From the NCBI GenBank assembly GCA_013316045.1, contig WSNJ01000002.1:743-64742 (forward strand): a stretch of 64,000 nt of DNA. The letters are read 5' to 3'. Within the stretch, counting starts at the first letter, position 1. The number at the start of each line of letters is the position of its first letter. Both the position numbers and the translations under genes were made by a program. This stretch comes from Clostridia bacterium (lineage in GTDB: Bacteria; Bacillota; Clostridia; Christensenellales; Pumilibacteraceae). The notes beneath the pieces are model-generated. The model was given only the letters and a program-made list of their open reading frames with translations, ran no database searches and was not told the origin of the DNA. Below, piece by piece: positions 1-64,000 of this stretch.

Positions 1-1
1 T

Positions 2-367
2 ATAATACATAATTTATCGCCAAAAGCAAAAACAATAGCCATAACATTAGAGGACACCACACATATAATTAAAGACTTTACACATTGGTGCATTTGGAAT
101 ATTGCGGCTGATAATAGAATTGAAAAAGGTATTCCAAAGGGAAAAATTGTGCCGTCGTTAGGATACGCCATACAAGGATTTGCTTACGGTTTGCACCGCT
201 ATGCGGGACCAAAACCGCCCAAAGGAAAAATGCATATCTATCGTTTTACTGTTTATTCGCTTGACTGCACAATCGAATTAAGTGCAAATAAAAGCAAAAA
301 AGCCTTTCTAAAAATAGCCCATAATCACATATTGCAAAAAGGCTCTATCTTGGGCGAATTTGAATAG
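2..367 (+). CDS. PEBP (YbhB/YbcL) family protein, 5' end cut by window edge
   Basis: The frame is open from nt 2. The translation ...FTHWCIWNIAADN...YAGPKPPKGKMHIYRFTVYSLD carries the bacterial phosphatidylethanolamine-binding-protein signature (GP.PP...H.Y.F.vY.L). Confidence 0.75.
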   Translation: MIHNLSPKAKTIAITLEDTTHIIKDFTHWCIWNIAADNRIEKGIPKGKIVPSLGYAIQGFAYGLHRYAGPKPPKGKMHIYRFTVYSLDCTIELSANKSKKAFLKIAHNHILQKGSILGEFE

Positions 368-375
368 GCGGGAAT

Positions 376-555
376 ATGGACGAAAACAAAACAATAAAAG
401 CGTCGTATTTTTACGCTTGCTGTCCGAATTGTAAAGCCGTTCTCATTCAAGCACAAAACGGTTTAGAGGGCTATATAAAATGTCCGAAATGCGAAAAATA
501 CATACACGTTACAATCAATAACGGAATTATAAGTACAAATATTAAGAACGCCTAA
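376..555 (+). CDS. small zinc-ribbon protein (59 aa)
   Basis: ATG at 376, TAA at 553-555, below the ORF-track cutoff. It has two Cys pairs (CCPNC ... CPKC) and is followed directly by an intrinsic terminator. Confidence 0.45.
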   Translation: MDENKTIKASYFYACCPNCKAVLIQAQNGLEGYIKCPKCEKYIHVTINNGIISTNIKNA

Positions 556-571
556 AACGGGCGTTCTTTTT
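544..571 (+). terminator. intrinsic terminator
   Basis: AAGAACGCC (544-552) pairs with GGCGTTCTT (560-568) over 9 bp, with a 7-nt loop, and runs into a T-tract. Confidence 0.7.
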
Positions 572-721
572 CTATAAAATAAGTGATAATCTGACAAAGC
601 CTTTTATTTTTGCCGCTGTTAGAAATGTTATACTCCGAACGGCGGATTTTATATTTTTATGCATAAATACCGCAGAATATTTTAATCTGTTTTCGAGCCA
701 GATTCAGCATACAAGAAAGTG

Positions 722-774
722 CCGAAACGGAGCAATACCGCCTTAATAGGGTTTGCTTTCGTTCGGTCTTTTTT
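722..774 (+). terminator. terminator-like hairpin with no upstream CDS
   Basis: CCGAAACGGAGCAA (722-735) pairs with TTGCTTTCGTTCGG (753-766) over ~13 bp with two bulges, followed by TCTTTTTT. Confidence 0.4.
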
Positions 775-785
775 CATTTATGGGC

Positions 786-821
786 TATTGCACCCCGTCG
801 GCGTATTGCACGCTGTCGGGG
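786..821 (+). repeat. two tandem 18-nt iteron-like repeats
   Basis: TATTGCACCCCGTCGGCG (786-803) and TATTGCACGCTGTCGGGG (804-821) match at 15/18 positions. The second unit runs into the 5' arm of the 811-854 hairpin. Confidence 0.6.
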
Positions 822-854
822 CTTTTCTATATACGGCGAAAACCGCCGACAGCG
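811..854 (+). other. long imperfect hairpin with loop TATATACGGC
   Basis: 17-nt arms CGCTGTCGGGGCTTTTC (811-827) and GAAAACCGCCGACAGCG (838-854) pair at 15/17 positions. The 10-nt loop at 828-837 contains TATATAC. Confidence 0.55.
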
Positions 855-970
855 ATTTTTTAACAAAAAAATCAAAATCTGAGGGTTTTCAAAATGCAAA
901 CAATTAAAAAAATTTTCAAAAAAAACCGAAACTTTTACCCTCTGCCGTGCTTATAGGTGGAGGTTTTTAT

Positions 971-1375
971 ATGCAAACTATCAAATATACATTTGCGGAC
1001 GGCACTACAAATGAGGTCGAGGTTACGGAAGATATATATTTGATACACTTGGAATTATTACAACAAGAAAAGCGCAACCATTGGAAAGAAACAAGGCGGC
1101 ATACCTCGCTATACTACTTTACCGATTTGGGAATAGATTTTGAGGACAAGCGCACGGAAAGCCCGCTTGATTTATACATACGAAAAGAGAATATCGCAAG
1201 CGTAAGAAAAGCAATGTTATGCCTTACGGACAAGCGGCGCGAACTCATACATAAAGCATTTTTCGAGGAAAAGACATTCCGCGCTATCGCAAGAGAAAAA
1301 GGGTTATCGAAATCGGCAATATCGCAACAAATGAAAACGGTGTACAAGCATTTGCGGAAACATTTGGGGGCGTAG
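971..1375 (+). CDS. sigma-70 region-4-like HTH protein (134 aa)
   Basis: SD GGTGGAGG lies 7 nt before ATG 971. The C-terminus LTDKRRELIHKAFFEEKTFRAIAREKGLSKSAISQQMKTVYKHLRKHL resembles sigma-70 region 4.2 / LuxR-type HTH, as seen in small mobile-element regulators. Confidence 0.6.
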   Translation: MQTIKYTFADGTTNEVEVTEDIYLIHLELLQQEKRNHWKETRRHTSLYYFTDLGIDFEDKRTESPLDLYIRKENIASVRKAMLCLTDKRRELIHKAFFEEKTFRAIAREKGLSKSAISQQMKTVYKHLRKHLGA

Positions 1376-1378
1376 GCT

Positions 1379-1630
1379 ATGGGAAAAGAATTGTATCAGG
1401 TTGTTGCATATATCGCGTTACGCAATAAAGACGGCTCGCCTATGATAAACGTACCCTTGTATGTCAAGGTATCGGAAACAAACAAAAGCGGTATGACGGA
1501 AGCACAAGAAAGCGTTATGCACCGCATATCGGCACTTATGATAAAGCGCAACGAAAAGCAGTTAAGCGATTATTTTGCAAACGCAACGGCAACGTGCGCG
1601 GGCGGCTTGCCGCCCGCGCGTGGCGTATAG
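1379..1630 (+). CDS. hypothetical protein (83 aa)
   Basis: ATG lies 3 nt after the preceding stop. No recognisable motif. The last ~17 codons are formed by the hexamer repeats and the GC hairpin, and the stop codon TAG is the first three bases of the origin nonamer. Confidence 0.4.
   Translation: MGKELYQVVAYIALRNKDGSPMINVPLYVKVSETNKSGMTEAQESVMHRISALMIKRNEKQLSDYFANATATCAGGLPPARGV
1577..1594 (+). repeat. three tandem hexamers (iteron candidates)
   Basis: GCAAAC-GCAACG-GCAACG lies 26 nt upstream of the origin stem-loop. Confidence 0.5.
1596..1619 (+). other. perfect 10-bp GC hairpin abutting the origin stem-loop
   Basis: GCGCGGGCGG (1596-1605), loop CTTG, CCGCCCGCGC (1610-1619). Confidence 0.7.
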
Positions 1631-1644
1631 TATTACCACGCCAC
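1620..1644 (+). other. putative rolling-circle (nick-site) origin: stem-loop with TAGTATTAC
   Basis: GTGGCGT (1620-1626) pairs perfectly with ACGCCAC (1638-1644). The 11-nt loop is A-TAGTATTAC-C, with the nonamer at 1628-1636. It lies 48 nt upstream of the Rep ATG. Confidence 0.8.
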
Positions 1645-1692
1645 TATGTCATATTGTAACGTGTTGGCGGCATTTATAGGGAGTTTTTTATT

Positions 1693-2730
1693 ATGGACGA
1701 AAACAAGGTTAAAATAGATTTGTCGGTTACAGACGAAACAAACGAAAAGCCGAAAAAGAACAAGCAGGCGCGCGATTGGTGCTTTACCGTAAATAACCCT
1801 GTACAAACGGAACAAGAATTTTTGGAGTATTTGAAAACGGTGTCCGATTTGCGGTATGCGGTATTCCAACGTGAACGCGCTCCCGAAACGGGAACGGAAC
1901 ATTATCAAGGGTATTTTGAGTTCACGCAACCCAAATGGTTTACTACCATTAAAAAATACCTATCTAAAAAGACGATAGGCGTTGACGCGCATATAGAACA
2001 ACGCCGTGCCAAACGAACGCAAGCCCGCCTATATTGTATGGACGAGGAAACGAGAATTAGTTCTACTTACTACGAATACGGCGAGTTCATAGAGGACGGC
2101 GAACGTACCGATTTAACCGATATAATGCGCGACATAGAAAACGACGTGAGTTTTTACGACCTTTCCAAAAAGCACGGCAACCGCTTTATACGGGTTATGA
2201 AATGGGCAAAAGAATACAGACAAGCCTATTTGGAAAATAAGTACAAACGGCAATTCCGTAAAATGCAGGTATATTATATTTACGGCTCTGCGGGTTGCGG
2301 AAAGACAAGTTACGTTTTCGGTAAGCACGGCTATGACGACGTTTACAGAACGACAAATTATGAGTTCGGCTGGATAGACGATTACAACGGCGAAAAGGTA
2401 TTGTTTCTTGACGAGTTTCGCAGTTCGTTCAAAATCTCTGAAATACTGGACTACTTGGACGGGCAACCTATACGAATACGAGGGCGACACTATAACCGCG
2501 TTGCTTGCTATGATACGGTTTACATTGTTTCAAATATACCGCTTACGGAGCAATACACCAAAATACAACAGTCCGAGCCTACAACGTGGGCGGCGTTCTT
2601 ACGGCGTATTACAGCGGTATATAATTTCGATATAAGCAAAGAAACGCCCGTAAGCAAGCATACGGGTAAATTGAAAGAAAAGGCTATAACTTTAATACCG
2701 CTTGACGATGACAGCGAAAGTCCGTTTTAG
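1693..2730 (+). CDS. rep: CRESS/circovirus-type replication initiator: HUH endonuclease + SF3 helicase
   Basis: Motif I CFTVNNP. Motif II HYQGY. Motif III region AHIEQRRAKRTQARLYCMDEE. Walker A GSAGCGKT. Walker B VLFLDEF. Motif C IVSN. Confidence 0.9.
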   Translation: MDENKVKIDLSVTDETNEKPKKNKQARDWCFTVNNPVQTEQEFLEYLKTVSDLRYAVFQRERAPETGTEHYQGYFEFTQPKWFTTIKKYLSKKTIGVDAHIEQRRAKRTQARLYCMDEETRISSTYYEYGEFIEDGERTDLTDIMRDIENDVSFYDLSKKHGNRFIRVMKWAKEYRQAYLENKYKRQFRKMQVYYIYGSAGCGKTSYVFGKHGYDDVYRTTNYEFGWIDDYNGEKVLFLDEFRSSFKISEILDYLDGQPIRIRGRHYNRVACYDTVYIVSNIPLTEQYTKIQQSEPTTWAAFLRRITAVYNFDISKETPVSKHTGKLKEKAITLIPLDDDSESPF

Positions 2731-2765
2731 CGGCTCGCTGGGTGGGTTCTCTTGGGTGGGCATAG

Positions 2766-2798
2766 AAAAAGCACAAGGCGTTTAACCTTGTGCTTTTT
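2766..2798 (+). terminator. intrinsic terminator after rep
   Basis: GCACAAGG (2771-2778) pairs with CCTTGTGC (2786-2793), flanked by an A-run and a T-run. Confidence 0.8.
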
Positions 2799-2867
2799 CC
2801 TTACCTTTCAGCGATAAAACCCGCATACCCGTTTACGAATATGTAGTTCGGGTTCAATCTCTGTCGT

Positions 2868-2883
2868 TTCTGGTGCACCAGAA
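2868..2883. repeat. perfect 16-bp palindrome
   Basis: TTCTGGTGCACCAGAA. Confidence 0.6.
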
Positions 2884-2890
2884 GAAAGAA

Positions 2891-2927
2891 GTCGTAATTT
2901 GTCGAAAGACAAATGCGGCTTTTTTTA
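2891..2927 (+). terminator. terminator-like hairpin with no upstream CDS
   Basis: ATTTGTC-GAAA-GACAAAT core extended by GTCG/GCGGC pairs, then TTTTTTT. Its 3' arm plus T-tract form the right copy of the flanking direct repeat. Confidence 0.5.
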
Positions 2928-3020
2928 TTTCCTTGCTGTTCGGGTTTAACTTTATTAGCATAGTGAACAACGTCTAATTTTATAAATGAAAAATTTTTTA
3001 TGTAAAATACTTAAAAATGC

Positions 3021-3051
3021 TTGCTTATTACGTCGCGTAATGAATTATAAT
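3021..3051 (+). promoter_or_regulatory. MerR-type promoter with 19-bp spacer and operator dyad
   Basis: TTGCTT (3021-3026), a 19-nt spacer containing ATTACG-tcg-CGTAAT (3027-3041), and TATAAT (3046-3051). Confidence 0.7.
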
Positions 3052-3069
3052 ATTTGAGAAGGGGTATTT

Positions 3070-3858
3070 ATGGCAAGATATAAAGTAATTCCACAAGGAT
3101 TTATGACGGTTGGCGAAGTCGCAAAGAAAATGGGCGTAACCGTTCGGGCGTTGCAATATTATGACCGCGAAGGGCTATTCAGTCCGTCTTGTATAAGCGA
3201 AGGCGGACGGCGTTTGTATAGCGATAAAGATGTTGTTATGTTGCATCAGATACTTACCCTTAAATCGTTAGGGTTTTCATTTAATGAAATTAAAAACCGT
3301 ATGACTTCTATCGATACGCCTCGGAAAGCAATAGTTGCATTGACAGAACAGAGCAATTCCATACAAACACAAATAAATACGCTTAATCAATCTTTACAAT
3401 CAATCGAACTATTGAAAAATGAAATAGAACAAATGCAAGTAGTTGACTTTTCAAAGTATGCCGATATTATTATCAACTTGCAAATGGGAAATAAGTATTA
3501 CGGTTTAATTAAACATTTTGACGATAATATGCTTGATTACTGTCATAAGAAATTCGATAAAGGTACGGGTGTTGCGTTTATAAATAAGTTCAACTTGATT
3601 GTCGGTAAAATAGAAAAATGCGTTGAAAACGGCATAGCACCCGAAAGCGAACAAGGACAACTTATTGCAAAAGAATTTTGGCAACTTATAACAGAGTTTA
3701 CGGGCGGCGATGTGAGTATGTTATCACAACTGATGAATTTCGGAAACGCACAAGCGGATAACGATATGCAAAATATACTGAATGCTTTTATCGAGCCTGC
3801 GCTGAACGTTTATTTCGGTAATTCGGGTATAAACCCTTTCGAGGCAAAAAATGAATAA
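3070..3858 (+). CDS. MerR family transcriptional regulator
   Basis: The N-terminus MTVGEVAKKMGVTVRALQYYDREGLFSP is the MerR winged-HTH signature. A coiled-coil and an effector domain follow. Confidence 0.85.
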   Translation: MARYKVIPQGFMTVGEVAKKMGVTVRALQYYDREGLFSPSCISEGGRRLYSDKDVVMLHQILTLKSLGFSFNEIKNRMTSIDTPRKAIVALTEQSNSIQTQINTLNQSLQSIELLKNEIEQMQVVDFSKYADIIINLQMGNKYYGLIKHFDDNMLDYCHKKFDKGTGVAFINKFNLIVGKIEKCVENGIAPESEQGQLIAKEFWQLITEFTGGDVSMLSQLMNFGNAQADNDMQNILNAFIEPALNVYFGNSGINPFEAKNE

Positions 3859-4663
3859 TATAATCGAAGTCAATGAGTTAAAAAAGAGTTACGGCACTAA
3901 TACCGTATTGAAAGGAATAAATTTAACCGTACGCAAAGGAGAAATCTTTGCCTTGCTCGGCGTAAACGGTGCGGGCAAAACTACGGCTTTGGAATGTATC
4001 GAGGGCTTACGCGCATACGACGGCGGAAATATAACCGTAAACGGGAAAATCGGTATTCAATTACAATCGTCCGCCTTGCAAGCCTATATTAAACCTATGG
4101 AAGCGGTGAAACTGTTTGCGAATTGGCATAAAACCGTTCCCGATAAAGAGACGTTAAATTCTTTCGGAATACCCGAATTGTCCAAAAAGAAATATGCCGA
4201 TTTATCTACGGGGCAAAAACGCCGCTTACACCTTGCGCTTGCCCTTATAGGCAACCCCGATATTATTTTTCTTGACGAACCTACGGCGGGACTTGACGTA
4301 GAGGGGCGCGTATCGCTACACAAACAAATACGAGCATTAAAAACGCAAGGCAAAACAATTATTCTTGCAAGCCACGATATGGCGGAAGTTGAAGAATTAT
4401 GCGACAGAGTAGCGGTTTTACGTAACGGATATATTGCTTTTATCGGAACGGTTGACGAATTTACCGCTATGGGCGGCAAAAGGCACATTATACGCGTTAA
4501 AACAGCCTACGGGCAAAACGAATACGAAACGGAAAATATAACGGAAACTCTTTTTGCGCTATTATCGGAATGCAAGCAAAAAGGAATATCTATTTCCGAA
4601 ATTCAGACCGACAGAGTATCGCTTGAACAAAATTTTATAAACATTGTGAGGGGTGCGGAATAA
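3851..4663 (+). CDS. ABC transporter ATP-binding protein
   Basis: Walker A GVNGAGKTT, signature LSTGQKRRL, Walker B IIFLDEPTAGLD. It overlaps merR by 8 nt. Confidence 0.9.
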   Translation: MNNIIEVNELKKSYGTNTVLKGINLTVRKGEIFALLGVNGAGKTTALECIEGLRAYDGGNITVNGKIGIQLQSSALQAYIKPMEAVKLFANWHKTVPDKETLNSFGIPELSKKKYADLSTGQKRRLHLALALIGNPDIIFLDEPTAGLDVEGRVSLHKQIRALKTQGKTIILASHDMAEVEELCDRVAVLRNGYIAFIGTVDEFTAMGGKRHIIRVKTAYGQNEYETENITETLFALLSECKQKGISISEIQTDRVSLEQNFINIVRGAE

Positions 4664-5373
4664 TGAAGGCATTATTGTACGGAATCGTTTTGCAATTCAA
4701 GTTTGACATACGCAGTAAAGGTATGCTTATAACTTGCTATCTCGTGCCGCTTGTATTTTTCCTGTTTATGGGCGGAATTTTCACGTCTATTGACCCAAAC
4801 GCTACAAAAACTATTATCTCGTCAATGACGGTATTCACAATTATAATGAGCGCATTATTCGGCGTACCGCCCGCTGTTGCGGAAATCTACGGTACAGACG
4901 TTAAAAAGGTCTATAAAGCAAACGGCGCACCTATATGGTTTGGCGTTATATCGCAGTTTATTTCGTCTTTTATACATACGCTTATATGCTGTCTTATAGT
5001 TTTTGCACTTTCGCCATTAATTTTCAAAGCGGAATTGCCGTCTGATTTGATATGGTATTTTTTATCGCTTATAGCGTTGCTTGCGATAACTCTTGCTATC
5101 GGTTGTATTTTCGGACTTTTGATTAAGCAGCAGGCAAAATTGACAATGGTTGCAATGGCAATTTTCTTGCCGTCCACTATGCTGTCGGGTATTATGTTTT
5201 CCGCAGATATGTTGCCGCAGTTTATGCAATATATTGCCTATGCTTTCCCCGCCGCAATAGCATTTAAGGCAATGACGGGTTTTCGGGTTTGGCATTTACC
5301 CGTATTGTTCTGTATATTTATTTTACTTTGCGGCGTTATTGTTCTATTGTTAAAATTTAAGATTAAACGATAA
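4663..5373 (+). CDS. ABC-2 type transporter permease
   Basis: About 6 hydrophobic helices. ATGA start/stop overlap with the ATPase gene. Confidence 0.75.
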   Translation: MKALLYGIVLQFKFDIRSKGMLITCYLVPLVFFLFMGGIFTSIDPNATKTIISSMTVFTIIMSALFGVPPAVAEIYGTDVKKVYKANGAPIWFGVISQFISSFIHTLICCLIVFALSPLIFKAELPSDLIWYFLSLIALLAITLAIGCIFGLLIKQQAKLTMVAMAIFLPSTMLSGIMFSADMLPQFMQYIAYAFPAAIAFKAMTGFRVWHLPVLFCIFILLCGVIVLLLKFKIKR

Positions 5374-5404
5374 TTGACTTATGGTCGAAAGTATATCCGA
5401 GCAT

Positions 5405-5430
5405 AAAAGGGCGCAATATGCGCCTTTTTT
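5405..5430 (+). terminator. intrinsic terminator
   Basis: AAAAGGGCGC-aatat-GCGCCTTTTTT. Confidence 0.7.
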
Positions 5431-5475
5431 GTATAACCCGAATATTTTTCAATATTTCTTTTTCGCGTTTTTCGG

Positions 5476-5504
5476 TTGATTTTATGTTTTGAAAGTTGTA
5501 TACT
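5476..5504 (+). promoter_or_regulatory. sigma-70-like promoter of trkAH
   Basis: TTGATT, 17 nt, TATACT. A 15-bp palindrome CGGATATTATATCCG lies downstream at 5528-5542. Confidence 0.5.
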
Positions 5505-5562
5505 TATAAAGTTATTACTTAATCAGTCGGATATTATATCCGCAGAGAGTCGGAAAAAATTT

Positions 5563-6936
5563 ATGAGAATCATTGTAGTCGGTTGCGGCAAGATAGGAAA
5601 AACAATCATAGCGAACCTAATCAGAGAAAAGCACGAAGTGGTGGCGATAGACAGCAAACCGTCTATCGTTGCCGAAGTTTCTAATTTATTCGACGTTATG
5701 GCGATATGCGGAAACGGCGCCGAGTATGACAAGCTCGAAAAAGCGGAAGTAAACAAAGCGGACGTTTTCGTTGCGGTTACTAATTCCGACGAGTTGAATA
5801 TGCTTGCCTGTTTTGCGGCAAAGCGTATGGGAGCAAAGCATACGGTAGCGCGGATACGCAACGCGGGCAATAACGACGACAGCCTTGCTTTTATGCGTAA
5901 ACAGCTCGAACTGTCGGTTGCTATAAATCCCGAAAAACGCACGGCGCGCGCGATATACAATTTGCTGAAACTGTCGTCCGCGAGCAAAGTCGAAACGTTC
6001 GGAAACCACGGTTTCGAAATGATGGAGTTTACGTTGCGCGAGAGCTCCGCGTTAGACGGGCTGTCGCTTATAGACCTGAAAAAGAAATACAACAAGACGG
6101 CTTTTCTCGTCTGCGCGGTAGGGCGGGACGATAAAATGTTTATCCCCAAGGGCGATTTTACGTTGCGCGCGGGCGACAAAGTAGGCTTGATTATGTCGGA
6201 AGAAGATACGACTCCCGTTCTTAAAATGCTCGGCATAGCTCAAAAGCAAGTCCGTAACGTTATTGTACTCGGCGCGGGCAGAACTTCGTATTATCTGACT
6301 GAAATGCTCTTAAAGCACAGAATATCCGTCAAGATTATAGAGCGCGACAAAGCGCGTTGCGAAGAATTTTCCGAAAGATTTCCGCGCGCCGAAGTCGTAT
6401 GCGGCGACGGTATGAGCGGCGACTTGCTTGCCGAAGAAGGAATTTCCGAAGCGGACGCGTTGGTCGCACTTACGGGCAGGGACGAAGAAAACATACTCAT
6501 ATCTTTCTACGCTATGTCGCAGAGCGTTCCGAAAGTTGTAGCCAAGGTCAACCGCGGCGAGCAGTCGGCGCTTGCCGAAAAACTCGGTTTGGAGTGCATA
6601 GTATCGCCGCAGAAAACGGTTGCCGACATTCTCGTGCGTTACGCGCGCGCGTTGCAGATGTCGGTCGGCAGCGAAATGGAAAAGCTGTACAGCTTGATGA
6701 ACGGCAACGCCGAGGGGCTTGAATTTAACGTGTTGCCAGATTTTCCGTTCTGCGATATACCGCTCAAACGGCTCAGATTCAAGCCTGGTATTCTGTTGGC
6801 GGGCATTCTGCGCGGAAAAGAAAAGATTATCCCCGGCGGCGACGACGTGATAAAGAGCGGCGACAAAGTTATTCTTATTGCCTCCGATTGTATAGTATAC
6901 AGTTTAACCGAAGTTATCGAGGGGGAAAACGAATGA
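5563..6936 (+). CDS. trkA: Trk potassium uptake protein TrkA (two RCK/NAD-binding modules)
   Basis: MRIIVVGCGKIGK and a second VIVLGAGRTS Rossmann motif. The start was moved to ATG 5563 from the ORF-track 5476. Confidence 0.9.
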   Translation: MRIIVVGCGKIGKTIIANLIREKHEVVAIDSKPSIVAEVSNLFDVMAICGNGAEYDKLEKAEVNKADVFVAVTNSDELNMLACFAAKRMGAKHTVARIRNAGNNDDSLAFMRKQLELSVAINPEKRTARAIYNLLKLSSASKVETFGNHGFEMMEFTLRESSALDGLSLIDLKKKYNKTAFLVCAVGRDDKMFIPKGDFTLRAGDKVGLIMSEEDTTPVLKMLGIAQKQVRNVIVLGAGRTSYYLTEMLLKHRISVKIIERDKARCEEFSERFPRAEVVCGDGMSGDLLAEEGISEADALVALTGRDEENILISFYAMSQSVPKVVAKVNRGEQSALAEKLGLECIVSPQKTVADILVRYARALQMSVGSEMEKLYSLMNGNAEGLEFNVLPDFPFCDIPLKRLRFKPGILLAGILRGKEKIIPGGDDVIKSGDKVILIASDCIVYSLTEVIEGENE

Positions 6937-8381
6937 ATTACCGTATGATTTTTTATACGGTCGGCAAAGTGTTGCGTATGGAAAGCATAATACTTGTGCT
7001 TCCCGCGATAGTGTCGCTCATATACGGCGAATATTTCCCCGCGGCGTCGCTCATAGCCGGCGCGGCAGTCGCGCTCGTAGTCGGTTACGCGCTTCTGCTC
7101 TGCTTAAAGCCGAAAAATACAACTTTTTATGCGAAAGAAGGGCTTATAACCGTTACTCTCGCTTGGATTTTCATTTCGCTTATAGGCGCGTTGCCGTTTG
7201 TGATTTCGGGCGAGATTCCGTCGTATATCGACGCCGTTTTCGAAACGGTAAGCGGCTTTACGACAACGGGCGCGTCGATTTTGCGCGACGTTACGGTAAT
7301 GAGCAAAGGTTTGCTGTTTTGGAGAAGTTTTACTCATTGGGTCGGCGGTATGGGTATCTTGGTATTCGTTATCGCGCTTTCTCAGAAATCGCCCGACAGG
7401 TCGATGAATATTCTGCGCGCGGAAATGCCCGGACCTATCGTCGATAAGCTCGTGCCCAAAACGAGAGATACGGCTAAAATTCTTTATTTGATTTACGTTG
7501 TTTTCACGCTCGTGCTGATAATATTCCTGCTCTGCGGCGGTATGCCGCTTTTTGACAGCGTGGTGCACGCGTTCGGAACGGCGGGAACGGGCGGTTTCGG
7601 AATAAAAGCCGACAGTATAGCAAGTTACAGCCCGTATCTTCAATGGGTTATTGCGATTTTTATGCTGTTGTTCGGCATAAACTTTAACTTGTACTACCTG
7701 ATTTTAATCCGTAAGTTAAGGCTTGCGCTTTCGAGCGGAGAACTCAGAACGTATCTTATAATAGTTCTCGTAAGCGTCGGGGTGGTTTGTTACAGCATTT
7801 ATCCTATGTATCAAAACTTCGGCGAAGTTCTCAGACTTTCGGTTTTTCAGGTGTCGACGGTTATAACCACTACCGGTTACGCAACGGCGGACTTTGCGAG
7901 TTGGCCGACTTTGGCGCGCGCCGTTCTCGTTCTTTTGATGTTCTTCGGAGCCTGCGCCGGTTCGACCGCGGGCGGACTGAAAATCTCCCGAGTCGTCATA
8001 CTTTTCAAGAAAATCGGCAACGAGTTACGCAGAGCCGTGCACCCGCGCAGTGTAAGCGTAGTTAAGTTCGAGGGAAAAAAAGTAGAAGAAGACACGCTCA
8101 ACGGAGTAGGGTCGTATCTTGCCGTATACGCCGTATCGCTGTTGTGTATGTTCCTTTTGCTTAGCATAGAAACGCGGTTCGATTTTGAAACGAATTTTAC
8201 GGCGGTCGTAGCTTGTTTTAACAATATAGGTCCCGGAATGGGGCTTGTAGGACCTATGGGAAGCTATGCGGACTATTCGGTTTTTTCCAAGATAGTCCTG
8301 TCGTTCGGTATGTTGCTCGGTCGGCTCGAAATTTATCCGTTGCTTATAGCTTGCAACCCGCGGACTTGGATAAGAAGATAG
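6933..8381 (+). CDS. trkH: TrkH family potassium transporter
   Basis: Polytopic, with TrkH motifs SGFTTTGAS, GTAGTGGFG, TTTGYAT and AGSTAGGLK. ATGA overlap with trkA. Confidence 0.9.
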   Translation: MNYRMIFYTVGKVLRMESIILVLPAIVSLIYGEYFPAASLIAGAAVALVVGYALLLCLKPKNTTFYAKEGLITVTLAWIFISLIGALPFVISGEIPSYIDAVFETVSGFTTTGASILRDVTVMSKGLLFWRSFTHWVGGMGILVFVIALSQKSPDRSMNILRAEMPGPIVDKLVPKTRDTAKILYLIYVVFTLVLIIFLLCGGMPLFDSVVHAFGTAGTGGFGIKADSIASYSPYLQWVIAIFMLLFGINFNLYYLILIRKLRLALSSGELRTYLIIVLVSVGVVCYSIYPMYQNFGEVLRLSVFQVSTVITTTGYATADFASWPTLARAVLVLLMFFGACAGSTAGGLKISRVVILFKKIGNELRRAVHPRSVSVVKFEGKKVEEDTLNGVGSYLAVYAVSLLCMFLLLSIETRFDFETNFTAVVACFNNIGPGMGLVGPMGSYADYSVFSKIVLSFGMLLGRLEIYPLLIACNPRTWIRR

Positions 8382-8385
8382 AAGT

Positions 8386-9495
8386 ATGTTATATTCGTTA
8401 AGCGAAACTGCAAAGTGGTCGATAATACTCGCGGCGGTCGTCGTCGTAGCGACGGTTATTTTTTTGTTGCTCGCGGGATATAAGACGTTTTCTCGGATGT
8501 TCGGCATATATTCTAAACCTTACGTGATGCGCGGCAACAAGAGCAGGCAGAAAGCGGATAAAATAAAGTCCGACGCGCGTTCCGCGCCCGCGCTTGCCGA
8601 AGCGGAGAACGCGAAAAAACTGTTTTTCACAAACCGCATTTCCGGTTCGCCGTTTTATCTGCCCGACGATATGTGGGCGAAAAAGCCGCGCGAATATTCG
8701 CTCGGCTTTGAAAAATCGGAAATTTACGCGTACTTTTTCAGCGCGGACGATTTCTCCGAATGCCGCAAGTACTCGCAGGTTTCGGGGCAAGGCGCGGGGA
8801 TAGAGAGCGCAAAGAGCAACAGATTTGCGATTGTTCTGCACGGATACGACCAATGCGGACTCGATACCTATAAGATAGCTTACGAGTTTATGCGCCGCGG
8901 AATAAACGTAATTTCTCCGGACCTTACGGGGCACGGAAAGGATTCGGGAAAGTTCGTTTCTTACGGTTACCGCGACAGACTTTACGTGTTGAAATGGATA
9001 GATTTCATTATTTCCGAATGCGAAAACGCCGAGATTTATCTGTACGGCGTATCTATGGGCGCGGCGACCGCATTGTACACGCTGGGCGAAAGTCTGCCCG
9101 ATAACGTTAAGGCTTGCGTGAGCGACTGTTCGTTTGCGTCGATTTACGACGAATGCGTAAAACAGCTTAAAAAGCGCAAAAGAGTACCGACGTTTCCGAT
9201 TATGAACATCGTCGTTTTCTTCGGCAAAAAGCTGTTGAAATACAATGTGAAAAAAGTTTCCGTAAAAGCGGCGGCGGAGCGCAACGGAAAAGTTCCCGTG
9301 CTGTTTTTCCACGGCAAAGACGACAGGTTCGTAACTCCCGACCGAACGCAGACGCTGTACGACGCGTCGCGCGTGCGGAAACAAATCGTTCTTTACGACG
9401 GAACGCGCCACGCCGAATCGATGGTATTGAACTTTAACGACTATTGGGAAAACATAGACCGGTTTATTAAAGGAGAAGAAGAATGTTCAAAATAG
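8386..9495 (+). CDS. membrane-anchored alpha/beta hydrolase
   Basis: N-terminal TM helix. Nucleophile elbow GVSMGA. HG...D...H arrangement. Confidence 0.75.
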   Translation: MLYSLSETAKWSIILAAVVVVATVIFLLLAGYKTFSRMFGIYSKPYVMRGNKSRQKADKIKSDARSAPALAEAENAKKLFFTNRISGSPFYLPDDMWAKKPREYSLGFEKSEIYAYFFSADDFSECRKYSQVSGQGAGIESAKSNRFAIVLHGYDQCGLDTYKIAYEFMRRGINVISPDLTGHGKDSGKFVSYGYRDRLYVLKWIDFIISECENAEIYLYGVSMGAATALYTLGESLPDNVKACVSDCSFASIYDECVKQLKKRKRVPTFPIMNIVVFFGKKLLKYNVKKVSVKAAAERNGKVPVLFFHGKDDRFVTPDRTQTLYDASRVRKQIVLYDGTRHAESMVLNFNDYWENIDRFIKGEEECSK

Positions 9496-10319
9496 GTTGC
9501 CATTTGTCTATTTCCGACGGGTATCTCGCCGCGGCGAAACAGGCGAGCGCGTTAGGCGCGAATACGTTTCAGTATTTTTCGAGAAATCCGCGCGGCGGAA
9601 GCGCTCGCAAGGTCGACGAAAAGGATATAACGGCTTTCAACGAATATCTGAAAGAAAACAATTTCGGCAAGATTGTAGCTCACGCGCCGTATACGCTCAA
9701 CGCTTGCTCCGCCGAACCGCGCACGCGCGTATTTGCGCGCGAGTGTATGCAGGGCGACTTGGAAACGATGCGCAACTTCGACGGATTTTATTATAATTTT
9801 CACCCCGGTTCGCACACTGCTTTGACGGCGGACGAGGGTATCGGGTTGATAACGGCTCAGCTCAACGCCATACTTTCGACCGATTACAATACGACGGTTT
9901 TGCTCGAAACTATGTCGGGCAAGGGCAGTGAACTCGGTTATTCTTTCGAGCAGCTCAAAACGATAATCGACGGCGTGGAAAACAATAAAAATTTAGGCGT
10001 GCTTCTCGATACGTGTCATATTTATTCGGCGGGATACGATATAGTAAACGACCTTGACGGAACGCTCGAAAAGTTCGATTCCGTCGTGGGTATTGAAAGA
10101 CTGAAAGCTATTCACGTAAACGACAGTATGACCCCGTTCGACAGCAGAAAGGACAGGCACGAAAAACTCGGTAAAGGCACGATAGGATTGGACGCGATAG
10201 CGCGCATTATAAATCACGACAGCTTGAAAGACCTTGTTTTCATACTCGAAACGCCGAACGAACTCGACGGCTACAAGTACGAAATAGAACTGTTGAAATC
10301 GCTCAGAAACGACAAATAA
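9483..10319 (+). CDS. nfo: deoxyribonuclease IV (endonuclease IV)
   Basis: IGCHLS, HAPYTLN, FHPGSH, LLETMSGKGSELG, DTCHIYSAGYD, HVNDS, DRHEKLGKGTIG, ILETP. Confidence 0.9.
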   Translation: MFKIGCHLSISDGYLAAAKQASALGANTFQYFSRNPRGGSARKVDEKDITAFNEYLKENNFGKIVAHAPYTLNACSAEPRTRVFARECMQGDLETMRNFDGFYYNFHPGSHTALTADEGIGLITAQLNAILSTDYNTTVLLETMSGKGSELGYSFEQLKTIIDGVENNKNLGVLLDTCHIYSAGYDIVNDLDGTLEKFDSVVGIERLKAIHVNDSMTPFDSRKDRHEKLGKGTIGLDAIARIINHDSLKDLVFILETPNELDGYKYEIELLKSLRNDK

Positions 10320-10384
10320 ATACAAGTAAAAACATACCCGAAAAAGCGCGGATAATAAAATTCGCGCCTTTTTGTTTATATCGC

Positions 10385-10413
10385 TTGATTTATGTCGGAA
10401 AAAAAGTTATACT
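10385..10413 (+). promoter_or_regulatory. sigma-70-like promoter of degV
   Basis: TTGATT, 17 nt, TATACT. Confidence 0.5.
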
Positions 10414-10465
10414 ATACTCGGTATACTTAAAAAGAAAAGTATAATTTTCGAAAGGAGATATGTTA

Positions 10466-11320
10466 ATGAGTAAATTTTTTTGCGACAGTAATTGCGAACT
10501 CGATTATAAAAGGTTCGACGAATTGAAAATCGACGGACTTATAAAAATGCCGTATACCGTAAACGGCGAAGAATCGGAATACGACCTCGGCAGAAGCGGC
10601 GGCAGTAAAGAATTTTTCGATAAAATGCGCGCGGGCGCGTCCGTTAAAACGCAGGCGCTGAACCAAGCGAACTATATAGATTATTTCGAACCCGTACTTG
10701 CGGGCGGCGACGATATACTTTACGTAACGTTCACGCACAAAATGAGCGCGACGTTCGAGTCGATGAAAGCGGCGATAGAAGAACTGAAAGCGAAATATCC
10801 CGATCGCAAAATCACTTGGGTAGACAGCAAGGGCATAAGTATGGCGGCGGGAATCGTCGTTTACTTTGCGGCGAAATTGCACAACGAAGGCAAGTCGGAC
10901 GAAGAAGTCGTGGCTTTCGTCGAAGACTTCCGCGAAAAAGTAAAGACGTATTTTACGGTCGACGACTTGGTTTATTTGAAGCGCGGCGGCAGACTTTCGA
11001 GCTTTAAGGCTCTTATGGGAACGATGCTCAACTTAAAACCGATAATAACTATTCAGGACGGCGCGCTCGTCAGTCTTGAAAAAGCAAAGGGCAGAAAGAA
11101 AGCCGTTCATACGATATTGGACAAGCTCGCAAGCGACGGCGTAGATACGAGTCGCCCGATAGTGCTTATCGACGCGGATTCGCCCGACGACGCGTCTATG
11201 GCGAAAGAAATGATACTCGAAAAGTATCCCGAAGCCGACGTATGGAGAATAGACGTAGGTCCGGTTATCGGTTGCCATTGCGGACCCGACACTCTCGGTC
11301 TTATATTCGTAAAAAAGTAA
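10466..11320 (+). CDS. degV: DegV family fatty-acid-binding protein
   Basis: DegV-like layout (CDSNCELD..., SATFESM, DSKGISMA, GRLS). SD AAAGGAG lies 8 nt before ATG 10466. Confidence 0.8.
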   Translation: MSKFFCDSNCELDYKRFDELKIDGLIKMPYTVNGEESEYDLGRSGGSKEFFDKMRAGASVKTQALNQANYIDYFEPVLAGGDDILYVTFTHKMSATFESMKAAIEELKAKYPDRKITWVDSKGISMAAGIVVYFAAKLHNEGKSDEEVVAFVEDFREKVKTYFTVDDLVYLKRGGRLSSFKALMGTMLNLKPIITIQDGALVSLEKAKGRKKAVHTILDKLASDGVDTSRPIVLIDADSPDDASMAKEMILEKYPEADVWRIDVGPVIGCHCGPDTLGLIFVKK

Positions 11321-11321
11321 A

Positions 11322-12506
11322 TTGCGGTTGAAGAAATTCTTTGCGGCGGTTTTCGCGGCGGTTTCGCTGTTCTCGTGCTTTTCGTGCGCTGAGAACTACG
11401 AATACGAATATCTGGAAAAGGACTCCGCGGTGTTTTCGGGAGCGATGACGCTTTACGTAAAACTTCTCGGGCGGGACGCATCGTCGGCGTTTGAAGAAAT
11501 GAGTCTAACGCTTGAAAAGATAGGTTCGGAAATCTCGCTTACCGATAAGAATTCGGCGCTCTCGTACTTTAACGAAAAGGCGGAAGAAAACGAGAAAGTA
11601 AAAGTATCAAAAGAAACTTATAACCTTATTTCTCTTGCGCTCGGCTTCGAAAAGGAAACGGGCGGCGCGTTCTCGATAGGCGCGTTCAACCTGTCGGAGC
11701 TTTGGGGGCTTGACGTAGACGGCTATTCCGGCTACGACCCGTTTGAAGATATTCCCGTAAAAGGCGAACTGCCCGATTACGAAACGCAGGTTCTGTCCGC
11801 AAAAGCTCACTGCGATACTTCGCGCCTTATCCTGACGCAGGAAGCGGGCGAATGTTTTATCGAAAAGTCCGACGGCGAACTTAAAATAGATTTGGGCGGC
11901 ATTGCGAAAGGCTATTGCGCCGACTTATGCGTCGGTATAGCAAAACGGCATTCGCTTAAATCGGCTCTTATAAACATTTCGGGCAACATTGTGCTTTTGG
12001 GCGGATATTACGACGGCAGAAAGTTCGTCGATTGGGAAATATCGGTTTTACAGCCGCGACCCAAAGCCGCGCTCTACCGCGAAGAAGTTTGCGCGTTTGG
12101 TTCGGGCGGAGATATATCTATTGTAACGAGCGGAGATTACCGCAGGTATTACCGCCACGAAAGCGACTTACAGCTTTGCCACATAATAGACCCGATTAGC
12201 GGCTTGCCGACAGATATATCGCTCGGTGCGGACGGCAAAAGCTACGTGCAAAAGCCCGAAATCGTTTCTTCGGCGACGGTGCTTTGCGGTTCGTCCGCCG
12301 CGGCAGACGCATATTCCACCGCGCTGTGCGTTATGGGATTGGAGAACGCGGCAAGGTTTCTGCAAGAAAATAATGACGTTTGCGCCATAATATTCACCGA
12401 GCGCGGCGAAGCGCACGGCAGAATGTACGCGAGCGACGGTATAGAATTCATTAAGGAAGATACATACGGGGAGTTTCGCAAGTACGAAAAATACGCGCCC
12501 GCGTGA
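11322..12506 (+). CDS. apbE: FAD:protein FMN transferase (ApbE family) lipoprotein
   Basis: Lipobox LFSC. GGIAKGY and TSGDYRRYY motifs. TTG start. Confidence 0.85.
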   Translation: MRLKKFFAAVFAAVSLFSCFSCAENYEYEYLEKDSAVFSGAMTLYVKLLGRDASSAFEEMSLTLEKIGSEISLTDKNSALSYFNEKAEENEKVKVSKETYNLISLALGFEKETGGAFSIGAFNLSELWGLDVDGYSGYDPFEDIPVKGELPDYETQVLSAKAHCDTSRLILTQEAGECFIEKSDGELKIDLGGIAKGYCADLCVGIAKRHSLKSALINISGNIVLLGGYYDGRKFVDWEISVLQPRPKAALYREEVCAFGSGGDISIVTSGDYRRYYRHESDLQLCHIIDPISGLPTDISLGADGKSYVQKPEIVSSATVLCGSSAAADAYSTALCVMGLENAARFLQENNDVCAIIFTERGEAHGRMYASDGIEFIKEDTYGEFRKYEKYAPA

Positions 12507-12519
12507 GAGAAAAAGTTCT

Positions 12520-12912
12520 ATGGTCAACGAGAAAAAAATAGACGCCGTTAAGAGAGAAATTTCTCCGTTGAAACTTGCGGATATAATAGTTCTCACGGCG
12601 CTTATAATTCTTTCCGTGGTACTGCTCGTTACCGTGTACGGCAAAACGGGCGAAAAAGTAATAGTAACGTATTACGGAGTTTCCGAAGAATACGACTTGG
12701 GACAGGACAGGGAGATTGCAATAGAAGACAAATTAACCGTTTGTATCAGCGGCGGCGCGGTTTACGTAAAAGACGCGCAATGTCCCGATAAGATATGCCA
12801 GAACTCGGGCGCCGTGAAAAAAGTCAACGAAACGATAGTTTGCGCGCCTTTCGGCATAACGGTGCGCATAACGGACGGCAAGGGCGGCGGCAATAAGGTG
12901 GTTACGGGTTGA
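12520..12912 (+). CDS. NusG domain II-containing membrane protein
   Basis: One TM helix, then a beta-rich domain with CPDKIC...VCAP. This is the typical partner of the downstream Gx transporter. Confidence 0.65.
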   Translation: MVNEKKIDAVKREISPLKLADIIVLTALIILSVVLLVTVYGKTGEKVIVTYYGVSEEYDLGQDREIAIEDKLTVCISGGAVYVKDAQCPDKICQNSGAVKKVNETIVCAPFGITVRITDGKGGGNKVVTG

Positions 12913-13421
12913 TGAAAGTCGATACGAAACGCATAGCGCGGATTGCGTTTCTTACAGCCGTTGCGCTGATACTCTCGCTCGTCGAGAACGCATTTCCGCC
13001 GATTCTGTCGTTTGCTCCAGGGGTAAAGCTCGGACTTGCGAACGTAGTGTGCCTGATTGCGTTGATAATTTCGGGAATTACCGACGCTTACGCGATACTT
13101 CTTGCAAGATGCTTGCTTGCTTCGGTGTTCGGCGGCAATATATCCGCGCTTATGTATTCGGTTCCCGCTTCGCTTGTTTCGCTTACCGCAATGACGCTTA
13201 TGTATACGCTCTTAGTCCCGAAAATCGGACTTGTATCCGTTTCCGTAACGGGCGCGTGCGTATTCAATGCGGTTCAGCTGTGCGTCGCGTCGGCTGTCGT
13301 AAAAACGAACTTGCTATCGGTTTTGCCGCTTATGCTGTTTACAAGCATAATAGCGGGCGCGTTTACGGGACTTGTTGCCTGGTGCGTTGTCAGATACCTG
13401 CCCAAAAACGTATATATGTAA
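12912..13421 (+). CDS. Gx transporter family protein (heptaprenyl-diphosphate-synthase component I-like)
   Basis: A ~170-aa polytopic protein with LENAFPPILSFAPGVKLGLANVV. TGATG overlap with the upstream gene. Confidence 0.65.
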   Translation: MKVDTKRIARIAFLTAVALILSLVENAFPPILSFAPGVKLGLANVVCLIALIISGITDAYAILLARCLLASVFGGNISALMYSVPASLVSLTAMTLMYTLLVPKIGLVSVSVTGACVFNAVQLCVASAVVKTNLLSVLPLMLFTSIIAGAFTGLVAWCVVRYLPKNVYM

Positions 13422-13465
13422 ACGAAAATACGAAAAGAAAAAATTTTCAGAAGGATAAAAATATT

Positions 13466-14674
13466 ATGACGTTTAATTACAGCGACAGAATGAACGGACT
13501 CGACGGCTCGGCTACGCGCGAAATATTCAAATTGCTTTCGCGCCCCGAAATAATTTCGTTTGCCGGCGGGTTGCCTGCCAACGAATACCTGCCCGTCAAG
13601 GAAGTAAACGAAATACTCGACGAAATACTTTCGGGCGGATTTGCGGCTAAATCGTTGCAGTACGGCTCGACCGAGGGTTTTCCCGCTTTGCGCGAGATTC
13701 TGACCGACTACGTAAAGCACGTGGGCATAAACGACGCAAAGGTCGAAAACACGCTCGTTATAAGCGGCGGACAGCAGGGTATAGATTTGACGCTGAAAGC
13801 GTTTATAAACAAGGGCGACGCGGTGCTCGTCGAAAACCCGACTTATCTCGCTTTTCTGCAAATCGCCAAAACCTACGAAGCAAAGGTTTACGGCGTAAAA
13901 GCCGAGAGCTACGGCTTGAACATAGAAGATTTGGAAGCGAAAATCAAGGCGCATAAGCCGAAAGTTCTGTATTGCGTTCCTACGTTCTCCAACCCTACGG
14001 GTAAAACGTACTCGGCGGAAAACCGCCGAAAGATTGCCGAAATCACCGCAAAGTACGGAGTTATGGTTCTCGAAGACGACCCTTACGGAAAATTGCGTTT
14101 TTCGGGCGAACCCGTTCCGTCGCTTAAAAGTTTCGACAAAGCGGGCAACGTAATTTACATTACGAGCTTTTCGAAAATTCTTTCTCCCGGAATGCGCACG
14201 GGCGTTGCCGTAGGTAACAAGGAAGTAATAAGAAAGCTGACTATCTGCAAGCAGGGCACGGACCTGCACACGGCGAATCTTTCGCAGTTAATCGCTCAGA
14301 AGTATCTCGAAAAGGGTTATCTGTTCCCGAATATCGAAAAGAGCCTGCCGCTTTACCGTACGCGCCGCGACTGTATGCTTGCGGCTCTCGATAAATATAT
14401 GCCAAAGGAATTCACGCATACCGTTCCCGACGGCGGACTGTTTATATGGGGCGAGTTCGACGCGGATGTAGTTACGAAAGATATTCTGCCCGAAGCAATC
14501 GAACGCGACGTAGCGTACATTCAGGGCAACGAATTTTACGCCGTGCCGCAGGAAGGCAACCGCTTTATAAGGCTCAACTTCTCGAACGAAAGTCCCGAGA
14601 GAATAGACAAGGGCGTTAAGGCGCTCGCGGAGTTGTACAAGGAAAAAATTTCACAGGCAAAGAGTAAAAAATAA
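13466..14674 (+). CDS. PLP-dependent aminotransferase, class I/II
   Basis: GGLP, YG.TEG, NPTG and the SFSK PLP-lysine. The start was moved to ATG 13466, because the ORF-track extension overlaps the transporter gene. Confidence 0.85.
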
Positions 14675-14687
14675 AGGTATAAAACAA

Positions 14688-15905
14688 ATGGCTAAGAAAA
14701 ACGTATTGGATACATTGTACGAGCGCGGCTTTATCAAACAGACCGTGTTCGAAGAAGATTTGCGTAAAAAGTTGGACGCGGAGAGCGTTACGTTCTACGT
14801 AGGGTTCGACCCGACGGCGGACAGCTTGCATATAGGTCATTACATTCCGATTATGGCTATGGCGCATATGCAACGCGCGGGGCATAAGCCTATCGCGCTT
14901 ATCGGCGGCGGCACGGGAATGGTCGGCGACCCGTCGGGCAGAACCGATATGCGTATGCTTATGACGAAAGAAACGGTCGATAAAAACTGCGCGGCGTTCA
15001 AAAAACAGATGTCGAGATTTTTCCGTTTCGACGGCGAAAACGCGGCGATTATGGTTAATAACGGCGACTGGCTGTTAAAGCTGAATTATATCGAATTTCT
15101 GCGCGATATAGGCACGTATTTTTCGGTAAACAAAATGCTCACGGCAGAATGCTTTAAGTTAAGGCTCGAAAAGGGACTCAGCTTTTTCGAGTTCAATTAT
15201 CAGCTTATGCAGGCATACGATTTTCTCGTGCTGTTTCAGAAATACGGTTGCTGTTTGGAACTCGGCGGCAACGACCAATGGAACAATATTCTTGCGGGCG
15301 CGGACCTTATCCGCCGCAAAGAAGGTAAAGACGCGTACGCTATGACCTTTACTCTGCTCGAAAATTCCGAGGGTAAAAAGATGGGCAAAACGGCTAAGGG
15401 CGCGCTGTGGCTCGACCCGAACAAGACAAGCCCTTACGAGTTTTACCAATACTTCCGCAACGTGGAGGACGTAAAAGTCGAGGAGTGTATGAAGCTGTTG
15501 ACTTTTATGGATTTGAAAGAAATTTCGGAACTTTGCAAGTACAAAGACGAGCGCATAAACGAAGCGAAAAAGCGCCTTGCGTATGAAGTTACGGCTCTCG
15601 TTCACGGCGAAGAAGCCGCTAAAAAAGCCGAGAAAGAAGCTCTCGGCGCATTCGGCGGCAATGCGAGCGATATGCCGAGCAAGAAAATCAAGGCGGGTTC
15701 GGACGCAACCGTTATCGACGTTCTGTTGCTTGCGGGACTTGTTTCGAGCAAATCCGAAGCGCGCAGACTTATCGAAGGCGGCGGCGTAAAGATTAACGAC
15801 AGCAAGGTCGACGGCGTTGAAAAAACGGTTAAAGACTTTACCGACAAAAAAGAATTTATCCTGCACAAGGGTAAGAAAGTTCACGAGAAAATAGAACTCG
15901 AATGA
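14688..15905 (+). CDS. tyrS: tyrosine--tRNA ligase
   Basis: HIGH motif (LHIGHYIP), KMSKS variant KMGKT, C-terminal S4 domain. Confidence 0.93.
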
Positions 15906-16513
15906 CCGATTCTTTTACAACGGCATACGACGGCGAGAAAGAAACCGTAGTTAACAAATCGCGTTTTATCTGCTATTTGCGCCACGTCGAAGATTTTTCC
16001 GAAGCGGAAGAAGAACTCGATAAAATCCGCAAAAAGCACCCGTCGGCGACGCACGTGTGCTACGGCGCGATAACGGACGTATCGGGGCAGAACTTCCGCT
16101 ACGGCGACGACGGCGAACCCACGGGAACGGCGGGGCAACCGATACTCGCGGTACTCAGGGGCGAAAATCTGCGCCAATCGCTTGCGGCGGTCGTAAGGTA
16201 TTTCGGCGGGATAAAGCTCGGCACGGGCGGACTTGCTCGCGCTTACGGCGACAGCGTGAAGAATGCTTTGTCCGTTGCGAAAATCAGAACGTTTACAAAA
16301 AAATCGATTTATTCCGTTACGCTCGGCTACCCCGAATACAACGCCGTTTTGTCGGCTTTGAGCGACGGCGGCGCACGGATTACGGAGCAGGAGTTTAACG
16401 AAAACGTAACGCTTAATATCGCATTCGACCCCGAAGTAAACGCGGAAAGTTTTATGAACGGGCTTGTAAAGCGCGAATGCGGACTTATAAAAATCGGCGA
16501 AAAGTACGTTTGA
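15902..16513 (+). CDS. yigZ: YigZ (IMPACT) family protein
   Basis: KSRFICYL..., HVCYGAI...[18 protein letters not shown] overlap with tyrS. Confidence 0.8.
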
Positions 16514-16563
16514 TTCCCGATTGAAAAAAACAAAAAACTAATCTTATAGAAGGTATAAAGGCA

Positions 16564-17622
16564 ATGGAACTCAAAATCATCGAAACGACGAAGAAAAAGC
16601 AAAAACCTACGTCTACGCCTAAATTCGGCACCTGCTTTACGGATTATATGTTCGTAATGGAGTACGGAAACGGCGAGTGGAAGAACGCGCGCATTCAGCC
16701 TTACGCTCCTTTTTCGCTCGACCCGTCGACTTCGGTTTTCCACTACGGGCAGGAAGTTTTCGAAGGCTGCAAGGCGTTTAAGAACAAGAAAGGCGAAATA
16801 AGAATTTTCCGCCCGTGGGAAAATTTCAAGCGTATGAACGCTTCTTGTGCGCGCGTATGCATTCCGCAAATCGACGAAAAGTTTGTTCTTTCCGCGCTCG
16901 AAAAGCTCGTTATGCTCGAAAAAGATTGGATACCTACCGACGAAGGGACTGCGCTTTATATCCGCCCTGCGGTTATAGCAACAGACCCCGCGCTCGGCGT
17001 TCACGCGGCGCATAATTATATTTTCTTTATTATTCTCTGCCCCGTGGGAGCGTACTACGCGCACGGATTACAGCCCGTTAAACTCTTTGTGGAAAAAGAT
17101 TACGTTCGCGCTTGCAAGGGCGGAACGGGGCATCACAAGGTCGGCGGAAACTATGCCGCAAGCATTCTTTCGGGCGAGAGAGCGGCGCAAATGGGTTACG
17201 ACCAGGTTATGTGGCTCGACGGAAAAGAGAGAAAGTACGTCGAAGAAGTCGGCTCTATGAATATTTTCTTCTGCCTCGACGGCAAAGTCGTAACACCCGA
17301 ACTCGGCGGAAGCATATTGCCCGGAATTACGCGCAAAAGCGTTATAGAACTTTTGCGCAGCCGCGGAATCGAAGTCGAAGAACGCATTATCTCGATAGAC
17401 GAAATTGTCGAAAAGACGAAAAGCGGCGCGCTTACCGAAATTTTCGGCACGGGAACGGCGGCGGTTATTTCGCCCGTAGGTCATTTTATGTACGATAACG
17501 TCGAATACGAAGTAGGAAACGGCAAAATGGGCAAAATAGCTACCGAAGTGTACGACGAACTTACGGGAATACAGAACGGACGTCTGCCCGATAAATTCAA
17601 CTGGGTGGACAAACTCAATTAA
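16564..17622 (+). CDS. ilvE: branched-chain amino acid aminotransferase
   Basis: FHYGQEVFEGCKAF, YIRP, GGTG..KVGGNYAAS, EEVGSMNIF. Confidence 0.9.
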   Translation: MELKIIETTKKKQKPTSTPKFGTCFTDYMFVMEYGNGEWKNARIQPYAPFSLDPSTSVFHYGQEVFEGCKAFKNKKGEIRIFRPWENFKRMNASCARVCIPQIDEKFVLSALEKLVMLEKDWIPTDEGTALYIRPAVIATDPALGVHAAHNYIFFIILCPVGAYYAHGLQPVKLFVEKDYVRACKGGTGHHKVGGNYAASILSGERAAQMGYDQVMWLDGKERKYVEEVGSMNIFFCLDGKVVTPELGGSILPGITRKSVIELLRSRGIEVEERIISIDEIVEKTKSGALTEIFGTGTAAVISPVGHFMYDNVEYEVGNGKMGKIATEVYDELTGIQNGRLPDKFNWVDKLN

Positions 17623-17679
17623 CACTTAAATAACATTAGGCCGTTATGGTGCGACTATAACGGTTAATCGGAGAAAAAA

Positions 17680-18942
17680 ATGGATATAGAAACGAAATGC
17701 GTGCAAAGCGGTTATAAACCGAATAACGGCGACCCGAGAGTGTTGCCCATTGCTATGAGCACAACTTATCAATACGATTCGACAAAACACGTGGGCGATT
17801 TGTTCGACCTTAAAGCAAACGGATTCTTTTATACGCGCCTTGCAAATCCGACGGCGGCGGCAGTCGAAGAAAAGATTGCCGAGCTCGAAGGCGGTACGGC
17901 GGCAATGCTCACCGCTTCGGGTATGAGCGCGACTATGCTCGCCATACTTAACGTGGCGGGCGTCGGCGACCATATAGTTTCGGCGGGCGAGATTTACGGC
18001 GGTTCGACCAATCTGTTTTCGGTAACGCTCAAACGTATGGGCATAGATTTTACGTTTGTGAATATAAACGACGTAAAAGCGGTGCAGGCGGCGATAAAGC
18101 CGAATACGAAAGCAATATTCGGCGAAACTCTCGCAAATCCCGCGCTTAGCGTAATGGATATAGAGAGCGTTGCGGAAGTTGCGCATAAAAACGGAATTCC
18201 GCTTATTGTGGACAATACGTTCGCAACGCCCGTTATCTGCCGTCCGTTCGAGTACGGCGCGGATATAGTAGTTCATTCCACAAGCAAATATATGGACGGG
18301 CACGCCGTGGCGCTCGGCGGCGTAATCGTCGAAAACGGAAAATTCGACTGGAAAAAGAGCGGAAAGTTCGCGGGACTTACGACGCCCGACGAAAGCTATC
18401 ACGGCGTAGTTTACTGCGACGCTTTTGCTTCGTGTCCGTTCGTAACGAAAGCGCGCGTTCAGTTGTTGCGCGATATGGGACCGGCTCCGAGCGCAATGAA
18501 TGCGTTTTTGCTTAATCTGGGACTTGAAACGCTTCATCTGAGAATGCCGCGCCACAGCGAAAACGCGCAAAAGGTTGCGGAATTTCTTGCGGAACAGAAA
18601 AAAGTAAAAAGCGTAAAATACCCCGGGTTAAAGACCGACCCCGATTATAAGAGAGCGCAGAAGTATCTCGGCGGACAGTGCAGCGGCGTCGTGTCGTTTG
18701 AGCTGCCCGGCAGAGAAGAAGCCGTTAAGTTTATGGACAGCTTAAAACTTGCGAAAATAGTAGTTCACGTAGCCGATGCGCGCACGAGCGTTTTGCATCC
18801 CGCGTCGAGTACGCACCGCCAATTAACCGACGAGCAACTTGTTGCCGCGGGCATAACGGCGGGGACTATCCGTCTTAGCGTGGGCATAGAGAGCGTAAGC
18901 GATATAACGGAAGATTTAAGGCAGGCGTTGAAAGTAATTTAG
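17680..18942 (+). CDS. metY: O-acetylhomoserine aminocarboxypropyltransferase / cysteine synthase family (Cys/Met PLP enzyme)
   Basis: YTRLANPT, DNTFATP and STSKYMDGH (PLP lysine). Confidence 0.85.
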   Translation: MDIETKCVQSGYKPNNGDPRVLPIAMSTTYQYDSTKHVGDLFDLKANGFFYTRLANPTAAAVEEKIAELEGGTAAMLTASGMSATMLAILNVAGVGDHIVSAGEIYGGSTNLFSVTLKRMGIDFTFVNINDVKAVQAAIKPNTKAIFGETLANPALSVMDIESVAEVAHKNGIPLIVDNTFATPVICRPFEYGADIVVHSTSKYMDGHAVALGGVIVENGKFDWKKSGKFAGLTTPDESYHGVVYCDAFASCPFVTKARVQLLRDMGPAPSAMNAFLLNLGLETLHLRMPRHSENAQKVAEFLAEQKKVKSVKYPGLKTDPDYKRAQKYLGGQCSGVVSFELPGREEAVKFMDSLKLAKIVVHVADARTSVLHPASSTHRQLTDEQLVAAGITAGTIRLSVGIESVSDITEDLRQALKVI

Positions 18943-18943
18943 A

Positions 18944-20005
18944 ATGAAAGAAATTTTCGAAACTCTGAAACCGATTAAAGAAAGCACGGGACTCGATATA
19001 GATTTGTATTCGGGTACGGGCAGTCTTTTGTTTTCGACCGACGGCGAAAAGCCCGCATACAAGTACAAGCACCACGCGGCAAACGAATTTTCGGACGGAA
19101 TTATAAGCGATACGGACGCGGACGTTACCTATTTTTTGTGCAAGAGCGCGCCGCAGGGACTTATAGGCGTTATCGCGGGGTCGAACAACGTAAGCCGCAA
19201 CTATGCCGTTATGGTAAGTCAGCTTATCGAAAAAACGTTACTCGGCAGTAAAATAGCCGTAGACAAAGAAGAACGTTTCAGACTCCTGTTTCGCGGCGAA
19301 CTGAATAAATTACAGCTCGAATCGCTCAAAAGCGGCTACCGCGACGCGTCGTTCAATTATTACGTTCTTTCGCTCGTCGTCAAGCCGCAACAGAAAATGA
19401 GCGATATAATTTCGCTTTTGCAAACGGTTTCCGACAGCGACGACGTTATAACTCAGATGGACGACAACACGGTCGCCTATATAAAAAAGTGCGGCGGGGC
19501 GGACGAATACAGCTCGGCGAACGACTTTGCTTACGTATTGCACGAAAATATTATCGAGGAGCTCAGAGTAGACGTAAAAATAAGCGTCGGCGGCACGGTG
19601 CATAAGTTCGACGACCTTGTAAGCGCATACCGCAACAGTATGTTCGCGTATAACTTCGGTTCGATGCTCGACCCGAACAGCGGCGTTTATTCTTACAAAG
19701 AGTACGTTATGGTGAAAATGCTGTCCGACATTCCGAAAGACAGCTTGGCGGAATATTTCGATACGCTTTTGGACAAGTCGAGCATAGGCATTTTGAAAGA
19801 CGACGAGCTTATGAACACCGCCGACGTGTTTATGAAAAACTCGCTGAATATTTCCGAAACGAGCCGCAATATGTATATGCACCGCAATACGCTGATATAC
19901 AGGCTCGACAAGATAGAAAACGCAACGGGTTTGAATATTCGCCACTTTAACGACGCATTGACTTTCAGATTGATAACTATGCTTAGTAAGCTGGTAAAAA
20001 AATAG
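18944..20005 (+). CDS. PucR/CdaR-like transcriptional regulator
   Basis: C-terminal HTH SLNISETSRNMYMHRNTLIYRLDKIENATGLN. Confidence 0.7.
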   Translation: MKEIFETLKPIKESTGLDIDLYSGTGSLLFSTDGEKPAYKYKHHAANEFSDGIISDTDADVTYFLCKSAPQGLIGVIAGSNNVSRNYAVMVSQLIEKTLLGSKIAVDKEERFRLLFRGELNKLQLESLKSGYRDASFNYYVLSLVVKPQQKMSDIISLLQTVSDSDDVITQMDDNTVAYIKKCGGADEYSSANDFAYVLHENIIEELRVDVKISVGGTVHKFDDLVSAYRNSMFAYNFGSMLDPNSGVYSYKEYVMVKMLSDIPKDSLAEYFDTLLDKSSIGILKDDELMNTADVFMKNSLNISETSRNMYMHRNTLIYRLDKIENATGLNIRHFNDALTFRLITMLSKLVKK

Positions 20006-20053
20006 CCGCGCGGTTATTATTAACAAAGAAACATAAACAGGAGAAAAATGTAA

Positions 20054-21226
20054 ATGGACTACAAGAAAGAAGCTATAAAAAAGCACGCCGAGTGGAAAGG
20101 CAAAATAGAAGTTATTTCGCGCGCCGAGCTTAATAATCGGGACGATTTGTCCGTTGCTTACACGCCGGGAGTTGCCGAGCCTTGCTTGGAAATACAGAAG
20201 AACCCCGATTTGTCGTATACATATACGCGCAGAGCGAATATGGTAGCCGTAATCACCGACGGAAGCGCGGTTTTGGGACTCGGAAACATAGGCGCGCTCG
20301 CGGGTATGCCCGTTATGGAAGGCAAATGCGTGCTGTTCAAAAAATTCGGCGACGTAGACGCTTTTCCTATCTGCGTAAAGTCGCAGGACGTGGACGAGAT
20401 AGTAAAAACAGTCGAAAATATCGCGGGCTCTTTCGGCGGAATCAACTTGGAGGATATTTCCGCGCCGCGTTGTTTTGAAATCGAAAAGCGTCTTAAAGAA
20501 AGCCTTGATATTCCGGTGTTCCACGACGACCAGCACGGAACGGCGATAGTAACGCTCGCGGGGCTTATCAACGCTATGAAGATAGTCGGAAAAGATATGA
20601 AAGATATAAAGGTCTGCGTATCGGGTCCGGGCGCGGCAGGTACGGCGATAACCAAACTTTTAATCGCGCGCGGCATAGGCGACTGCATAATGTGCGACCG
20701 CAGCGGCATTCTTTACCGCGGCAGAGATAATATGAATTCCGCAAAACAGGAATTGGCTTCATTGACGAATAAAAACAATATAAAGGGCGGACTTAAAGAA
20801 GCGATAAAGGGCGCGGACGTGTTTATCGGCGTGTCGGGACCCAATATAGTTTCGGGCGAAATGATTAAGTCTATGAACAAAGACGCGGTAGTATTCGCTA
20901 TGAGCAACCCCGTTCCCGAGATTTACCCCGAAGAAGCGCTTAAATTCGGCGCAAAGGTAGTAGGGTCGGGCAGGAGCGATTTCCCGAATCAGATAAATAA
21001 CGTTCTCGCATTTCCCGGAGTATTCCGAGGCGCGCTCGATTGCCGGGCAAGCGCGATAAACGACAATATGAAAATAGCCGCCGCCGAAGCGTTGGCGGAA
21101 CTCGTTTCTCCGAGCGAGCTTGCGCCCGACTACGTTATACCCAAAGCTCTCGACCCGCGCGTCGCAAGCGCCGTCGCCGAGCGCGTAAAAAAGCAAGCCA
21201 TAAAGGACGGCTTAAACAGAATATAA
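20054..21226 (+). CDS. NAD(P)-dependent malic enzyme
   Basis: YTPGVAEPC, VITDGSAVLGLGNIG, MEGKCVLFK, GINLEDI, FHDDQHGTA, SGPGAAG. Confidence 0.9.
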   Translation: MDYKKEAIKKHAEWKGKIEVISRAELNNRDDLSVAYTPGVAEPCLEIQKNPDLSYTYTRRANMVAVITDGSAVLGLGNIGALAGMPVMEGKCVLFKKFGDVDAFPICVKSQDVDEIVKTVENIAGSFGGINLEDISAPRCFEIEKRLKESLDIPVFHDDQHGTAIVTLAGLINAMKIVGKDMKDIKVCVSGPGAAGTAITKLLIARGIGDCIMCDRSGILYRGRDNMNSAKQELASLTNKNNIKGGLKEAIKGADVFIGVSGPNIVSGEMIKSMNKDAVVFAMSNPVPEIYPEEALKFGAKVVGSGRSDFPNQINNVLAFPGVFRGALDCRASAINDNMKIAAAEALAELVSPSELAPDYVIPKALDPRVASAVAERVKKQAIKDGLNRI

Positions 21227-21253
21227 ATATGCGTGTAAGAAACTCACGTAACA

Positions 21254-21288
21254 AAAATCTCCCGAGCAGACGGTTCGGGAGATTTTTT
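21254..21288. terminator. bidirectional intrinsic terminator
   Basis: AAAATCTCCCGA (21254-21265) pairs with TCGGGAGATTTT (21275-21286), between convergent genes. Confidence 0.8.
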
Positions 21289-21297
21289 ATATAAAAT

Positions 21298-21633
21298 TTA
21301 AGAATTCAGCCTTTTTACCATAATTCCCAATATGTCGTTGGGTACTATATCTTTTATCGGTTTAAGACCTTTCGGGCGGGGCTGAGCGCGGTTTTTGTTT
21401 GCGAGCGAAAGCATATTCATTATGCTTGCCGTTTTATCTCCGCCGCCGTTTGCTCCCATAAGCGAGCTTAAAAGCGCCGCATTGCCGTCGTTTGCAAAAC
21501 CTGCGTTTTCGCCGTTTGTCTGCGCGCTTTGTCCGCCGTTCATTGCGGACAAAATCGACGCAATGCGGTTATCTCCGCCGCCGTTTGCGCTTCCGGAATT
21601 CATAATAAGCGGTAAAATCGTACTTAAATCCAT
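21298..21633 (-). CDS. hypothetical Gly/Asn-rich repeat protein (111 aa)
   Basis: Internal repeats L..(I/L)M.(G/S)..NGGGD occur at least 3 times. Basic C-terminus. No signal peptide. Confidence 0.5.
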   Translation of the reverse strand: MDLSTILPLIMNSGSANGGGDNRIASILSAMNGGQSAQTNGENAGFANDGNAALLSSLMGANGGGDKTASIMNMLSLANKNRAQPRPKGLKPIKDIVPNDILGIMVKRLNS

Positions 21634-21856
21634 AAAAAATCTCCGAGTTGGTTCACTATTATATATATGACGGCATATAAATAATAGTACCTTGAAAACA
21701 TATACGTCGGCTTAGGACTACGTGGTAATTTATGCGAAACAAACTCCCGTCGGCGGCAAAACGCCTGTTGTCCGTCTGAGCTGTGCCTATGATTTCAAGG
21801 GGCAAGATACGGCAGTGCGTTCCGTTTATTTTACTTAAAGGAGATTACGTAACAAT

Positions 21857-22129
21857 ATGAAGCAACTCAGAAATTTTAAATGCGGCGACGGTGAATTCGA
21901 CCCGAATCAAGACCCCGATTTCAGCGCGGCAATGAAAAAATACGGCGGTATGGGCGAAGACGAGCTTATAAATCAGCTTTTGATTTCGGTAAGAAATTCA
22001 CGTGCGAACGGCACGTACGACCCGTCGCAGATGCAGGGCTACGTAGAAATGTTAAAGCCGCACATTACCGAAGCGCAGTACGAGAAACTCAAAAATATCG
22101 TAAATATCATTAACGGCGAAAATGTGTGA
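21857..22129 (+). CDS. hypothetical protein (90 aa)
   Basis: SD AAGGAG lies upstream. It overlaps the protease gene by 8 nt (ATGTGTGA). No recognised motif. Confidence 0.5.
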   Translation: MKQLRNFKCGDGEFDPNQDPDFSAAMKKYGGMGEDELINQLLISVRNSRANGTYDPSQMQGYVEMLKPHITEAQYEKLKNIVNIINGENV

Positions 22130-23240
22130 ACTCGACCCTTATGTAAGGCTTTCGGCGCTCGATAACGGCGAAACAAAGTGCGTTATATTCGTGGACAGCG
22201 TAGAGCGCGCGAGAAAAGAGCTTTCCAAATTTTCATCGAGCATTTTATATTCGTTCCCGTTTATTTCGGGGTTCGGCGCGGTTGTAAACGTTTATACGCT
22301 CGACGACCTTAGCCGTCAGCCGTGCGTAAAAGCGATTTCGTCGCATACGACGGTTACGACTTGCGCGTTTCCCGCTACCGAAAACACGGGCGCGGAAGAA
22401 TTGTTTTCGCGCGGTTACTACGGCGGAAATATAAGCGTGGCCGTTATAGATACGGGCGTAAGACCGCATCTCGATTTTATGATACCGCGTAAGCGGGTTG
22501 AGTTCGCGGACTTTGTAAACGGCAAAGCCGAGCCTTATGACGACAACGGACACGGCACGGCGGTTGCGTCGATTCTCTGCGGCAACGGGCTTGTTTCGGG
22601 CGGCGTCTACCGCGGAATCGCGCCCAAAGCTAATCTTATATCGCTTAAAGCAATCGGCAAAAACGGCGAAGGCGGTGCGTTCTCCATTTTGGAAGCGATG
22701 CAATGGTGCTATACGAATTGCGAAAAATACAACATCAAAGTTATTTGTATGTCGTTCGGCTCCGACCCGGTGGAAGGAACCGACCCGCTTGCGGTCGGCG
22801 CGGAAGCTCTTTATAAGCGCGGTATTACGGTGGTTGCGAGCGCGGGCAACGACGGACCCGAAAGCGCGACAATCAAATCGCCCGGCATAAGTCCGTATAT
22901 AATAACGGTGGGCGGTGCGGAGTTCTCGGACGGCGAGATAAAAGTTCCCGATTTTTCGTCGCGCGGACCTGCGGGCGCATACGACAAACCCGATATAATA
23001 GCTCCGTCGGTCGATATAGCGTGTTGCGGAACGGATAAGCATTACATATCGCTTTCGGGCACGAGTATGGCTGCGCCGATAGTTGCAGGCGCGGCGGCTC
23101 TTATTTTATCCGCAAACCCCGAATTTACGCCCGACAGGGTAAAGGAATTATTGCTGAATAACGCCGCACCCGTAAACGCGGATATATACTCGGCGGGGCG
23201 CGGGCTTCTCGATTTGCGTTTTATAAACGAGAATTTATGA
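22122..23240 (+). CDS. S8 family serine peptidase (subtilisin-like), no signal peptide
   Basis: Catalytic triad contexts AVIDTGV (Asp), HGTAVAS (His), GTSMAAP (Ser). The N-terminal ~80 aa look like an I9-type propeptide. Confidence 0.85.
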   Translation: MCELDPYVRLSALDNGETKCVIFVDSVERARKELSKFSSSILYSFPFISGFGAVVNVYTLDDLSRQPCVKAISSHTTVTTCAFPATENTGAEELFSRGYYGGNISVAVIDTGVRPHLDFMIPRKRVEFADFVNGKAEPYDDNGHGTAVASILCGNGLVSGGVYRGIAPKANLISLKAIGKNGEGGAFSILEAMQWCYTNCEKYNIKVICMSFGSDPVEGTDPLAVGAEALYKRGITVVASAGNDGPESATIKSPGISPYIITVGGAEFSDGEIKVPDFSSRGPAGAYDKPDIIAPSVDIACCGTDKHYISLSGTSMAAPIVAGAAALILSANPEFTPDRVKELLLNNAAPVNADIYSAGRGLLDLRFINENL

Positions 23241-23311
23241 ATATATATCATAAGGTGGCGAAGAACGGTGCGTAGACGGGCAACAGGCGCAAGCGAGTTC
23301 TATACGTGCCG

Positions 23312-23563
23312 TTATACGCCGCCGACTCTCTGAATATATCCGCCGTCGATATAGAACAAACCTAAAAACGTGTCGTAAAGTCCGTACGAAAAAATCCGCC
23401 GCGCTTCGTCTATTGATTGCGTCGAAACCTGCACCGATAAACCGCATCCGACGGAAACGGCTCGCGGGGTAGACACGAGCTTGGAAAAGACGTTCTCTCT
23501 TTTAAGCATTTCGTAGAAGCGCATACTTTGGTTTCTCGAACGGAAAGAAAAAATATAGTACAT
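23312..23563 (-). CDS. DUF3343-like (putative Se/S carrier-like) protein
   Basis: MYYIFSFRSRNQSMRFYEMLKRE...STPRAVSVGCGLSV matches my recollection of the DUF3343 pattern. SD AAAGGTGA precedes the internal ATG, so the start was moved to 23563. Confidence 0.65.
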   Translation of the reverse strand: MYYIFSFRSRNQSMRFYEMLKRENVFSKLVSTPRAVSVGCGLSVQVSTQSIDEARRIFSYGLYDTFLGLFYIDGGYIQRVGGV

Positions 23564-23662
23564 TGCGTTCACCTTTTGTAAAAAATCGTTCACTTTTTAA
23601 GATAAATCGAAATACGATAATACTACATTATATTTGCAAATTTTATTCGGTGTGAGTTTTTT

Positions 23663-24799
23663 ATGATTTATTTGGATAATTCCGCAACAACGTTTTACAA
23701 GCCGCCGCAGGTTATAAACGCCGTTAAAAACGCCCTTGAATTTTTGTCGGCTAACCCCGGTCGCGGCGGTCATTCTATGTCTGCCAAGGCAGGACTTTTG
23801 GTACACAAAACGCGGGCGCACGCGGCGGAATATCTCGGCGTAAAAGACGATTCGCGCATAATATTTACAAGCGGCTGTACGCACGCTCTGAACCTTGCGA
23901 TTCTGGGAAGCGTGCGCGTAGGCGGACACGTTATAACTACCGTTTACGAACATAACAGCGTTTTGCGCCCGCTGTTCGAGTTACAGCGCGCGGGGAAAAT
24001 CAGCGTTACTACGCTTTGCCCCAACGGGTGCGGCGCGGTTAGTTTGGAACAGATAGAGCGCGCCGTAAGGGGCAATACGTACCTTATTGCTACTAATCAT
24101 ATATCCAACGTAACTGGCGCGGAAACCGACGTGAAAAGCATAGGGGAGTTCGCGCGGAAAAAGGGAATTTTATATCTTGTAGACGGCGCGCAGAGCGTGG
24201 GCTACGGCGGCGTATCGTTAAACGGGATATGCGCCGATATGATAGCCGTCGCGCCGCACAAGGGGCTTCACGCGCCCCAAGGAGTCGGTATTTTGGCGTT
24301 ATCGGACAGAGCGGAGCTTAATCCCGTGTTTTTCGGCGGCACGGGAACGGCGAGCGAAAGCGTATATCAGCCGCGTGAATTGCCCGAAAGTTTGGAGTCG
24401 GGAACGCTTCCTACGCCTGCGATTGCGGGGCTTAATTCCGCGCTGTTTTGGTCGGAGAAAAACCGCGAACAGATGAGCGAAAAAGTTTCGTATCTCGCCG
24501 AATACCTTACGGATAAGCTCGCGGGTATGCGCGGCGTTACGGTATATCCGAAAGGCAACGCAAGAAACGGAATTGTCGCGTTCAACGTAGACGCTCTTTC
24601 GTCGCAGGAAGTTTCGGACGTTCTAAGCGACCAATACGATATATGCACGCGCGGCGGACTTCATTGCGCTCCGCTCGTTCACAAGCATTTCGGCACGCTC
24701 GACAAGGGTATGGTGCGCGTTTCGTTCGGTTTTGAAAACACGTTTGCGGAAGCCGATTTTCTCGTTAAGGCAGTTTCCGAGATTTCGACGAGCGGCTGA
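23663..24799 (+). CDS. class V aminotransferase-fold cysteine desulfurase family protein
   Basis: IYLDNSATT, TSGCTHALN, and HKGLHAPQGVG carrying the PLP lysine. Confidence 0.85.
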   Translation: MIYLDNSATTFYKPPQVINAVKNALEFLSANPGRGGHSMSAKAGLLVHKTRAHAAEYLGVKDDSRIIFTSGCTHALNLAILGSVRVGGHVITTVYEHNSVLRPLFELQRAGKISVTTLCPNGCGAVSLEQIERAVRGNTYLIATNHISNVTGAETDVKSIGEFARKKGILYLVDGAQSVGYGGVSLNGICADMIAVAPHKGLHAPQGVGILALSDRAELNPVFFGGTGTASESVYQPRELPESLESGTLPTPAIAGLNSALFWSEKNREQMSEKVSYLAEYLTDKLAGMRGVTVYPKGNARNGIVAFNVDALSSQEVSDVLSDQYDICTRGGLHCAPLVHKHFGTLDKGMVRVSFGFENTFAEADFLVKAVSEISTSG

Positions 24800-24827
24800 A
24801 TTATTTTCGGTACGTTACGGCTTTGTC

Positions 24828-24856
24828 TTGACTTTTCGTCCGCCGTAATGTAGAAT
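24828..24856 (+). promoter_or_regulatory. sigma-70-like promoter placed for a leaderless mRNA
   Basis: TTGACT, 17 nt, TAGAAT, then only 7 nt (AAAGCCT, no SD) before ATG 24864. Confidence 0.5.
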
Positions 24857-24863
24857 AAAGCCT

Positions 24864-25751
24864 ATGAGGGCATATATTGAAAAATTCTTGCAGGAGCTCG
24901 ACTTTCCGACCGAATGCCGTCAAGCCGTTTTGAGCGGTTACGAGCAAATAAGAAGCGGAAAGTACGCCGCCGCGTTCGACGGATTTTTAGCCGAGTACAA
25001 AGCAAAAAAGGAGCTTGATTTTGCGGACTTTGCGGAAAGAGTCGAAAAAACTCTGTCGCCCGCATTTGCGAACCGCTATCTTGCGACGCTGATTTTATAT
25101 ATAGCGATGACGGAAACGGCGCGTAAATTTTATGCCGAAAAAAATATTTCGGAAGAAGTTTTTTTGCGTACCGCGGCGGATATACGCTATAAAGCGGTCG
25201 AATCCAAACTCGTAAAAGGCGATTGGGGCATTTTCTGCGCGAGTTGGTTCGGCGGCTTTTTCTCGCTGAAACTGTTTGCGTTCGGCAATTTGCAATTCAA
25301 GCTGATACCCGCTTATCGCGATTACACAGCCGAAAACGTAAAAATCAAAAAGGGAACGCCCGTTCTGGAAGTTCATATTCCGCGCACGGGCAAGCGGCTC
25401 GACCACGACAAAGTTACGGCGGCTTACGGGCAGGGAGCGGAGTTTTTCGGAAAATATTTCGCGCTCGATAAAGCCGTGTTCGTCTGCTCGTCCTGGCTCT
25501 TGTATCCGAAAAATCTCGGAATATTGAAACCCGATTCCAATATAGCTAAGTTTATTTCGGATTTTACGATAGTCGATACGGTTTACTACGAAGATTACGG
25601 CGACTTGTGGCGGCTTTTCGATAAGGACTATACGGGCGACCCCGACGCGTTGCCCGCCGATACTTCGTTCAGGCGCGGTTATATAGATTGGGTAAGGCGC
25701 GGCGAAAAAACAGGCTTCGGAGTAGGCGTTTTTATACCGCAAAAAGAATGA
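24864..25751 (+). CDS. hypothetical protein, possibly GNAT-like acyltransferase C-terminal domain family
   Basis: 295 aa with no classical motif. The assignment rests only on my recollection of proteins with this N-terminal helical plus C-terminal acyltransferase-like layout. Confidence 0.45.
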   Translation: MRAYIEKFLQELDFPTECRQAVLSGYEQIRSGKYAAAFDGFLAEYKAKKELDFADFAERVEKTLSPAFANRYLATLILYIAMTETARKFYAEKNISEEVFLRTAADIRYKAVESKLVKGDWGIFCASWFGGFFSLKLFAFGNLQFKLIPAYRDYTAENVKIKKGTPVLEVHIPRTGKRLDHDKVTAAYGQGAEFFGKYFALDKAVFVCSSWLLYPKNLGILKPDSNIAKFISDFTIVDTVYYEDYGDLWRLFDKDYTGDPDALPADTSFRRGYIDWVRRGEKTGFGVGVFIPQKE

Positions 25752-25776
25752 CAAAACGCGCATATTATGATATAAT
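25748..25776 (+). promoter_or_regulatory. extended -10 promoter placed for a leaderless nth mRNA
   Basis: ATGACA, 17 nt (ending TGa), TATAAT, then 6 nt (TTTTCT) before ATG 25783. Confidence 0.45.
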
Positions 25777-25782
25777 TTTTCT

Positions 25783-26433
25783 ATGGACGCGGAAAAAGCA
25801 AAAGATATTCTGAGCAAACTCGAAAACGCGTATCCCGACGCGCATTGCGAGCTTAATTTTTCTACGCCGTTCGAGTTGCTTGTGGCGACTGTTTTGTCGG
25901 CGCAGTGTACCGATAAGCGCGTAAACGAAGTAACGGGAGTACTTTTCAAAAAGTACTCTACGCCGCAGGATTTCGCGTCGCTCGATTATGCGGAGCTTGA
26001 AAGCCTTATTTTTTCGTGCGGCTTTTACCGCAATAAGGCAAAAAACATAATCGAATGCTCGCGCAAGCTGTTAACCGACTACGGCGGACAAGTTCCCGAC
26101 GATTTCGACGCGCTTCTGTCGCTTCCGGGGGTCGGACGCAAAACGGCTAACGTAGTAATGGCTAACGCTTTTAACGGCAACAACATAGCGGTTGATACGC
26201 ACGTGTTCAGAGTCAGCCGCAGGCTCGGATTTTCGGACGGGAAAACGCCGTTCGAAGTCGAAAAGGATTTAATGCGGCTTTTGGACGAAAACGTGTACAG
26301 CTACGCGCATCACTTGCTTATTTTCCACGGCAGATATTGCTGTAAATCTCAGTCGCCGAAATGCAGTATTTGTCCGTTGGGCGATTGCAGGTATCTTAAC
26401 GATAATACATATAATGAGGTCAGACATAAATGA
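25783..26433 (+). CDS. nth: endonuclease III
   Basis: HhH motif LPGVGRKTANVV, catalytic region, and the C-terminal 4Fe-4S cluster C-x6-C-x2-C-x5-C (CKSQSPKCSICPLGDC). Confidence 0.9.
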   Translation: MDAEKAKDILSKLENAYPDAHCELNFSTPFELLVATVLSAQCTDKRVNEVTGVLFKKYSTPQDFASLDYAELESLIFSCGFYRNKAKNIIECSRKLLTDYGGQVPDDFDALLSLPGVGRKTANVVMANAFNGNNIAVDTHVFRVSRRLGFSDGKTPFEVEKDLMRLLDENVYSYAHHLLIFHGRYCCKSQSPKCSICPLGDCRYLNDNTYNEVRHK

Positions 26434-27260
26434 ACAAAATTCTCGCAAAACGCAAACTCGCTCCTAACGTTACGGAGTACGTGGTTGACGCGCCGCGCGT
26501 TGCCAAGCACGCAAACGCGGGTCAGTTTATTATATTGAGAGTGGACGAAGACGGCGAAAGAGTGCCTTTTACTATTTGCGATTTCGACCGCGAAAAGGGT
26601 ACCGTTACTATTTTGGTGCAGGAGATTGGATACTCTACCATAAAGCTGAATTCGCTCGGAGTGGGCGACTGTATTCACGACTTCGTAGGTCCGCTCGGCA
26701 AGCCCACCGATTTGTCGGAGTTCAAGAATATAGTTCTTGTCGGCGGCGGAATAGGAACGGCGGTAATTTATCCGCAAGCCAAGAACCTTAAAAGAGAAGG
26801 CAAGCCCGCGGACGTAATAGTCGGCGCACGCAATAAAGAGCTTATTATGTACGAAAAAGAATTCCGCGAAAGCGCGAGAGAACTCTTTTTAACGACCGAC
26901 GACGGGTCTTACGTGCGTAAAGGTTTTGTAACCGACGTCTTAAAAGAACTAATACCGATTAAAAAATACGATTGCGTGTTTGCGGTGGGTCCTATGCCGA
27001 TGATGCGCGCCGTATCGGAACTCACGCGCGAAATGAAAATCCCCACCGTTATAAGTATGAACTCTATTATGGTTGACGGAACGGGCATGTGCGGTTGCTG
27101 TCGTTTAACCGTCGGCGGCGAAACGAAGTATGCGTGCATTCACGGACCGGAGTTCGACGGTCATCTCGTGGATTGGGCGGAAGCTATAAACCGTTCGCGC
27201 GTGTTTAAGGAGCAGGAGAAGGAACATCTGTGCTTTTTGAAGGTAGATTCATCACGGTAG
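26430..27260 (+). CDS. sulfide/dihydroorotate dehydrogenase-like FAD/NAD-binding protein (NfnA-like)
   Basis: FNR-like fold (GQFIILR, RVPFTI, GGGIGTA) with a C-terminal CGCCRL...C 2Fe-2S motif. It overlaps nth by 4 nt. Confidence 0.8.
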   Translation: MNKILAKRKLAPNVTEYVVDAPRVAKHANAGQFIILRVDEDGERVPFTICDFDREKGTVTILVQEIGYSTIKLNSLGVGDCIHDFVGPLGKPTDLSEFKNIVLVGGGIGTAVIYPQAKNLKREGKPADVIVGARNKELIMYEKEFRESARELFLTTDDGSYVRKGFVTDVLKELIPIKKYDCVFAVGPMPMMRAVSELTREMKIPTVISMNSIMVDGTGMCGCCRLTVGGETKYACIHGPEFDGHLVDWAEAINRSRVFKEQEKEHLCFLKVDSSR

Positions 27261-27308
27261 ACTTTGCCTTCAAAATACGAACTTATAATAGGAGTTACAT
27301 CTATCAAA

Positions 27309-28688
27309 ATGGCTGTGATAAAGAGAAACAGAACTAAAATGCCCGAACAGAACGCGGCAGTGCGCGCGCGCAATTTCGACGAAGTATCTCTCGGCTTTGA
27401 CTCGGAGCAGGCTAAATGCGAAGCGGAAAGGTGCCTTAATTGCAAAAACGCGCCTTGCAAGACGGGTTGCCCCGTCGGCGTAAACATTCCCGAATTTCTG
27501 CAAGAGCTCAGAAACGGCGACGTTGCGGCTGCGGGTAAGATAATCAAGTCGACTAACAGTTTGCCGTCGGTTTGCGGCAGAGTTTGTCCGCAGGAAAATC
27601 AGTGCGAAAAAATGTGCGTCCGCGCAAAAATGGAAGGCGCGGTTGCGATAGGCTCGTGCGAAAGATTTGTCGGCGACTATATGTTGAAAAACGGAGCGCA
27701 AGCCGAGAAAGTAAAGAGCTGCGGCAAAAAGGTAGCCGTTATAGGTTCGGGACCCGCGGGTCTTACGTGCGCGGCGGAGCTTGCCAACCACGGTGTGGAA
27801 GTAACCGTTTTCGAAGCGTTCCATAAGGCGGGCGGCGTGCTTGTGTACGGAATCCCCGAATTCAGATTGCCGAAAGAACTCGTTCAGGCAGAGATAGACG
27901 CACTCAAAGAAAAGGGCGTAAAAATTGAGCTTAATACCGTTGCGGGCAAGTCGGTTACCGTAGAAGAACTGCGGAAAGAATACGACGCGGTGTTTATCGG
28001 GAGCGGCGCGGGACTTCCTATGTTTATGAAGATAGCTGGCGAAAACCTGAACGGCGTTTTGTCGGCAAACGAGTACTTGACCCGCGTTAACCTTATGAAG
28101 GCTTACAAAAAGGAAAGCCCTACGCCCGTACAGTCTGGTAAAAACGTAGCCGTTATAGGCGCGGGAAACGTAGCAATGGACGCGGCGAGAACGGCTCTCA
28201 GGCTCGGCGCGGAAACGGTAACGATTGTTTACCGCCGCGGCAGAGAAGAAATGCCGGCTCGCGCGGAAGAAATTCACCACGCGCTCGAAGAAGGCATAAA
28301 ACTCGAATTGCTTACAAATCCTATCGAAATGATAGGCGACGAGAACGGACGCGTTAAGTCGCTCAGATGCGTAAGAATGCAGCTCGGCGAACCCGACGCA
28401 AGCGGCAGGCGTTCTCCGACCCCGATTGCGGGCAGTGAATTTATGCTCGACGCGGATATGGTTATAGTCGCGCTCGGCACAAGCCCTAACCCTATGATTA
28501 AAGACAGTTGCCCCGAAATCGGCACTTCCAAAAGGGGAACGCTCGTAGTCGACGAAGATATGATGACGAATCTCGACGGCGTATATGCGGGCGGCGACGC
28601 GGTAACGGGTGCGGCTACCGTAATACTCGCTATGGGCGCAGGACGGAAAGCGAGCTGCGCGATACTCGGAAAGTTGGGTGTGTTATAA
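27309..28688 (+). CDS. NADPH-dependent glutamate synthase small-chain homologue (NfnB/GltD-like)
   Basis: Two Fe-S Cys clusters (CLNCKNAPC..., CPQENQCE), and two dinucleotide folds VAVIGSGPAGL and VAVIGAGNVAMD. The start choice (ATG 27309 versus 27339) is uncertain. Confidence 0.85.
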   Translation: MAVIKRNRTKMPEQNAAVRARNFDEVSLGFDSEQAKCEAERCLNCKNAPCKTGCPVGVNIPEFLQELRNGDVAAAGKIIKSTNSLPSVCGRVCPQENQCEKMCVRAKMEGAVAIGSCERFVGDYMLKNGAQAEKVKSCGKKVAVIGSGPAGLTCAAELANHGVEVTVFEAFHKAGGVLVYGIPEFRLPKELVQAEIDALKEKGVKIELNTVAGKSVTVEELRKEYDAVFIGSGAGLPMFMKIAGENLNGVLSANEYLTRVNLMKAYKKESPTPVQSGKNVAVIGAGNVAMDAARTALRLGAETVTIVYRRGREEMPARAEEIHHALEEGIKLELLTNPIEMIGDENGRVKSLRCVRMQLGEPDASGRRSPTPIAGSEFMLDADMVIVALGTSPNPMIKDSCPEIGTSKRGTLVVDEDMMTNLDGVYAGGDAVTGAATVILAMGAGRKASCAILGKLGVL

Positions 28689-28702
28689 AAGGAAAATAAT
28701 AA

Positions 28703-29962
<1,260 letters not shown>

Positions 29963-29973
29963 GGGAAATAACA

Positions 29974-31509
29974 ATGACAGCAAAAGAAAATAAATCAGTA
30001 AGTAAGACTGCCGTATTCGGCGGAAGTTTCGACCCGCCGCACAGGGGGCATATCTCCGTTATTAAGCGTCTTGCAAAAAAATTCGACCGCGTAGTCGTAG
30101 TTCCGAGCTTTATTTCGCCTTTCAAACGCGACGCGAAAGCAGTTAGCGGCGAAAGCCGCATAAAAATGCTCGAAGCGGCGGTAGGTCAAATCGAAAACGT
30201 GGTTATTTCCGATTACGAGCTTAAAAAGGGCGGCATAAGTTACAGCGCGGAAACAATGGAATACTTTTCGCGCGAATACGCAGGCGACGAGCTTACGTTG
30301 GTTATAGGTACGGATATGGTCGAGCGCCTTGACGAGTGGAAAGACTTCGGGCGTCTTGTTTCGCTTTGTTCGTTCTTCGTCGTAAAGCGCGAAGGTTACG
30401 ATATCGAAAAGGACAGCTTTATCGTCCGCTCGCTTGAAGAAAAGGGCGCGAGAATAAAATTCGGCGGTTTCAAAGTCAAGAATTATTCTTCCACTTTGGG
30501 CAGAGTTTCCGCCGCGTTCGGCAAGTCGGAAATTGTCGGCAAAGACGTTCTCGGCGTTATCGCGGAAGAAAATCTGTATTCGGAACACGACGATATTTTC
30601 GCGGCTTACAAAACGTTCAAAATGAAAAAGGCGCGCATAAACCATACGTACCGCACTGTAAAAGCCGCCGTGCGCCTTGCTATGCGTTACGGCGTTGATA
30701 TAAATAAAACGGTTACGGCGGCAATGCTCCACGATATAGGCAAGTATGCGGACGAAAAAACGCTTACCGAAAACGGCGTTACGGTAGACAGAAAAGTCTA
30801 TTCCTTGCCCGAAGCCATAGTTCACGCGCCTGTCGGAGCGCAGATTGCAAAGCAGTATCTCGGCGTTAAGGACAAAGAGATTATTGACGCAATCGCCGAA
30901 CATACGACGGGCAGCGAGAATATGAGCACGCTGTCGAAGATTATTTTTCTTGCCGATTATATAGAAGACAAACGCGATTTCGAAAATCTCGACCTTATAA
31001 GAAAGAAAGCGTTTGAATCGCTTGACGGCGGACTTATTGCCGCGCTCGAAAACACGGTAGAATACTTGCGCCGCGAAAATGCGGAAATCGCGCCGCAAAC
31101 TCTCAAAGCGCTCGAATATTACCGCGGCGGCGGAAAGACGCGCAGACCATCAAAAAAGGGCGGTTCTCCGTCATACGAGCTTGCGTATACGATGGCTCAG
31201 TATCTCGACGACAAAAAGGCGCGCGATATAACGCTGATAGACTTATCGGGCAAAACAATCATCGCCGATTATTTTGTTATAGCAACCGTCGGTTCGACTA
31301 CGGCGGTGCGTGCGCTGACGGACTTTATAGACGAAAAACTGTCGAAAGACCACGGCGTAGAGCCTTTAAGGCGCGATATTGACGCAAAGTGGGCGGCTAT
31401 CGACTACGGCAGCGTAATTATGCACATTCAGTGCGAAGACACTCGGAAGTTCTACGATTTGGAACGGCTTTGGTCGGACGGCTCGAACGTAGAGCGTTTC
31501 GGCATTTAG
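29974..31509 (+). CDS. fused nicotinate-nucleotide adenylyltransferase NadD / YqeK HD-phosphohydrolase / ribosome silencing factor RsfS
   Basis: aa 1-202 is NadD (GGSFDPPHRGH). aa ~205-383 is the YqeK HD domain (HTYRTV..., LHDIGK). aa 384-400 is a basic Gly-rich linker. aa 401-511 is RsfS (ITLIDLSGKTIIADYFVIATVGST..., WAAIDYGSVIMHI). It is one uninterrupted frame. Confidence 0.85.
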   Translation: MTAKENKSVSKTAVFGGSFDPPHRGHISVIKRLAKKFDRVVVVPSFISPFKRDAKAVSGESRIKMLEAAVGQIENVVISDYELKKGGISYSAETMEYFSREYAGDELTLVIGTDMVERLDEWKDFGRLVSLCSFFVVKREGYDIEKDSFIVRSLEEKGARIKFGGFKVKNYSSTLGRVSAAFGKSEIVGKDVLGVIAEENLYSEHDDIFAAYKTFKMKKARINHTYRTVKAAVRLAMRYGVDINKTVTAAMLHDIGKYADEKTLTENGVTVDRKVYSLPEAIVHAPVGAQIAKQYLGVKDKEIIDAIAEHTTGSENMSTLSKIIFLADYIEDKRDFENLDLIRKKAFESLDGGLIAALENTVEYLRRENAEIAPQTLKALEYYRGGGKTRRPSKKGGSPSYELAYTMAQYLDDKKARDITLIDLSGKTIIADYFVIATVGSTTAVRALTDFIDEKLSKDHGVEPLRRDIDAKWAAIDYGSVIMHIQCEDTRKFYDLERLWSDGSNVERFGI

Positions 31510-31521
31510 GAGATAAACCGT

Positions 31522-32406
31522 TTGGGTTGGGAAGCGCAAATAATAGCGTGGTTGCAGGGCGGCTCGTGCACGTTCCTTGATTATCTTTTCCTTTTCTTGA
31601 CGCAGTTCGGCGATGAGTTGTTTTTTCTGCTTGCCGGCATAATTATTTATTGGTGCGTAGATAAACGGTATGCTTTCAAATTCGTAAACGTATTTCTTTG
31701 TTGCAGTATAGTCGTTAACGGTATAAAAATGCTCGTTAAGCGTCCGCGCCCGTTTAACCGCTACGACGGCTTGGTAAAGTCGATAGGCAAAAAGACGGGC
31801 GGTTATTCTTTTCCGAGCGGACACAGCGCAAGCATAACCAACTTATCGACCCAAGCGTATATTAAATTCCGAAAAACCGATTACGCAAGATTTGCGCTTA
31901 TAGGCGGCATAGCTATAAGCGTAATAGTTATGCTTTCACGCCTGTATCTGGGTCAGCACTACTTAACCGACGTACTGACGGGTGCGGCTGTCGGCATAGG
32001 CTCTGCCGTGCTGTTTTCGTATCTTTTCGAACTGTTGAAAGATAACGAGCATAAAATGGTTTACGTTGTTTTTCCGTTGTGCGTGGTTCTTACCGTTATA
32101 ATTTTCGCTTGCGGCATACAGGGCGGTATGGACGACGTAGTAAAAGTCGCGGGCGGCTACTCGGCGTTTACGCTCGGTTACTACGTAGAAAAACGGTTTG
32201 TGCGCTACGACGTAAAAAGCGGAAAGCTGTGGAAGCACGCGGTAAAAGTGATATTCGGCGCGGCGGTGGCTGTCGGTATAAAAGAAGGTCTTAAATACGT
32301 TTTCCCCGCGGATAACGTATTTCTGATAGGTTTTCTGCGCTATTTTCTGCTTGCGGCGTGGGCGGCGGTCGGCGCGCCCGCCATTTTCAAAGTTTTGAAA
32401 ATATAA
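31522..32406 (+). CDS. PAP2 family phosphatase
   Basis: KMLVKRPRP, PSGHSAS, SRLYLGQHYLTD. TTG start 9 nt after AGGAG. Confidence 0.8.
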   Translation: MGWEAQIIAWLQGGSCTFLDYLFLFLTQFGDELFFLLAGIIIYWCVDKRYAFKFVNVFLCCSIVVNGIKMLVKRPRPFNRYDGLVKSIGKKTGGYSFPSGHSASITNLSTQAYIKFRKTDYARFALIGGIAISVIVMLSRLYLGQHYLTDVLTGAAVGIGSAVLFSYLFELLKDNEHKMVYVVFPLCVVLTVIIFACGIQGGMDDVVKVAGGYSAFTLGYYVEKRFVRYDVKSGKLWKHAVKVIFGAAVAVGIKEGLKYVFPADNVFLIGFLRYFLLAAWAAVGAPAIFKVLKI

Positions 32407-32417
32407 CGTTAAATCGC

Positions 32418-32446
32418 TTGATTTTATGCGCTTACGGGTATATAAT
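32418..32446 (+). promoter_or_regulatory. sigma-70 promoter of the FMN riboswitch-ribU unit
   Basis: TTGATT, 17 nt, TATAAT. The predicted start falls at the 5' end of the riboswitch. Confidence 0.65.
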
Positions 32447-32451
32447 ATAAG

Positions 32452-32580
32452 AGAACTTAGGGGCGGGGCGAAATTCCCCACCGGCGGTTAAAGTCCGCTA
32501 AGACGTTGTTTCAGCGTCCCGAACGGGTGAAATTCCCGTACCGACGGTACAGTCCGGATACGATAAGTCGAAACATATAT
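32452..32580 (+). promoter_or_regulatory. FMN riboswitch (RFN element)
   Basis: GGGGCGGGGCGAAATTCCCCACCGGCGGT ... GGGTGAAATTCCCGTACCGACGGTACAGTCCGGATA matches the conserved RFN core. The P1 helix is ACTTA/TAAGT. Confidence 0.85.
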
Positions 32581-32637
32581 CTTTTTTCGTATATTTTTTT
32601 CGCGTTCCTTTGTATTTCACTTTGGAGCGTGTTTTTT

Positions 32638-33282
32638 ATGAAAAACAAGTTTTTTAACACAAGGACAATCGTAACCGTCGCAATGCTCACCGTAATAGGT
32701 TACGCGCTGAGCTATCTCGAATTTCCGATTTTTCCCGCCGCGCCGTTTCTCAAACTCGATTTCTCGACCTTTGCGACGCTGTTCGGCGGTTATATGTTCG
32801 GTTTTCCCGGCGCGCTTATAATAGAAGGTATAAAACAGCTTCTGATATGGGGAACGAAATCCACTACGGGCGGTGTGGGCGAGATAGCCAACTTTCTTAT
32901 GGCGACGGCGTTTGTTATTGTTCCCACGGTAATGTATAGGTTCAAAAAAGGCATAGGTTGGGTAGTGCTCGGGCTTAGCGTAGGTTGCGTGTGTCAGATA
33001 GGCGCGTCGCTCTTGTGCAACCGCTACATAAATTTCCCGCTGTTTATGGGCGCGGGAGCAAAGTCTGCGTTTGAATCGCTCTGGGGTTTCGTGCTTGCGT
33101 TCAACGCGATAAAATCGGTAGCGGTAAGCGTGCTTGTATTTTTCTTATACAAACGGCTGTCCTTTATTCTGAAACGGTACTTTCTGGAAAGACCGAAGAA
33201 AGAAATGGCGTCCGTTGCGGACGGCGCGGAAACAGTGAGCGAAACGGAATCGGAAAAGAAAACGGACAATATATCTCAATAG
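32638..33282 (+). CDS. ribU: ECF transporter S component, riboflavin-type (RibU-like)
   Basis: A ~6-TM protein directly behind the FMN riboswitch. The start was moved to ATG 32638 (SD GGAG), because the ORF-track extension covers the riboswitch. Confidence 0.8.
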   Translation: MKNKFFNTRTIVTVAMLTVIGYALSYLEFPIFPAAPFLKLDFSTFATLFGGYMFGFPGALIIEGIKQLLIWGTKSTTGGVGEIANFLMATAFVIVPTVMYRFKKGIGWVVLGLSVGCVCQIGASLLCNRYINFPLFMGAGAKSAFESLWGFVLAFNAIKSVAVSVLVFFLYKRLSFILKRYFLERPKKEMASVADGAETVSETESEKKTDNISQ

Positions 33283-33283
33283 C

Positions 33284-33312
33284 TTGCGTATTTTCCCGAT
33301 AAATAGTATAAT
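33284..33312 (+). promoter_or_regulatory. sigma-70-like promoter placed for a leaderless tsaE mRNA
   Basis: TTGCGT, 17 nt, TATAAT, then 7 nt (AAACGTG) before ATG 33320. Confidence 0.45.
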
Positions 33313-33319
33313 AAACGTG

Positions 33320-33745
33320 ATGAAGTTTGTTTGCGTCAGTGAAGAAGAAACGAAATCGTTGGGCGAAAAGTTCGGCGCGGGTTTACGTGGCGGAAGCATT
33401 GTGCTTTTGTCGGGCGAACTCGGCGCGGGTAAGACCGTTTTTACAAAGGGTATCGCAAAGGCGCTCGGCGTTAAGGAGAGCGTTTTGAGTCCGACGTTTA
33501 CCGTAATGAACGAATATGACGGCGAAAAAATGCGTCTTTGCCATTTCGACGCGTATAGACTGCGTTGCGGCGACGATGCGGTCGAAGCGGGGCTTGCGGA
33601 CTATATAGGCGAAAAAAATACCGTCTGCGTTATCGAATGGTTTGAAAACATTGCGGATATTCTGCCCGCTCGCGGCGTAAAACAAGTCAGAATAAGCTAT
33701 TCGGGCGAGAACGAAAGGGAGATAGAAATATCCGATGACAAGTAA
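33320..33745 (+). CDS. tsaE: tRNA t6A37 threonylcarbamoyltransferase complex ATPase TsaE
   Basis: GELGAGKT P-loop, SPTF, HFDAYRL. Confidence 0.85.
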   Translation: MKFVCVSEEETKSLGEKFGAGLRGGSIVLLSGELGAGKTVFTKGIAKALGVKESVLSPTFTVMNEYDGEKMRLCHFDAYRLRCGDDAVEAGLADYIGEKNTVCVIEWFENIADILPARGVKQVRISYSGENEREIEISDDK

Positions 33746-34025
33746 ACAGAGAGCCGCTTTGCGGTCGGTTGCGGCGGGAATAGAACCGTGTTTTCAGATA
33801 GGAAAGGGCGATATTACCGATAATCAGGTTGTGGGAATCTCGGGAGCGTTGCAGACTCGGGAGCTTATCAAAATCAACGTTTTGAAAAGCTGTTCGCTCG
33901 ACGCGAAAGAAGCGGCGGCGGAAATCGGCGCAAAAACGGGCGCGGAAGTCGTGGCAGTTACGGGAAATAAAATAGTTTTGTACCGCTTTTCCGATAAGGA
34001 CGGCGTTAAGCATATCGAGTTTTAA
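33735..34025 (+). CDS. yhbY: YhbY/CRS1-domain RNA-binding protein
   Basis: LTSKQRAALRS...FQIGKGDITDN...LIKINVL pattern. Confidence 0.8.
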   Translation: MTSKQRAALRSVAAGIEPCFQIGKGDITDNQVVGISGALQTRELIKINVLKSCSLDAKEAAAEIGAKTGAEVVAVTGNKIVLYRFSDKDGVKHIEF

Positions 34026-34029
34026 GAAA

Positions 34030-34683
34030 ATGAATTTTCTTGCGGTAAATGCGGCTGGCGAGAGCGTGGAAGTCGCGCTTAAAATTGACGGCAGAGAGTA
34101 CGTATCTTTCGACCCCGAATATAAAAAGGCGAGCGAAGTTCTCTTGTTGCTGATAGACAAGGTTTTTACCGAAGCGGGCGCGGATATTTCCGCGGTCGAT
34201 TTTTTCGCGTGTTGCGTCGGACCCGGGTCGTTTACCGGTATAAGGATAGGGCTTTCGACGGTGCGCGCGTTTTGTCAAAGCCTTAATAAACCCGCACTCG
34301 CGGTAACGAATACGCTTGCGCTTTCATATAATGTTAGCGTATCGGACGAAAGCATTGTTACGTTTTCCGACGCAGGCAACGGCTACGTTTATGCGGCTGT
34401 TTACGATAAGGACAGAAACGAAATTTTGCCGCCCGAATGTATTTCTACGGCGGATATAAACGAATTTCTGAGCGGTATCGTAAAGCCGTATTCCGTTTGC
34501 TGCGATTCGCTTTGCGCCGAACTTGTTCCGAATGCCTACGTGCGGAAAAACGGCGGAAACGCGCTTATCCGCGCCGTAGAACACGAAACGGCGCGCAGGG
34601 GAATGACAGACTATAAACGGTTAATACCGCTGTACGTGCGTAAATCTCAGGCGGAAACTTTCTTGGACGGGAAAAAGCTCTGA
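34030..34683 (+). CDS. tsaB: tRNA t6A37 biosynthesis protein TsaB
   Basis: GPGSFTGIRIGLS motif. Confidence 0.85.
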   Translation: MNFLAVNAAGESVEVALKIDGREYVSFDPEYKKASEVLLLLIDKVFTEAGADISAVDFFACCVGPGSFTGIRIGLSTVRAFCQSLNKPALAVTNTLALSYNVSVSDESIVTFSDAGNGYVYAAVYDKDRNEILPPECISTADINEFLSGIVKPYSVCCDSLCAELVPNAYVRKNGGNALIRAVEHETARRGMTDYKRLIPLYVRKSQAETFLDGKKL

Positions 34684-35120
34684 TGCGCGTAGAAGTGGAT
34701 AATGCGGAAGTCGGCGATATAAAAGAGCTTGTAAGGTTGGAAAGCAAATATATTCCGTGTCCGTGGAGCGAAAAACAATTACTGTCTGCGCTTAAAGACG
34801 AAAGATATTCTCTTTTTGTCGTGCGGATAGACGGAAAAGCGGTGTCATACGGCGGAGTGAGCATTGCGCTCGACGAAGCCGAAATATGCAACGTTGTAAC
34901 CGACGAAGGATTCCGCGGTCGCGGCTTTGCGGAAAGCGTTATCGACAGGATAACCGACGAGTGCGCGAAAAAGGGTGCGAAGAAAATATTTCTCGAAGTT
35001 GCCGAAAACAATTCGCCTGCGAAAAATCTTTACTTAAAAAAGGGGTTTGAGAAAATTTCCGAACGAAAGAATTATTACCGCTTGGGTCTTTCGGCGGAGA
35101 TAATGGAAAAGAAACTGTAA
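34683..35120 (+). CDS. rimI: ribosomal-protein-alanine N-acetyltransferase (GNAT)
   Basis: GNAT motif A (FRGRGFAESVI) in the tsaB-rimI context. TGATG overlap. Confidence 0.8.
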   Translation: MRVEVDNAEVGDIKELVRLESKYIPCPWSEKQLLSALKDERYSLFVVRIDGKAVSYGGVSIALDEAEICNVVTDEGFRGRGFAESVIDRITDECAKKGAKKIFLEVAENNSPAKNLYLKKGFEKISERKNYYRLGLSAEIMEKKL

Positions 35121-35138
35121 AAGGGAGCTTTCCGGGAA

Positions 35139-35855
35139 ATGGAAATTACCGTCAGCGGGATTAAAATTTCTTACGAAAGATATTACGGCGACGGCGTTCC
35201 CGTGTTGCTGTTGCACGGTTGGGGCGCAAGCGGAAAAGCGATGCGGGGACTGTTCGAGTTCGTAAAGTCGCTCGGGCGCAGTGCGATAACAATGGACTTT
35301 CCGTATTTCGGCGGGTCGGACGCTCCGCCGAGCGAATGGGGCGTTTACGATTACGCGCGCATAACGTATGAGTTTATGAAAGAAACGGGAGTCGGAAAAG
35401 CCGTGATAGTCGGGCATAGCTTCGGCGGGCGGATAGGAATCCTGCTTGCATCCGATTACGGAGCGGCGGAAAAGCTCGTTCTGATAGACAGCGCGGGATT
35501 AAAGCCGCGGCGCGGAATACGGTATAGGTTGAAAGTCGCGTCTTACAAATTAAAAAAGAAATTCGGACTGCAAAAAAGCGGCGCGGGGTCGGCGGACTAC
35601 AACGCGTTACCCGATGGTATGAAACCCGTTTTCGTAAGAGTGGTAAACACTCATCTCGATAAAAAACTTAAAGATATAACCGCTCCTACGCTGATAATAT
35701 GGGGCAAAAACGACAAAGACACGCCTATGTATATGGCGAAAAAGTTTGAAAGAAAAATAAAAGACAGCGGACTTGTGGCGCTTGACAATGCGGGGCATTT
35801 CTCGTATGCCGACAGATTCGCGGAAACTTGCGCTATTTTGGGCGCGTTTATATAA
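35139..35855 (+). CDS. alpha/beta hydrolase
   Basis: LLHGWG, nucleophile elbow GHSFGG, C-terminal D...H. Confidence 0.75.
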   Translation: MEITVSGIKISYERYYGDGVPVLLLHGWGASGKAMRGLFEFVKSLGRSAITMDFPYFGGSDAPPSEWGVYDYARITYEFMKETGVGKAVIVGHSFGGRIGILLASDYGAAEKLVLIDSAGLKPRRGIRYRLKVASYKLKKKFGLQKSGAGSADYNALPDGMKPVFVRVVNTHLDKKLKDITAPTLIIWGKNDKDTPMYMAKKFERKIKDSGLVALDNAGHFSYADRFAETCAILGAFI

Positions 35856-35873
35856 GGAGAACACTGTAAGACA

Positions 35874-37463
35874 ATGGAACGGCTAATCTTCGAACTTGTA
35901 TTTTCCGCAGTAGGCGCGGTACTTCTCACGCTATGCGGCTACAAAATGTTTCAGATTTACCAACTTTCTTCGTATAGGACGAAAGGAGTTTTCAACTGGT
36001 TCAAAGTAAGCCGTTTCGATTATTTGGCAAGATATTTTGCGTTAGCGTTCCTGTCGTTTATGGGAATGTTCGTATATATCGGCTGTTTCGGACGGCGCGA
36101 GTATGTAGAATATATCGGCGCTGTAATATTCATATTTTTTGCGTGCGTGTTTATAGCCGTAACGGCAAAAGAACATAAGAAAACGCCGCTGAAATTAACG
36201 CCGCGCGTAATCAGATGCACGGTGCTCGATTTTTTTCTGAATTTCGGTCTTATGTACGGTTTTTTAAGGCTCGGCAGACTTTTTCCGCCGTCGTATGCGT
36301 TTACGGCTATTACAATGCTTCTGATTCCGATTACGGTGGCGATTTCGCATATAATAATGTCGCCGTTTGAGAAGTTGAACAACGCGGGGTACAAAAAAAG
36401 AGCCGAAAGGGTGCTTGCAAGTATGCCTCATCTTATTAAAATAGGAATTACGGGCAGTTACGGCAAGACGAGCGCGAAAAATATATTGGCTAAGATGCTT
36501 GAAAAGAAATACCGCGTTGCGTATTCTCCCGCGAGCTATAATACGCCTATGGGGCTGAGCCGCGTTATAAACAACGACTTAAAAGTTACCGACGAAGTTT
36601 TTATCGCCGAAATGGGCGCGAGAAACGTAGGCGATATAAAAGAACTTGCGCAAATGATTCAACCGAATTACGGACTTATAACTTCCGTCGGTAATCAGCA
36701 TCTCGAAACGTTCGGAACGCTCGAAAACATAGTTAATACGAAATTCGAGCTTGTCGAAAACCTTGCGGCGGGCGGAGTTGCGGTATTTAACGGCGACGGC
36801 GAAAAGGTTGTCGAAATGTTTAACCGTGCGGGCGTTGAGAAACGTTTGTCGGGAAAAGACGGATTGGTCGGCGCGTCGGCATTCTATTCGGACGTGGAAG
36901 TAGGTGCGCGCGGGACCGAATTCGTTGCGAATATCGACGGGCAAAGCGTTAAGATTTCAACCCGATTGCTTGGAAAACACGTGCCGGGGCTTATGCTTTC
37001 GTGCGCGGTTGTCGCACATTTACTCGGCGTTCCGTTGGACGGGATTGCGGCGGCTTGCGGCGAAATCGAACCCGTAGCGCACAGGTTGCAACTTATAGAC
37101 CGCGGCGATACGGTGATTATAGACGACGCGTACAACGCCAATTCCGAGGGCTCGAAAAATGCGTTGGAAGTTTTGGGAAAGTTCGACGGGAAAAGAATTA
37201 TAGTAACTCCCGGGCTTGTGGAACTCGGCACGGAAGAAAAAACGGCTAACGAAGAATTGGGAAAGGCGATTGCCGAAAACGCCGACTACGCTATGCTTAT
37301 AGGCGCGCGCGCCGAGAGTATAAAGAAAGGCGCGGTAGAAAACGGAATGAAAGAAGAAAACGCATTCGTGCTTGCAAGTCTTGACGAAAGCGTGGAAAAG
37401 TTGCGGGAAATAGCGGGCAAAAAAGCAGTGTTGTTCGAGAATGATTTGCCCGACAATTATTGA
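35874..37463 (+). CDS. MurF-type Mur ligase with N-terminal polytopic membrane domain
   Basis: aa 1-165 form 4-5 hydrophobic helices. Then come the P-loop GITGSYGKTS (aa 191-200), EMGAR, and DDAYNANSEGSKNALEVL, the MurF-type C-terminal motif. Confidence 0.75.
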   Translation: MERLIFELVFSAVGAVLLTLCGYKMFQIYQLSSYRTKGVFNWFKVSRFDYLARYFALAFLSFMGMFVYIGCFGRREYVEYIGAVIFIFFACVFIAVTAKEHKKTPLKLTPRVIRCTVLDFFLNFGLMYGFLRLGRLFPPSYAFTAITMLLIPITVAISHIIMSPFEKLNNAGYKKRAERVLASMPHLIKIGITGSYGKTSAKNILAKMLEKKYRVAYSPASYNTPMGLSRVINNDLKVTDEVFIAEMGARNVGDIKELAQMIQPNYGLITSVGNQHLETFGTLENIVNTKFELVENLAAGGVAVFNGDGEKVVEMFNRAGVEKRLSGKDGLVGASAFYSDVEVGARGTEFVANIDGQSVKISTRLLGKHVPGLMLSCAVVAHLLGVPLDGIAAACGEIEPVAHRLQLIDRGDTVIIDDAYNANSEGSKNALEVLGKFDGKRIIVTPGLVELGTEEKTANEELGKAIAENADYAMLIGARAESIKKGAVENGMKEENAFVLASLDESVEKLREIAGKKAVLFENDLPDNY

Positions 37464-37468
37464 GAGCT

Positions 37469-38206
37469 ATGGAAAGAAAGAGAACTGTATTCATAACGGG
37501 CGGAACGCGCGGCATAGGGCGCGGACTTGTAGACGCGTTTTCCGAAAGCGGATATAACGTAGCTTTTTGCTATAAAAATTCCGACGAACTCGCGAAAGAA
37601 ATTGCGGACAAGCTGTCGGAAAGGCAGATTAACGCTATCGCAGTTAAATGCGACGTAACCGATTATAAAGCCGTGGCAGACGCGTACGGACGGCTTAAAA
37701 GCCACTTCGGATTTGTAGACACGGTTATAAACAATGCGGGCGTAAGTCGTTACGCGCTGTTTACGGACGAAACCGAGAAAGATTTCGACGCGATAGTCGG
37801 CGCTAACTTAAAGAGCGTTTTTAACGTGTGCAATTTATTCGCGCCCGATATGGTGTCGCAAAAGTTCGGGCGCATAATAAACGTATCGTCCGTATGGGGA
37901 GTAAGCGGCGCGTCTATGGAAACTCTGTACTCAATGACCAAGGCGGGCGTTATAGGGCTTACCAAGGCACTTGCAAAAGAGCTCGCTCCCAGCGGAGTAA
38001 CCGTTAATTCGATTGCTCCGGGGTTTATCGACACTGAAATGAACTCGGTTTTTTCCGAAGAAGAGCGGCGCGCCATAATAGACGGAATACCCGTCGGGCG
38101 TTCGGGCAACGTAAAAGACGTTGCCGCCGCCGCGCTGTACCTTGCGGGGGAGAACAGCGGCTTTATTACGGGTGAAGTTATAAACGTAAACGGCGGAGTT
38201 CTGTAA
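37469..38206 (+). CDS. SDR family oxidoreductase (FabG-like)
   Basis: TGGTRGIG, NNAG, and S...Y..TK catalytic residues (YSMTKAG). Confidence 0.85.
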   Translation: MERKRTVFITGGTRGIGRGLVDAFSESGYNVAFCYKNSDELAKEIADKLSERQINAIAVKCDVTDYKAVADAYGRLKSHFGFVDTVINNAGVSRYALFTDETEKDFDAIVGANLKSVFNVCNLFAPDMVSQKFGRIINVSSVWGVSGASMETLYSMTKAGVIGLTKALAKELAPSGVTVNSIAPGFIDTEMNSVFSEEERRAIIDGIPVGRSGNVKDVAAAALYLAGENSGFITGEVINVNGGVL

Positions 38207-38226
38207 ACAAGCCTTAATTAAATATT

Positions 38227-38263
38227 AAAAAAGGCAAACCCGTTTTGTCGGGTTTGCCTTTTT
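38227..38263. terminator. bidirectional intrinsic terminator
   Basis: AAAAAAGGCAAACCCG (38227-38242) pairs with CGGGTTTGCCTTTTT (38249-38263), between convergent genes. Confidence 0.85.
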
Positions 38264-38280
38264 ATTTGTTCCGTTTTTTC

Positions 38281-41200
38281 TTAATCGTCGAACTCGTCAA
38301 TGTAAGAGTCTGCCGTTTTGTCGGCTTTTACTTCTTTCTTAACCGGTTCGGTCGGCTTTTCCTGCTTTGCGGGCTTTTCTTTTTCCGTTACCGTTTCGGT
38401 TTTTTCCGCGCTTTCCGAACTATCGACGTTTTCGGGCTTTTCTGCGGGTTCTTCGTTTTCGGCAGTTTCCGAATTTTCAGCCGTTTCGGCAGTTTCGGCG
38501 TGCCTTGCGGGAGCTTCTTCCGCTACGGGTTCTTCGGTTTCCGTTACGTCTGCTTCGGGTTCGGTTGTCGTTACCGTAGTTTTTTCCGAAGCGTCGTCGT
38601 CGAACTCGCCGTAAGTGCTGTCGCTTACGCTGTCGGCTTTTACTTTTTCGCCCTTTTCGGAGTTTTCGTTGTGGATATTGTTGAGAGTGTTTTTGCGGTC
38701 GTATCCGCTCGTCGTTTCGACTTTAACGCGTTTCTTCGCTCTGTTGTCCGTTATACGGCGAACTACTATTCCGACTATCGCTATAAGGAGCGCTATCGAG
38801 AACAGTATCGACGGAATGAGCCACCAGTTGAACGAAGACGCGGGGCTTGCTGAATCGTCGCCGTCGTCGGTGTCGTCGGTAGCTGCCGTCAAATCGGCTT
38901 TAACCGCATAGGTTACGTTCTTTTGAACTTCGCCTACGTTGAACGACTTAACCGCGGAATCTTCCATTTTCTCGACCATATCGTCGTATTGAACGTTATC
39001 TATTTCGGTGAACGTAATATCGTTTACGTAAACTCTGCCCGAGCAATATTGATTCGAGTATTCGCTGCCGCCGAGCGTTATCGCAACCGAAACGGTTCTT
39101 TCTTCGCTGCCGCCGAGAATATAGAACTCGAACGTTCTGAACGTTTCGTTGTTAACCGTCTGGTCGGTAACGGTGCGCGTGCTCTGAATGTTGCCGAACT
39201 TGAATTCCGTTCCCGTAAGCTCTACGCCCGCTCCGATTGCCGTATCGGCGTTGCCGTTGCCCAAGTCTACTTTAAGCGTTACCGACAATTTATAGTACGT
39301 GCTTGCCGAAACGGTAAATCCGTTGTCGAGCGTAAGGCGCGAAGCGGTAGGGGATACGTTGTGCAAGTACAGCACGCCGTTGTTCGCTGCGTTTTCGTCG
39401 TTTTTGAAGTGCGGCGGAATTTCGTAAGTGCCTTCGGGGATATTCTTCGAATCGAATATTCCGTAAACAACGCCGTCGGTGCTTGCTTTTCCGCCTGCCG
39501 TAAGCGTCCAGTTGTACGGGAACTTAACGACGCCGTTGTCGTAGTAGTCGTAAGCGGTAAAGTCTTCGGCGTTGAACGTGTAAGCCGCGCTCGTGATTTT
39601 TCCGCCGACGCGCATTGCGTTTTCGTATTCGGTCTTGAACGTTGCATAGCTTTCGTCTTCGCCGATAGCCGCAAACGATACCTGCGAGAAGAATACGGTG
39701 CCGCTCGAAAGTTTTGAATTGTTATTCTTATCTCTGTCGAGCATTCCGAGCCACAATTCCACCGAAACCGTCTTATCCGCAACTCCGCCTTCGATATAGA
39801 AGGTAAACGTTTCAAAACCGTGCGTGGACGTTATGTTTTCGATTGTCGAGATGACTTTCGATTCGTTCTTTAATACGAGATTTGCGCCGTAGCCGTCTTT
39901 AATATCGGCTTTAAGCGTTACGGTAAGTCTGTTTGCCGTGCCTGCGGTAAGCGTTATATCGGACGAACGGTAACCGAGCGCTGTGGGGTTCTTGCTCGAA
40001 ATAACGAGCAGATTGCCTTTTTCGCCGCGGCGCGGATTGATTATTCCGTTCTCCGTAAGGTCGTTGTACATTTTGCCCGAGAAATCTTTTTCGGTCGGAA
40101 CTATTCCGCTTACCACGCTGTCGTAATCGCAATACGAAGAGTTGGAAGAGTAACCGCTCCAACCTGCGTCGGACGCGTTAACCTTTGTCCAGGAAGCGGG
40201 GGCAAGGGGATACTTGTATTCGTCGTAGTCGCCCGCAAGGAAGAACGCGCCGTTCGTTACGCCGCTGTCGTTGTTTGCGAACGTTCCGTCTATCGAAACG
40301 ATTGTGCCGTTTGCGCTGTTGTCGGCAAACTCGGAACTCGTTATGTTGTCGAAACGGATATTGTTGAACATTACCGTTCCGCGAGCTTTATCGGAAAAAC
40401 TTCCGCCGAGTCTTAACGCGAGCGTAAAGGTGTATTCTTCAATCGACGAACCCTGAATGTAGAACGCGTATTCTTTCCAACCGTGTCTGCCTGCAAAATT
40501 TTCGTCGCCCGTTACGTTTTCGATAACGAACTCTCTGTATTCGTCGTCTTTGCCGCCCGATACGAGCTTGTTGGTTTTAAGAACTATATCGGCTCCCGAC
40601 GTGTCGTTCACGCCGTCCGTTTTTACCCAAATACTGAGTCTGCGGTACGAGAACATCGGAACGGTGAGCGAGTTTTTGGACGTAAAGCCCGTGTATGCGT
40701 CGCCGTAGTTTTTAACGTCGTTCACGGTATCCTTATACGACGATATAATCAATATGTCTTTAAGATATTCGTTTTCAATAGCGTAGCTTCCGCCGTTTGC
40801 GGGGAACGTTCCTACCGAAGTTTCGGGAGCGGCGTCAAGTCCGTATTCCGATTTGTTGAAAGCGTCGCCCGAAACAAAACCGTTCGTTACGTTTTCCGCC
40901 GAGCCTATGTTATACTCCCAATTATCCGAGCCGAAAGCAAAGCCGAGCTTCTGTTCGTCGCTGCCGAAAGCGGTGTCGAGCGAAAGGTCGACGATTTTAT
41001 AGTAGTTTAATCTTTCGTCGGAGCTGCCGATTTTTTCCACAAAGTCGATATAATCGTTATATTCGGTTGCGCTGAGCTCTCTGCCTTCGACCATATCGAA
41101 GAAAGCGTAACCGGTTGCGAAATTCGTAATATTGTCTTCCGCGTATTCGTCGCCTATTCCGAGCGATACGGAGAGCGTTTTGCTTCCGAGCGGGGAAGTG

Positions 41201-41880
41201 GCAATATAGAAAGTGTACTTTCTCCAACCGTAGAGATTTTTGCCGGGTTCGGTCGGCGCGTTGGTATCGTTGTCGTAAGGGGGAGCGAGCCTGCTTACGG
41301 TGTTTATTTTATTGAACGCGTAGTCGCCGCCCAAACCGTTAAGCCTTATGGTTGCGCCGGAGTTGTCGCGGAAGTTACCCGTTCTTACCCAAGCGGAAAC
41401 TGCGTAGTAGCTGTTTGCGTTGAGCGTAACGTCGGACGAAGTATATTTAACCGCCGTGTTCGTTGAGGTGGTAGTGTTTATCATAAGGAACTTCGAGCCG
41501 CCTTCGAGACCATCCGCACCTTTGCCGAACGGCGTTTGGGGCAGAGCGTCGCTGAACTCGTCGTATTGCGAGAGCTTGGACGCGTCTTTGTTATCGGTCG
41601 TGTTGAACGTAGCGGGGTTCAGAACGCCCGATACGGTCGAGCCTTCGTTTACGCCGTCTGCCGTGCTTTTCGTCCAGCCCGTAGGCGTTTCGGGAAAACT
41701 GCCCGACGAATTTTCGAACTCGTTGTTTTCAAAGTTCAGCGTACTCAGCTCCGCTTCGGCTTTTGCCGCAAAACGAACTCTCGGAGTAAAAATAAGAGTA
41801 ATTGCCGAGAACACGAGCGCGAGTACGAGTAGCGACAAAACCGATTTTAGCAGGATTTTCTTTTTGAAAAGTTTGTCCAT
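38281..41880 (-). CDS. 1199-aa surface protein: signal/anchor, 4-5 CBM4_9-like beta-sandwich repeats, C-terminal TM, acidic cytoplasmic tail
   Basis: N-terminal hydrophobic segment. Repeated modules ending ...GW(K/R).Y.FYI...(S/T)(V/F)(S/T)(L/V).L.LG. TM segment WWLIPSILFSIALLIAIVGIVV (nt 38752-38835). 156-aa E/T/K-rich tail. Confidence 0.7.
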   Translation of the reverse strand: MDKLFKKKILLKSVLSLLVLALVFSAITLIFTPRVRFAAKAEAELSTLNFENNEFENSSGSFPETPTGWTKSTADGVNEGSTVSGVLNPATFNTTDNKDASKLSQYDEFSDALPQTPFGKGADGLEGGSKFLMINTTTSTNTAVKYTSSDVTLNANSYYAVSAWVRTGNFRDNSGATIRLNGLGGDYAFNKINTVSRLAPPYDNDTNAPTEPGKNLYGWRKYTFYIATSPLGSKTLSVSLGIGDEYAEDNITNFATGYAFFDMVEGRELSATEYNDYIDFVEKIGSSDERLNYYKIVDLSLDTAFGSDEQKLGFAFGSDNWEYNIGSAENVTNGFVSGDAFNKSEYGLDAAPETSVGTFPANGGSYAIENEYLKDILIISSYKDTVNDVKNYGDAYTGFTSKNSLTVPMFSYRRLSIWVKTDGVNDTSGADIVLKTNKLVSGGKDDEYREFVIENVTGDENFAGRHGWKEYAFYIQGSSIEEYTFTLALRLGGSFSDKARGTVMFNNIRFDNITSSEFADNSANGTIVSIDGTFANNDSGVTNGAFFLAGDYDEYKYPLAPASWTKVNASDAGWSGYSSNSSYCDYDSVVSGIVPTEKDFSGKMYNDLTENGIINPRRGEKGNLLVISSKNPTALGYRSSDITLTAGTANRLTVTLKADIKDGYGANLVLKNESKVISTIENITSTHGFETFTFYIEGGVADKTVSVELWLGMLDRDKNNNSKLSSGTVFFSQVSFAAIGEDESYATFKTEYENAMRVGGKITSAAYTFNAEDFTAYDYYDNGVVKFPYNWTLTAGGKASTDGVVYGIFDSKNIPEGTYEIPPHFKNDENAANNGVLYLHNVSPTASRLTLDNGFTVSASTYYKLSVTLKVDLGNGNADTAIGAGVELTGTEFKFGNIQSTRTVTDQTVNNETFRTFEFYILGGSEERTVSVAITLGGSEYSNQYCSGRVYVNDITFTEIDNVQYDDMVEKMEDSAVKSFNVGEVQKNVTYAVKADLTAATDDTDDGDDSASPASSFNWWLIPSILFSIALLIAIVGIVVRRITDNRAKKRVKVETTSGYDRKNTLNNIHNENSEKGEKVKADSVSDSTYGEFDDDASEKTTVTTTEPEADVTETEEPVAEEAPARHAETAETAENSETAENEEPAEKPENVDSSESAEKTETVTEKEKPAKQEKPTEPVKKEVKADKTADSYIDEFDD

Positions 41881-42078
41881 AATTCACCTTTTGAAAGTAA
41901 TGTTTCGAAGTCTGTTTTACGAGTATGCCGTGATAAAACGCATACATTATATAATTATATAGTATTTTACTGATTTTAGCAATTAAAAACGACTATGTTG
42001 ACGAAATTTTCGTTGCGAAAAAAAACTTTTTCGTTTTATATCGGTATTTTATCACATATCGGGGAAAACTATTTAACA

Positions 42079-42444
42079 ATGGAAAAAATAACCAAAAAAA
42101 TAATTGCGGCGGCGGGCGGACTGTTTATAGGTTTTATCAACGGATTTTTCGGGAGCGGCGGCGGTATGCTGTGCGTACCGCTGTTGGAAAAGGCGTTAAA
42201 AGAAGAAACCAAGCGCGCTCACGCGACGGCTATTCTCGTTATTTTGCCTATCAGCATAGCAAGCGCGGTTATGTATCTTTTGGGCGGCTATTGGGATACG
42301 GGCGTAGTTCTTACGGCGTCGCTCGGCGTGGTTCTCGGCGGAATAGGCGGCGCGCTATTGCTTAAAATTCTGCCGTCGGAAATAGTCGGACTGATTTTCG
42401 CGCTTATGATGGTAGGCGTGGGCATAAAGCTCGTCGCGTTTTAG
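42079..42444 (+). CDS. TauE/SafE (TSUP) family half-size membrane protein
   Basis: 4 TM helices and a GSGGGML motif. The start was moved to ATG 42079. Confidence 0.65.
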   Translation: MEKITKKIIAAAGGLFIGFINGFFGSGGGMLCVPLLEKALKEETKRAHATAILVILPISIASAVMYLLGGYWDTGVVLTASLGVVLGGIGGALLLKILPSEIVGLIFALMMVGVGIKLVAF

Positions 42445-42456
42445 GGAAGAAGAAAT

Positions 42457-42921
42457 ATGCAGACGTTTCTTTATATTATTATTGGCGTAGTCGGCGGACT
42501 GCTCGGCGGAATGGGAATGGGCGGCGGAACGCTTCTGATACCTTTTCTGACAATGTTCACGGGTACGGAACAGCACCTTGCGCAAGCCGTTAACCTGATA
42601 GCGTTTATACCGATGTCGGCGTTCGCGCTTTTTATTCATATAAAAAACAAGCTCGTCGATTTCAAGTATCTGCTGTTTATTTCCGTTCCCGCGGTCGTTG
42701 CGGGCGTTCTCGCGTCGTATCTCACAAAGTCGGTCGGCGGCGAAGAACTCAAAAAATATTTCGGCGTGTTTCTGATAGTGCTCGGAATTTATCAGCTCGT
42801 TACGATAGCCGTAAACTTTATCAAAAAGCGCAGAAATCTTAAAAAATCGCTCGCAAAGGGCAGAGTGGAAACGCTTATTGAAACGAGCGAAGAGAACGAT
42901 TTGAGAAAATTTCACGAATAA
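42457..42921 (+). CDS. TauE/SafE (TSUP) family half-size membrane protein
   Basis: 4 TM helices and a GMGGGTLLIP motif. It is the adjacent paralogue of the preceding gene. Confidence 0.65.
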   Translation: MQTFLYIIIGVVGGLLGGMGMGGGTLLIPFLTMFTGTEQHLAQAVNLIAFIPMSAFALFIHIKNKLVDFKYLLFISVPAVVAGVLASYLTKSVGGEELKKYFGVFLIVLGIYQLVTIAVNFIKKRRNLKKSLAKGRVETLIETSEENDLRKFHE

Positions 42922-43022
42922 TTCGATAAAAGATATTAAAACGCATTTACAAAACGTATGATATTATGATAAAATATTATACGGCGCTTTTGCGCGTCAA
43001 TCAATTATTCGGAGGAAGAGTT

Positions 43023-44339
43023 TTGTCTGATAAAGATAAATCGGCAACCTTTCGCGCGGGCGTTCATCCGCCTCAATCGAAATCGCCGAGCAAAAGCGAG
43101 CAAATAAGAGTAATGCCCGCTCCCGAAACCGTGTACATATCACTTTCTCAGCATCTCGGAAAACCCGCCGTCGAATGCGTGGCAGTAGGCGAAACGGTAA
43201 AAGCGGGGCAGAAAATAGCGTCGGCGGACGGTTTTATATCCGCGGACGTGTTTTCGTCGGTAAGCGGAAAGGTTACCGCGATAGCCGAACGCGAAACGGC
43301 AACGGGGTATGCGAAACATATAGTTATAGAAAACGACGGCTTAAACGAATGCGTGGAGTTTACGCCGTTGACCGACCCGACGCCGAGCGAGATAAAAGAC
43401 CGCCTGCGCGAGAGCGGAATAGTCGGAATGGGCGGCGCGGGATTCCCGACGGCTGTAAAACTTTCGCCGCAGGACAAAGTCGATACGTTTATAATAAACG
43501 CCGCCGAGTGCGAGCCTTACATAACTTGCGACTACCGCATTATGCTCGACTACACGGAACAGTTCGTGCGCGGAGCCGTTTTGCTTGCGAAAGCCGCGGG
43601 ACTTAACGAAGTTATAATCGCCGCCGAAGACAATAAGACGGACGCTCTCGAAAAAGTCGATGCGTTTATAGCCAACAGTTCGCTTCCCGTGAGAACGGTA
43701 AAGCTGAAAGCCAAGTATCCGCAAGGCGCGGAAAAGCAACTGATTTACGCGGTAACGGGTCGGAAAGTTCCCGTAGGAAAATTGCCGTCGAGCGTGGGCG
43801 TTCTCGTAGACAACGTTCACACGGCGCTGTCGGCTTATCTTGCCGTAACGAAAGGGCAGCCGCTGTATAAACGCATTATGACGGTAAGCGGCGGCGGAAT
43901 AAAGAACCCTGCGAATATATGGGTTTCGGGCGGCACGACTTATAATAAGATTATCGAATTCTGCGGCGGCTTGTCGGAAAAAGAAACCGTAAAAATGATA
44001 AGCGGCGGACCTATGATGGGCTTTGCCGTCGACAGCGACGAGATTTCGACTACGAAAACGTCGAGCTGTCTGTTGCTTTTGACAAAAGACGAAGCGTTTA
44101 CGGGCAGTCCGCAGCCGTGTATAAATTGCGGCAAGTGCGCAAAGGCTTGCCCGATGCGGCTTATGCCTATGTATATAGATAAATTCGCATTGGCGGGCGA
44201 TGTGAAAAACGCGGTTAAATACGGCGCGCTCAACTGTATCGAGTGCGGTTCGTGCGCGTATACCTGTCCTGCCAAAAGACCGCTTGTTCAGTCGATAAAG
44301 CGCGCAAAAAAACGTGCGCGCGATTTGGGCGTTAAATAG
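43023..44339 (+). CDS. rnfC: Rnf electron transport complex subunit C
   Basis: GVHPP, GMGGAGFPT, and two ferredoxin motifs CINCGKCAKACP and CIECGSCAYTCP. TTG start 7 nt after GGAGG. Confidence 0.9.
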   Translation: MSDKDKSATFRAGVHPPQSKSPSKSEQIRVMPAPETVYISLSQHLGKPAVECVAVGETVKAGQKIASADGFISADVFSSVSGKVTAIAERETATGYAKHIVIENDGLNECVEFTPLTDPTPSEIKDRLRESGIVGMGGAGFPTAVKLSPQDKVDTFIINAAECEPYITCDYRIMLDYTEQFVRGAVLLAKAAGLNEVIIAAEDNKTDALEKVDAFIANSSLPVRTVKLKAKYPQGAEKQLIYAVTGRKVPVGKLPSSVGVLVDNVHTALSAYLAVTKGQPLYKRIMTVSGGGIKNPANIWVSGGTTYNKIIEFCGGLSEKETVKMISGGPMMGFAVDSDEISTTKTSSCLLLLTKDEAFTGSPQPCINCGKCAKACPMRLMPMYIDKFALAGDVKNAVKYGALNCIECGSCAYTCPAKRPLVQSIKRAKKRARDLGVK

Positions 44340-44368
44340 AAAAATCTTATTAAGGAGAGACGTTAGGT

Positions 44369-45496
44369 TTGAATAATTTGACTGTTTCGGCGTCGCCGCA
44401 CATAACGAACAAATCGAATTCGACGCGCAATATAATGCTCGACGTAATAATTGCGCTTTTGATTGTTCTGCTCGCCGCCGTGTTCTATTTCGGATACCAC
44501 GTTATAATAAACGCCGCCGTTTGCGTCGGCGCGTGCGTGGGGAGCGAACTGCTGTTCTGCCTTATCGCGCGTAAAAAGTTCGATAAAGAAGGGGTTAAGC
44601 AGTCGAGTATTTTCGATTTGTCCGCCGTTGTTACGGGGCTTATACTCGCGCTTAATTTGCCGTCGAAAACGATTGTAAAGGGTTGGGACCTGAATATTTA
44701 TCAAAAAGGTTACGACGCTTTGTCCACCCGCGCCGTAGACCACATAATTTTTTCGTTCGACACGGTGATTATTTGCATAATCGGCAGTATTTTCGCTATT
44801 ATGATTGTTAAAATGCTGTTCGGCGGCATAGGCAAAAACTTTGCCAACCCCGCCGTTACCGCGCGTATATTCCTTATGCTTTCGTTCGGACTCAGCGTCG
44901 TGAATACCGCGGGAGTGGGGCTTGCCGCGTCGACGGGTGCTACTTGGCTTGCGTCCGATAAATCGACGGGAAATCAGAGTATGTTCCTGAATTATTTTCT
45001 CGGAAACCGCGGAACGGCGGCAGTCGGCGAAACGTGTATGATAGCTTTGATTTTAAGCTATGTTTATTTATCGGCGCGCAAGGTAATCGATTTCAGGTTG
45101 CCGCTTATAATAATAGGAAGCGCGGCGGTGTTCTCGCTGTTGTTCGAGGGCTTTTACAAGGGAAGCGCGGCAAAGATATTCAACAATATGTTTGCGAATA
45201 TCTTATCGGGCGGTCTTGTTTTCGGTTCGGTGTTTATGGCGACAGATTACTCGACAAGTCCGAATACGTTCGTAGGACAAGTCGTGTTCGGCGTGGGCAT
45301 AGGACTTTTTACGATGCTTATACGCGTGTTTACGGGTATGCCCGAAGGTATGAGTTTTGCGATTCTTCTTATGAACGTCGCAACGCCGCTTATAGATAAG
45401 TATATCTTCCCCAAACCTTTCGGGTACGTAAAGCCCGAAAAACGTAAAAAGGCGAAAGACGGTAAACAAGACGGAAAAGCGGAGGTGAAAGCGTAA
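44369..45496 (+). CDS. rnfD: Rnf complex subunit D
   Basis: Polytopic. SPH near the N-terminus. FMATDYSTSP flavinylation-site motif. Confidence 0.9.
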   Translation: MNNLTVSASPHITNKSNSTRNIMLDVIIALLIVLLAAVFYFGYHVIINAAVCVGACVGSELLFCLIARKKFDKEGVKQSSIFDLSAVVTGLILALNLPSKTIVKGWDLNIYQKGYDALSTRAVDHIIFSFDTVIICIIGSIFAIMIVKMLFGGIGKNFANPAVTARIFLMLSFGLSVVNTAGVGLAASTGATWLASDKSTGNQSMFLNYFLGNRGTAAVGETCMIALILSYVYLSARKVIDFRLPLIIIGSAAVFSLLFEGFYKGSAAKIFNNMFANILSGGLVFGSVFMATDYSTSPNTFVGQVVFGVGIGLFTMLIRVFTGMPEGMSFAILLMNVATPLIDKYIFPKPFGYVKPEKRKKAKDGKQDGKAEVKA

Positions 45497-46107
45497 TGAG
45501 CAGAACCGTTAAAAACGCGCTTATATCCGCCGCGGTACTCGTTGTAATCGCCGTTGTCAGCGTAACTTGTCTTATGCTTGCAAACGCTTTTCTGCCCAAG
45601 TACACGCCTACGCTCGATATTAAGAAGATAGGTCAACTCAGACAGGTCGCGCCCGTCGAAGCCGACGATTCGACCGCTTTGAGCGACGGGTATTATTCGA
45701 TAGTAGGAAGCGACGCGTTCGATTTGGAAAAGTTCAATACGGATAACCGCACGGTCGGCGAAGTCCTTGCCGTTTACAAAGTCGAAAAAGGCGAAAATGC
45801 CGGAATGTATATAACCGAAACGAAAACGGTCGGTTACGGCTCGCAGAACACCGTGCTTCTTACGGCGTACAATGCCGACGCAACTGTTGCGGGACTTATA
45901 AAGCTGCGCGACGACGGCGACTATCTGCTTACCGACTCGGCGCAGTACGAAGCGTTGAGAAACGCCGTTATAGGCAAAAAAGCGATGACGACGGACGAAA
46001 TCAAAATCGCTACGGGAGCTACTGCAAACGGCAGTATAAGCGGCATAGAAAAGAATTTGCGGCTGTCGGGCGATTTGATTGTTTTACTTCTCGGGGAGGG
46101 CGAATAA
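45496..46107 (+). CDS. rnfG: Rnf complex subunit G (FMN-binding)
   Basis: N-terminal TM helix and FMN-attachment motif ATGATANGS. Confidence 0.85.
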   Translation: MSRTVKNALISAAVLVVIAVVSVTCLMLANAFLPKYTPTLDIKKIGQLRQVAPVEADDSTALSDGYYSIVGSDAFDLEKFNTDNRTVGEVLAVYKVEKGENAGMYITETKTVGYGSQNTVLLTAYNADATVAGLIKLRDDGDYLLTDSAQYEALRNAVIGKKAMTTDEIKIATGATANGSISGIEKNLRLSGDLIVLLLGEGE

Positions 46108-46109
46108 CA

Positions 46110-46715
46110 ATGGATAAAAAGAAATTCAGAGAAACGGCGCTCGGCGGCTTGTTTAACAACCCCGTGTTCGTACTCGTTCTGGGAATGTGTCCAACTATCT
46201 CGAAAAGTACGAATATAGTCGACGCTTTCGCGCTCGGAACGGCAACGGCGTTCGTGCTTGTGTTTTCTAACTTATTCGTTTCGGCGCTGAGAAAATTTAT
46301 TCCCGACAAGGTCAGACTTCCCGCGTACATAATCATAATAGCTACTTTCGTTACGCTCGTGCAGATGTTTATCGAATCGTTCTTGCCCGACCTGAACGAG
46401 AGCATAGGCGCGTTTATATCGCTTATAGTCGTCAACTGTATCATTCTTGCGCGCGCCGAATCGTTTGCGAGCAAAAACAGCGTGGGCTATGCCGTGCTCG
46501 ACGGGTTGTCGATGGGCGTGGGTTTTATTTTCTCGATTTGTCTGCTCGGCGGCATTCGTCAGTTGCTCGGTATGGCGGGAATGAAAGTTTTCGTAACGAC
46601 TCCCGGCGGATTTATCGTTCTCGGTCTTATGATGGCGCTTTTCAATTACCTGCTTTCGATTTATAAGGCGCATCAGGCAAAAAAGACCGCGCAAATCTTG
46701 AAGGGGGTGGCGTAA
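46110..46715 (+). CDS. rnfE: Rnf complex subunit E
   Basis: NPVFVLVLGMCP, LIVVNCIILARAE. Confidence 0.9.
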   Translation: MDKKKFRETALGGLFNNPVFVLVLGMCPTISKSTNIVDAFALGTATAFVLVFSNLFVSALRKFIPDKVRLPAYIIIIATFVTLVQMFIESFLPDLNESIGAFISLIVVNCIILARAESFASKNSVGYAVLDGLSMGVGFIFSICLLGGIRQLLGMAGMKVFVTTPGGFIVLGLMMALFNYLLSIYKAHQAKKTAQILKGVA

Positions 46716-46716
46716 A

Positions 46717-47304
46717 ATGTATATTTCTACGTTGATTACGATAGTAGTAGCCGGAATACTCACCAACAACATAGTTCTAAATCAGTCGATAGGTATCTGC
46801 CCGTTTCTTGGCGTAAGCAAAAAGACCGAGTCGGCGGTGGGTATGGGGATAGCCGTAACGTTCGTTATTACGATTGCGTCGGTCGTGTGCTACGTGCTGT
46901 ATCACTTTGTTCTCGCGCCGCTCAGGCTCGAATATCTGCAAACGATTACTTTTATTCTGATAATCGCCGCGCTTGTGCAAATGCTCGACATAGTAATTAA
47001 AAAGTTCAGTCCGTCGTTGTATCAGTCGCTCGGCGTGTACTTGGCTCTGATAACGACGAACTGCGCCGTTTTGGGTACCGCCAATAACGTTATTACGAAC
47101 GGTTACGATTTGCTTCAAACTTTTATCAGCGCGCTGTGCGTCGGTTTGGGCTTTACACTCGCGCTGATTTTGATGTCGGGCATACGCGAAAAGGTGGAAG
47201 TTTCGCACGTTCCGAAGCCGTTCAAGGGCTTGCCGATTGCGCTTATTATTGCGGGCATTATGGCTTTGGCGTTTGCCGGGTTTGCGGGATTGAGTTTTAC
47301 TTAA
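46717..47304 (+). CDS. rnfA: Rnf complex subunit A
   Basis: NNIVLNQSIGICPFLGVS, LITTNCAVLG. Confidence 0.9.
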   Translation: MYISTLITIVVAGILTNNIVLNQSIGICPFLGVSKKTESAVGMGIAVTFVITIASVVCYVLYHFVLAPLRLEYLQTITFILIIAALVQMLDIVIKKFSPSLYQSLGVYLALITTNCAVLGTANNVITNGYDLLQTFISALCVGLGFTLALILMSGIREKVEVSHVPKPFKGLPIALIIAGIMALAFAGFAGLSFT

Positions 47305-47478
47305 TGCCGCCTAATGCGACGTATAGCGGCACGTCTTTCCGCTACGCTTGCCGCGCAAACTCGGTCGAGTACGCCAAAGTACACTCGCTCGTTTGCGCGT
47401 CAACTGTTGCGGAAATCCGCACCGTTCTCCGCCGCCTTGAAACTTGTCCTTTCAAAAAATTAAGGAGTTTATTGACTT

Positions 47479-48303
47479 ATGGAAATATTCTTGAAATTTA
47501 TAGTTCCGATTCTTATATTTATCGTTATTGCGGCGGTAATCGGTTTCGGACTTGCGTTTTTGGCTGAAAAAATCAAGGTCGAGCGCGACCCCAAAATCGA
47601 CGACGTGGCGCGTTATCTTGCGGGCGCGAATTGCGGCGGTTGCGGCTATGCCGGTTGCGACGCTTTTGCCGAAGCTCTCGTAAAGGGCGAAGCTAAGATT
47701 GACAAGTGCAATCCCACGAGCGCGGAAAACAAGAAGAACATTGCGAAAATTCTCGGCGCGGGCGATGGCGACTTTAAGCGAATGGTTGCGGTCGTTCATT
47801 GCAACGGCGGGAACAAGTGCCGCGAAAAATACGAATATCAGGGGTTCGGGGATTGTCAGTCCGCCGAACTTATCGCGGGAGGAAACAAGGCGTGCCGCGT
47901 AGGTTGTATGGGGCTGGGGAGCTGTAACGAATACTGCAAGTACGGCGCGGTATCGGTGAATAAAGACACCGGCGTTGCCGTTGTAGACAGCTCTAAGTGT
48001 ACGGCTTGCGGCGCGTGCGTGTCGGCTTGTCCGAAAAAGATTATAAGCCGTATTCCCGCGACCGCAAAGGTTTACGTTGCTTGCTCGAATACCCGGCGCG
48101 GAAAAGAAGTGCGTTCCGTTTGCGAGAACGGCTGCATAGCGTGCGGGCTTTGCGAAAAGAAGTGTCCCGTCGGCGCGATAAAAGTGTCCAACAACCTTGC
48201 TATGATAGATTACGACAAGTGCATAGGCTGTATGGCTTGCAAGAACGCCTGCCCGAGCAAGTGTATTCACGAGTACAAATTCGACGGCGTGCTCGAATCC
48301 TGA
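47479..48303 (+). CDS. rnfB: Rnf complex subunit B
   Basis: N-terminal TM helix, CGGCGYAGC, and multiple 4Fe-4S ferredoxin motifs (CTACGACVSACP, CIACGLCEKKCP, CIGCMACKNACP). Confidence 0.9.
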   Translation: MEIFLKFIVPILIFIVIAAVIGFGLAFLAEKIKVERDPKIDDVARYLAGANCGGCGYAGCDAFAEALVKGEAKIDKCNPTSAENKKNIAKILGAGDGDFKRMVAVVHCNGGNKCREKYEYQGFGDCQSAELIAGGNKACRVGCMGLGSCNEYCKYGAVSVNKDTGVAVVDSSKCTACGACVSACPKKIISRIPATAKVYVACSNTRRGKEVRSVCENGCIACGLCEKKCPVGAIKVSNNLAMIDYDKCIGCMACKNACPSKCIHEYKFDGVLES

Positions 48304-48341
48304 TTCGTAAGTTTGCGCTTTTAACCGAATAAAATAATATT

Positions 48342-48378
48342 AAGAACCGTTTACAATTCCGAAAACGGTTCTTTTTTT
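48342..48378 (+). terminator. intrinsic terminator of the rnf operon
   Basis: AAGAACCGTTT (48342-48352) pairs with AAACGGTTCTT (48363-48373), followed by a T-tract. Confidence 0.85.
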
Positions 48379-48445
48379 ATACTTTCCGTCATAGATTAAA
48401 ATATGCGAAAGACGGAAAACTTTTCGCTTTACGAATACGACTTAA

Positions 48446-48477
48446 ATATACAAAAAATCACCAAGATATACAAAAAA
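48446..48477 (+). repeat. two copies of ATATACAAAAAA spaced 20 nt
   Basis: Copies at 48446-48457 and 48466-48477. A third, extended copy lies at 52771-52790. Confidence 0.55.
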
Positions 48478-48517
48478 CTTAACGAAAAATATTGTAAAAT
48501 AGGAGAGTAATTTCGAA

Positions 48518-49288
48518 ATGAAATTCGTAACGGTTAAGAAAAAAAGTTTGATTGCGTTTTGCGCTACCGCCGTATTCGCGGCATTGATTGCCGTGGGCGT
48601 ATGCTTGACGGGTGCGGCGCAGGTTTGGGGCGGTCAGAGTACGCGCAAGTTGCCCATTTATTGCGTAGACAAGGGCGAAGAAAAAGTAGTCGCCATTTCG
48701 TTTGACGCTTGCTGGGGTAACGAAAAGACTGCGGGCATTCTCGAAACGCTCGAAAAGCACGACGTTAAGGCTAACTATTTCGTCGTCGGTTCGTGGGCGG
48801 AGCAGTACAAGGACGACCTTAAAATGCTCGCGGACAGCGGCAGAGTCGAGATAGGAACGCACAGCAACACGCATCCGCATATGCCTAAGCTGTCGGTCAA
48901 GCAGATGGAACTCGAACTCACGACTTCCAACGCGCTCATCGAAAACATAACGGGTAAGAAAGTGGAACTGTTCCGCGCGCCTTACGGCGATTACAGCGAC
49001 GCTATGCTTAAAACGGCGGAAGACCTGGGACTTTTCACGATTCAATGGGACGTTGATTCGCTCGATTGGAAAAACCTTTCGGCGGGCGAAATTACAAACA
49101 GGATACTAAGCGGCGTAAAGCCCGGCAGTATAGTACTTATGCACAACGACGGCAAGAACACTCTCGCGGCGTTGCCCGCAATCATCGAAGGACTGAAAAA
49201 CAAAGGCTACTCGTTTGTAACTATCGGAGAACTCATTATGCGCGAGAACTACACGATAGACCACACGGGCAAGCAGATAAAAATCTAA
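48518..49288 (+). CDS. polysaccharide deacetylase family protein (PdaB-like)
   Basis: Signal/TM N-terminus. NodB motifs SFDACWG, HSNTHPHM, RAPYG, LMHN. Confidence 0.8.
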   Translation: MKFVTVKKKSLIAFCATAVFAALIAVGVCLTGAAQVWGGQSTRKLPIYCVDKGEEKVVAISFDACWGNEKTAGILETLEKHDVKANYFVVGSWAEQYKDDLKMLADSGRVEIGTHSNTHPHMPKLSVKQMELELTTSNALIENITGKKVELFRAPYGDYSDAMLKTAEDLGLFTIQWDVDSLDWKNLSAGEITNRILSGVKPGSIVLMHNDGKNTLAALPAIIEGLKNKGYSFVTIGELIMRENYTIDHTGKQIKI

Positions 49289-49300
49289 GGAGATAAACTT

Positions 49301-49918
49301 ATGACGGAAAGCACAACAACGCAAAGCAACAAGGTCTACTTATGCGGAACGGTCGAATCGGACCCCGTATACAGCCACGAGCTGTACGGCGAAGGTTTTT
49401 ACGAGTTTCTGCTTAAAGTTCCGCGCTTATCGCAGCAAAACGACATTATTCCCGTAACGGTTTCGGAAAGACTGCTCGGCGGCGCGAACTTAACTGTCGG
49501 AACGAAAATAGCTCTTAACGGACAGTTCCGAAGCTATAACAAAATGGTGGACGAAAAGAGCAAACTTATGCTTACGGTGTTCGTAAGAGATTTTTGCGAA
49601 CCGCTCGAAGAAAACCCGAATACGGTGGAACTCGCCGGATATATATGTAAGCCGCCTATTTACAGAACTACGCCTTTCAACCGCGAAATATGCGATTTGC
49701 TTATCGCCGTGAACAGAGCGTACAATAAGTCCGATTACATTCCGTGTATTGCCTGGGGCAGAAACGCGCGCTTTGTAAAGAACGCGGAAGTGGGACAGAA
49801 GCTCGTAATTCAGGGCAGAATACAGAGCCGCGAGTACGTGAAAAAACTGTCCGAAACCGAGAGTGAAACGCGCGTCGCTTACGAACTTTCCGTAAATAAA
49901 ATCAATCTGGAAGATTAA
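49301..49918 (+). CDS. tandem OB-fold SSB/PriB-like protein
   Basis: Two ~100-aa halves with the same pattern (L.G.V...P.Y...........F.L.V.R.S...D.IP....) and no acidic C-terminal SSB tail. Confidence 0.45.
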   Translation: MTESTTTQSNKVYLCGTVESDPVYSHELYGEGFYEFLLKVPRLSQQNDIIPVTVSERLLGGANLTVGTKIALNGQFRSYNKMVDEKSKLMLTVFVRDFCEPLEENPNTVELAGYICKPPIYRTTPFNREICDLLIAVNRAYNKSDYIPCIAWGRNARFVKNAEVGQKLVIQGRIQSREYVKKLSETESETRVAYELSVNKINLED

Positions 49919-52635
49919 AATTCCGAATCTTTATCGAATTTGTTTTCGTCGACCTTGTTTATCTTGTTGCGCTTTATAACGTAAGCTCTTGCGCAAAGGA
50001 ATATTATAAGCGCGACGGTTATGATTATAAGTACCACGGCGACTATTTTAACTATGTTAACGCCTTGGTACTTTATATTTGCCGTTTCTACGAACGCCGT
50101 AACCGTGCCGTTGGGCGTGTAAAATGCGATTTGCGTAAACGGTTCGGACGAATCGAACGCGCCGATAACTTCGACTTTCGTGCCCACGGACAATGGTTCG
50201 AATCTGTTATCGGCGACTATTTCGCCGTTTTCGTTCTTTTTGTAAACGATAGCGCCCGCGGTCGGAACGTTTTTGTCCTTTGCGATTATTTCGGCGTTGA
50301 CTTGCGGACGGACAGACATATCGGGATTGCCCGCGAGCACAGAAACAGTGCTTGCAACCACAAAGCCCTCGTACTCGACGTTATCCTTTTTCAGTAACAC
50401 TCTGTACCATCTGTGATTGTTCAAAAGCGTTTCGGAGTCGGGGAAGTTGTCCGTGTAGCCGTAAATTATGCCGCCGGGAGTTTGCTCGTAAACGAAGTCG
50501 AGAATTTTGAAAGAAGTTCCCTTGTCCGCGCTTTCGTCAATCTTCGGAGCCTGGCGCGACGGGTATTTATATACGGGAACGCTGCTTATCCACGCCGAAC
50601 ACTCGGTTTCGTGTTCGTCGGTATAGGGGAGCGGGTCGGATAAAAATTCGTTGTGAACGTAGCCCGTTATAATCGGGTCTTTATCGTAGTTCGACGAACC
50701 TAAAATAACGTTGTCCGCAAATACGAGCGAGAACGCGCCGTCCGAGTTATATTCGGGGACTATAACTTTATAGCCGTAAGGGAGCGTTCTGAGAAGCGTA
50801 ACTTCCGAGCTTTGCGCGTATACTTCCGCGCCCGCGGGGTTAATAACGGTGCGGATTAAAGGTGCGGACAGGTTTACGGGAATCGGGTTTGCGTCGACTG
50901 CGGGCGGAGTTGTAACGTCGCCTATATCGACGCCGAAATCGGAACACGGAACGGTTCTTATGCGGTGTCCGACCGATTCGGTTACTATTATATCGCGGTA
51001 GCCGAGCGCGGCGTTCGATACGTTGGAAACGGTTATTCCCGAAAGCGTAAGACAGTTCGTTATAACGTGCTGTTCGCCCAATTCGTAAGTGAGATTTTCC
51101 ACGCGGTTGTAGCGCGATATTCTGTCGCCGACTTGCAGAACGTAAACGGAGTTGTCTGCGTCTACGGCTATATCTTTTACGCTCGGCAAAGAAATTCCCG
51201 TGTTTTCTGCTTGCGTTCCGTTTATGCGTTTTACCGTTTTTTTGCCGTCGGCTCCGTCTACCGTTATATACACGTACGCGCTGTTCGGAGATACGTCCAA
51301 AAGGCTTACGTTTTCCGCCGCGCCTTCAAGCGGTGCAAAGTCGTTTTCGCCCGCGGGCTTTGTGAATATCGCGCCGCTTTTGGAAAGCAAGTACAGCGTG
51401 CCTTTCAAGTCGCATTTTATATCGGCGACGGCGACTTTTTCGGTATAAGTTTCGCCGTTTGCGTTCTTAACCGAAATTTTTTCGTTTTCGGGCGAAGTGA
51501 GCCGCTCGAAAGACGCGTCGAATACGGCTATTCTGTTTTCGGAATACGCCGCGTAAATATTGCCCGTGTGGTCGGACGCCACGGCTATCGGGCGGAATAG
51601 ATTATCGCTTAAAGCCGAATATTTTTCGCCGTCGTGAATTACGATGCGGTCGTTGTTTCTGTCGGCTATGTAAGTTCTGTTTTTGCGCGTTATAACGTCG
51701 GACGGCGAACTGAAAAAGCCGAGTTCGTCGGAAGCGGACGCGAGCACGCAGGTTGTTTCCGACAGCGATTTTCCGTAGCGCGTTACCGCTTTGTTTGCGT
51801 CGAGAACGAATATATTTCCGCCGCTTGCCGTCATCGCCAAAGCGTCGGTTTCGGTCTGAACGTTCGCGCCGACTATAAGTTCGTCGATTCCGCGTTCGTA
51901 TAGCGAAATTCCCTTATTGTTGAGTACGGCAAGATAGTTTTCGCTCGCTTGCATAGCAATTATTTCGGATAAATTCTCGACCGCCGTTTCGGTTTCGTTT
52001 TGCGCGGTAAAATACGAAATATCGTCGCGCCGAGCAGAGCCGCGCTTGTGCGAAACGTAAACCGTGCCGTTAAGAACGGCAAAAGTCTTTATTGCATAGG
52101 GGGAAGTAAAAGTTTTAACGTCGGTTTCCGTGCGGCTGTATCTGACTATTTCCGTTTCGCTAATCTGCGCATAGATATGCGTTTCGTCTACAAATACTCC
52201 GCGGCAGTCGTTGCCGAAATCCGCAATCGGAGTTCTGCCGTCGTTGTTGTAAAGATAAACTTCTCCGTTTTCAACCGTTACCGCGGTTTCGCCGCGAACG
52301 GAGAAATAAGACGGCGCGACCTGTATTTGCGCGCCCGAAAACAGCGGATAATCGGAAACGGCAAAACTTAAAAGCGAGAAACGCTTTATCTCGGTTCCGT
52401 CGAGCACGTACAGAAAATCGCCGTCCGCTCCGAGCGCAACGGGGTCGTCGAAAAGGTGGTAAACGGTTTTCGTCTGTTCTTCCTTGGGCGGCGCGAACGC
52501 TTGCGACTCTGCGTCGGCGCGGGCTTGCGTCTGCCCGTTTTGCGATAAGAGCGGAGTAAAACAAAGCGCAAGCGCAATGAGCGCAATTACGCAAAATACC
52601 GTAAATTTTCTTCTTCCGTGCGATAACGATTTCAT
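49915..52635 (-). CDS. 906-aa surface protein: signal peptide, NHL/beta-propeller-like repeats, SH3b-like region, C-terminal TM anchor
   Basis: Signal peptide ...ALALCFTPLLSQ. About 10 blade-like repeats (e.g. RTYIADRNNDRIVIHD, GNIYAAYSENRIAVFD). C-terminal IVAVVLIIITVALIIFLCA plus a short charged tail. Confidence 0.65.
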   Translation of the reverse strand: MKSLSHGRRKFTVFCVIALIALALCFTPLLSQNGQTQARADAESQAFAPPKEEQTKTVYHLFDDPVALGADGDFLYVLDGTEIKRFSLLSFAVSDYPLFSGAQIQVAPSYFSVRGETAVTVENGEVYLYNNDGRTPIADFGNDCRGVFVDETHIYAQISETEIVRYSRTETDVKTFTSPYAIKTFAVLNGTVYVSHKRGSARRDDISYFTAQNETETAVENLSEIIAMQASENYLAVLNNKGISLYERGIDELIVGANVQTETDALAMTASGGNIFVLDANKAVTRYGKSLSETTCVLASASDELGFFSSPSDVITRKNRTYIADRNNDRIVIHDGEKYSALSDNLFRPIAVASDHTGNIYAAYSENRIAVFDASFERLTSPENEKISVKNANGETYTEKVAVADIKCDLKGTLYLLSKSGAIFTKPAGENDFAPLEGAAENVSLLDVSPNSAYVYITVDGADGKKTVKRINGTQAENTGISLPSVKDIAVDADNSVYVLQVGDRISRYNRVENLTYELGEQHVITNCLTLSGITVSNVSNAALGYRDIIVTESVGHRIRTVPCSDFGVDIGDVTTPPAVDANPIPVNLSAPLIRTVINPAGAEVYAQSSEVTLLRTLPYGYKVIVPEYNSDGAFSLVFADNVILGSSNYDKDPIITGYVHNEFLSDPLPYTDEHETECSAWISSVPVYKYPSRQAPKIDESADKGTSFKILDFVYEQTPGGIIYGYTDNFPDSETLLNNHRWYRVLLKKDNVEYEGFVVASTVSVLAGNPDMSVRPQVNAEIIAKDKNVPTAGAIVYKKNENGEIVADNRFEPLSVGTKVEVIGAFDSSEPFTQIAFYTPNGTVTAFVETANIKYQGVNIVKIVAVVLIIITVALIIFLCARAYVIKRNKINKVDENKFDKDSEF

Positions 52636-52845
52636 AATATATAATTATACCATAAAGGAAAGGGATTTGTAAATTATTTGCGCGCGTGTTTTGCACAGTT
52701 AAATCGCGCCCGAAACGCTCTGGATTTGCTTCAAAACGCTCGGAAATCGCCGCAAATTATTGAACTTAGTTAAAATATACAAAAATTCACAATTAAATTC
52801 AGTTAATTTATTTTTCAAAAGGGTCTATACAACGACCGCAATATA

Positions 52846-52854
52846 TGGTATAAT
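52846..52854 (+). promoter_or_regulatory. extended -10 promoter upstream of ppx
   Basis: TGgTATAAT. The predicted start near 52861 falls at the GTACAAA ... TTTGTAC inverted repeat (52861-52892). Confidence 0.45.
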
Positions 52855-52936
52855 CATATAGTACAAATCAGTACCGATAGTATTGTTTGTACAAATTTGC
52901 ATAAATATCACGGCAAGAAAAAGAGAGGTTAAATTT

Positions 52937-54451
52937 GTGGAAAGAATTGCGGTTATAGACCTTGGGAGCAATTCGGCTCGTTTAGTTATTGCAAACATAC
53001 TCCCGGGTGGGCATTTTGTTATTTTCGACGAATTGAAAGAACAGGTAAGATTAGGTCAGGATATGGAGCGCGACGGATTCCTTAAACCGTCCCGCGTGGC
53101 GCAAGCGGTTAAGACGCTTAAAATGTTCAGAAAGCTCTGCGACAGCTACGGCGTAGATAAGGTGTACGCGATAGCAACGAATGCGGTACGCCGCGCAAAG
53201 AACCAAAAGAGTTTTCTCGAAGAGATAAATTCGGTTTGCGGTTTCAAGTTCAAGGTGCTTACGGAAGAAGAAGAGGCGATACATATTTATCAGGGCGTAA
53301 TCAATTCGCTCGACGTTCCGAAAGCCGTTATAGTCGATATTTCGGGAAGCAGTACGCAGCTTATTCATTACAACAGGCGCAATCTTCTGAACCGCGAAAA
53401 TCTGCCGTTCGGAACGATAACGCTTTCTGACCTTTTCAACGACCCGAACTTGGCTCCGCAAGAACAAGCCAAGATGATAGAAACTTACGTCAAGGACCAG
53501 TTCTCGCAGATAAGTTGGCTTAAAGACATCGACCCCGACGTTCAGTTCGTAGGCGTGGGCGGGTCTTTCCGTAACCTTGCGAAGATTTGCAGAAGAATGA
53601 AGCGTTATCCGATGGATATGACTCATAACTTCAACGTTTCCGTTTCGGACTTCAATTCCATATACGATATGGTAAAAGTTCTCGACGCGGACAAGCGTAC
53701 CAAAATCAAAGGGCTTTCCGTCGAGCGCGCCGATATTTTCTCGTCGGCTCTCGCTTGCATAAAAGGGTTTTTCGATTTCACGGGTTATCAGAATCTCGTT
53801 GTGTCCGGCTCGGGTATACGCGAAGGCATTATCTTCAATCACGCCGTTCCGACTACCGTTGAAAAGCCTATAACAGACGTTCTCGGGCATTCGGTTTACA
53901 CGATGATGAACCATTACGAACTGAATATTCCGCACGCGGAACACGTTTGCAATCTGGCTATTCAGCTTTATAAGCAGTTAAGGGTTCTGCATAAGTTGCC
54001 GCGTCAGTATATCAAAGTTCTGCGCGTAGCGGCGCTTCTTCACGACGCGGGTATGAGAATAAAATATTACGACCACCCGAAGCACTCGTTTTACTTTATT
54101 ATAAACTCGAATATGTACGGCATAAGCCACCGCGATTTAGTGCTTGCCGCGTTTGTGGCGCAAGGGCACAGAACGGAAGAGTTCAGTATGCAGGAGTGGA
54201 ACAAGTACAAGGATATTTTGCGCGAAGAAGACCTTGTTGCCGTGCTGAAACTTTCGGTTATACTCAGAATAGCCGAGAGCCTTGACCGCTCGATGTCGGG
54301 TAACGTAAAAACGCTTAATTGCGACGTGCTCGGCGATTCGGTTATTATGAAAACGGAAGTTGAAGGCGATTGCTCGCTCGAAATAAAAGACGCGCTTACG
54401 GCGGGAGCCGAATTTGCGCGCGCGTACAAGAAAAATCTTGAAATACTCTGA
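52937..54451 (+). CDS. ppx: Ppx/GppA family phosphatase with C-terminal HD domain
   Basis: AVIDLGSNSARLVI, DISGSSTQL, HD-domain LHDAG. GTG start 8 nt after AGAGAGG. Confidence 0.85.
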   Translation: MERIAVIDLGSNSARLVIANILPGGHFVIFDELKEQVRLGQDMERDGFLKPSRVAQAVKTLKMFRKLCDSYGVDKVYAIATNAVRRAKNQKSFLEEINSVCGFKFKVLTEEEEAIHIYQGVINSLDVPKAVIVDISGSSTQLIHYNRRNLLNRENLPFGTITLSDLFNDPNLAPQEQAKMIETYVKDQFSQISWLKDIDPDVQFVGVGGSFRNLAKICRRMKRYPMDMTHNFNVSVSDFNSIYDMVKVLDADKRTKIKGLSVERADIFSSALACIKGFFDFTGYQNLVVSGSGIREGIIFNHAVPTTVEKPITDVLGHSVYTMMNHYELNIPHAEHVCNLAIQLYKQLRVLHKLPRQYIKVLRVAALLHDAGMRIKYYDHPKHSFYFIINSNMYGISHRDLVLAAFVAQGHRTEEFSMQEWNKYKDILREEDLVAVLKLSVILRIAESLDRSMSGNVKTLNCDVLGDSVIMKTEVEGDCSLEIKDALTAGAEFARAYKKNLEIL

Positions 54452-55007
54452 GATAATTCTCGCATCGGCTTCGCCGCGTAGGCGCGAACTCGTTAAGAAA
54501 ATAGACGGCTTTTCGTTTACGGCGAAGCCGTCTTTTGCAGATGAGAACTACGGCGGACTGTCGGGCGCGGAAGAAATAACCGTTTTTCTCGCGGAGAAAA
54601 AAGCGACGGAAGTTTTTTCGCGTTTCGGCGGACTCGTACTCGGTGCGGATACGGTAGTGGTTTCTCCGAGCGGCGAAATTCTCGGGAAACCGAGCTGCGC
54701 AAAGCAAGCCGAAAGTATGTTTGCAACGCTCTGCGGAAGAACGCATACGGTCGTTACGGGCGTTTGTCTGCTCTGTAAAGAGAAAAAAGTTGCGAAATTT
54801 GAAAAAACATACGTTACTTTTGGTGCATTCGACGAGAAAATAGTGTATAATTATATAGAATCGGGCAATGCTTACGATAAAGCAGGGGGCTACGGCATTC
54901 AGGACGCGGAGCTAAAACCGCTTATAAAGCGCGTTGACGGCGACGTGGATAACGTAATCGGTTTGCCTGTGCGCCTCGTGAAAGAAATGTTAAAGGAGAG
55001 TTTTTGA
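54414..55007 (+). CDS. maf: Maf family nucleoside triphosphate pyrophosphatase
   Basis: ILASASPRRRELV, GADTVV, GGYGIQD. The true start may be the in-frame TTG at 54438. Confidence 0.8.
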   Translation: MRARTRKILKYSEIILASASPRRRELVKKIDGFSFTAKPSFADENYGGLSGAEEITVFLAEKKATEVFSRFGGLVLGADTVVVSPSGEILGKPSCAKQAESMFATLCGRTHTVVTGVCLLCKEKKVAKFEKTYVTFGAFDEKIVYNYIESGNAYDKAGGYGIQDAELKPLIKRVDGDVDNVIGLPVRLVKEMLKESF

Positions 55008-56020
55008 TGGCAGTTTTGGAAATTGCTGTGGAAATCGGTACTTCTTATACGTCCATATTCGTGTCGGGTAACGGCATAGTTCTGAGAGAACCTACCGTTA
55101 TAGCGTTTTTGGGCGAACCGAAACAAAAGAAAATTCGCGCCGTGGGTCAGGCGGCTTATGAAATGCTCGGCAAAACTCCCGAGAAAACGACCGTCGTTTG
55201 TCCCGTAGTAGACGGCTTTATAGCGGACCCCGAAGCGTGCAGTCTGCTTCTCAGGGAATTTATAAAGCGCATTTTACCGCAAAGTTATATTTTCTTCCCG
55301 AAGATAAAAGCCGTTCTCGGAATCCCTACGGGGCTTACTATCGAAGAACGCAGAACTTACGAAGACGTTCTTTTATCGGCGTACATAAAAGAAATAACGA
55401 TGGTCGAGAATATAATTCTTTCGGCTATCGGAATAGATTTGCCCGTAAGCACGACTTGCGGCGGACTTGTAGTCAATATAGGCGGCGGAATTACGGAAGT
55501 GGCGGCTATGTCTTTGAGCGGCGTAGTGTCGGGTTGCGGAGTTACGATAGGCGGTAATCTTATGGATAAGGCGCTTATAGATTTTGCGGCGGGCAAGCAT
55601 AATCTTAAAATGGGACTTAACACCGCGCGCAAGGTAAAAACGGAAATAGGCACGCTTTACGAAAACGATACGGCGGAAATGACCGTAAGCGGAATAGACC
55701 TGCAAACCAAGAACATAGGCACGGCAAAGCTGAAATCTTCGGACGTATGTTCCGTTCTGCGCCCGTATTATGTGAGAATACGCGACGCAATCGAAAGCAT
55801 AATCAAGATGTTGCCGCCCGAAATCGCAAGCGACGTTTACAAGACGGGCATCTACATAGTCGGCGGCGGCGCTAATATAACCGGACTCGAAAAATTCCTT
55901 TCAAGCGAGCTGTCGCTGAACGCTTACGTTCCCGAAGACCCCGAGTATGCCGCAATTCTCGGCGCGGGCAAACTGCTTTCAAACAGGTACCTGTTAGACG
56001 AAATATTATCTCAGAAATAA
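55007..56020 (+). CDS. mreB: MreB-like actin homologue
   Basis: IVLREPTVIAF, PVVDGFIAD, VNIGGGITEVA, YIVGGGANITGL. The phosphate-1 motif is divergent (EIGTS instead of DLGT). SD AAAGGAGAG. Confidence 0.75.
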   Translation: MAVLEIAVEIGTSYTSIFVSGNGIVLREPTVIAFLGEPKQKKIRAVGQAAYEMLGKTPEKTTVVCPVVDGFIADPEACSLLLREFIKRILPQSYIFFPKIKAVLGIPTGLTIEERRTYEDVLLSAYIKEITMVENIILSAIGIDLPVSTTCGGLVVNIGGGITEVAAMSLSGVVSGCGVTIGGNLMDKALIDFAAGKHNLKMGLNTARKVKTEIGTLYENDTAEMTVSGIDLQTKNIGTAKLKSSDVCSVLRPYYVRIRDAIESIIKMLPPEIASDVYKTGIYIVGGGANITGLEKFLSSELSLNAYVPEDPEYAAILGAGKLLSNRYLLDEILSQK

Positions 56021-56033
56021 AACCGTATAAATG

Positions 56034-56066
56034 CGCGTAACCCGAAAAACGGTTGCGCGTTTTTTT
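56034..56066 (+). terminator. intrinsic terminator after mreB
   Basis: CGCGTAACC pairs with GGTTGCGCG (9 bp including one G-U), followed by TTTTTTT. Confidence 0.8.
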
Positions 56067-56159
56067 GTTTTCCGCATTATTCGGCAAAATAGGTTAAAAA
56101 CATATATTTTGTACTCTCCGAACCGTTATATAATTATACGCGACATACGGAGAAGAGAT

Positions 56160-56954
56160 ATGGCAAGGAGTATAGTTATAACATCGGGTAAAGGCGGCGT
56201 CGGCAAAACTACGCTTACGGCAAATCTCGGCAGGGGACTTGCCGCTTTGGGGCAACGCGTCGTATTGCTCGATACGGACCTGGGGCTTAACAATCTCGAC
56301 GTTCTTATGGACGTCGAAAACAAAGTCGTTTACGATATAGTGGACGTTATAGAAAACCGTTGCAGAGTAAAACAGGCGCTTATCGAAGATACCGTCGCGC
56401 ACGGGCTTTTCGTTTTGCCGTCGGCGCACAGCTACGACGGTTCGGCGGTCAACGGGCAGAACATCAAAGCCGTTATAAACATTCTGGCGCAATCGTTCGA
56501 CTATATTCTCGTAGACTGTCCCGCCGGGATAGAAGTAGGGTTTCACCGCGCGGTTCAGGCGTGCGGCGAAGCGATAGTCGTAACAACTCCGCACATTTCC
56601 GCGATACGCGACGCAGACAAGGTTATAGGTCTGCTTAAAAGCTATATGATGAAAAGTATAAGCGTCGTAATCAACAGGGCGCGCGGCGACCTTATACTTA
56701 ATTCTGAAATGGTCGATTACCGCGACGTAAGCAAGATTCTGAAAATTCCGCCGCTCGGAGTTATTCCCGAAGACGACGCAATAAATCTTTTAAGCAATCT
56801 CGGGCTTATGATTAACCCCGACAGCGAAGGGTGGGAAGCTATGGACGTTCTCGCCCGCAATCTGCACTACGGCACGACCGTTATGTACGACGTTACGAAA
56901 AAGTATAAAGGCTTTTGGGGCGGCTTGAAGCGCAACCTAAGGAAAATAATATGA
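56160..56954 (+). CDS. minD: septum site-determining ATPase MinD
   Basis: Deviant Walker A SGKGGVGKTT, DTDLGLNNLD. The start was moved to ATG 56160 (SD GGAGAAG). Confidence 0.9.
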   Translation: MARSIVITSGKGGVGKTTLTANLGRGLAALGQRVVLLDTDLGLNNLDVLMDVENKVVYDIVDVIENRCRVKQALIEDTVAHGLFVLPSAHSYDGSAVNGQNIKAVINILAQSFDYILVDCPAGIEVGFHRAVQACGEAIVVTTPHISAIRDADKVIGLLKSYMMKSISVVINRARGDLILNSEMVDYRDVSKILKIPPLGVIPEDDAINLLSNLGLMINPDSEGWEAMDVLARNLHYGTTVMYDVTKKYKGFWGGLKRNLRKII

Positions 56955-57196
56955 AAACTCGGAGCGAGCTCATTAAAGAACGGCTTAATAACGTTATGCT
57001 TGCCGACCGCGGGAACGGAACGGAAAATCTTATTACAATGCTGAAAAGCGATATTCTCGATTTGCTTAAAAGCTATATGTACACAAATTCCGAAAATGTG
57101 AACGTTGCGCTTAACGTAACGGGCAACGGCGATTACGAGCTTATTGTTACCGCGCGCGGCGACAGACTTATAGACGTCGGAAAAATGATTGACTAA
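56951..57196 (+). CDS. minE: cell division topological specificity factor MinE
   Basis: IKERLNNVMLADR...LKSDILDLLKSY pattern. ATGA overlap with minD. Confidence 0.8.
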   Translation: MKTRSELIKERLNNVMLADRGNGTENLITMLKSDILDLLKSYMYTNSENVNVALNVTGNGDYELIVTARGDRLIDVGKMID

Positions 57197-57312
57197 ACGC
57201 GCATAAATTGCTATATTATTATATAGAGTTTTCTTCGCCGCAGACGGGTTGCTTTCGTTTTTTCGGCGTGGGACTTTTTACGGAATAAAATACTCGGGAG
57301 AATAATTTACAA

Positions 57313-57726
57313 ATGAACGTTGCGCTGATAGCTCACGACAAGAAAAAAAACGATATGATAAATCTGACTTATGCGTATCAGCATATACTCAAAGAACATA
57401 AACTGTTTGCCACGGGAACTACGGGGCAGATGATTCACGACGAAACGGGACTCGACGTTATCCGTTTCAAGTCCGGACCGCTCGGCGGCGACCAGCAAAT
57501 CGGCGCGCTCGTTGCGGCGAATGAAATAGACCTTGTGGTATTCCTGCGCGACCCGCTTACGGCTCAGCCGCACGAACCCGATGTTTCGGCTCTTTTAAGA
57601 CTCTGCGACGTTCACAACATACCGCTTGCGACGAACGTGGCGAGCGGAGAAGTTCTTTTGCGCGCGCTCGGCAGGGGCGATTTGAATTGGCGCAAAGTCG
57701 TAAACCCCGCGTATAACAAAGAATAA
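57313..57726 (+). CDS. mgsA: methylglyoxal synthase
   Basis: [40 protein letters not shown]. Confidence 0.9.
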
Positions 57727-57806
57727 GACAAGCAGTATATTTTTCATAACCGCCGCCGAACTCTCATATATATAATGTGAGAGTTTTTTATTTGCGGGTG
57801 GACGCT

Positions 57807-58103
57807 ATGAACAAATACGACGGAATCAGAAAAGTCGAAACGGAGCTCAGCGCGAGCGGCTCGGTCGAAAAGAGAAAGCACGGCGCGGGCGATTTTATTT
57901 TCCGCTTGCTTGCCGCGGCGTTTATTACGGCTGTGCCGTTTTGCATTAAAGCGTTCGGCGGAGATTACGGCGAAAAAGCGGTAAACGCCGTAAAGTCGGC
58001 GATAACTTACGACGTGATTAAGGGCGAAAACGTAGACGGCGCGGAAATAGCGTTTTTGGAACTTATAAAGGAAGTCGGGCAGGAGAATGACGACGAAAAA
58101 TAA
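57807..58103 (+). CDS. hypothetical single-TM protein translationally coupled to the site-2 protease
   Basis: 98 aa with one hydrophobic helix (FIFRLLAAAFITAVPFCI). Its stop overlaps the next ATG (TAATG). Confidence 0.45.
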   Translation: MNKYDGIRKVETELSASGSVEKRKHGAGDFIFRLLAAAFITAVPFCIKAFGGDYGEKAVNAVKSAITYDVIKGENVDGAEIAFLELIKEVGQENDDEK

Positions 58104-58948
58104 TGAAACTCAAAATCTCGCCGCTTCTTATAATTATGGCGTTTACCGTAACCGCATTAGGCTACGGTTACGAGTTTTTCTGTTACGCCGTTACGATAAT
58201 TCTGCACGAAATGGCGCACGCCGAAGCGTCGCGCAGGCTCGGTTATACGCTTAACGTTATAAAACTTATGCCGCACGGAGCGTCGCTTACCGGTGCGTTC
58301 GAGGGCGTAAGACAAAGCGACGAAGTTCTTATTGCGCTCGCGGGACCCGCAATCAACGTTATTATAGCGGTAGTCTGCGTCGCGCTTTGGTGGCTCGTGC
58401 CCGCGTCGTATTTCTTTACGGAAGTTATAGTAACTTCCAACGTTTGCACGGCTGTATTCAATCTCTTTCCGATTTTTCCGCTCGACGGCGGCAGGGCTTT
58501 GCTCGCGCTTTTGTCGCGGAAGTTCAAACGCGAAAAAGTATATAAGGTTATGCGGATAGTCGGCGCGGTTTTTGCGCTTGTTTTCGCGTCGCTGTTTGTC
58601 GCAACGCTGTTTATAGGCGCAAATTTTTCGTTTGCGGCTATTGCCGTGTTTATATTCGTCAGCGCGGTTTTTCCCGACAAAAATTCAAAGTATCAAAGGT
58701 TGTATTCTATGGCGTACAGAACCGAAAAACTCAGAAAAGGACTCGCCGTCCGCGAGATTATGGTAAGTGCGGATACGACTGTTTTGCAGGCAATGCGTAT
58801 GCTTAATTCGGCGTATTTTTACCGCTTTAACGTTATGGGCGAAAATTTTACGAGCTTGGGCATTATCGACGAGCTGAAACTCGAAGCGGCGGCTGTTAAA
58901 TTCGGTAATAATTCGCCGCTTAAAAAGGTTTTGGGTAACGGAGATTGA
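58103..58948 (+). CDS. M50 site-2 metalloprotease with C-terminal CBS-like domain (SpoIVFB-like)
   Basis: HEMAH zinc motif in a TM helix. NLFPIFPLDGG. Its position after minDE matches the B. subtilis spoIVF locus. Confidence 0.75.
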   Translation: MKLKISPLLIIMAFTVTALGYGYEFFCYAVTIILHEMAHAEASRRLGYTLNVIKLMPHGASLTGAFEGVRQSDEVLIALAGPAINVIIAVVCVALWWLVPASYFFTEVIVTSNVCTAVFNLFPIFPLDGGRALLALLSRKFKREKVYKVMRIVGAVFALVFASLFVATLFIGANFSFAAIAVFIFVSAVFPDKNSKYQRLYSMAYRTEKLRKGLAVREIMVSADTTVLQAMRMLNSAYFYRFNVMGENFTSLGIIDELKLEAAAVKFGNNSPLKKVLGNGD

Positions 58949-59010
58949 CTATCGCCGAAAAGTGTGGTACAATATAAGCAGAAACAAAAGATATTCGGTG
59001 AGGCTTGCTT

Positions 59011-60549
59011 ATGACCATAGACGAACTTATCAAAATTTCTTTCGACGGCGCGTCGGCGGAAATGATTGGCCGCACTTTTTTCACGTCGGGTTACTCCAAA
59101 AAAGAAAAAGCCGGATTTATTAAAAGTCTGCTCGAAAAGGAGCGCTACGCTTTTATTGCCGACGTTGTTTGTTGCGGCGCTATAAATAAGGAATATAACT
59201 ATACCGATTTTCACAATTCGCAAATCGGACTTGTTTCGCTCGATTTGAGATATTTTTATATGTTTATCGAAATATGCGAGAACGGTGATATAGCGTTCGG
59301 AGAAATTGCGCCGCTGTTGTTCGCAACGTTTACTGCCCCCGTTTCGTCGCGCCTGCACGGTTGGGCGCCCGCCGCTACTCAGTATCTCGAAAAGCTCGCC
59401 GCCGCCGATTACGACGCGGTTTCCGACGCGCTTGCCGAATACGACAAAAACTACAAGCATTACGGCGTTTTACTTAAAGTAAACAAGGAAAGAACCGTTT
59501 CGATATTGACAGACAAACTGATTTTCGAAAAGAACACTAACAAGGCGGCTATACGTAAGTTCTTGTTCGCAAGCAAAGTGAATATAGTACCCGCTCTCGG
59601 CGAAATTTATACGGGCGCTCAATCGGACGCGCGCGTAAGGGAATCGGTCGTAAGACTTTTGCTTATAAGCAAGCACGACAGAACAGCCGCCGAAATGCTC
59701 GACTATATAGCGCAGAACGACAGGTCGAAAACTATCCGCGCGCTTATAGAGAAAGACGCGACGGCCCAGAAAAAAGTCGGCAAGGGCGAAGAGAATATAG
59801 AAAAGACGAATAAGAAAAACGGCAGGGCAAAGCGGCTTCTCGGCGAAGAAAAGCGTTTTTTCAACGATATGATTTCGGGCAGAGGATACGCGCCCGACGA
59901 ATTTGCGGGTTTTCTGACCGACCCCGAATCGGAAGCCGTGGCGTCGGGGCTTCTGTTTTCCGTCCACGCGCAAAGCGGCGGTATTACCGACGTGGTTATA
60001 GTGGAAAAAGGCAGAATTTACAATCTTGATAACGACCCCGCCGAAATTCCGAAAGACAGAATTATAAAAGTTCTTCACGTGGCGGAGTTGCCCGAAAAAT
60101 ACGAATTTCTCACAAGGCTCAACGTAACTCAGCCGTTCTTGCAGTTAAAGCGCAAAGCCTATGTGCCGAATGCGTCGGAGCTTGCGGATAACCGTTCGCG
60201 CAGACTCGGCGGCACGATAATAATGTCGAAAGATTTGCGCAAGAATATTTCAAAAGAGGGCTTTAAGATAACCGGCAAGGATTCCGAAGGCAAGTCGGGT
60301 TATGCGGGTATTTCGCTCGGCGGATATATTTGTCTTATCGAATTTACGCGCACCGATTTGAGCAGTAACGACAAAATAGTGTCGTTCGGCGACATTAAAT
60401 TTTACAAATACAAGGACGCTATAAAGATAAGCGGCGGATTTTATTTCGAAAACGTGCCCGTTTGCAGAATATCCGAAGTGCCGCTCAGAGTTTTCAGCGA
60501 AGGAATTTACGCGGTTTGCCGCTTGTCGGGGACGTTGAATGAAAGATAA
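59011..60549 (+). CDS. hypothetical 512-aa cytoplasmic protein
   Basis: SD GGTGAGG lies 7 nt before ATG 59011. No catalytic motif recognised. The C-terminal third vaguely recalls DUF4132-type proteins. It overlaps the radical SAM gene by 11 nt. Confidence 0.55.
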   Translation: MTIDELIKISFDGASAEMIGRTFFTSGYSKKEKAGFIKSLLEKERYAFIADVVCCGAINKEYNYTDFHNSQIGLVSLDLRYFYMFIEICENGDIAFGEIAPLLFATFTAPVSSRLHGWAPAATQYLEKLAAADYDAVSDALAEYDKNYKHYGVLLKVNKERTVSILTDKLIFEKNTNKAAIRKFLFASKVNIVPALGEIYTGAQSDARVRESVVRLLLISKHDRTAAEMLDYIAQNDRSKTIRALIEKDATAQKKVGKGEENIEKTNKKNGRAKRLLGEEKRFFNDMISGRGYAPDEFAGFLTDPESEAVASGLLFSVHAQSGGITDVVIVEKGRIYNLDNDPAEIPKDRIIKVLHVAELPEKYEFLTRLNVTQPFLQLKRKAYVPNASELADNRSRRLGGTIIMSKDLRKNISKEGFKITGKDSEGKSGYAGISLGGYICLIEFTRTDLSSNDKIVSFGDIKFYKYKDAIKISGGFYFENVPVCRISEVPLRVFSEGIYAVCRLSGTLNER

Positions 60550-62338
60550 GAATTTTTATAATAAAGTAACCGAATTACTGAAAAAAGTAGATAAACCCGC
60601 GCGTTATTGCGGCGGTGAGTTTAACACACCCGTTATAAAGGAAAACGCCGAACTCAATTTTCTGATGTGTTTTCCCGACGTGTACGAAGTAGCTCTCAGC
60701 AATCTTGGAATAAAGATTCTGTACCATATGCTTAACGCGCTCGATTTCTGCGCTTGCGAAAGCTGTTTTACGCCGTGGGAAGATATGGGAAATCTCTTGC
60801 GCGAGAGCGGGTTGCCGCTGTTTTCTTCCGAAACGCGCACGCCGATAAACGAGTTCGATATTATAGGCTTTTCGATGCAGTACGAGTTATCGTATACCAA
60901 CGTTCTGTATATGCTCGAACTCGGACGGATTCCGCTCGACAAGAAGGACAGAAAAGAAAGCGACCCGCTTATAATAGCCGGCGGACCGTGTATGATTAAC
61001 CCGATGCCGCTTGTAGATTTCGTTGATTTGTTTTCGATAGGGGACGGCGAAGATACGGTTACGGAAATAGCGAAGCTGTACCGCGATATAAAAAAGGCGG
61101 GCGGAAGCAAGTCGGACTTTCTAAAAGCCGCAATAAATATCGAGGGCGTTTACGTGCCGTCGCTTAACGAAGGCAAGGCGCGCCGTGCGATAGTCAAAGA
61201 TTTGGACAAGGCTTTTTATCCCACGAAGATAAAAATTCCGAATATGGAAGCGGTTCATAACAGAGCCGTGCTCGAAATTTTCCGCGGCTGTACGCGCGGT
61301 TGCAGATTCTGTCAGGCGGGAATGATTTACCGACCCGTACGCGAGAGAAGCGTGGATACGCTCGTTAAAACGGCGGAAGAACTTATATACAACAACGGGT
61401 ACGACGAAATTTCGTTCTCGTCGCTCAGTACTTGCGATTATCCGCATTTAAGAGAATTGCTTGCGAAAATCAAGCCCATAACGGATAAAGCCAAAGTAAG
61501 CATTTCGCTACCGAGCACGCGCGTAGACAGTTTCGAAGCCGAATATACCGAAGGTTTGCGCAAAAGCTCTATCACGTTTGCGCCCGAAGCGGGGACGCAA
61601 AGGCTCAGAAACGTTATCAACAAGAACGTAACGGAAGAAGATATTTTCCGCTCCTGCACTTACGCTTTCAAGAAAGGCTATTCTACGGTAAAGCTGTATT
61701 TTATGATAGGCTTGCCGACCGAAACGCAAGAGGACATAGCCGGTATTCCCGCGATTTGCGAGCGGATAAAAAAGCTGTACCGCGAACACGCCGTCGCAAA
61801 GAAACAGCTGTCGCTCGGCGTTTCTACGTCTACGTTTGTGCCTAAGCCGTTTACGCCGTTTCAGTGGGAAAGGCAGATTTCTTTGGAAGAGATACGGCAA
61901 AAGCAAGACTATCTGCGCGACGCTCTCAAAAAAATCAAAGTTAAATACAGTTGGCACGACGGAAAGTCGTCGCGTATAGAAGCCGCTCTCGCGCGCGGCG
62001 GCAAAGAGCTTTCGCCAGTTTTGAAGTCGGCTTATAAAAAGGGTTGTACGTTCGACAGTTGGAGCGAGAAGTTCTCTTACGACAAGTGGATTGAAGCGTT
62101 TGAGGAAAACGGAATTTCGCCCGAAAGATATACGGACGGTTTCGGCACGGACGAAGAACTTTCCTGGGAAGTTATCGACGCGGGCGTTACGAGAAAATTT
62201 CTGCTCGGCGAAAGAGATAAAGCGTATAAGGAAGTTACTACGCCCGATTGCAGGCAGAAATGCCATAATTGCGGAATTGTCGCGCTTACGGGAACGGCGT
62301 GTAAAAATCTGTGCGCCGCTAAGTTGACCGATAAATAG
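60539..62338 (+). CDS. B12-binding-domain radical SAM protein (TIGR03960-like)
   Basis: CTRGCRFCQAG radical SAM cluster motif. Conserved context radical SAM - DUF2344 - RNase E/G. Confidence 0.85.
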   Translation: MKDKNFYNKVTELLKKVDKPARYCGGEFNTPVIKENAELNFLMCFPDVYEVALSNLGIKILYHMLNALDFCACESCFTPWEDMGNLLRESGLPLFSSETRTPINEFDIIGFSMQYELSYTNVLYMLELGRIPLDKKDRKESDPLIIAGGPCMINPMPLVDFVDLFSIGDGEDTVTEIAKLYRDIKKAGGSKSDFLKAAINIEGVYVPSLNEGKARRAIVKDLDKAFYPTKIKIPNMEAVHNRAVLEIFRGCTRGCRFCQAGMIYRPVRERSVDTLVKTAEELIYNNGYDEISFSSLSTCDYPHLRELLAKIKPITDKAKVSISLPSTRVDSFEAEYTEGLRKSSITFAPEAGTQRLRNVINKNVTEEDIFRSCTYAFKKGYSTVKLYFMIGLPTETQEDIAGIPAICERIKKLYREHAVAKKQLSLGVSTSTFVPKPFTPFQWERQISLEEIRQKQDYLRDALKKIKVKYSWHDGKSSRIEAALARGGKELSPVLKSAYKKGCTFDSWSEKFSYDKWIEAFEENGISPERYTDGFGTDEELSWEVIDAGVTRKFLLGERDKAYKEVTTPDCRQKCHNCGIVALTGTACKNLCAAKLTDK

Positions 62339-62366
62339 TTTTTGTGGTAGAATATAAAGATAAGAT

Positions 62367-63014
62367 ATGATAATTTGCAAGTACACGAAAACCGATAACG
62401 CCGTATACGTTCCGCATCTCGATTTGCTGCGCTGTTTTACTATGGCTATGCGGCGGCGGAAAATAGAAGTCAATTTCAGCGAAGGCTACAATCCGCATGC
62501 TAAAATTTATTTCAATCAGCCGCTTCCGATAGGCGCGTCGTCGCTTTGCGAATACTTTTGCGCGGACGTAAACGAAAGCGCGGATAAATTCGCGGAAAAG
62601 CTGAACGCGTCGTTGCCCGCGGGAATCGTTATTCTGAAATGCGCCGAAACGGACGTAAATCCGAACGTTGCGAATATGATGTTTTCGGCGGACTATACGG
62701 CGGAGTTTTCTTCACCCGTGCTTAAAGGGAAAGATTTTTCGTCGCTTTCGGAACAGAGCGAACTGAATATAACTTACGTAGCGAAAGGCAAAGAGATTAC
62801 CAAAAACGTGAGCGAAACCGTTTTGAGCGTTAAAAACGACGACCGCTTTGCGAATATGCGTTTAAGGTGCGGCAACGTGAATTTACGCGCCGACAGGCTT
62901 GCTTCGCATATTCTGAAACTTTGCGGTGCGGAAAATACGCCTTTTTGCGTTGTTAAAACGGCGGTTTACGATTGTAATAACGTAAATTTGGATAAAATTT
63001 TCTTCGGAGAGTAA
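62367..63014 (+). CDS. radical SAM-associated DUF2344 (TIGR03936-like) protein
   Basis: YVPHLDLLRCFTMAMRRRKIEVNFSEGYNPHAKIYFNQPLPIG pattern. Confidence 0.75.
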   Translation: MIICKYTKTDNAVYVPHLDLLRCFTMAMRRRKIEVNFSEGYNPHAKIYFNQPLPIGASSLCEYFCADVNESADKFAEKLNASLPAGIVILKCAETDVNPNVANMMFSADYTAEFSSPVLKGKDFSSLSEQSELNITYVAKGKEITKNVSETVLSVKNDDRFANMRLRCGNVNLRADRLASHILKLCGAENTPFCVVKTAVYDCNNVNLDKIFFGE

Positions 63015-63016
63015 TT

Positions 63017-64000
63017 TTGAAACGCGGGCAAATTCTTATCGATATAGAAAAAACGATATCGAGCGTGTCGCTTATAGAAGACGGCAGGCTTAACGAGTAC
63101 TACGTCGAATACAAAGAGAATAACCTTATTACCGGCAATATCTACAAGGGAAAGGTAGTGAACGTATTGCAGGGTTTGCAGACCGCTTTCGTCGATATAG
63201 GGTTGCAGAAGAACGCGTTTTTATACGTCGGCGAAACGCTCGACGATAAGGGCAATTTGCGCAAGAGCGGCGTAATTCCGCAGGAGCTCCATATTAAAGA
63301 AGGCGACTTCGTTATGGTTCAGGTTACGAAAGAAGAAACGGAGACGAAAGGAGCGCGCCTTACGATGAACCTGTCGCTTCCGGGGCGCTACGTGGTTTAC
63401 TTGCCCACGCTCGATTTTATCGGTGTTTCCAACAAGATAACGGACGAGAATCAGCGCAATAAGCTGAGCCGCTTGCTTGAAAAGTTCAGAGTCGGGAAAG
63501 AAGGATTTATTGCGCGAACCGTTTGCGCCGACGCGAAGAAAGGCGAAATTTTGCGCGAAGCCGAGAGCTTGCGCCGTCAGTATTCCGATATAAAAGCGGC
63601 GTTCGACGCGGCGGTAGGCATTGCGCCCATTCACTCGGAAGGTAATTTGCTTTTCCGCACGGTGCGCGATATGCTGTCGCACGATATAGATGCGGTGATA
63701 TGCAACGACTACGACACCGTAGAGCGGTTTAAGCAGGATTTCAAAAAGAAGAAATCGCCTTTCTGCGATAAGATTCAGTATTACGAAAGCGATTACGATA
63801 TGATGGACGTATTCGGTATAAGCCGCGAACTCGATTTGCTTTTGGAGCGGAAAGTCGCGCTTCCGTCGGGCGGTTCGCTCGTAATCGACAAGACCGAAGC
63901 CCTTACGGCGATAGACGTAAATACGGGCAGATTCCGCGGTCAAGGCGACCACGAAGAAACGGTTTTCCTTACGAATATGGAAGCCGCACGGGAAATTGCG
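63017..64000 (+). CDS. Rne/Rng family ribonuclease (RNase G/E), 3' end beyond window
   Basis: TTG at 63017. S1 domain GNIYKGKVVNVLQGLQTAFVDIG. The frame is open to the window edge, so it is not in the ORF track. Confidence 0.85.
   Translation, partial: MKRGQILIDIEKTISSVSLIEDGRLNEYYVEYKENNLITGNIYKGKVVNVLQGLQTAFVDIGLQKNAFLYVGETLDDKGNLRKSGVIPQELHIKEGDFVMVQVTKEETETKGARLTMNLSLPGRYVVYLPTLDFIGVSNKITDENQRNKLSRLLEKFRVGKEGFIARTVCADAKKGEILREAESLRRQYSDIKAAFDAAVGIAPIHSEGNLLFRTVRDMLSHDIDAVICNDYDTVERFKQDFKKKKSPFCDKIQYYESDYDMMDVFGISRELDLLLERKVALPSGGSLVIDKTEALTAIDVNTGRFRGQGDHEETVFLTNMEAAREIA

Follow-up and report, generated by a model that had tools for sequence, protein, structure and literature searches.

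Comparison of the window, a stretch of 64,000 nucleotides from a Clostridia bacterium (GCA_013316045.1), with related loci indicated that the window probably opens within an integrative element of about 6.1 kb, of which positions 1-2875 would be the right-hand 47% and the remainder would precede the window. Taken as a whole, the element would combine a minus-strand gene for a large serine recombinase, located at one of its ends, with a cargo slot, a conserved Rep/origin core and two 25-bp attachment arms, and would integrate at the ends of tRNA genes and pass through a circular stage. Neither an integrase gene nor the left end nor a tRNA of this copy is contained in the window, and L068, the strain's only other contig, likewise begins inside the element. 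The features of the visible part and of the adjoining host DNA are listed in Table 1.

Table 1. Features of the element and its right-hand junction (window positions)
Feature	Position	Strand	Evidence or remarks
Cargo gene, 3′ part; phosphatidylethanolamine-binding protein, YbhB-like	1-367	+	Pfam PF01161, E = 2e-9
59-aa Cys-rich (zinc-ribbon-like) ORF	376-555	+	ORF list; zinc-ribbon matches only weak
Terminator hairpin after 59-aa ORF	544-568		Terminator search
Non-coding stretch	621-970		Single-strand structure, z = -3.0
Sigma-70 region 4/KorA-like helix-turn-helix protein	971-1375	+	Pfam PF04545, E = 7e-8; phrog_11138, E = 7e-22
Conserved 83-aa protein	1379-1630	+	130 unnamed homologues, at 60% identity or more
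GC-rich 10-bp hairpin directly 5′ of origin	1596-1619		Fold; conserved across loci
Rolling-circle origin, circovirus-type	1620-1644	+	7-bp stem GTGGCGT/ACGCCAC, 11-nt loop ATAGTATTACC
Rep, HUH endonuclease and superfamily 3 helicase, 345 aa, pCRESS2-like	1693-2730	+	PF02407, E = 6e-17; PF00910
Bidirectional terminator hairpin	2765-2799		-26 kcal/mol, z = -5.9
Integrase tail, last 24 codons (HQKRQRLNPNYIFVNGYAGFIAER) and stop	2801-2875	-	Frame continuous only in circular form
P arm of attP, right end of element, GGTTCAATCTCTGTCGTTTCTGGTG	2851-2875	+	Conserved end, 34 loci
Palindromic core TGGTGCACCA	2871-2880		Single occurrence in window, none expected
Host intrinsic terminator, normally 3′ of targeted tRNA gene	2884-2926	+	Fold; layout in relatives

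The limits of the element were obtained from a BLAST comparison of window positions 1-6000 with 67 loci. On the right, homology ended at 2875/2876 across 34 related loci, inside the palindrome TGGTGCACCA, and these loci had unrelated DNA beyond this end; the alignments stopped at 2876 where a tRNA lay on the Rep-end side and at 2880-2887 in the remaining loci. No left limit was seen within the window, homology reaching position 1, and the 94%-identical relative L005, in which the shared block covers 5047-11186, places the left boundary some 3.26 kb ahead of the first base of the window. Junction alignments agreed both for the 34 right ends and for the 9 left ends. In the eight loci with both ends visible the element measured 5,624-6,372 bp, and relatives with elements of 5.6-6.4 kb were 94-95% identical. 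The related-genome comparison yielded no empty version of the exact window locus.

These boundaries differ from those proposed in an earlier note on this DNA, in which a 2.3-kb CRESS-like circle (about 621-2907) lacking its own integrase was suggested to have been inserted, perhaps by Xer or Rep, with partial duplication of a T-rich site, the imperfect direct repeats GACAAAGCCTTTTATTTTTGCCGCTGTT and GACAAATGCGGCTTTTTTTATTTCCTTGCTGTT being its limits. Both strings exist, at exactly the coordinates reported (593-620 and 2908-2940), and enclose the Rep gene, the origin and two small genes; the claimed alignment was reproducible, but required three gaps (local score 25). The right string was also correctly recognised as a hairpin 3′ arm with a U-tract (fold of 2877-2945, -22.1 kcal/mol, z = -3.7), a comparable hairpin being absent from 593-620 (z = -1.3). 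The similarity of the two strings is, however, at chance level, a possibility against which the note itself had cautioned for T-rich sequences. Of 20,000 random window pairs placed 1.5-4 kb apart, 7 scored at least as high as the string pair, and with roughly one million candidate pairs flanking a 1-kb gene, hundreds of equal scores are expected; the right string was matched equally well by 13 of 12,794 windows sampled over the 64-kb sequence, a count that probably includes the two reported copies themselves, and the pair was not reported by an ungapped repeat finder. Neither string matches any boundary found by comparison with the 67 related loci; insertion limits lying elsewhere in relatives had been named in the note as grounds for rejecting its proposal, and this is what was observed. 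Homology to L005, L006, L008, L009, L010 and L014 is continuous across 593-620, which is intergenic DNA internal to the element and no boundary, and the shared sequence ends at 2876, about 32 bp short of 2908-2940, which is host DNA comprising the terminator 3′ arm, its U-tract and the next 14 bases.

The size and the absence of an integrase fared no better, since the elements of the relatives are 5.6-6.4 kb long and carry a large serine recombinase at the other end. No recombinase or capsid gene is visible within the window, as had been observed, and one of the options listed at the time, an upstream integrase outside the window, is exactly what the relatives show; insertion by host Xer or by Rep is not required, and the element ends do not coincide with the Rep nick site. 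A GC content above that of the flanks had also been cited, yet 621-2907 (42.8%) lies below the host level, the whole window having 47.8%. The flanks are low in GC because they too are foreign DNA, positions 1-620 being the remainder of the same element and 2877-5373 (38.6% GC) consisting mostly of a separately mobile MerR/ABC cassette that spans 2963-5373. What stands of the earlier proposal is a Rep region within an integrated element that needs a circular stage, whereas its extent, its repeats and its lack of an integrase do not, and a 2.3-kb circle is scarcely credible.

Within the longer element, the visible part falls into a variable portion and a conserved core, which meet at about 905; in eight loci (L012, L013, L017, L018, L020, L021, L023 and L059) homology starts only at 904-946 and extends rightwards. 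The YbhB-like cargo gene is truncated by the window edge but lies within the element, and is collinear with L005 8306-8672 (94%), where the cargo slot holds a TetR gene, a metallo-beta-lactamase-fold gene and then the full 161-aa YbhB-like gene. A homologue of the 59-aa ORF follows the cargo in L069 (12298-12428, 76% identity). The non-coding stretch at 621-970, for which no Rfam match was obtained, may serve as a promoter or a lagging-strand origin. The helix-turn-helix protein, a presumed regulator, is common to this short form and to the long form of the element described below; its ATG at 971 is preceded by a GGAGG site, the mechanical ORF start being GTG 947. The 83-aa protein belongs to a family confined to these elements, and its model (beta-hairpin and long helix, pLDDT 66.7) gave no structural matches with E < 1.

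Rep aligned with PCV2 Rep (7lar) over residues 26-310 (E = 1.3e-19) and was 36% and 40% identical to the pCRESS2 Reps SCH60086.1 and WP_036328238.1 (E = 7e-59 and 2e-65, respectively), its class being assigned by pairwise comparison with these two sequences as given in the supplementary alignment of PMC6668415. The nonamer TAGTATTAC is located at 1628-1636 within the origin loop, and iteron-like repeats follow the origin at 1641-1665. This nonamer was kept in approximately 45 loci on three different stems, each mutually complementary, indicating co-variation. By analogy with circovirus and nanovirus origins, Rep would be expected to nick between T1634 and A1635, and the breakpoints of a chimeric origin (L041) and of a half-origin lineage (L031, L048, L051), which lie at the loop, fit cutting by Rep at this place. 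Pfam and PHROGs searches of the short-form ORFs gave no capsid-like match.

In L005, the recombinase gene occupies 4949-6571 on the minus strand and encodes a 508-residue core with Resolvase (PF00239, E = 1e-29), Recombinase (PF07508, E = 2e-18) and Zn_ribbon_recom (PF13408, E = 2e-8) domains. A large serine recombinase was present in all eight two-ended loci, adjoining the element end that lies outside the window. When the P′ arm was joined to the reverse complement of 2801-2875, the integrase frame was extended, and both this frame and the same stop were kept in 21 of 21 distinct versions. Variable sites in the tail were distributed over the three codon positions as 6, 6 and 14 (14/26 in third position), and the other two frames of the region mostly contained stops. 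The hairpin at 2765-2799 sits between the Rep stop (2730) and the circular-form integrase stop (2801-2803), with both frames ending at this bidirectional terminator. No candidate recombination directionality factor was recognised in the element, and it is possible, judging from this gene arrangement, that a swap of the integrase C-terminus upon integration acts as an alternative control of directionality.

The attachment site was reconstructed from the two element ends, the junction (marked by a slash) not having been directly observed, as a 50-bp imperfect palindrome, GGTTCAATCTCTGTCGTTTCTGGTG/CACCAAAGACGATAAAGGTTGAACC, the 25-bp arms of which match as inverted repeats at 20 of 26 positions around TGGTG/CACCA. 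The circle would accordingly be predicted to carry the junction ...GTCGTTTCTGGTG/CACCAAAGACGATAAAGG.... Identity between attP and target amounts to 6 bp, and 2877-2880 (ACCA) are derived from the tRNA 3′ end. From the centre of symmetry, the crossover dinucleotide would be G2875-C2876; any 2 bp of the shared GCACCA could serve. As the central GC is self-complementary, an asymmetric core fixing a single orientation is absent; symmetric core dinucleotides permit both orientations, a behaviour reported for symmetric-core mutants (PMC3556126). A GGTTCAA motif present in both attP arms recurs in the tRNA T-loop, 5 bp further inward, TTGAACC being located, in half-site numbering, at 19-25 of either P arm but at 14-20 of the tRNA arm; the outer motif of serine-integrase attB sites is similarly placed 5 bp inward relative to attP (PMC3783163). 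The tRNA-distal half-site was poorly conserved, with a variable arm and only scattered similar motifs.

Exactly one element end abutted a tRNA 3′ CCA end in each of the eight two-ended loci, on the integrase side in four and on the Rep side in the other four. Rep-side ends abutting a tRNA (n = 18) were found at tRNA-Leu in 16 cases, with five anticodons represented, and at tRNA-Lys in two. The Rep end of the window copy is on the tRNA-distal side, and the tRNA is therefore expected at the unseen integrase end. ACCA followed by a terminator was also the layout in L005, L010 and L013. L042 has this layout at a tRNA-Leu(caa) gene that is unoccupied, and the tRNA-ACCA-terminator arrangement obtained by joining the left and right flanks resembles that site. 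A serine integrase with tRNA-Leu as attB was not found described in the open-access papers searched.

It was also considered that the window copy might be an inactive remnant, a decayed old insertion incapable of excision or replication. Its left part is outside view, clear remnants of the family are known (L066, L080 and L031/L048/L051), and the attP junction was found in neither IMG/VR nor JGI metagenome contigs, a negative that for IMG/VR is weak because the family is nearly absent there (one rearranged locus). However, the four ORFs that the window part contains in full are undisrupted and collinear, at 94%, with those of complete relatives; the element end, the origin and the frame of the integrase tail are likewise intact, and a 99.4% identical copy resides at another tRNA in the other orientation, making decay improbable. 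Pointing to recent mobility, loci L001-L004 encode Reps 100% identical in amino acid sequence to that of the window, with DNA 99.3-99.4% identical, at a different tRNA-Leu in opposite orientation, and several MAGs hold two or three copies of the element.

A 12-kb sister element, the long form, is present in a cultured organism, Anaerocaecibacter muris CLA-AA-M11 (L038). It differs from the short form in having an additional module of 5.2-6.4 kb between the 83-aa gene and the origin, and the two occur together in at least two MAGs (MGBC105190 and MGBC105282). They probably do so in MGBC135946 as well, the second copy of which is too heavily truncated for its form to be assigned. The long form encodes a P-loop protein (L038 8684-9592) upstream of Rep, with one 106-aa ORF between them. 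The structure model (pLDDT 75.6) of P0122, which belongs to the same family and is 92% identical, matched the Neisseria Zot N-domain best (2r2a, E = 9e-8, TM 0.58) and also Inoviridae Zot models (E = 5e-8 to 2e-6); the protein had no Pfam Zot match and weak sequence similarity to Zot, and is described here, from its predicted fold, as a Zot-like ATPase. In the long form, a Zot-like ATPase is thus found alongside a Rep and an origin of circovirus type. This form also encodes two membrane-anchored proteins, one of 175 aa and one of 724 aa (the latter with a coiled coil and Listeria-Bacteroides repeats); no recognisable major coat protein was found among its ORFs, and Zot-like and candidate coat or adsorption genes are absent from the short form in the window. 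One tentative reading, for which the odds are rather against, is that the 6-kb element is a miniature or satellite derived from the 12-kb one, which would itself be an integrative element of gut Clostridia resembling a filamentous phage. Were this so, the short form would depend on its own Rep for replication and on the machinery of the long form for export, both forms would use a serine integrase that evolution has adapted to the T-loop and CCA end of tRNAs, and directionality would be achieved without a separate factor, through a conserved 24-residue C-terminal tail encoded only by the excised circle.

Export might instead proceed by conjugation, with the element being an integrative mobilizable element whose Rep acts mainly as a relaxase on the origin as oriT, leaving by way of a mating pore that a conjugative element in the same cell provides, and replicating only secondarily. 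In streptococci, a role as non-canonical relaxases of integrative mobilizable elements has been suggested for Reps of the PF02407 type (PMC5704250), the cargo cassettes are typical of such elements, and the short form has no capsid or morphogenesis genes. The published PF02407 elements, however, encode a TcpA/FtsK-like coupling protein, none of which was found among the ORFs of the window part, L005 or L038, and neither FtsK-like ATPase nor SSB domains were detected in the scanned ORFs of the window part, L005 or the long form L038. Moreover, Rep retains a full SF3 helicase domain alongside a classic origin with iteron-like repeats, and its closest viral relatives adjoin Zot in filamentous-phage genomes, so that a primarily conjugative role is unlikely.

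For the preferred reading, an integrative element with its own replication core, the following cycle is proposed. A circular dsDNA form would bear the 50-bp attP, the small regulator-plus-effector cassettes of the cargo slot, and the core of helix-turn-helix regulator, 83-aa protein, circovirus-type origin and pCRESS2-like Rep. The integrase would recombine attP with the extreme tRNA 3′ end (...GCACCA), mostly of tRNA-Leu with any anticodon, the T-loop GGTTCRA probably serving as its zinc-ribbon-domain motif, with the core supplied by the acceptor/CCA end. With a self-complementary GC at the crossover, insertion would therefore take place in either orientation, and the palindromic core would restore the tRNA ACCA in both. 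Integration would sever the last 24 codons of the integrase gene, so that the full-length enzyme would be encoded only by the excised circle. Following excision, Rep would nick TAGTATT^AC in the stem-loop and initiate rolling-circle replication.

The element is a variant of known integrated Rep plasmids, from which it differs in its integrase and its use of targets. With the integrated pCRESS2 plasmids (Kazlauskas, Varsani, Koonin and Krupovic 2019; PMC6668415) it shares a home in Clostridia, a Rep that resembles those of CRESS viruses and has an HUH and an SF3 helicase domain, site-specific integration mostly at tRNA genes, and the absence of known viral structural genes. Published pCRESS have tyrosine integrases and direct-repeat flanks, to judge from PMC6668415 and from two att entries of 24 and 33 bp in its Supplementary Table 1, and many encode an FtsK-like ATPase and SSB (PMC6668415), whereas the present element has a large serine recombinase, a 6-bp target identity, both orientations and no FtsK-like or SSB gene. 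A similar combination of integrase, PF02407 Rep-like protein and cargo in a small integrated element is seen in IME_SiniSF1_ebfC (Guedon et al. 2017; PMC5704250), which, unlike the element here, has a TcpA coupling protein. The Listeria A118/LI, Bxb1 and phiC31 integrases share its three-domain recombinase and imperfectly palindromic attP of about 50 bp, as well as few identical bases at the crossover and an outer motif 5 bp nearer the centre (here seen on the tRNA arm). Those phage systems use one unique site in a protein gene, whereas the target here is the generic 3′ end of many tRNA genes; a naturally symmetric GC dinucleotide, insertion in both orientations and an attP embedded in the 3′-terminal part of the integrase ORF further set it apart. 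In mycobacteriophage integration-dependent immunity, attP lies inside the repressor gene and integration changes the C-terminus of its product; the gene spanning attP here is the integrase instead.

The Rep resembles that of Circoviridae (PCV2 Rep, 7lar) in domain order and in its motifs (FTVNN, HYQ, YC, Walker A/B and the motif C asparagine), and the stem-loop nonamer TAGTATTAC with short direct repeats after it is common to CRESS-DNA viruses. The latter are 2-6 kb circular ssDNA with a capsid, in contrast to a 6-kb integrated dsDNA in a bacterial host, with cargo and integrase and no capsid gene. Among filamentous phages, a putative member with an SF3-helicase Rep, iPF_00203, has been reported (Roux et al. 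2019; PMC6813254), and serine recombinases are listed in the literature among inovirus integration genes. The 'bajarodino viruses', putative filamentous phages (PQ006121, PQ006184), have Reps 30-32% identical to that of the window over 83-89% of its length, with Zot directly upstream of Rep; the long form is similar, having its Zot-like P-loop protein upstream with the 106-aa ORF between. Bajarodino genomes carry a transposase in place of the serine integrase, and the long-form proteins other than Rep and the Zot-like protein had no match to them. The RS1 satellite of CTXphi keeps replication, regulation and integration functions in the absence of morphogenesis genes, and the short form, as far as its gene content suggests, would likewise keep those three functions of a filamentous-phage-like element without the genes for morphogenesis.

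The Rep gene was found to lie in an integrative mobile element of about 6 kb, of which the window contains the right-hand part, positions 1-2875. Related sequences were recovered at 63 loci, nearly all in Clostridia MAGs and many from mouse gut. When window positions 1-6000 were compared with all 67 loci by BLAST, homology always stopped at 2876-2887 on the right, and not at either of the two T-rich strings that the earlier note had considered possible limits of an integrated replicon. To the left, homology at 94-95% identity passed position 1 in six relatives (L005, L006, L008, L009, L010 and L014). In L005, a 94%-identical relative with a visible far end, window position 1 corresponds to position 8306 and the block common to other loci spans 5047-11186; the element is therefore about 6.1 kb long, with about 3.26 kb preceding the window. 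The eight loci with both ends visible gave lengths of 5,624-6,372 bp, in place of the 2.3 kb initially proposed. A left end or second core within the window was rejected, as the core TGGTGCACCA occurs there once and no integrase-side (P') arm was present within 3 mismatches; no tRNA gene was found in the window either. A second, tandem element in the right flank was also rejected, because neither the integrase leader nor the P' arm has any similarity to the 82 bp that separate the core from the MerR cassette. We infer the integrase, left end and tRNA of the window copy from the relatives of 94-95% identity. The Rep protein itself was 100% identical on four other contigs, beside a different neighbour, a ComEC gene. 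Many relatives' contigs end within the element, which matters for annotation as such elements break assemblies.

The two T-rich strings were present at 593-620 and 2908-2940. Their alignment requires three gaps and reaches a local score of 25, which is at chance level: 7/20,000 random window pairs 1.5-4 kb apart scored at least as high, and the right string was matched equally well by 13/12,794 windows sampled over the sequence (probably including both reported copies). With about 1 million possible left/right pairs around a 1-kb gene, a pair like this one should arise by chance, and it was not listed by an ungapped repeat finder. The description of the right string as the 3' arm and U-tract of a hairpin was borne out by folding of window 2877-2945 (-22.1 kcal/mol, z = -3.7), as was the lack of a hairpin at the left string. 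This hairpin, however, is a displaced host terminator and not an element boundary. The supposedly higher GC content between the strings was likewise not upheld, since 621-2907 has 42.8% GC against a window mean of 47.8% and is thus under the host level, while its low-GC "flanks" are foreign DNA too; GC content was consequently rejected as a boundary marker.

All right ends read ...GGTTCAATCTCTGTC(N5)TGGTGC and continue either into a tRNA 3' end in reverse complement or into ACCA and unrelated terminator-folding DNA. All left ends read GCACCA(A/T)AGACGATAAAGGTTGAACC, and the DNA before them is either a plus-strand tRNA or an unrelated sequence that ends in TGGT. Exactly one end abutted a tRNA 3' end in 8/8 two-ended loci, the integrase side in four and the Rep side in four. 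Rep-side ends at tRNA genes were seen at tRNA-Leu (16, with five anticodons) and tRNA-Lys (2), and more distant relatives occupied tRNA-Ser or tRNA-Ala, also at the CCA end. The right ends of the tRNA-Ser relatives L028, L030 and L042 (about 11230-11250) join at TGGCGGAG.. (tRNA end ..GCCA), and the tRNA-Ala relative L038 joins at TGGTGGAG...; from this difference, the core tracks the discriminator base of the preferred tRNA across integrase lineages. When the flanks of another relative, L013, were joined, a tRNA-Leu(caa)-ACCA-terminator layout resulted, which is the same as that of an unoccupied tRNA-Leu(caa) in L042 and aligns with it across the junction. A decayed remnant was observed in L066 (9771-10084), where tRNA-Leu(tag), a P' arm and 60 integrase C-terminal codons are followed by an 84-bp Rep fragment.

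As the window reads ...TGGTGC^ACCA (caret, junction) and then the terminator, the tRNA should be at the unseen end, where it would be a plus-strand tRNA, probably tRNA-Leu, ending in GCACCA; the empty site would read tRNA...GCACCA^GAAGAAAGAAGTCGTAATTTG. The missing ~3.26 kb to the left is predicted to hold, apart from this tRNA, the TetR and metallo-beta-lactamase-fold genes, the 5' part of the PBP-like gene and a minus-strand integrase gene. The earlier note had suggested that related genomes be compared for an empty site; none was found for this exact locus, whether in JGI metagenome contigs scanned for an exact copy of the flank AATTTGTCGAAAGACAAATGCGGC or from MerR contexts. The exact MerR protein occurred on one other contig only, likewise starting inside the element, and homologues of 90-91% identity lie in other contexts and so provide no empty site. 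A contig of 100% identity is present in SRR10380311. A degenerate pattern for the circular junction had no match in JGI metagenome contigs or in IMG/VR, whose sole relative is a rearranged copy (L080, IMGVR_UViG_3300012570_000041) in a contig called viral; in this copy Rep shows truncation (from window position 2281), and the element end stops short of the core, at ...GTCGTTTCTG^CGTGTC.

The earlier note proposed an element without integrase and named an upstream integrase outside the window as one option; the relatives encode a large serine recombinase at the far end, with Resolvase, Recombinase and Zn_ribbon_recom domains. Reconstruction of attP from the two ends gave a 50-bp site, ...CTCTGTCGTTTCTGGTG^CACCAAAGACGATAAAGGTTGAACC, whose 25-bp arms match as an inverted repeat at 20/26 positions around TGGTG^CACCA. 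Rep- or Xer-mediated insertion, both of which had been considered, was rejected because the ends lie neither at the nick site nor at a dif-like site and form instead a palindrome of the serine-integrase type. The motif TTGAACC occupies half-site positions 19-25 in both P arms and 14-20 in the tRNA arm, and is complementary there to the T-loop GGTTCAA. This 5-bp inward shift resembles that of the Listeria integrase, in which the motif for the zinc-ribbon domain lies 5 bp further in for attB than for attP (PMC3783163), and would not arise from a simple copy of the tRNA end inside the element. The symmetry centre of attP is GC, which is self-complementary. In serine integrases, orientation is set by the central dinucleotide alone and symmetric cores permit both orientations (PMC3556126); the GC core thus accounts for insertion in either direction and, being palindromic, allows the tRNA to regain ACCA in both.

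Conservation of the integrase stops precisely at the crossover, at about residue 508, and in integrated copies the frame continues into outside DNA with unrelated tails of 5-50 residues. In the reconstructed attP, it instead enters the Rep-side arm and encodes HQKRQRLNPNYIFVNGYAGFIAER before a stop. Frame and stop were the same in 21/21 distinct versions, variable sites fell at third codon positions in 14/26 cases, and the other two frames contained stops in most. The stop abuts a strong bidirectional terminator that also lies 3' of Rep. The maintained tail frame and shared terminator provide the strongest indirect evidence for a functional circular form; integration itself would alter the enzyme by exchanging its tail.

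The Rep protein matched that of porcine circovirus 2 with E = 1.3e-19 over residues 26-310. Its identity was 36-40% to two published pCRESS2 Reps, 30-32% to Reps of putative inoviruses from rodent faeces and 30% to RepA of a 4.5-kb Bifidobacterium pseudocatenulatum plasmid (NC_003527). At the predicted origin, about 45 loci preserve the nonamer TAGTATTAC on a stem of one of three different, mutually complementary types, and short direct repeats follow the stem-loop. Individual folds were used here in place of RNAalifold, which returned no structure for the origin set, as the aligned sequences do not bring the stems into register. The origin in one relative (L041, upstream of Rep at 132) is chimeric, with a 5' arm of the GGTGGA type and a 3' arm of the TTTACGCCA type, and a lineage of three others (L031, L048 and L051) retains only the part 3' of ..TTAC^C, joined to unrelated DNA. 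In both cases the break lies at the loop, as expected if Rep cuts there, and these origins look like products of Rep-mediated recombination at the nick site.

Two genes upstream of Rep encode a helix-turn-helix (HTH) protein like sigma-70 region 4 and an 83-aa protein confined to these elements. A role of the latter as a single-stranded DNA-binding protein like inovirus gpV was considered and found no support, its model being of low confidence with no structural neighbour at E < 1. Rfam gave no match in window 1-3100. Repeats and a hairpin in the non-coding stretch before the HTH gene may represent an operator or a single-strand origin; the surrounding region 620-950 folds better than shuffles (z = -3.0). 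In a 4-kb contig, L029 (1546-3625), the HTH/83-aa region is apparently part-duplicated in tandem upstream of Rep, with window 939-1581 and 1218-2626 mapping onto overlapping stretches; the duplication could be real or could have arisen in assembly.

Features of the element and its relatives (window positions unless a locus is named)
Feature	Position	Details
Repeats and hairpin	780-853	two copies of TATTGCAC(N4-5)GTCGG, 18 bp apart, then CGGCG-AAAA-CCGCCG
Predicted origin stem-loop	1620-1644	upstream of Rep; 7-bp stem, loop ATAGTATTACC; by folding
Rep	1693-2730	345 aa; HUH and SF3 helicase domains
Bidirectional terminator	2765-2799	z = -5.9
Integrase tail frame across attP	2875-2801	minus strand
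Rep-side (P) arm	2851-2875	
Core	2871-2880	
Displaced host terminator	2884-2926	
MerR/ABC cassette	2963-5373	MerR, ABC ATPase, ABC-2 permease
Cargo type 1 (window's)	1-367 (end of PBP-like gene)	TetR, metallo-beta-lactamase-fold gene, PBP-like gene
Cargo type 2		LytTR, CAAX protease
Cargo type 3		AraC/GyrI, acyltransferase
Cargo type 4		MerR/GyrI, DUF3781
Long form	L038 3100-11180	12 kb; Anaerocaecibacter muris CLA-AA-M11 (NZ_CALPCE010000002.1), cultured strain; at tRNA-Ala(ggc)
P-loop protein of long form	L038 8684-9592	302 aa

A variable cargo slot extends from the integrase leader to about window position 905, and its content differs by locus. The MerR/ABC cassette beyond the right end is itself mobile, with 38.6% GC against 48.5% for the host, and is 91% identical to copies in L069-L079, where both flanks differ. 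It adjoins a serine-recombinase gene in L069-L071 (split into two ORFs) and L076 (partial); in L069-L071 it occupies the cargo slot, and in L069 the next ORF is homologous to the Zn-ribbon ORF of the window. L005 (6500-6827) and L069 (9519-9833) share 85% identity over about 330 bp, which take in the beginning of the integrase gene and the leader upstream of it. Between the integrases themselves, identity is only 42% for the first ~210 residues and 24% for the remainder, and the L069 leader carries repeated ACAA(A/T)TTGTCAAGG motifs. This likeness may reflect a shared regulatory region or a recombination hotspot bounding the cargo slot.

A second group of elements, with Reps 81-86% identical, is longer by 5.2-6.4 kb, the additional DNA separating the 83-aa gene from the origin. 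This module of the long form encodes membrane-anchored proteins and a P-loop protein, which in L038 lies upstream of Rep with one 106-aa ORF between. The structure model of a 92%-identical family member (P0122, pLDDT 75.6) best matched the Zot N-terminal domain (2r2a, E = 9e-8) and also matched Inoviridae Zot models; sequence similarity to Zot was weak, with no Pfam hit for it. In rodent inovirus genomes, Zot too lies directly upstream of Rep. Other products of the L038 element are a membrane protein of 175 aa, a 724-aa protein with a coiled coil and Listeria-Bacteroides repeats, and three more proteins, of 121, 140 and 321 aa. The Zot-like family has 101 members only, all unnamed. Long and short (~6-kb) forms occurred together in at least two MAGs (MGBC105190 and MGBC105282), and probably in MGBC135946, whose second copy is too truncated to classify. 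As a hypothesis, the short form could be the satellite of an element resembling filamentous phages. With a Zot-like ATPase in the 12-kb form, and this form in a cultured strain, the existence of bacterial filamentous viruses that use circovirus-type Reps becomes open to test.

A natural serine integrase with a symmetric core, its gene split by its own att site, would be a compact model of directionality control, and an enzyme reading the T-loop and CCA end common to all tRNA genes could serve multi-site genome engineering. Since the universal tRNA 3' end is the target, many sites per genome are possible, in either orientation and with the tRNA repaired each time.

For inoviruses, Roux et al. 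2019 reported one Rep family that carries an S3H domain, counted serine recombinases as integration genes and defined att sites as direct repeats of at least 10 bp (PMC6813254), a rule that would miss the present elements. Two integrative mobilizable elements that encode PF02407 proteins, each together with TcpA, were listed by Guedon et al. 2017 (PMC5704250). No description of a serine integrase with a tRNA-Leu attB was found in the open-access literature searched, of which coverage was incomplete. Kazlauskas et al. 2019 described elements integrated in bacterial genomes, for the most part at tRNA genes, that encode CRESS-like Reps; these have tyrosine integrases and att sites that are direct repeats, and many also encode an FtsK-like ATPase and an SSB (PMC6668415). 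Such integrated plasmids are the proposed ancestors of eukaryotic CRESS-DNA viruses. In place of the tyrosine integrases described so far, the pCRESS replication module is here carried with a large serine recombinase aimed at the universal 3' end of tRNA genes.

Follow-up and report, generated by a model that had tools for sequence, protein, structure and literature searches.

A probable circovirus/nanovirus-type rolling-circle origin beside a Rep gene in a small integrative element of gut Clostridia

The perfect hairpin at positions 1620-1644 of the window (the whole 64,000-nucleotide stretch of DNA analysed here) is very probably the plus-strand (double-strand) rolling-circle origin for the Rep protein encoded 48 nt downstream, within an integrative element of ~6.1 kb inside which window position 1 falls. 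The locus shows, at the level of sequence organization, that bacterial elements related to filamentous phages apparently also use the origin design of circoviruses and nanoviruses. The gene order of the element is a large serine recombinase, cargo, a sigma-r4-like regulator, an 83-aa ORF, a GC hairpin, the origin, Rep and the att end at 2871-2880 (Table 1).

Table 1. Positions of the parts of the element that lie in the window
Feature	Position	Strand	Description
Variable cargo part	1-903	+	PEBP/PBP-family gene 3' part, zinc-ribbon-like ORF, non-coding stretch
PEBP/PBP-family gene, 3' part	149-367 (ORF)	+	Pfam PBP 2e-9
Zinc-ribbon-like ORF, 59 aa	376-555	+	
Non-coding stretch	556-903		
Sigma-70 region-4-like DNA-binding protein, 142 aa	947-1375	+	Sigma70_r4 7e-8, KORA 9e-6, PHROG 11138 7e-22
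83-aa ORF	1379-1630	+	Truncated remnant; last ~11 codons cross both hairpins
Perfect GC-rich hairpin	1596-1619	+	GCGCGGGCGG-CTTG-CCGCCCGCGC; abuts origin stem
Origin stem-loop	1620-1644	+	7-bp stem, loop A-TAGTATTAC-C; predicted nick T1634/A1635
Iteron-like tandem 8-mers	1648-1663	+	TGTCATAT / TGTAACGT; first copy 4 nt past stem
Rep, 345 aa	1693-2730	+	HUH-type nuclease and SF3 helicase; Pfam PF02407, PF00910
14-bp hairpin past rep	2765-2799	+	Terminator-like, T tract weak
Right attachment end	2851-2880	+	tRNA-3'-end-like arm GGTTCAATCTCTGTCGTTTC, then palindromic core TGGTGCACCA (2871-2880)

The two stem arms, GTGGCGT (1620-1626) and ACGCCAC (1638-1644), form all seven of their seven pairs and enclose the 11-nt loop ATAGTATTACC (1627-1637), within which the nonamer occupies 1628-1636. 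With NANTATTAC in its loop, the stem-loop lies on the rep-sense strand near rep, whose ATG is at 1693. The stop codon of the upstream 83-aa ORF (TAG, 1628-1630) coincides with the start of the nonamer and supplies its initial three bases, a detail absent from the first-pass annotation. When folded as ssDNA, the origin hairpin and the abutting GC hairpin both form (z = -3.3). The nonamer occurs only once in the 64-kb window, both strands counted, and alone it is not significant, since 0.33 occurrences are expected by chance and 27 of 100 shuffles contain at least one. The flanking perfect 7-bp inverted repeat has a chance of ~6e-5 per register, and by our own estimate the joint chance of the nonamer, the 7-bp repeat and a position no more than 100 nt upstream of the sole Viral_Rep gene is of the order of 1e-7. 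The first-pass annotation had given the same coordinates for stem, loop and nonamer, with perfect pairing and 48 nt between the stem and the Rep start, and the sequence confirms each of these. Its view that the arrangement would not arise by chance next to a Rep gene is likewise upheld by the joint estimate and by the retention of this layout in homologous loci. Conservation is indeed a stronger argument against chance than the single-site statistics.

The comparison covered 80 of 449 genome loci. A first scan placed the hairpin upstream of rep in 49 of 62 bacterial loci, and after inspection the count was ~53 of 60 assessable ones; the same origin layout was present in 54 of 71 distant relatives with Rep identities of 26-43%. 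The loop was fixed across loci as NAGTATTAC, TAATATTAC or TATTATTAC, while the left arms comprised 16 distinct sequences in 17 lineages, each perfectly paired with its own partner. The mean length of the perfect stem was 8.6 bp for cognate arms compared to 3.8 bp when arms were swapped across lineages. This co-variation was measured with our own script anchored on TATTAC, because the MAFFT alignment of the origin lost the register of the stem. Across ~30 closely related loci the entire 25-nt hairpin was invariant, and rep dS in these loci was 0.36-0.97. Furthermore, three rearranged copies (L044, L061 and L067) were broken between TT and ACC, at the predicted nick or at most 2-3 nt from it. 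Co-varying stems around a fixed loop had been named in the first-pass annotation as the pattern to look for in homologous loci, and it is the pattern we find; together with the iterons 3' of the stem, it supports at the sequence level the proposal that the neighbouring Rep is served by an origin of the classical CRESS type.

These iterons are lineage-specific tandem 8-nt repeats (TGTNNNNN) directly 3' of the stem, and the iterated 8-mers at 1648-1663 are presumed to be a Rep-binding site. Other lineages carry two to three tandem lineage-specific 8-mers at the same position, 2-4 nt 3' of the stem (GTAACAC, GTCACAC, GTATC, GTGAT, GTACCC, GTACCA, GTATTCT x3, GTCGCA and CGCACAA). In the window lineage the two copies are imperfect, TGTCATAT versus TGTAACGT, which counts against the origin reading. 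The iterons were absent from the first-pass annotation and are an addition to its case. On the other side of the stem, the GC hairpin is kept in many lineages, where its two arms co-vary (CACACGGGCGGC.., GGGCATGGCGGC.. and GCCCGC.. are examples), and is missing from some distant ones; it is a candidate for a complementary-strand origin or a packaging/termination signal. No complementary-strand origin was identified, and the promoter scan found no sigma-70-type promoter between the hairpin and rep, both of which count against the origin reading; since no such promoter follows the hairpin, rep is probably transcribed by read-through from upstream. The non-coding segment 713-908 was rejected as a candidate cis element common to all copies, for instance an origin for the complementary strand: it is confined to the same-cargo copies and L036, L040 and L050, and therefore lies outside the universal backbone. 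An Rfam scan of positions 1-3200 (E<=1) returned no match.

The Rep protein, preceded by a ribosome-binding site GGGAG at 1680-1684, is a full HUH-SF3 protein of the circovirus/nanovirus type. It contains nuclease motifs I (CFTVNNP), II (HYQG) and III (Y114-CMD) with E61 as the metal-binding Glu, as well as an SF3 helicase with Walker A (GSAGCGKT), Walker B (LFLDEF) and the motif C Asn (VSN); E61, H70, Q72, Y114 and the Walker motifs are conserved among its homologues. The C-terminal tail is acidic and ends in SPF. Pfam scores were 62 bits for Viral_Rep PF02407 (6e-17, cut-off 26) and 21.8 bits for the SF3 family PF00910 (cut-off 21.5), and the matches in the PDB were PCV2 Rep (7lar, 1e-19) and 6h8o (3e-11). 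An AF2 model (pLDDT 83.8) superposed on the FBNYV nuclease domain (6h8o) with a Foldseek TM of 0.91 and on the PCV2 ATPase domain (8xms) with a TM of 0.85. At the third position past the catalytic Tyr (YxxK), Lys or His is expected, and the motif III lysine has been described as conserved and as a possible general base (PMC8780604). This residue is replaced in the present subfamily: 42 close homologues have YCMD and four have YCME, and more distant relatives retain the motif III Lys. The Asp in its place counts against the origin reading. The dN/dS of rep is 0.05-0.07; Rep is intact and under selection. In BLASTP against published pCRESS sequences, the best identities were to pCRESS2 (40%, 1e-64; 37%, 6e-58), followed by pCRESS3 (31% and 29%) and pCRESS1 (27%), so that by BLASTP identity we describe this Rep as pCRESS2-like.

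The borders of the element were defined from its other copies. Similarity to all of these ends at 2876-2887. In those copies the corresponding right end adjoins a genuine tRNA gene at its CCA terminus, and the element is inserted flush against this terminus of tRNA genes. The right end in the window is the palindrome junction, and the tRNA junction should thus lie ~3.25 kb to the left of window position 1, which is why the tRNA scan of the window found none. Window positions 1-2880 align at 94% to 7306-10190 of L017, and also to L021, L022 and L026; the left start of these four elements lies ~3.25 kb further, at the serine recombinase gene. Elements with other cargo (L011 type) have only 904-2877 in common with the window. 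The recombinase is intact, with Resolvase, Recombinase and Zn_ribbon_recom domains and 94-97% conservation. The same element is found at many different tRNA sites with different cargo sets (TetR, MBL-fold/Apyc1-like, PEBP and other genes across elements), an identical Rep occurs beside different host genes, and near-identical copies are present in many different MAG species. The 142-aa sigma-like protein is presumed to be the regulator of the element, and its homologues occupy the same position in Zot-encoding sister prophages. The ~6.1-kb element contains no capsid-like gene and no FtsK, SSB, coupling protein or transfer genes; it has an integrase, and its Rep could serve as a relaxase. The replication module belongs to an integrated bacterial element without a capsid gene and not to a CRESS virus of the eukaryotic type; neither that gene nor the small free circular ssDNA genome that also marks Cressdnaviricota turned up, all copies found being integrated. 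A scan of IMG/VR yielded a single, partial close relative and did not recover the element itself.

We also searched a metagenome contig collection for the predicted attP junction, which contains ...CTGTCGTTTCTGGTGCACCAAAGACGATAAAGG..., and obtained no matches, a result that counts against the origin reading. A control pattern for the right end detected 46 ends in the same contigs, and 46 of 46 were integrated. No excised form was thus seen, from which the absence of excision does not follow.

The closest Reps outside this element type (78-86% identity) have the same origin and are found in Zot/pI-encoding inovirus-like prophages. This sister lineage carries the same sigma-like gene and, in some copies, a serine recombinase. 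Its genes for a Zot/pI-like ATPase and an adsorption-like protein of 724 aa are arranged as is usual for inoviruses. The Zot proteins scored 31.8 and 30.8 bits against Pfam Zot (cut-off 20.3), matched the PHROG Zot-like family (2e-17) and gave a profile match to 2r2a (3.6e-4), whereas tblastn found no pI/Zot-like ATPase in the window's element type. Most proteins of the L051 structural block had no match in Pfam and PHROG scans, and a hydropathy scan of L051 revealed no obvious small coat protein; the sister lineage is called inovirus-like because of its Zot/pI homologue, its gene order and published precedents. Residues 1-67 of the 83-aa ORF match L051 2869-3114 (56%) and L040 (69%), corresponding to the N-terminus of a 175-aa ORF, and by this alignment the 83-aa ORF represents, in truncated form, the gene with which the structural block of the sister prophages opens downstream of their sigma-like gene. 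The homologue of this ORF in L033 ends at 72 aa, ahead of the hairpins. Judged by these homologies, a Zot/pI-encoding prophage gave rise to the window's element by internal deletion, with loss of the morphogenesis genes and gain of cargo. Origin, Rep and integration are kept and morphogenesis is lost, with descent from a full phage, as in satellite or mini filamentous phages, and full-length relatives co-reside with the element in at least two MAGs (MGBC135946 and MGBC105190). We tentatively raise the possibility that the element is a "mini-inovirus" satellite, composed of recombinase, regulator, origin and Rep, whose + ssDNA circles, produced from the TAGTATTAC hairpin, might be packaged and exported by a co-resident Zot-encoding helper, spreading cargo genes between species.

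The replication cycle that we envisage would begin with the large serine recombinase excising the element, as a circle of dsDNA, from its place beside the CCA end of the tRNA. Rep would then bind the tandem iterons 3' of the stem, as their position and lineage specificity suggest, the stem-loop would be extruded, and Tyr114 would cut TAGTATT^AC between T1634 and A1635 and become linked to the 5' end. We infer this nick, between nonamer positions 7 and 8, from the biochemistry of circoviruses, nanoviruses and geminiviruses. The + strand would be displaced by the SF3 helicase domain together with the host replisome, and Rep would cut and rejoin the hairpin once it is regenerated, which would set free a circular copy of ssDNA. 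This copy could be converted to dsDNA again, for which the neighbouring GC hairpin might provide the priming site, or it could be exported.

Several other explanations for the hairpin were weighed. It might be an origin of transfer, with Rep acting as the non-canonical relaxase of an IME that uses the pore of a co-resident conjugative element, and we regard this as rather unlikely. Streptococcal IMEs do combine an integrase with a PF02407 protein classed as relaxase superfamily Rel_PF02407 (PMC5357655, PMC5704250), and the window's element likewise has an integrase and a nick-type site, lacks transfer genes of its own and occurs as near-identical copies in many MAG species. However, all described Rel_PF02407 IMEs have a TcpA/FtsK coupling protein, which is absent here, relaxase activity has never been demonstrated for the PF02407 family, and the iterons, the SF3 helicase and the descent from Zot-encoding prophages point to a replication or phage module. 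Transfer from the hairpin would be compatible with replication at the same site.

The hairpin and rep could also be functionless relics of a decaying prophage, given that the morphogenesis genes are gone, one ORF is truncated and no excised form was seen in the metagenome contigs. We consider this highly improbable, because the low dN/dS of rep and the invariance of the hairpin at dS up to ~1 are at odds with decay, as are the many tRNA sites, the different cargo sets and the conserved, intact recombinase. There is only a slender chance that the stem-loop merely terminates or attenuates transcription ahead of rep and carries a coincidental nonamer: the site is intergenic, where the upstream ORF ends, and has another GC hairpin beside it, but no T tract follows the stem, the terminator scan did not call it, and a terminator would need neither the 9-nt loop that is invariant across Reps 26-96% identical nor the iterons downstream. 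Fusion of a eukaryotic CRESS-virus contig to bacterial DNA during assembly, for which nothing speaks except that the Rep is unexpectedly similar to those of circoviruses and nanoviruses, has a negligible probability, since dozens of independent assemblies, as well as the genome of the cultured isolate Anaerocaecibacter muris (L051), contain these very junctions, the att ends at tRNA genes are precise and the flanking genes are of bacterial type. A rolling-circle origin serving the adjacent Rep is the reading that we prefer.

The first-pass annotation had also called this architecture unexpected in a Clostridia chromosome. It is not anomalous there: bacterial CRESS-like Reps (PMC6668415), IMEs with PF02407 (PMC5357655) and S3H-Rep inoviruses (PMC6813254, PMC7000223) are on record. 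The origin anatomy and the mini-element appear to be undescribed; we found no published account of this nonamer or origin in bacterial PF02407 elements in a limited search of the literature, which is no proof of absence. An origin of CRESS viruses from bacterial replicons had previously been argued from bacterial Rep relatives, with the protein as the sole basis. Here a cis-acting origin matches the design of the eukaryotic viruses down to the nonanucleotide, with stem-loop, NAGTATTAC loop and iterons in more than 100 bacterial or phage-like loci, thereby extending the evolutionary link from the Rep protein to the whole replication module. Tests of these Reps, for instance as HUH-tag enzymes or with regard to their unusual YCMD active site, also gain concrete substrates from these loci. 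In addition, they define a widespread small cargo-carrying integrative element of gut Clostridia that resembles a stripped-down filamentous prophage, uses a palindromic attP that mimics a tRNA to insert at tRNA CCA ends and is a candidate new gene-transfer route in the gut microbiome. If the element is a mini-inovirus satellite, its hosts would be gut Christensenellales/Clostridia and the cargo spread would include TetR, MBL-fold/Apyc1-like and PEBP genes; the complete design of nonamer loop, co-varying stem and iterons would then predate eukaryotic CRESS viruses, having already been combined in the replicons of bacterial filamentous phages.

The origins of circoviruses and nanoviruses (PCV1/PCV2 and FBNYV), and more widely of geminiviruses, likewise have a short stem and a 10-12-nt loop with (T/A)AGTATTAC or, in some relatives, TAATATTAC or TATTATTAC. 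Short tandem iterons by the 3' arm and a position shortly before rep, on the rep-sense strand, are common to circovirus and nanovirus origins and the element, as are the HUQ-type motif II, the catalytic Tyr and the SF3 helicase to their Reps. Unlike these viruses, the element has a bacterial host, chromosomal integration by a serine recombinase and no capsid gene, and it differs further in the extra GC hairpin at the 5' arm, the change of the motif III Lys to Asp and the acidic ...PF tail. Satellite and defective filamentous phages, such as RS1 of CTXphi and the Ff miniphages, keep a replication protein, an origin, an integration function and a regulator and are missing morphogenesis genes. 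The window's element resembles them in having been stripped by internal deletion of a full-length phage, whereas it carries unrelated cargo and no packaging signal was identified in it. In the text examined of Kazlauskas et al. 2019 (PMC6668415), in which no description of an origin was found, pCRESS2 comprises bacterial "viral-like" Reps on integrated plasmids; the element shares with these a Clostridia host and integration, often at tRNA genes, whereas the published pCRESS2 elements described there have tyrosine integrases and FtsK-like and SSB genes and the window's element has a large serine recombinase and neither gene. Inoviruses with S3H-domain Reps have been reported as iPF_00203 (Roux et al. 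2019, PMC6813254) and ctbe30/ctbc27 (Tisza et al. 2020, PMC7000223). The sister lineage resembles them in its Zot/pI-like ATPase, adsorption-like protein and gene order, whereas the window's element has cargo genes instead of Zot, coat or adsorption genes. The Rel_PF02407 IMEs (Coluzzi et al. 2017, PMC5357655) are likewise small chromosomal elements of Firmicutes with an integrase and a PF02407 protein, and differ from the window's element in their TcpA coupling protein. Finally, published Rep-encoding elements of this kind mostly use tyrosine integrases, whereas the element described here uses a serine recombinase.

The sequence matches exactly what the first-pass annotation had described: a perfect stem, a nonamer in its loop, and 48 nt between the origin stem and the ATG at 1693 of the 345-aa Rep ORF. 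The nonamer occurs once in the window, which by itself is non-significant, since 0.33 occurrences are expected per window and it was present in 27 of 100 shuffles. Folding of the region as ssDNA returned the origin hairpin together with a second perfect, GC-rich hairpin (z = -3.3), and the TAG stop codon (1628-1630) of an upstream 83-aa ORF forms bases 1-3 of the nonamer. A promoter scan found no sigma-70-like promoter between the hairpin and rep, and an Rfam scan gave zero family matches.

Features of the origin region and of the integrative element that carries it (window positions)
Feature	Position	Strand	Description
Origin stem-loop	1620-1644	+	GTGGCGT (1620-1626), loop A-TAGTATTAC-C (1627-1637), ACGCCAC (1638-1644); direct sequence reading
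GC-rich hairpin	1596-1619		GCGCGGGCGG-CTTG-CCGCCCGCGC; perfect, 10-11 bp, touching the origin stem
Iteron-like imperfect pair	1648-1663		TGTCATAT/TGTAACGT; window lineage
Large serine recombinase	left end of element	opposite	Resolvase, Recombinase and Zn_ribbon_recom domains; PHROG integrase, 1e-107
Variable cargo block	after recombinase		TetR + MBL-fold + PEBP, or TetR + DUF6796 and others
Conserved backbone	904-2880		sigma-70 region-4-like protein, 83-aa ORF, GC hairpin, origin, Rep, att end

The database held 474 relatives of Rep, and with one genome per GTDB species there were 449 Rep loci, hosted almost entirely by gut MAGs (animal and human) of Christensenellaceae, Borkfalkiaceae or unclassified Clostridia; a cultured host among them is the isolate Anaerocaecibacter muris CLA-AA-M11. 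A perfect stem around the NANTATTAC loop lay directly 5′ of rep in 49 of the 62 loci with sufficient upstream sequence. Inspection of the other 13 found the hairpin in four more (L083, L084, L088 and L092), while two were truncated by contig ends, four were rearranged and two were without a stem; at L035 (1135-1143) the stem is intact and the nonamer, with a C9>T change, reads TAGTATTAT. Of 71 relatives at a greater distance (26-43% identity), drawn from IMG/VR contigs together with L219 and L221, 54 had the same structure. The loop is invariant across lineages (TAGTATTAC, AAGTATTAC, CAGTATTAC, TAATATTAC or TATTATTAC), whereas the stems vary, each arm pairing with its own partner (16 distinct left arms in 17 lineages), and the mean number of perfect pairs per stem was 8.6 for cognate arms versus 3.8 for arms mixed between lineages. 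Homologous loci thus display the co-variation of the stem around a fixed loop that the first-pass annotation had proposed looking for. No difference in the 25-nt hairpin separates the ~30 closest loci, although synonymous divergence of their rep genes reaches up to ~1 substitution per site.

Rep-binding iterons flank the stem-loops of circoviruses, nanoviruses and geminiviruses. In every lineage, two or three copies of a tandem 8-nt repeat begin 2-4 nt past the 3′ arm, with a lineage-specific sequence (for example GTAACACTGTAACAC, GTCACACTGTCACAC, TGTATCATTGTATC, TGTGATATTGTGAT, TGTACCCGTGTACCC, TGTACCATTGTACCA, three copies of TGTATTCT, CTGTCGCAGTCGCA and TCGCACAATCGCACAA); these match the viral iterons in position and behaviour and are putative Rep-binding sites. 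In many Rep lineages, though not in all, the GC hairpin is kept through compensatory changes; it is near-identical between elements of the window's type and some relatives encoding a Zot-like ATPase (L040, L042, L055 and L058). By analogy with rolling-circle plasmids and the intergenic regions of Ff phages, a role as complementary-strand origin or as some other ssDNA signal is conceivable.

The ORF at 1693-2730 matched Pfam Viral_Rep (6e-17, 62 bits, cut-off 26) as well as RNA_helicase/SF3, and its best solved relatives were full-length PCV2 Rep (7lar, 1e-19, residues 26-310) and, further, the M-Rep nuclease of the nanovirus FBNYV (6h8o, 3e-11). A Foldseek search with an AlphaFold model built on a 21-sequence alignment (mean pLDDT 83.8) recovered redondovirus Rep (9pqq, 1.5e-13), 6h8o (TM 0.91) and the PCV2 ATPase (8xms, TM 0.85). 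Motif I (CFTVNNP), motif II (HYQ), Glu61/His70/Gln72, Tyr114, Walker A/B and motif C are common to 21 diverse homologues. The C-terminus of Rep (2689-2730) is an acidic stretch capped by xPF (DDDSESPF in the window; DDDSDLPF, DDDNLPF and EDGDLPF in relatives), similar to the C-terminal tip of SSB in bacteria (DDDIPF/DDDLPF), onto which proteins of replication and repair dock. This tail, found in 64 of the 92 full-length homologues among P0001-P0120, may by analogy be a route to recruit host factors.

Motif III (residues 114-117, window 2032-2043) reads YCMD, the Lys of YxxK being replaced by Asp in 42 homologues and by Glu (YCME) in four; the replacement is limited to this Rep subfamily, with Lys retained in more distant relatives. 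A structural survey describes the motif III Lys/His as conserved and a likely general base (PMC8780604). Against copies at a dS of 0.36-0.97, the dN/dS of Rep was 0.05-0.07, and Rep is under strong purifying selection notwithstanding the YCMD departure. In a comparison with representative sequences from the supplement of Kazlauskas et al. 2019, the nearest group was pCRESS2 (40% and 37% identity, 1e-64 and 6e-58), and identities to further groups were 31% and 29% for pCRESS3, 30% for GasCSV and 27% for pCRESS1.

An identical Rep protein is found on other contigs beside different host neighbours (ComEC there, MerR in the window), and similarity to these contigs stops at window position 2876, and at 2876-2887 over all related loci. 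The complete element, visible in longer loci, spans ~6.1 kb (L017, ~4053-10190), and because the window opens within the cargo block, ~3.25 kb of it lies upstream of position 1. The attP rebuilt from the two ends (window 2851-2880; L017 ~4047-4080 and 10140-10190) is an imperfect palindrome with the centre TGGTGCACCA, and both of its arms look like the T-arm, acceptor strand and CCA of a tRNA. All copies directly abut the CCA end of a genuine tRNA gene at one junction and display the palindrome at the other; the insertion targets are many different tRNAs, in both orientations. The window holds the palindrome junction (2871-2880), which is why a tRNA scan of the window found none. In human-gut contigs (L181, at 7161 and 11931; L191, L206 and L214), a distance of 4770-4776 nt separates two element right ends that each adjoin a different tRNA gene, which indicates that an element of ~4.7 kb occupies the space from one tRNA gene to the next.

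Just upstream of the window start, the MBL-fold cargo gene (L005, 1696-2421) has a weak precomputed Pfam match to Anti-Pycsar_Apyc1, and may give the element an anti-defence function. A structured non-coding stretch at 709-908, with direct repeats (786-801/804-819) and inverted repeats (811-827/838-854), is 90-93% identical to a region that precedes the sigma-like gene of L040 and L050, and is missing from elements with other cargo.

The Reps also connect the element to filamentous prophages. Two distant Reps, P0097 and P0102, adjoin a Zot/pI-like ATPase (Pfam Zot, 31.8 and 30.8 bits, cut-off 20.3; PHROG Zot-like, 2e-17; M13 protein I weakly), amid runs of small ORFs, a 740-aa coiled-coil/Flg_new protein and an HTH repressor; a tyrosine integrase is present in the P0102 locus. 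Closer to the window Rep is a sister lineage of ~20 loci (78-86% identity), including the A. muris isolate, whose ATPases are homologous to those of P0097/P0102 (BLASTP, 4e-17) and whose ATPase profile had the Zot-domain structure 2r2a as its sole match (3.6e-4). The 740-aa protein likewise has a homologue there (39% identity, 5e-114). This lineage shares with the window the sigma-like gene and, at the right end, the GC hairpin, the origin and Rep; its left end carries a serine recombinase in some copies, and a tRNA is the insertion site of at least some. In the A. muris contig (L051, 2100-9000), a full-length Zot-like-encoding relative has a Rep 81% identical to that of the window and the origin TGGCGTAAA-TAGTATTACC-TTTACGCCA; neither Pfam nor PHROG matched most of its proteins, among which a small hydrophobic coat protein could not be recognised. 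At another Zot-encoding locus (L219, 11545-13137), the Viral_Rep gene is followed after 600 nt by the gene for a second rolling-circle initiator (Rep_1, PF01446, 530 aa), and then by another block of small phage-like ORFs.

Elements of the window's type contain no morphogenesis genes, and the 83-aa ORF (1379-1630) consists of the first ~67 codons of a 175-aa gene fused to the hairpin region, this gene being the 3′ neighbour of the sigma-like gene in Zot-encoding relatives (L051, 2869-3396; L040, 2443-2643). The window's element is therefore an internal-deletion derivative of a Zot-encoding prophage from which the whole morphogenesis block was removed. The derivative retained its functions for integration, regulation and replication, and acquired cargo.

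The hairpin most probably serves as the origin of the plus strand, with a predicted Rep nick at TAGTATT^AC (1634/1635), after which rolling-circle replication would work on the excised circle. The predicted nick position is indirectly backed by three loci (L044 ~1860-1900, L061 ~2000-2040 and L067 ~8960-9000) that retain the 3′ arm, iterons and rep, and in which foreign sequence replaces the 5′ arm and first part of the nonamer, with the junction ..TT|ACC..; since they share an upstream partner, they represent one or two events rather than three. The 5′ arm is also lost at L064 (~8920-8950). In the metagenome set, all 46 of 46 right ends were integrated and the attP pattern had 0 matches for an excised or circular form.

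The ssDNA product may allow maintenance in the manner of a plasmid. A satellite model, in which a filamentous helper phage packages the product, is a tentative and rather doubtful reading; elements of the window's type and Zot-encoding relatives occur together in two MAGs of the retrievable set (MGBC135946 and MGBC105190), and the window's type is absent from IMG/VR. Conjugative mobilisation of the product is more improbable still: PF02407 proteins have been proposed as 'relaxases' of streptococcal integrative mobilizable elements (PMC5357655, PMC5704250), but this parallel is weakened because the TcpA coupling protein, present in all described cases, is missing here.

Bacterial virus-like Reps on integrated elements were already known (PMC6668415). 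The literature searched contained no description of the cognate origin of such elements, and the conserved anatomy of nonamer, stem and iterons appears undescribed, as do the cargo-bearing mini-element with its tRNA-mimicking palindromic attP and the SSB-tip-like tail of Rep. Inoviruses whose Rep contains S3H, a domain typical of eukaryotic ssDNA viruses, have been reported (iPF_00203; PMC6813254), and these, together with integrative mobilizable elements carrying PF02407, are the kinds already known.

Follow-up and report, generated by a model that had tools for sequence, protein, structure and literature searches.

The window, by which we mean the whole 64-kb stretch of DNA that was analysed, carries at its left end only the right 2.9 kb (1-2880) of a 6.1-kb element, and a rep gene is the last gene of that element. 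The features of this part and of its flank are as follows.

1-367, plus strand: PEBP-family cargo gene of the element, 3' portion only, reading frame open from nt 2
376-555, plus strand: zinc-ribbon ORF of the element, 59 aa, two CxxC pairs
971-1375, plus strand: sigma-70 region-4/KorA-like helix-turn-helix (HTH) protein, 134 aa, first gene of the replication module
1379-1630, plus strand: ORF83, conserved small protein, dN/dS 0.11-0.20
1600-1615, plus strand: GC-rich hairpin GGGCGG-CTTG-CCGCCC, directly 5' of the origin hairpin
1620-1644, plus strand: origin stem-loop, 7-bp stem GTGGCGT/ACGCCAC, 11-nt loop ATAGTATTACC
1693-2730, plus strand: rep, ATG start, 345 aa
2765-2799, bidirectional: terminator, 14-bp perfect hairpin
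2801-2878, minus strand: serine recombinase tail, last 25 codons and stop (translation VHQKRQRLNPNYIFVNGYAGFIAER)
2871-2880, no strand: attR core TGGTGCACCA, perfectly palindromic over 10 bp, where the element ends on the right
2881-2930, plus strand: host flank outside the element, AT-rich hairpin then T-run

The PEBP gene matches Pfam PBP (PF01161, E=2.3e-9); the window begins in the middle of it, and the full gene, which encodes 161 aa, is found at the same position in copies L011-L018. The identical 59-aa zinc-ribbon protein is listed in 414 index blocks, and among the matches listed its ORF is flanked by the PEBP and HTH genes of this element in eight of eight. The HTH protein, a presumed regulator, matches Sigma70_r4 (E=7e-8) and KORA (E=9e-6) in Pfam and phrog_11138 over its full length (E=5e-22), and its gene has a dN/dS of 0.08-0.23. 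ORF83 has 130 homologs of 72-85 aa and gave no family match in Pfam, PHROG or NCBIfam; its AF2 model is of low confidence (pLDDT 61) and too poor for a fold search. The hairpin at 2765-2799 terminates both rep on the plus strand and, in the circular form, the recombinase gene on the minus strand.

The preliminary description had assigned the ORF at 1693-2730 to a circovirus-type Rep with HUH and SF3-helicase domains. The ORF is real and intact, as had been described, and all of the motif coordinates, counted from nt 1693, were right. The Rep is organised as follows.

1780-1800, plus strand: motif I CFTVNNP, aa 30-36
1900-1914, plus strand: motif II HYQGY, aa 70-74
2032-2034, plus strand: catalytic Tyr Y114 of motif III
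2284-2307, plus strand: Walker A GSAGCGKT, aa 198-205
2398-2418, plus strand: Walker B VLFLDEF
2524-2535, plus strand: motif C IVSN, aa 278-281
about aa 25-131: HUH (HUQ-type) nuclease domain
about aa 140-184: helical oligomerisation region
about aa 190-311: SF3 ATPase domain

Pfam, phmmer searches against PDB and AF2/Foldseek agree on the assignment, and the match of the Rep to the HUH/SF3 families is far beyond chance. Viral_Rep (PF02407) scored 62 bits (cutoff 26, E=6.4e-17) and RNA_helicase (PF00910) a marginal 21.8 bits (cutoff 21.5, E=2.8e-4), while phmmer aligned the PCV2 Rep (7lar) nearly full length to aa 26-310 (E=1.3e-19) and also matched the FBNYV M-Rep nuclease (E=3e-11). The AF2 model has a mean pLDDT of 87, and its top Foldseek matches in PDB were the Reps of redondovirus (full-length Rep, E=7e-15), FBNYV (nuclease, TM 0.91, rmsd 1.5 A) and PCV2 (ATPase, TM 0.79-0.86). 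Among 49 Rep homologs H70 and Q72 are invariant and Y114, which aligns with the YCSK Tyr of PCV2 Rep, is nearly invariant; G198, G203, K204, E241 and N281 are invariant in the homolog alignment. Motif III reads YCMD, as had been pointed out, with D117 at the position of the family's Lys; YCM[DE] is found in relatives at least 55% identical and YCxK in more distant ones. As the window Rep lacks the motif III Lys (YxxK), its catalytic competence is assumed from conservation only, and both its nicking/joining and its helicase activities are predictions.

The canonical nonanucleotide origin claimed for this locus was also found, TAGTATTAC being located in the hairpin loop upstream of rep. This is the nonanucleotide of circoviruses and nanoviruses. 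It occurs only once in the 64 kb as an exact match, at 1628-1636, its first three bases form the TAG stop codon of ORF83, and the hairpin is 49 nt upstream of the rep start codon. The predicted nick, placed as in circo-, nano- and geminiviruses, falls between T1634 and A1635. Across clades whose Reps are from 35% to 100% identical the loop hardly changes (one copy has TAGTATTAT), and the stems vary yet stay complementary: GGGTGGAC/GTCCACCC, TGGCGTAAA/TTTACGCCA, GTTGTTAGGG/CCCTAACAAC and CCAAGG/CCTTGG. The GTAAC repeats flanking the origin are conserved, like the neighbouring GC-rich hairpin, which is kept in both the short and the long forms of the element discussed below. In the literature consulted we found no description of the exact circovirus/nanovirus nonanucleotide in a covarying hairpin for pCRESS elements. 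The likeness to Circoviridae and Nanoviridae (PCV2 7lar, FBNYV 6h8o) comprises domain order, fold, the HUQ motif II, a single catalytic Tyr and a TAGTATTAC stem-loop just upstream of rep; the differences are that Rep identity is only 25-35%, the host is bacterial, a capsid gene is absent, integration is by a recombinase and motif III has Asp for Lys.

Most of the element lies left of the window, and its gene order was taken from near-identical copies: a large serine recombinase on the minus strand, TetR, an MBL-fold protein, PEBP, the zinc ribbon, the sigma-r4 HTH protein, ORF83, the origin and Rep. The recombinase and the left 3.2 kb of the window copy would thus be as in these copies, which are 94-99% identical. 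A 6,128-bp unit is about 95% identical across eight chromosomal contexts, the core TGGTGCACC(A) is found at its two ends, and homology of the window to all other copies ends at 2876/2877. The recombinase of related copies has Resolvase, Recombinase and Zn_ribbon_recom domains (PF00239, PF07508 and PF13408), and these copies show the features of large serine recombinase (LSR) elements, namely an LSR gene beside attP, a short attP/attB core and imperfect inverted-repeat arms; the window itself holds only attR and the LSR tail of this system. The predicted attP joint is TCTCTGTCGTTTCTGGTGCACCAAAGACGATAAAGG, and the recombinase ORF reads through it. The recombinase ORF of L013, rebuilt across the circular joint, ends in the same tail as that at 2801-2878; in the integrated state the tail would be parted from the rest of its gene by the entire element. 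Insertion is at the 3' CCA end of tRNA genes in either orientation, with the palindromic core TGGTGCACCA; the targets are tRNA-Leu (five anticodons) and tRNA-Lys-CTT, and tRNA-Ala or tRNA-Tyr in diverged variants. The tRNA 3' end adjoins attR if the tRNA is on the minus strand and attL if it is on the plus strand. No tRNA gene is present in the 64-kb window. In six copies with a recovered attL (L015, L016, L019, L024, L027 and L032) the attR TGGTGCACCA is followed by non-tRNA DNA and a plus-strand tRNA-Leu stands at attL, and the flank at 2881-2930 may be the displaced terminator of a tRNA gene that would stand at attL, some 3.25 kb to the left of where the window begins. The Tn4451 family of mobilizable elements of Clostridia likewise has a single large serine recombinase at one end and very short identical att cores. 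Site-specific integrative mobilizable elements (IMEs) with a serine recombinase are described as disrupting the genes into which they insert (Guedon et al. 2017, PMC5704250), whereas the element described here spares the tRNA at its 3'-end target and has attP inside the recombinase ORF.

The chromosomal setting that had been proposed was borne out by the genes downstream of rep (TrkA, TrkH, an aminotransferase and NadD-RsfS), and near-identical copies lie on MAG contigs of up to 289 kb. Membership in a tailed prophage, suggested by the terminase and portal genes right of Rep in L005, L012 and L017, was ruled out, as a host array of six tRNAs, the first of which marks the end of the element, lies between it and the phage genes, and the flanks are unrelated in other copies. 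The view that a chromosomal copy is still unusual was wrong, because 97.5% of the Reps of pCRESS1-6 and 8 belong to elements that have inserted site-specifically into a chromosome, in most cases at a tRNA gene, which provides a precedent for the window element (Kazlauskas et al. 2019, PMC6668415). Elements of this kind are already known as common in gut Firmicutes. The preliminary description had also allowed that a place in a described plasmid-Rep clade would make the gene ordinary, and this appears essentially to be the case, the Rep being closest to pCRESS2 and not to any virus. It is 40% identical (192 bits) to MolHR2-E1 of pCRESS2, 29% to p4M of pCRESS3, 24% to pCRESS1 and 25% to PCV2; the bit scores are 192, 172, 158 and 142 for pCRESS2 members, 124 and 75 for pCRESS3 and 54 for pCRESS1. 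A neighbour-joining tree of eight trimmed reference sequences, computed without bootstrap, placed it beside MolHR2 and SCH60086, and the Rep thus appears to group with pCRESS2. An affiliation with pCRESS3 (p4M-like, Actinobacteria), suggested by the HUQ motif, was rejected, since p4M scores below pCRESS2 and HUQ, which is also found in the pCRESS2 members SCH60086 and MolHR2, fails as a mark of pCRESS3. The original claim is therefore mostly corrected: to find a CRESS-type Rep on the chromosome of a Firmicute is no surprise but is to be expected.

The pCRESS2 plasmids of Firmicutes and Tenericutes (PMC6668415; MolHR2-E1 JRFF01000028, Rep SCH60086.1) likewise have an HUH and SF3 Rep, and MolHR2-E1 is the best described match to the window Rep. 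Further likenesses are the HUQ-type motif II (HIQ in SCH60086, HHQ in MolHR2), the motif C Asn in the window Rep with a Glu-Glu Walker B in relatives, site-specific integration at tRNA genes and the absence of capsid genes. The window element differs in using a large serine recombinase where pCRESS2 uses a tyrosine recombinase, with tRNA target and direct repeat alike, in an att core that is a 10-bp palindrome at the CCA end used in both orientations, and in its motif III YCMD. The FtsK-like ATPase and SSB that mark the pCRESS1-3/5/8 family are absent among its eight genes, its 6.1 kb is below all but one listed pCRESS2 element (3.3-28 kb), and its Christensenellales MAG hosts are missing from the host lists and tree labels consulted in Kazlauskas et al. 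2019 (PMC6668415).

Taken together, it is likely that rep encodes the initiator protein for replication of an integrative, plasmid-like element of 6.1 kb located beside a tRNA gene. The serine recombinase would join the attP core (..TCGTTTC TGGTGCACCA AAGACGA..) to the ..GCACCA 3' end of tRNA-Leu or tRNA-Lys, which would leave the tRNA intact and the orientation of the element free, and excision would re-form the circle and restore the native C-terminus of the recombinase. On the circle the Rep would bind the origin and nick the loop at TAGTATT/AC via Y114, and the SF3 helicase would drive rolling-circle replication with host polymerases, so that the excised element could be kept or amplified. 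The analysis shows the domains, fold and motifs of the Rep, the conserved origin with its covarying stems, purifying selection, the att structure and many independent insertion sites, whereas the nicking and excision steps, replication itself and what becomes of the single-stranded product are inferred. No single-strand origin for lagging-strand synthesis was identified, which counts against this reading, as do the missing motif III Lys and the position of the recombinase and the left 3.2 kb outside the window. No transfer functions are encoded in the element, which also counts against it and leaves its spread across so many species without explanation.

Elements whose Rep is 78-86% identical are larger by about 6 kb, part of which encodes a Zot-like ATPase, and this makes it probable that the window element arose by reduction. 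A further step, which we regard as unlikely, would make it a helper-dependent satellite whose Rep-made single-stranded circles are packaged or exported by the sibling with the Zot/pI ATPase, as RS1 is to CTXphi; equally unlikely is its more specific form, a single-origin deletion derivative in which nothing but the regulator, ORF83, the TAGTATTAC origin, Rep and the recombinase was retained. If true, RS1/CTXphi would have a counterpart in Gram-positive bacteria, with a replication module of circovirus type. Every classifiable copy with a Rep at least 88% identical is short, with ORF83 directly upstream of the origin and Rep, and every classifiable copy at 78-86% is long, with the extra DNA between ORF83 and the origin; the long forms have homologous HTH and ORF83 genes, the same origin and integration at a tRNA end. 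Their 302-aa ATPase resembles inovirus Zot proteins (hhalign, probability 97.4%, E=1e-11), although this link is by profile-profile comparison only, as the Pfam Zot model gives no direct match. Reps at 41% and 43% identity adjoin ATPases with weak Pfam Zot matches, and a relative at 57% has a similar layout with SSB and no Zot match. The MAG MGBC135946 holds a short and a long form, both copies classified, and co-residence is probable in MGBC105190 and MTG238_bin.18, each with one truncated copy typed by Rep identity alone; shared host range may by itself explain co-residence. CRESS-type Reps in inovirus-like genomes have been published (Tisza et al. 2020, PMC7000223), and the Rep of the GenBank inoviruses named bajarodino viruses is 31% identical. 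These inovirus-like genomes and prophages (ctbe30/ctbc27 of Tisza et al. 2020, PMC7000223; bajarodino viruses, Inoviridae) share the Rep family at 31-57% identity and, in one prophage (L085), a TAGTATTAC hairpin upstream of rep, and the Zot-like ATPase of the long siblings adds to the likeness. The window element differs from them in carrying TetR, MBL and PEBP cargo instead of a Zot-like ATPase, coat-like genes and an adsorption-protein-like gene, and neither the window nor any short-form copy encodes a pI/Zot ATPase or small hydrophobic coat proteins. Moreover, the scan for coat-like ORFs lent no support to the long form as a filamentous phage: a crude hydropathy scan of it turned up neither small hydrophobic ORFs of coat-protein type nor a membrane segment within the ATPase, whereas inovirus L099 has small ORFs with membrane segments and L111 has these together with a membrane segment in its Zot-like ATPase. 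Close relatives are absent from IMG/VR, and the short form resembles an ordinary integrative plasmid in having a recombinase and cargo genes of its own.

It is also rather improbable that the element is an integrative mobilizable element in which the Rep acts mainly as a non-canonical relaxase, nicks the hairpin as its oriT and travels with the single strand into the recipient by way of a mating pore that a conjugative element in the same cell provides. Such a role would suit an element found in dozens of species-level genomes with no transfer genes of its own, and relaxases have been proposed among the PF02407 proteins of streptococcal IMEs such as IME_SiniSF1_ebfC, while Rep_trans/MobT of Tn916 and ICEBs1 is both relaxase and replication initiator (PMC5704250). 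These streptococcal IMEs (Guedon et al. 2017, PMC5704250) are likewise small, with an integrase and Viral_Rep and no conjugation pore genes, but they have tyrosine integrases and encode a TcpA/FtsK-like coupling protein, which the 6.1-kb element lacks. Their Reps are probably pCRESS1, whose Reps are only about 24% identical to the window Rep; StrIni-E1 of S. iniae, whose insertion site is a YbaB-like gene, and IME_SiniSF1_ebfC look like one and the same element. The fused SF3 helicase and the circovirus-type origin favour replication, and no experimental report of a CRESS-type Rep acting as relaxase was found in the literature consulted.

Our results suggest that the integrative plasmid-like element is not a relic. 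It looks active, judging from dN/dS values of 0.06-0.2 (0.06-0.07 for Rep), from covarying stems with an invariant loop, from more than 20 distinct insertion sites and from an identical Rep protein at two loci. At these two loci, one at tRNA-Leu-CAG/ComEC and the other the window copy with its MerR flank, the copies are 99.4% identical in DNA. An exact-pattern scan for a circular attP junction found none in JGI metagenome contigs or IMG/VR, which counts against the integrative plasmid-like reading, and a looser junction pattern returned nine attL junctions at eight distinct host sites and no attP. IMG/VR held no Rep relative above 34% identity over more than half of the protein, which also counts against it, and gave short partial matches of up to 45% identity. 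The failure to detect a circular form and the motif III without Lys would fit a defunct gene of viral or plasmid origin that has become fixed in the chromosome and no longer serves mobility or replication. However, such a decaying or domesticated remnant is strongly disfavoured and in our view highly improbable, given the strong purifying selection on all three module genes (HTH, ORF83 and rep), the rep ORF intact in dozens of genomes, the conserved origin, the number of insertion sites and the identical Rep at two loci.

Scarcely credible is an autonomous 2-kb rolling-circle transposon (HTH, ORF83 and Rep; 904-2877) moved by Rep-mediated cut-and-paste or copy-out like IS91, Helitrons and Replitrons, which would fit the sharp homology block at 904-2877, 88% shared with loci that differ in both flanks, but is refuted by boundary mapping of the 6.1-kb unit and its att cores: position 904 is a module junction only, as L005 and L013 differ in cargo between the same recombinase and Rep module, the true ends are the two TGGTGCACC cores 6.1 kb apart beside a serine recombinase, the nonanucleotide is internal and at neither end, and the ends of IS91/ISCR, Helitrons and Replitrons are Rep cleavage sites without a recombinase, whereas those found here are att cores of a recombinase.

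Eukaryotic CRESS-DNA viruses have been proposed to descend from bacterial elements with circovirus-type Reps (Kazlauskas et al. 2019, PMC6668415). The lineage described in this study is abundant in gut Christensenellales and exists in two forms, with and without a Zot-type ATPase module, and a cultured carrier of the long form is available in Anaerocaecibacter muris CLA-AA-M11. To our knowledge, no bacterial element with a circovirus-type Rep has been studied experimentally. The recombinase may also interest integrase researchers for its palindromic core and its use of the CCA end of several tRNAs in either orientation. Because the lineage is abundant, carries the exact nonanucleotide in a covarying hairpin, occurs in two forms and has a cultured long-form carrier, it may serve as a tractable system for two questions: does a CRESS-type Rep from bacteria initiate at TAGTATTAC, and by what route do plasmid-like and virus-like states pass into one another?

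The ORF at 1693-2730 (+) encodes a Rep in which an HUH endonuclease is joined to an SF3 helicase, as the preliminary description had proposed; the ORF and the positions of all its motifs agreed with the sequence, and both expected Pfam families scored above their cutoffs. Viral_Rep (PF02407) covered residues 27-118 (E=6.4e-17, 62 bits against a cutoff of 26), and RNA_helicase (PF00910) passed narrowly. In phmmer comparisons with PDB sequences, the full-length PCV2 Rep (7lar) was aligned to residues 26-310 (E=1.3e-19), the nanovirus FBNYV M-Rep matched the nuclease domain (E=3e-11), and Y114 was aligned to the catalytic Tyr of YCSK. The structure was predicted with AlphaFold2 from an alignment of 49 homologs (mean pLDDT 87), and when it was superposed on PDB entries with Foldseek the top matches were all CRESS-virus Reps, including the full-length redondovirus Rep (E=7e-15), the FBNYV nuclease (TM 0.91, rmsd 1.5 Å) and the PCV2 ATPase (TM ~0.8). 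Motif III has Asp at the position where Lys is usual, and YCxK is kept in more distant relatives.

Kazlauskas et al. 2019 (PMC6668415) sorted the CRESS-like Reps of bacteria into nine groups, pCRESS1-9. Outside pCRESS7 and 9, 97.5% of those Reps are located in site-specifically integrated chromosomal elements, most of which are at tRNA genes and have tyrosine recombinases and no capsid genes (PMC6668415). Chromosomal location is thus the norm, and the rarity initially ascribed to this copy was not confirmed. Reference Reps were taken from the supplementary alignments of the same study.

Similarity of reference Reps to the window Rep
MolHR2-E1, pCRESS2: 192 bits, 40% identity
SCH60086, pCRESS2: 172 bits, 35% identity
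p4M, pCRESS3: 124 bits, 29% identity
WP_026524352, pCRESS1: 54 bits, 24% identity
PCV2 Rep, Circoviridae: 89 bits, 25% identity

The window Rep was placed beside the MolHR2/SCH60086 branch in a rough neighbour-joining tree of eight trimmed references drawn without support values. The HUQ motif, described as a signature of pCRESS3 and viruses (Kazlauskas et al. 2019, PMC6668415), is present also in the pCRESS2 members MolHR2 and SCH60086. The Rep family is a large one, centred on the gut, with 474 protein clusters at E<=1e-3 and 437 matches in species-representative genomes, and the closest Reps are almost all from gut MAGs of Christensenellaceae, Christensenella, Borkfalkiaceae or Clostridia; one isolate, Anaerocaecibacter muris CLA-AA-M11, is among their carriers.

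Homology to contigs with the same or a similar Rep ended sharply at 2876/2877, and in other copies the 3' end of an opposite-strand tRNA gene directly adjoined the equivalent point. Look-up of the Zn-ribbon protein recovered the complete unit of 6,128 bp in eight unrelated chromosomal contexts.

Features of the element, from left to right
Gene 1, minus strand: large serine recombinase (Resolvase, Recombinase and Zn_ribbon_recom)
Gene 2, after the recombinase: TetR
Gene 3: MBL-fold protein
Gene 4, in which the window begins: PEBP protein
Gene 5, 376-555: Zn-ribbon ORF
Gene 6: HTH protein, sigma-70-region-4/KorA-like
Right end, in this order: 83-aa ORF (ORF83, 1379-1630, plus strand), origin hairpin, Rep

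The left edge of the window falls within the PEBP gene, and only the right-hand 2.9 kb of the element is therefore covered. In comparison with diverged copies, Rep had a dN/dS of 0.06-0.07, and the HTH gene and ORF83 had values of 0.08-0.23, in line with purifying selection. Compared with described pCRESS2 elements, this one carries a serine instead of a tyrosine recombinase, lacks the signature genes for an FtsK-like ATPase and SSB, and differs in the Asp of motif III. Serine recombinases are not mentioned in the main text of Kazlauskas et al. 2019 (PMC6668415). The PF02407 proteins of streptococcal integrated elements are putative non-canonical relaxases acting with TcpA (Guedon et al. 2017, PMC5704250), whereas the window element has no TcpA.

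The cargo varied among copies. The MBL-fold protein (L011-L018, about 8765-9490, beyond the left edge of the window) weakly matched Anti-Pycsar Apyc1 (PF23023) besides Lactamase_B in Pfam, so the TetR, MBL and PEBP genes could be an anti-defence or signalling module. At L005-L009 (6832-9210) TetR, DUF6796, Zn-ribbon and a 150-aa ORF stand in place of these three; the recombinase is the same (93-96% nucleotide identity), as is the Rep module (84-90%). The recombinase gene of L012 (1952-7037) is split by a 5-kb insertion that encodes a second serine recombinase (with DUF4368) together with a MobV relaxase, one mobile element nested in another. A Rep-less derivative at L011 (6349-10771) kept the recombinase-to-HTH part at 96% identity and has unrelated genes in place of ORF83, origin and Rep.

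The nonanucleotide TAGTATTAC occurs exactly once in the window (1628-1636), and its first three bases double as the ORF83 stop codon. It lies inside the 11-nt loop of a 7-bp hairpin (1620-1644), 49 nt ahead of the start codon of rep. The loop is constant between clades and the changes in the stem are compensatory. The stem variants are GTGGCGT/ACGCCAC, GGGTGGAC/GTCCACCC and TGGCGTAAA/TTTACGCCA and, at 35-41% Rep identity, GTTGTTAGGG/CCCTAACAAC, CCAAGG/CCTTGG and GGTAGCCTAGAG/CTCTAGGCTACC. Conservation extends to a GC-rich hairpin on the upstream side and to GTAAC repeats on the downstream side. Neither the nonanucleotide nor the stem-loop is mentioned in the main text of Kazlauskas et al. 2019 (PMC6668415), and no paper combining TAGTATTAC with pCRESS or inovirus was found in the literature searched. 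A 15-nt exact direct repeat, TATGGACGAAAACAA, lies over the start codons of the Zn-ribbon ORF (375-389) and rep (1692-1706), whose proteins share the N-terminus MDENK; the estimated chance expectation in 5 kb is ~0.01 matches of this kind, and both copies are found also in the L018 element. Possible explanations are a translation-initiation region common to both genes or a recombination scar.

The core TGGTGCACC(A) is present at both ends of the unit. The joined ends give an attP, ..TCGTTTC TGGTGCACCA AAGACGA.., an imperfect inverted repeat about a perfect 10-bp palindrome, which falls within the final ~27 codons of the recombinase ORF; the displaced tail of this ORF, VHQKRQRLNPNYIFVNGYAGFIAER*, is on the minus strand at 2801-2878, adjoined by a bidirectional terminator (2765-2799). 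At about 60 junctions the ..GCACCA end of a tRNA gene abuts the element, the targets being tRNA-Leu (five different anticodons) and tRNA-Lys-CTT, or tRNA-Ala or tRNA-Tyr for diverged variants with the core TGGTGG. The palindromic core predicts both orientations, and the tRNA was indeed found either at the right end (attR) on the minus strand or at the left end (attL) on the plus strand. The attR TGGTGCACCA of the window (2871-2880) is followed by a hairpin and T-run, not a tRNA, and ARAGORN found no tRNA genes in the whole window. Window-type copies with a recovered attL (L015, L016, L019, L024, L027, L032) have a plus-strand tRNA-Leu there, and one is therefore predicted ~3.25 kb left of the window start. 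An identical Rep protein, its DNA copy 99.4% identical, was located at a different locus, tRNA-Leu-CAG beside ComEC, which indicates recent movement of the element. When JGI metagenome contigs and IMG/VR were scanned for the attP joint, only attL junctions and no excised circle came up, and IMG/VR yielded no relative with more than 34% identity across more than half of the protein; these negatives are weak evidence because nearly all copies are from ENA/NCBI gut MAGs.

To the right of attR are a MerR regulator (3070-3858) and an ABC-2 transporter pair (3851-5373) at 37-41% GC, similar to the element, and the DNA from 5.5 kb onward has 48-50% GC; the region 2881-5400 may be a second island acquired at the same tRNA hotspot. 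Two candidate genes, the very long minus-strand ORFs 38281-41880 (1199 aa) and 49915-52635 (906 aa), had no Pfam match at E<=1e-5; the former is overlapped by several plus-strand ORFs.

All classifiable copies with a Rep at least 88% identical to that of the window are of the short form, in which ORF83 is directly upstream of origin and Rep. Those at 78-86% are of a long form with homologous HTH and ORF83 and the same origin, but with ~6 kb extra between ORF83 and the origin; their tRNA-end junction was of the same kind in those copies that were inspected (e.g. L049, L060).

Products of the extra 6 kb in the long form
321-aa protein; membrane-anchored 175-aa protein
724-aa coiled-coil protein with Flg_new repeats
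121-, 140- and 106-aa proteins
302-aa P-loop ATPase

The 302-aa ATPase resembled inovirus Zot/pI proteins in profile-profile comparison (probability 97.4%, E=1e-11) and had no direct match to the Pfam Zot model. Reps at 41% and 43% identity, in prophage-like regions of which one (L109) has a tyrosine integrase, adjoin ATPases with weak Pfam Zot matches, and a relative at 57% has a similar layout with an SSB gene and no Zot match. Inovirus-like genomes with CRESS-type Reps were reported earlier by Tisza et al. 2020 (PMC7000223), and a Rep in GenBank inoviruses is 31% identical to the window Rep. The 121-aa protein (L049, 6867-7232) is 75-96% identical across long forms without a family match and, judged by its position, might be DNA-binding. 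On the simplest interpretation, a single-origin deletion in the long form gave rise to the window element, which kept the regulator, ORF83, origin, Rep and recombinase and gained cargo genes.

We consider it probable that the element alternates between serine-recombinase integration and excision at tRNA CCA ends and Rep-driven rolling-circle replication on the circle. There, Y114 would nick TAGTATT/AC in the hairpin loop and the SF3 helicase would then drive replication; the single strand could serve plasmid maintenance, helper-aided export or conjugative transfer. The sequence and fold of Rep, the covariation at the origin, the selection, the structure of the att sites and the multiple insertions are observations, and nicking, excision, replication and the fate of the single strand are inferred. 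That the window element is a satellite, with the long form as helper in the same cell, seems rather unlikely. The idea is prompted by the presence of both forms together in one MAG, MGBC135946 (L022/L038, both copies classified), and probably in MGBC105190 (L056/L067) and MTG238_bin.18 (L036/L082), where L067 and L082 are truncated and assigned from Rep identity alone. However, crude hydropathy scans of the long form detected neither a small hydrophobic coat-like ORF nor a membrane segment in the ATPase, whereas small membrane-segment ORFs are present in L099 and L111, the inovirus-type comparators; the long form is therefore not established as a filamentous phage. The Rep appears to form a new and abundant branch close to pCRESS2, and the architecture of its element differs from those described: a serine recombinase is paired with a palindromic att site at tRNA CCA ends, FtsK and SSB are absent, and short and long forms occur.
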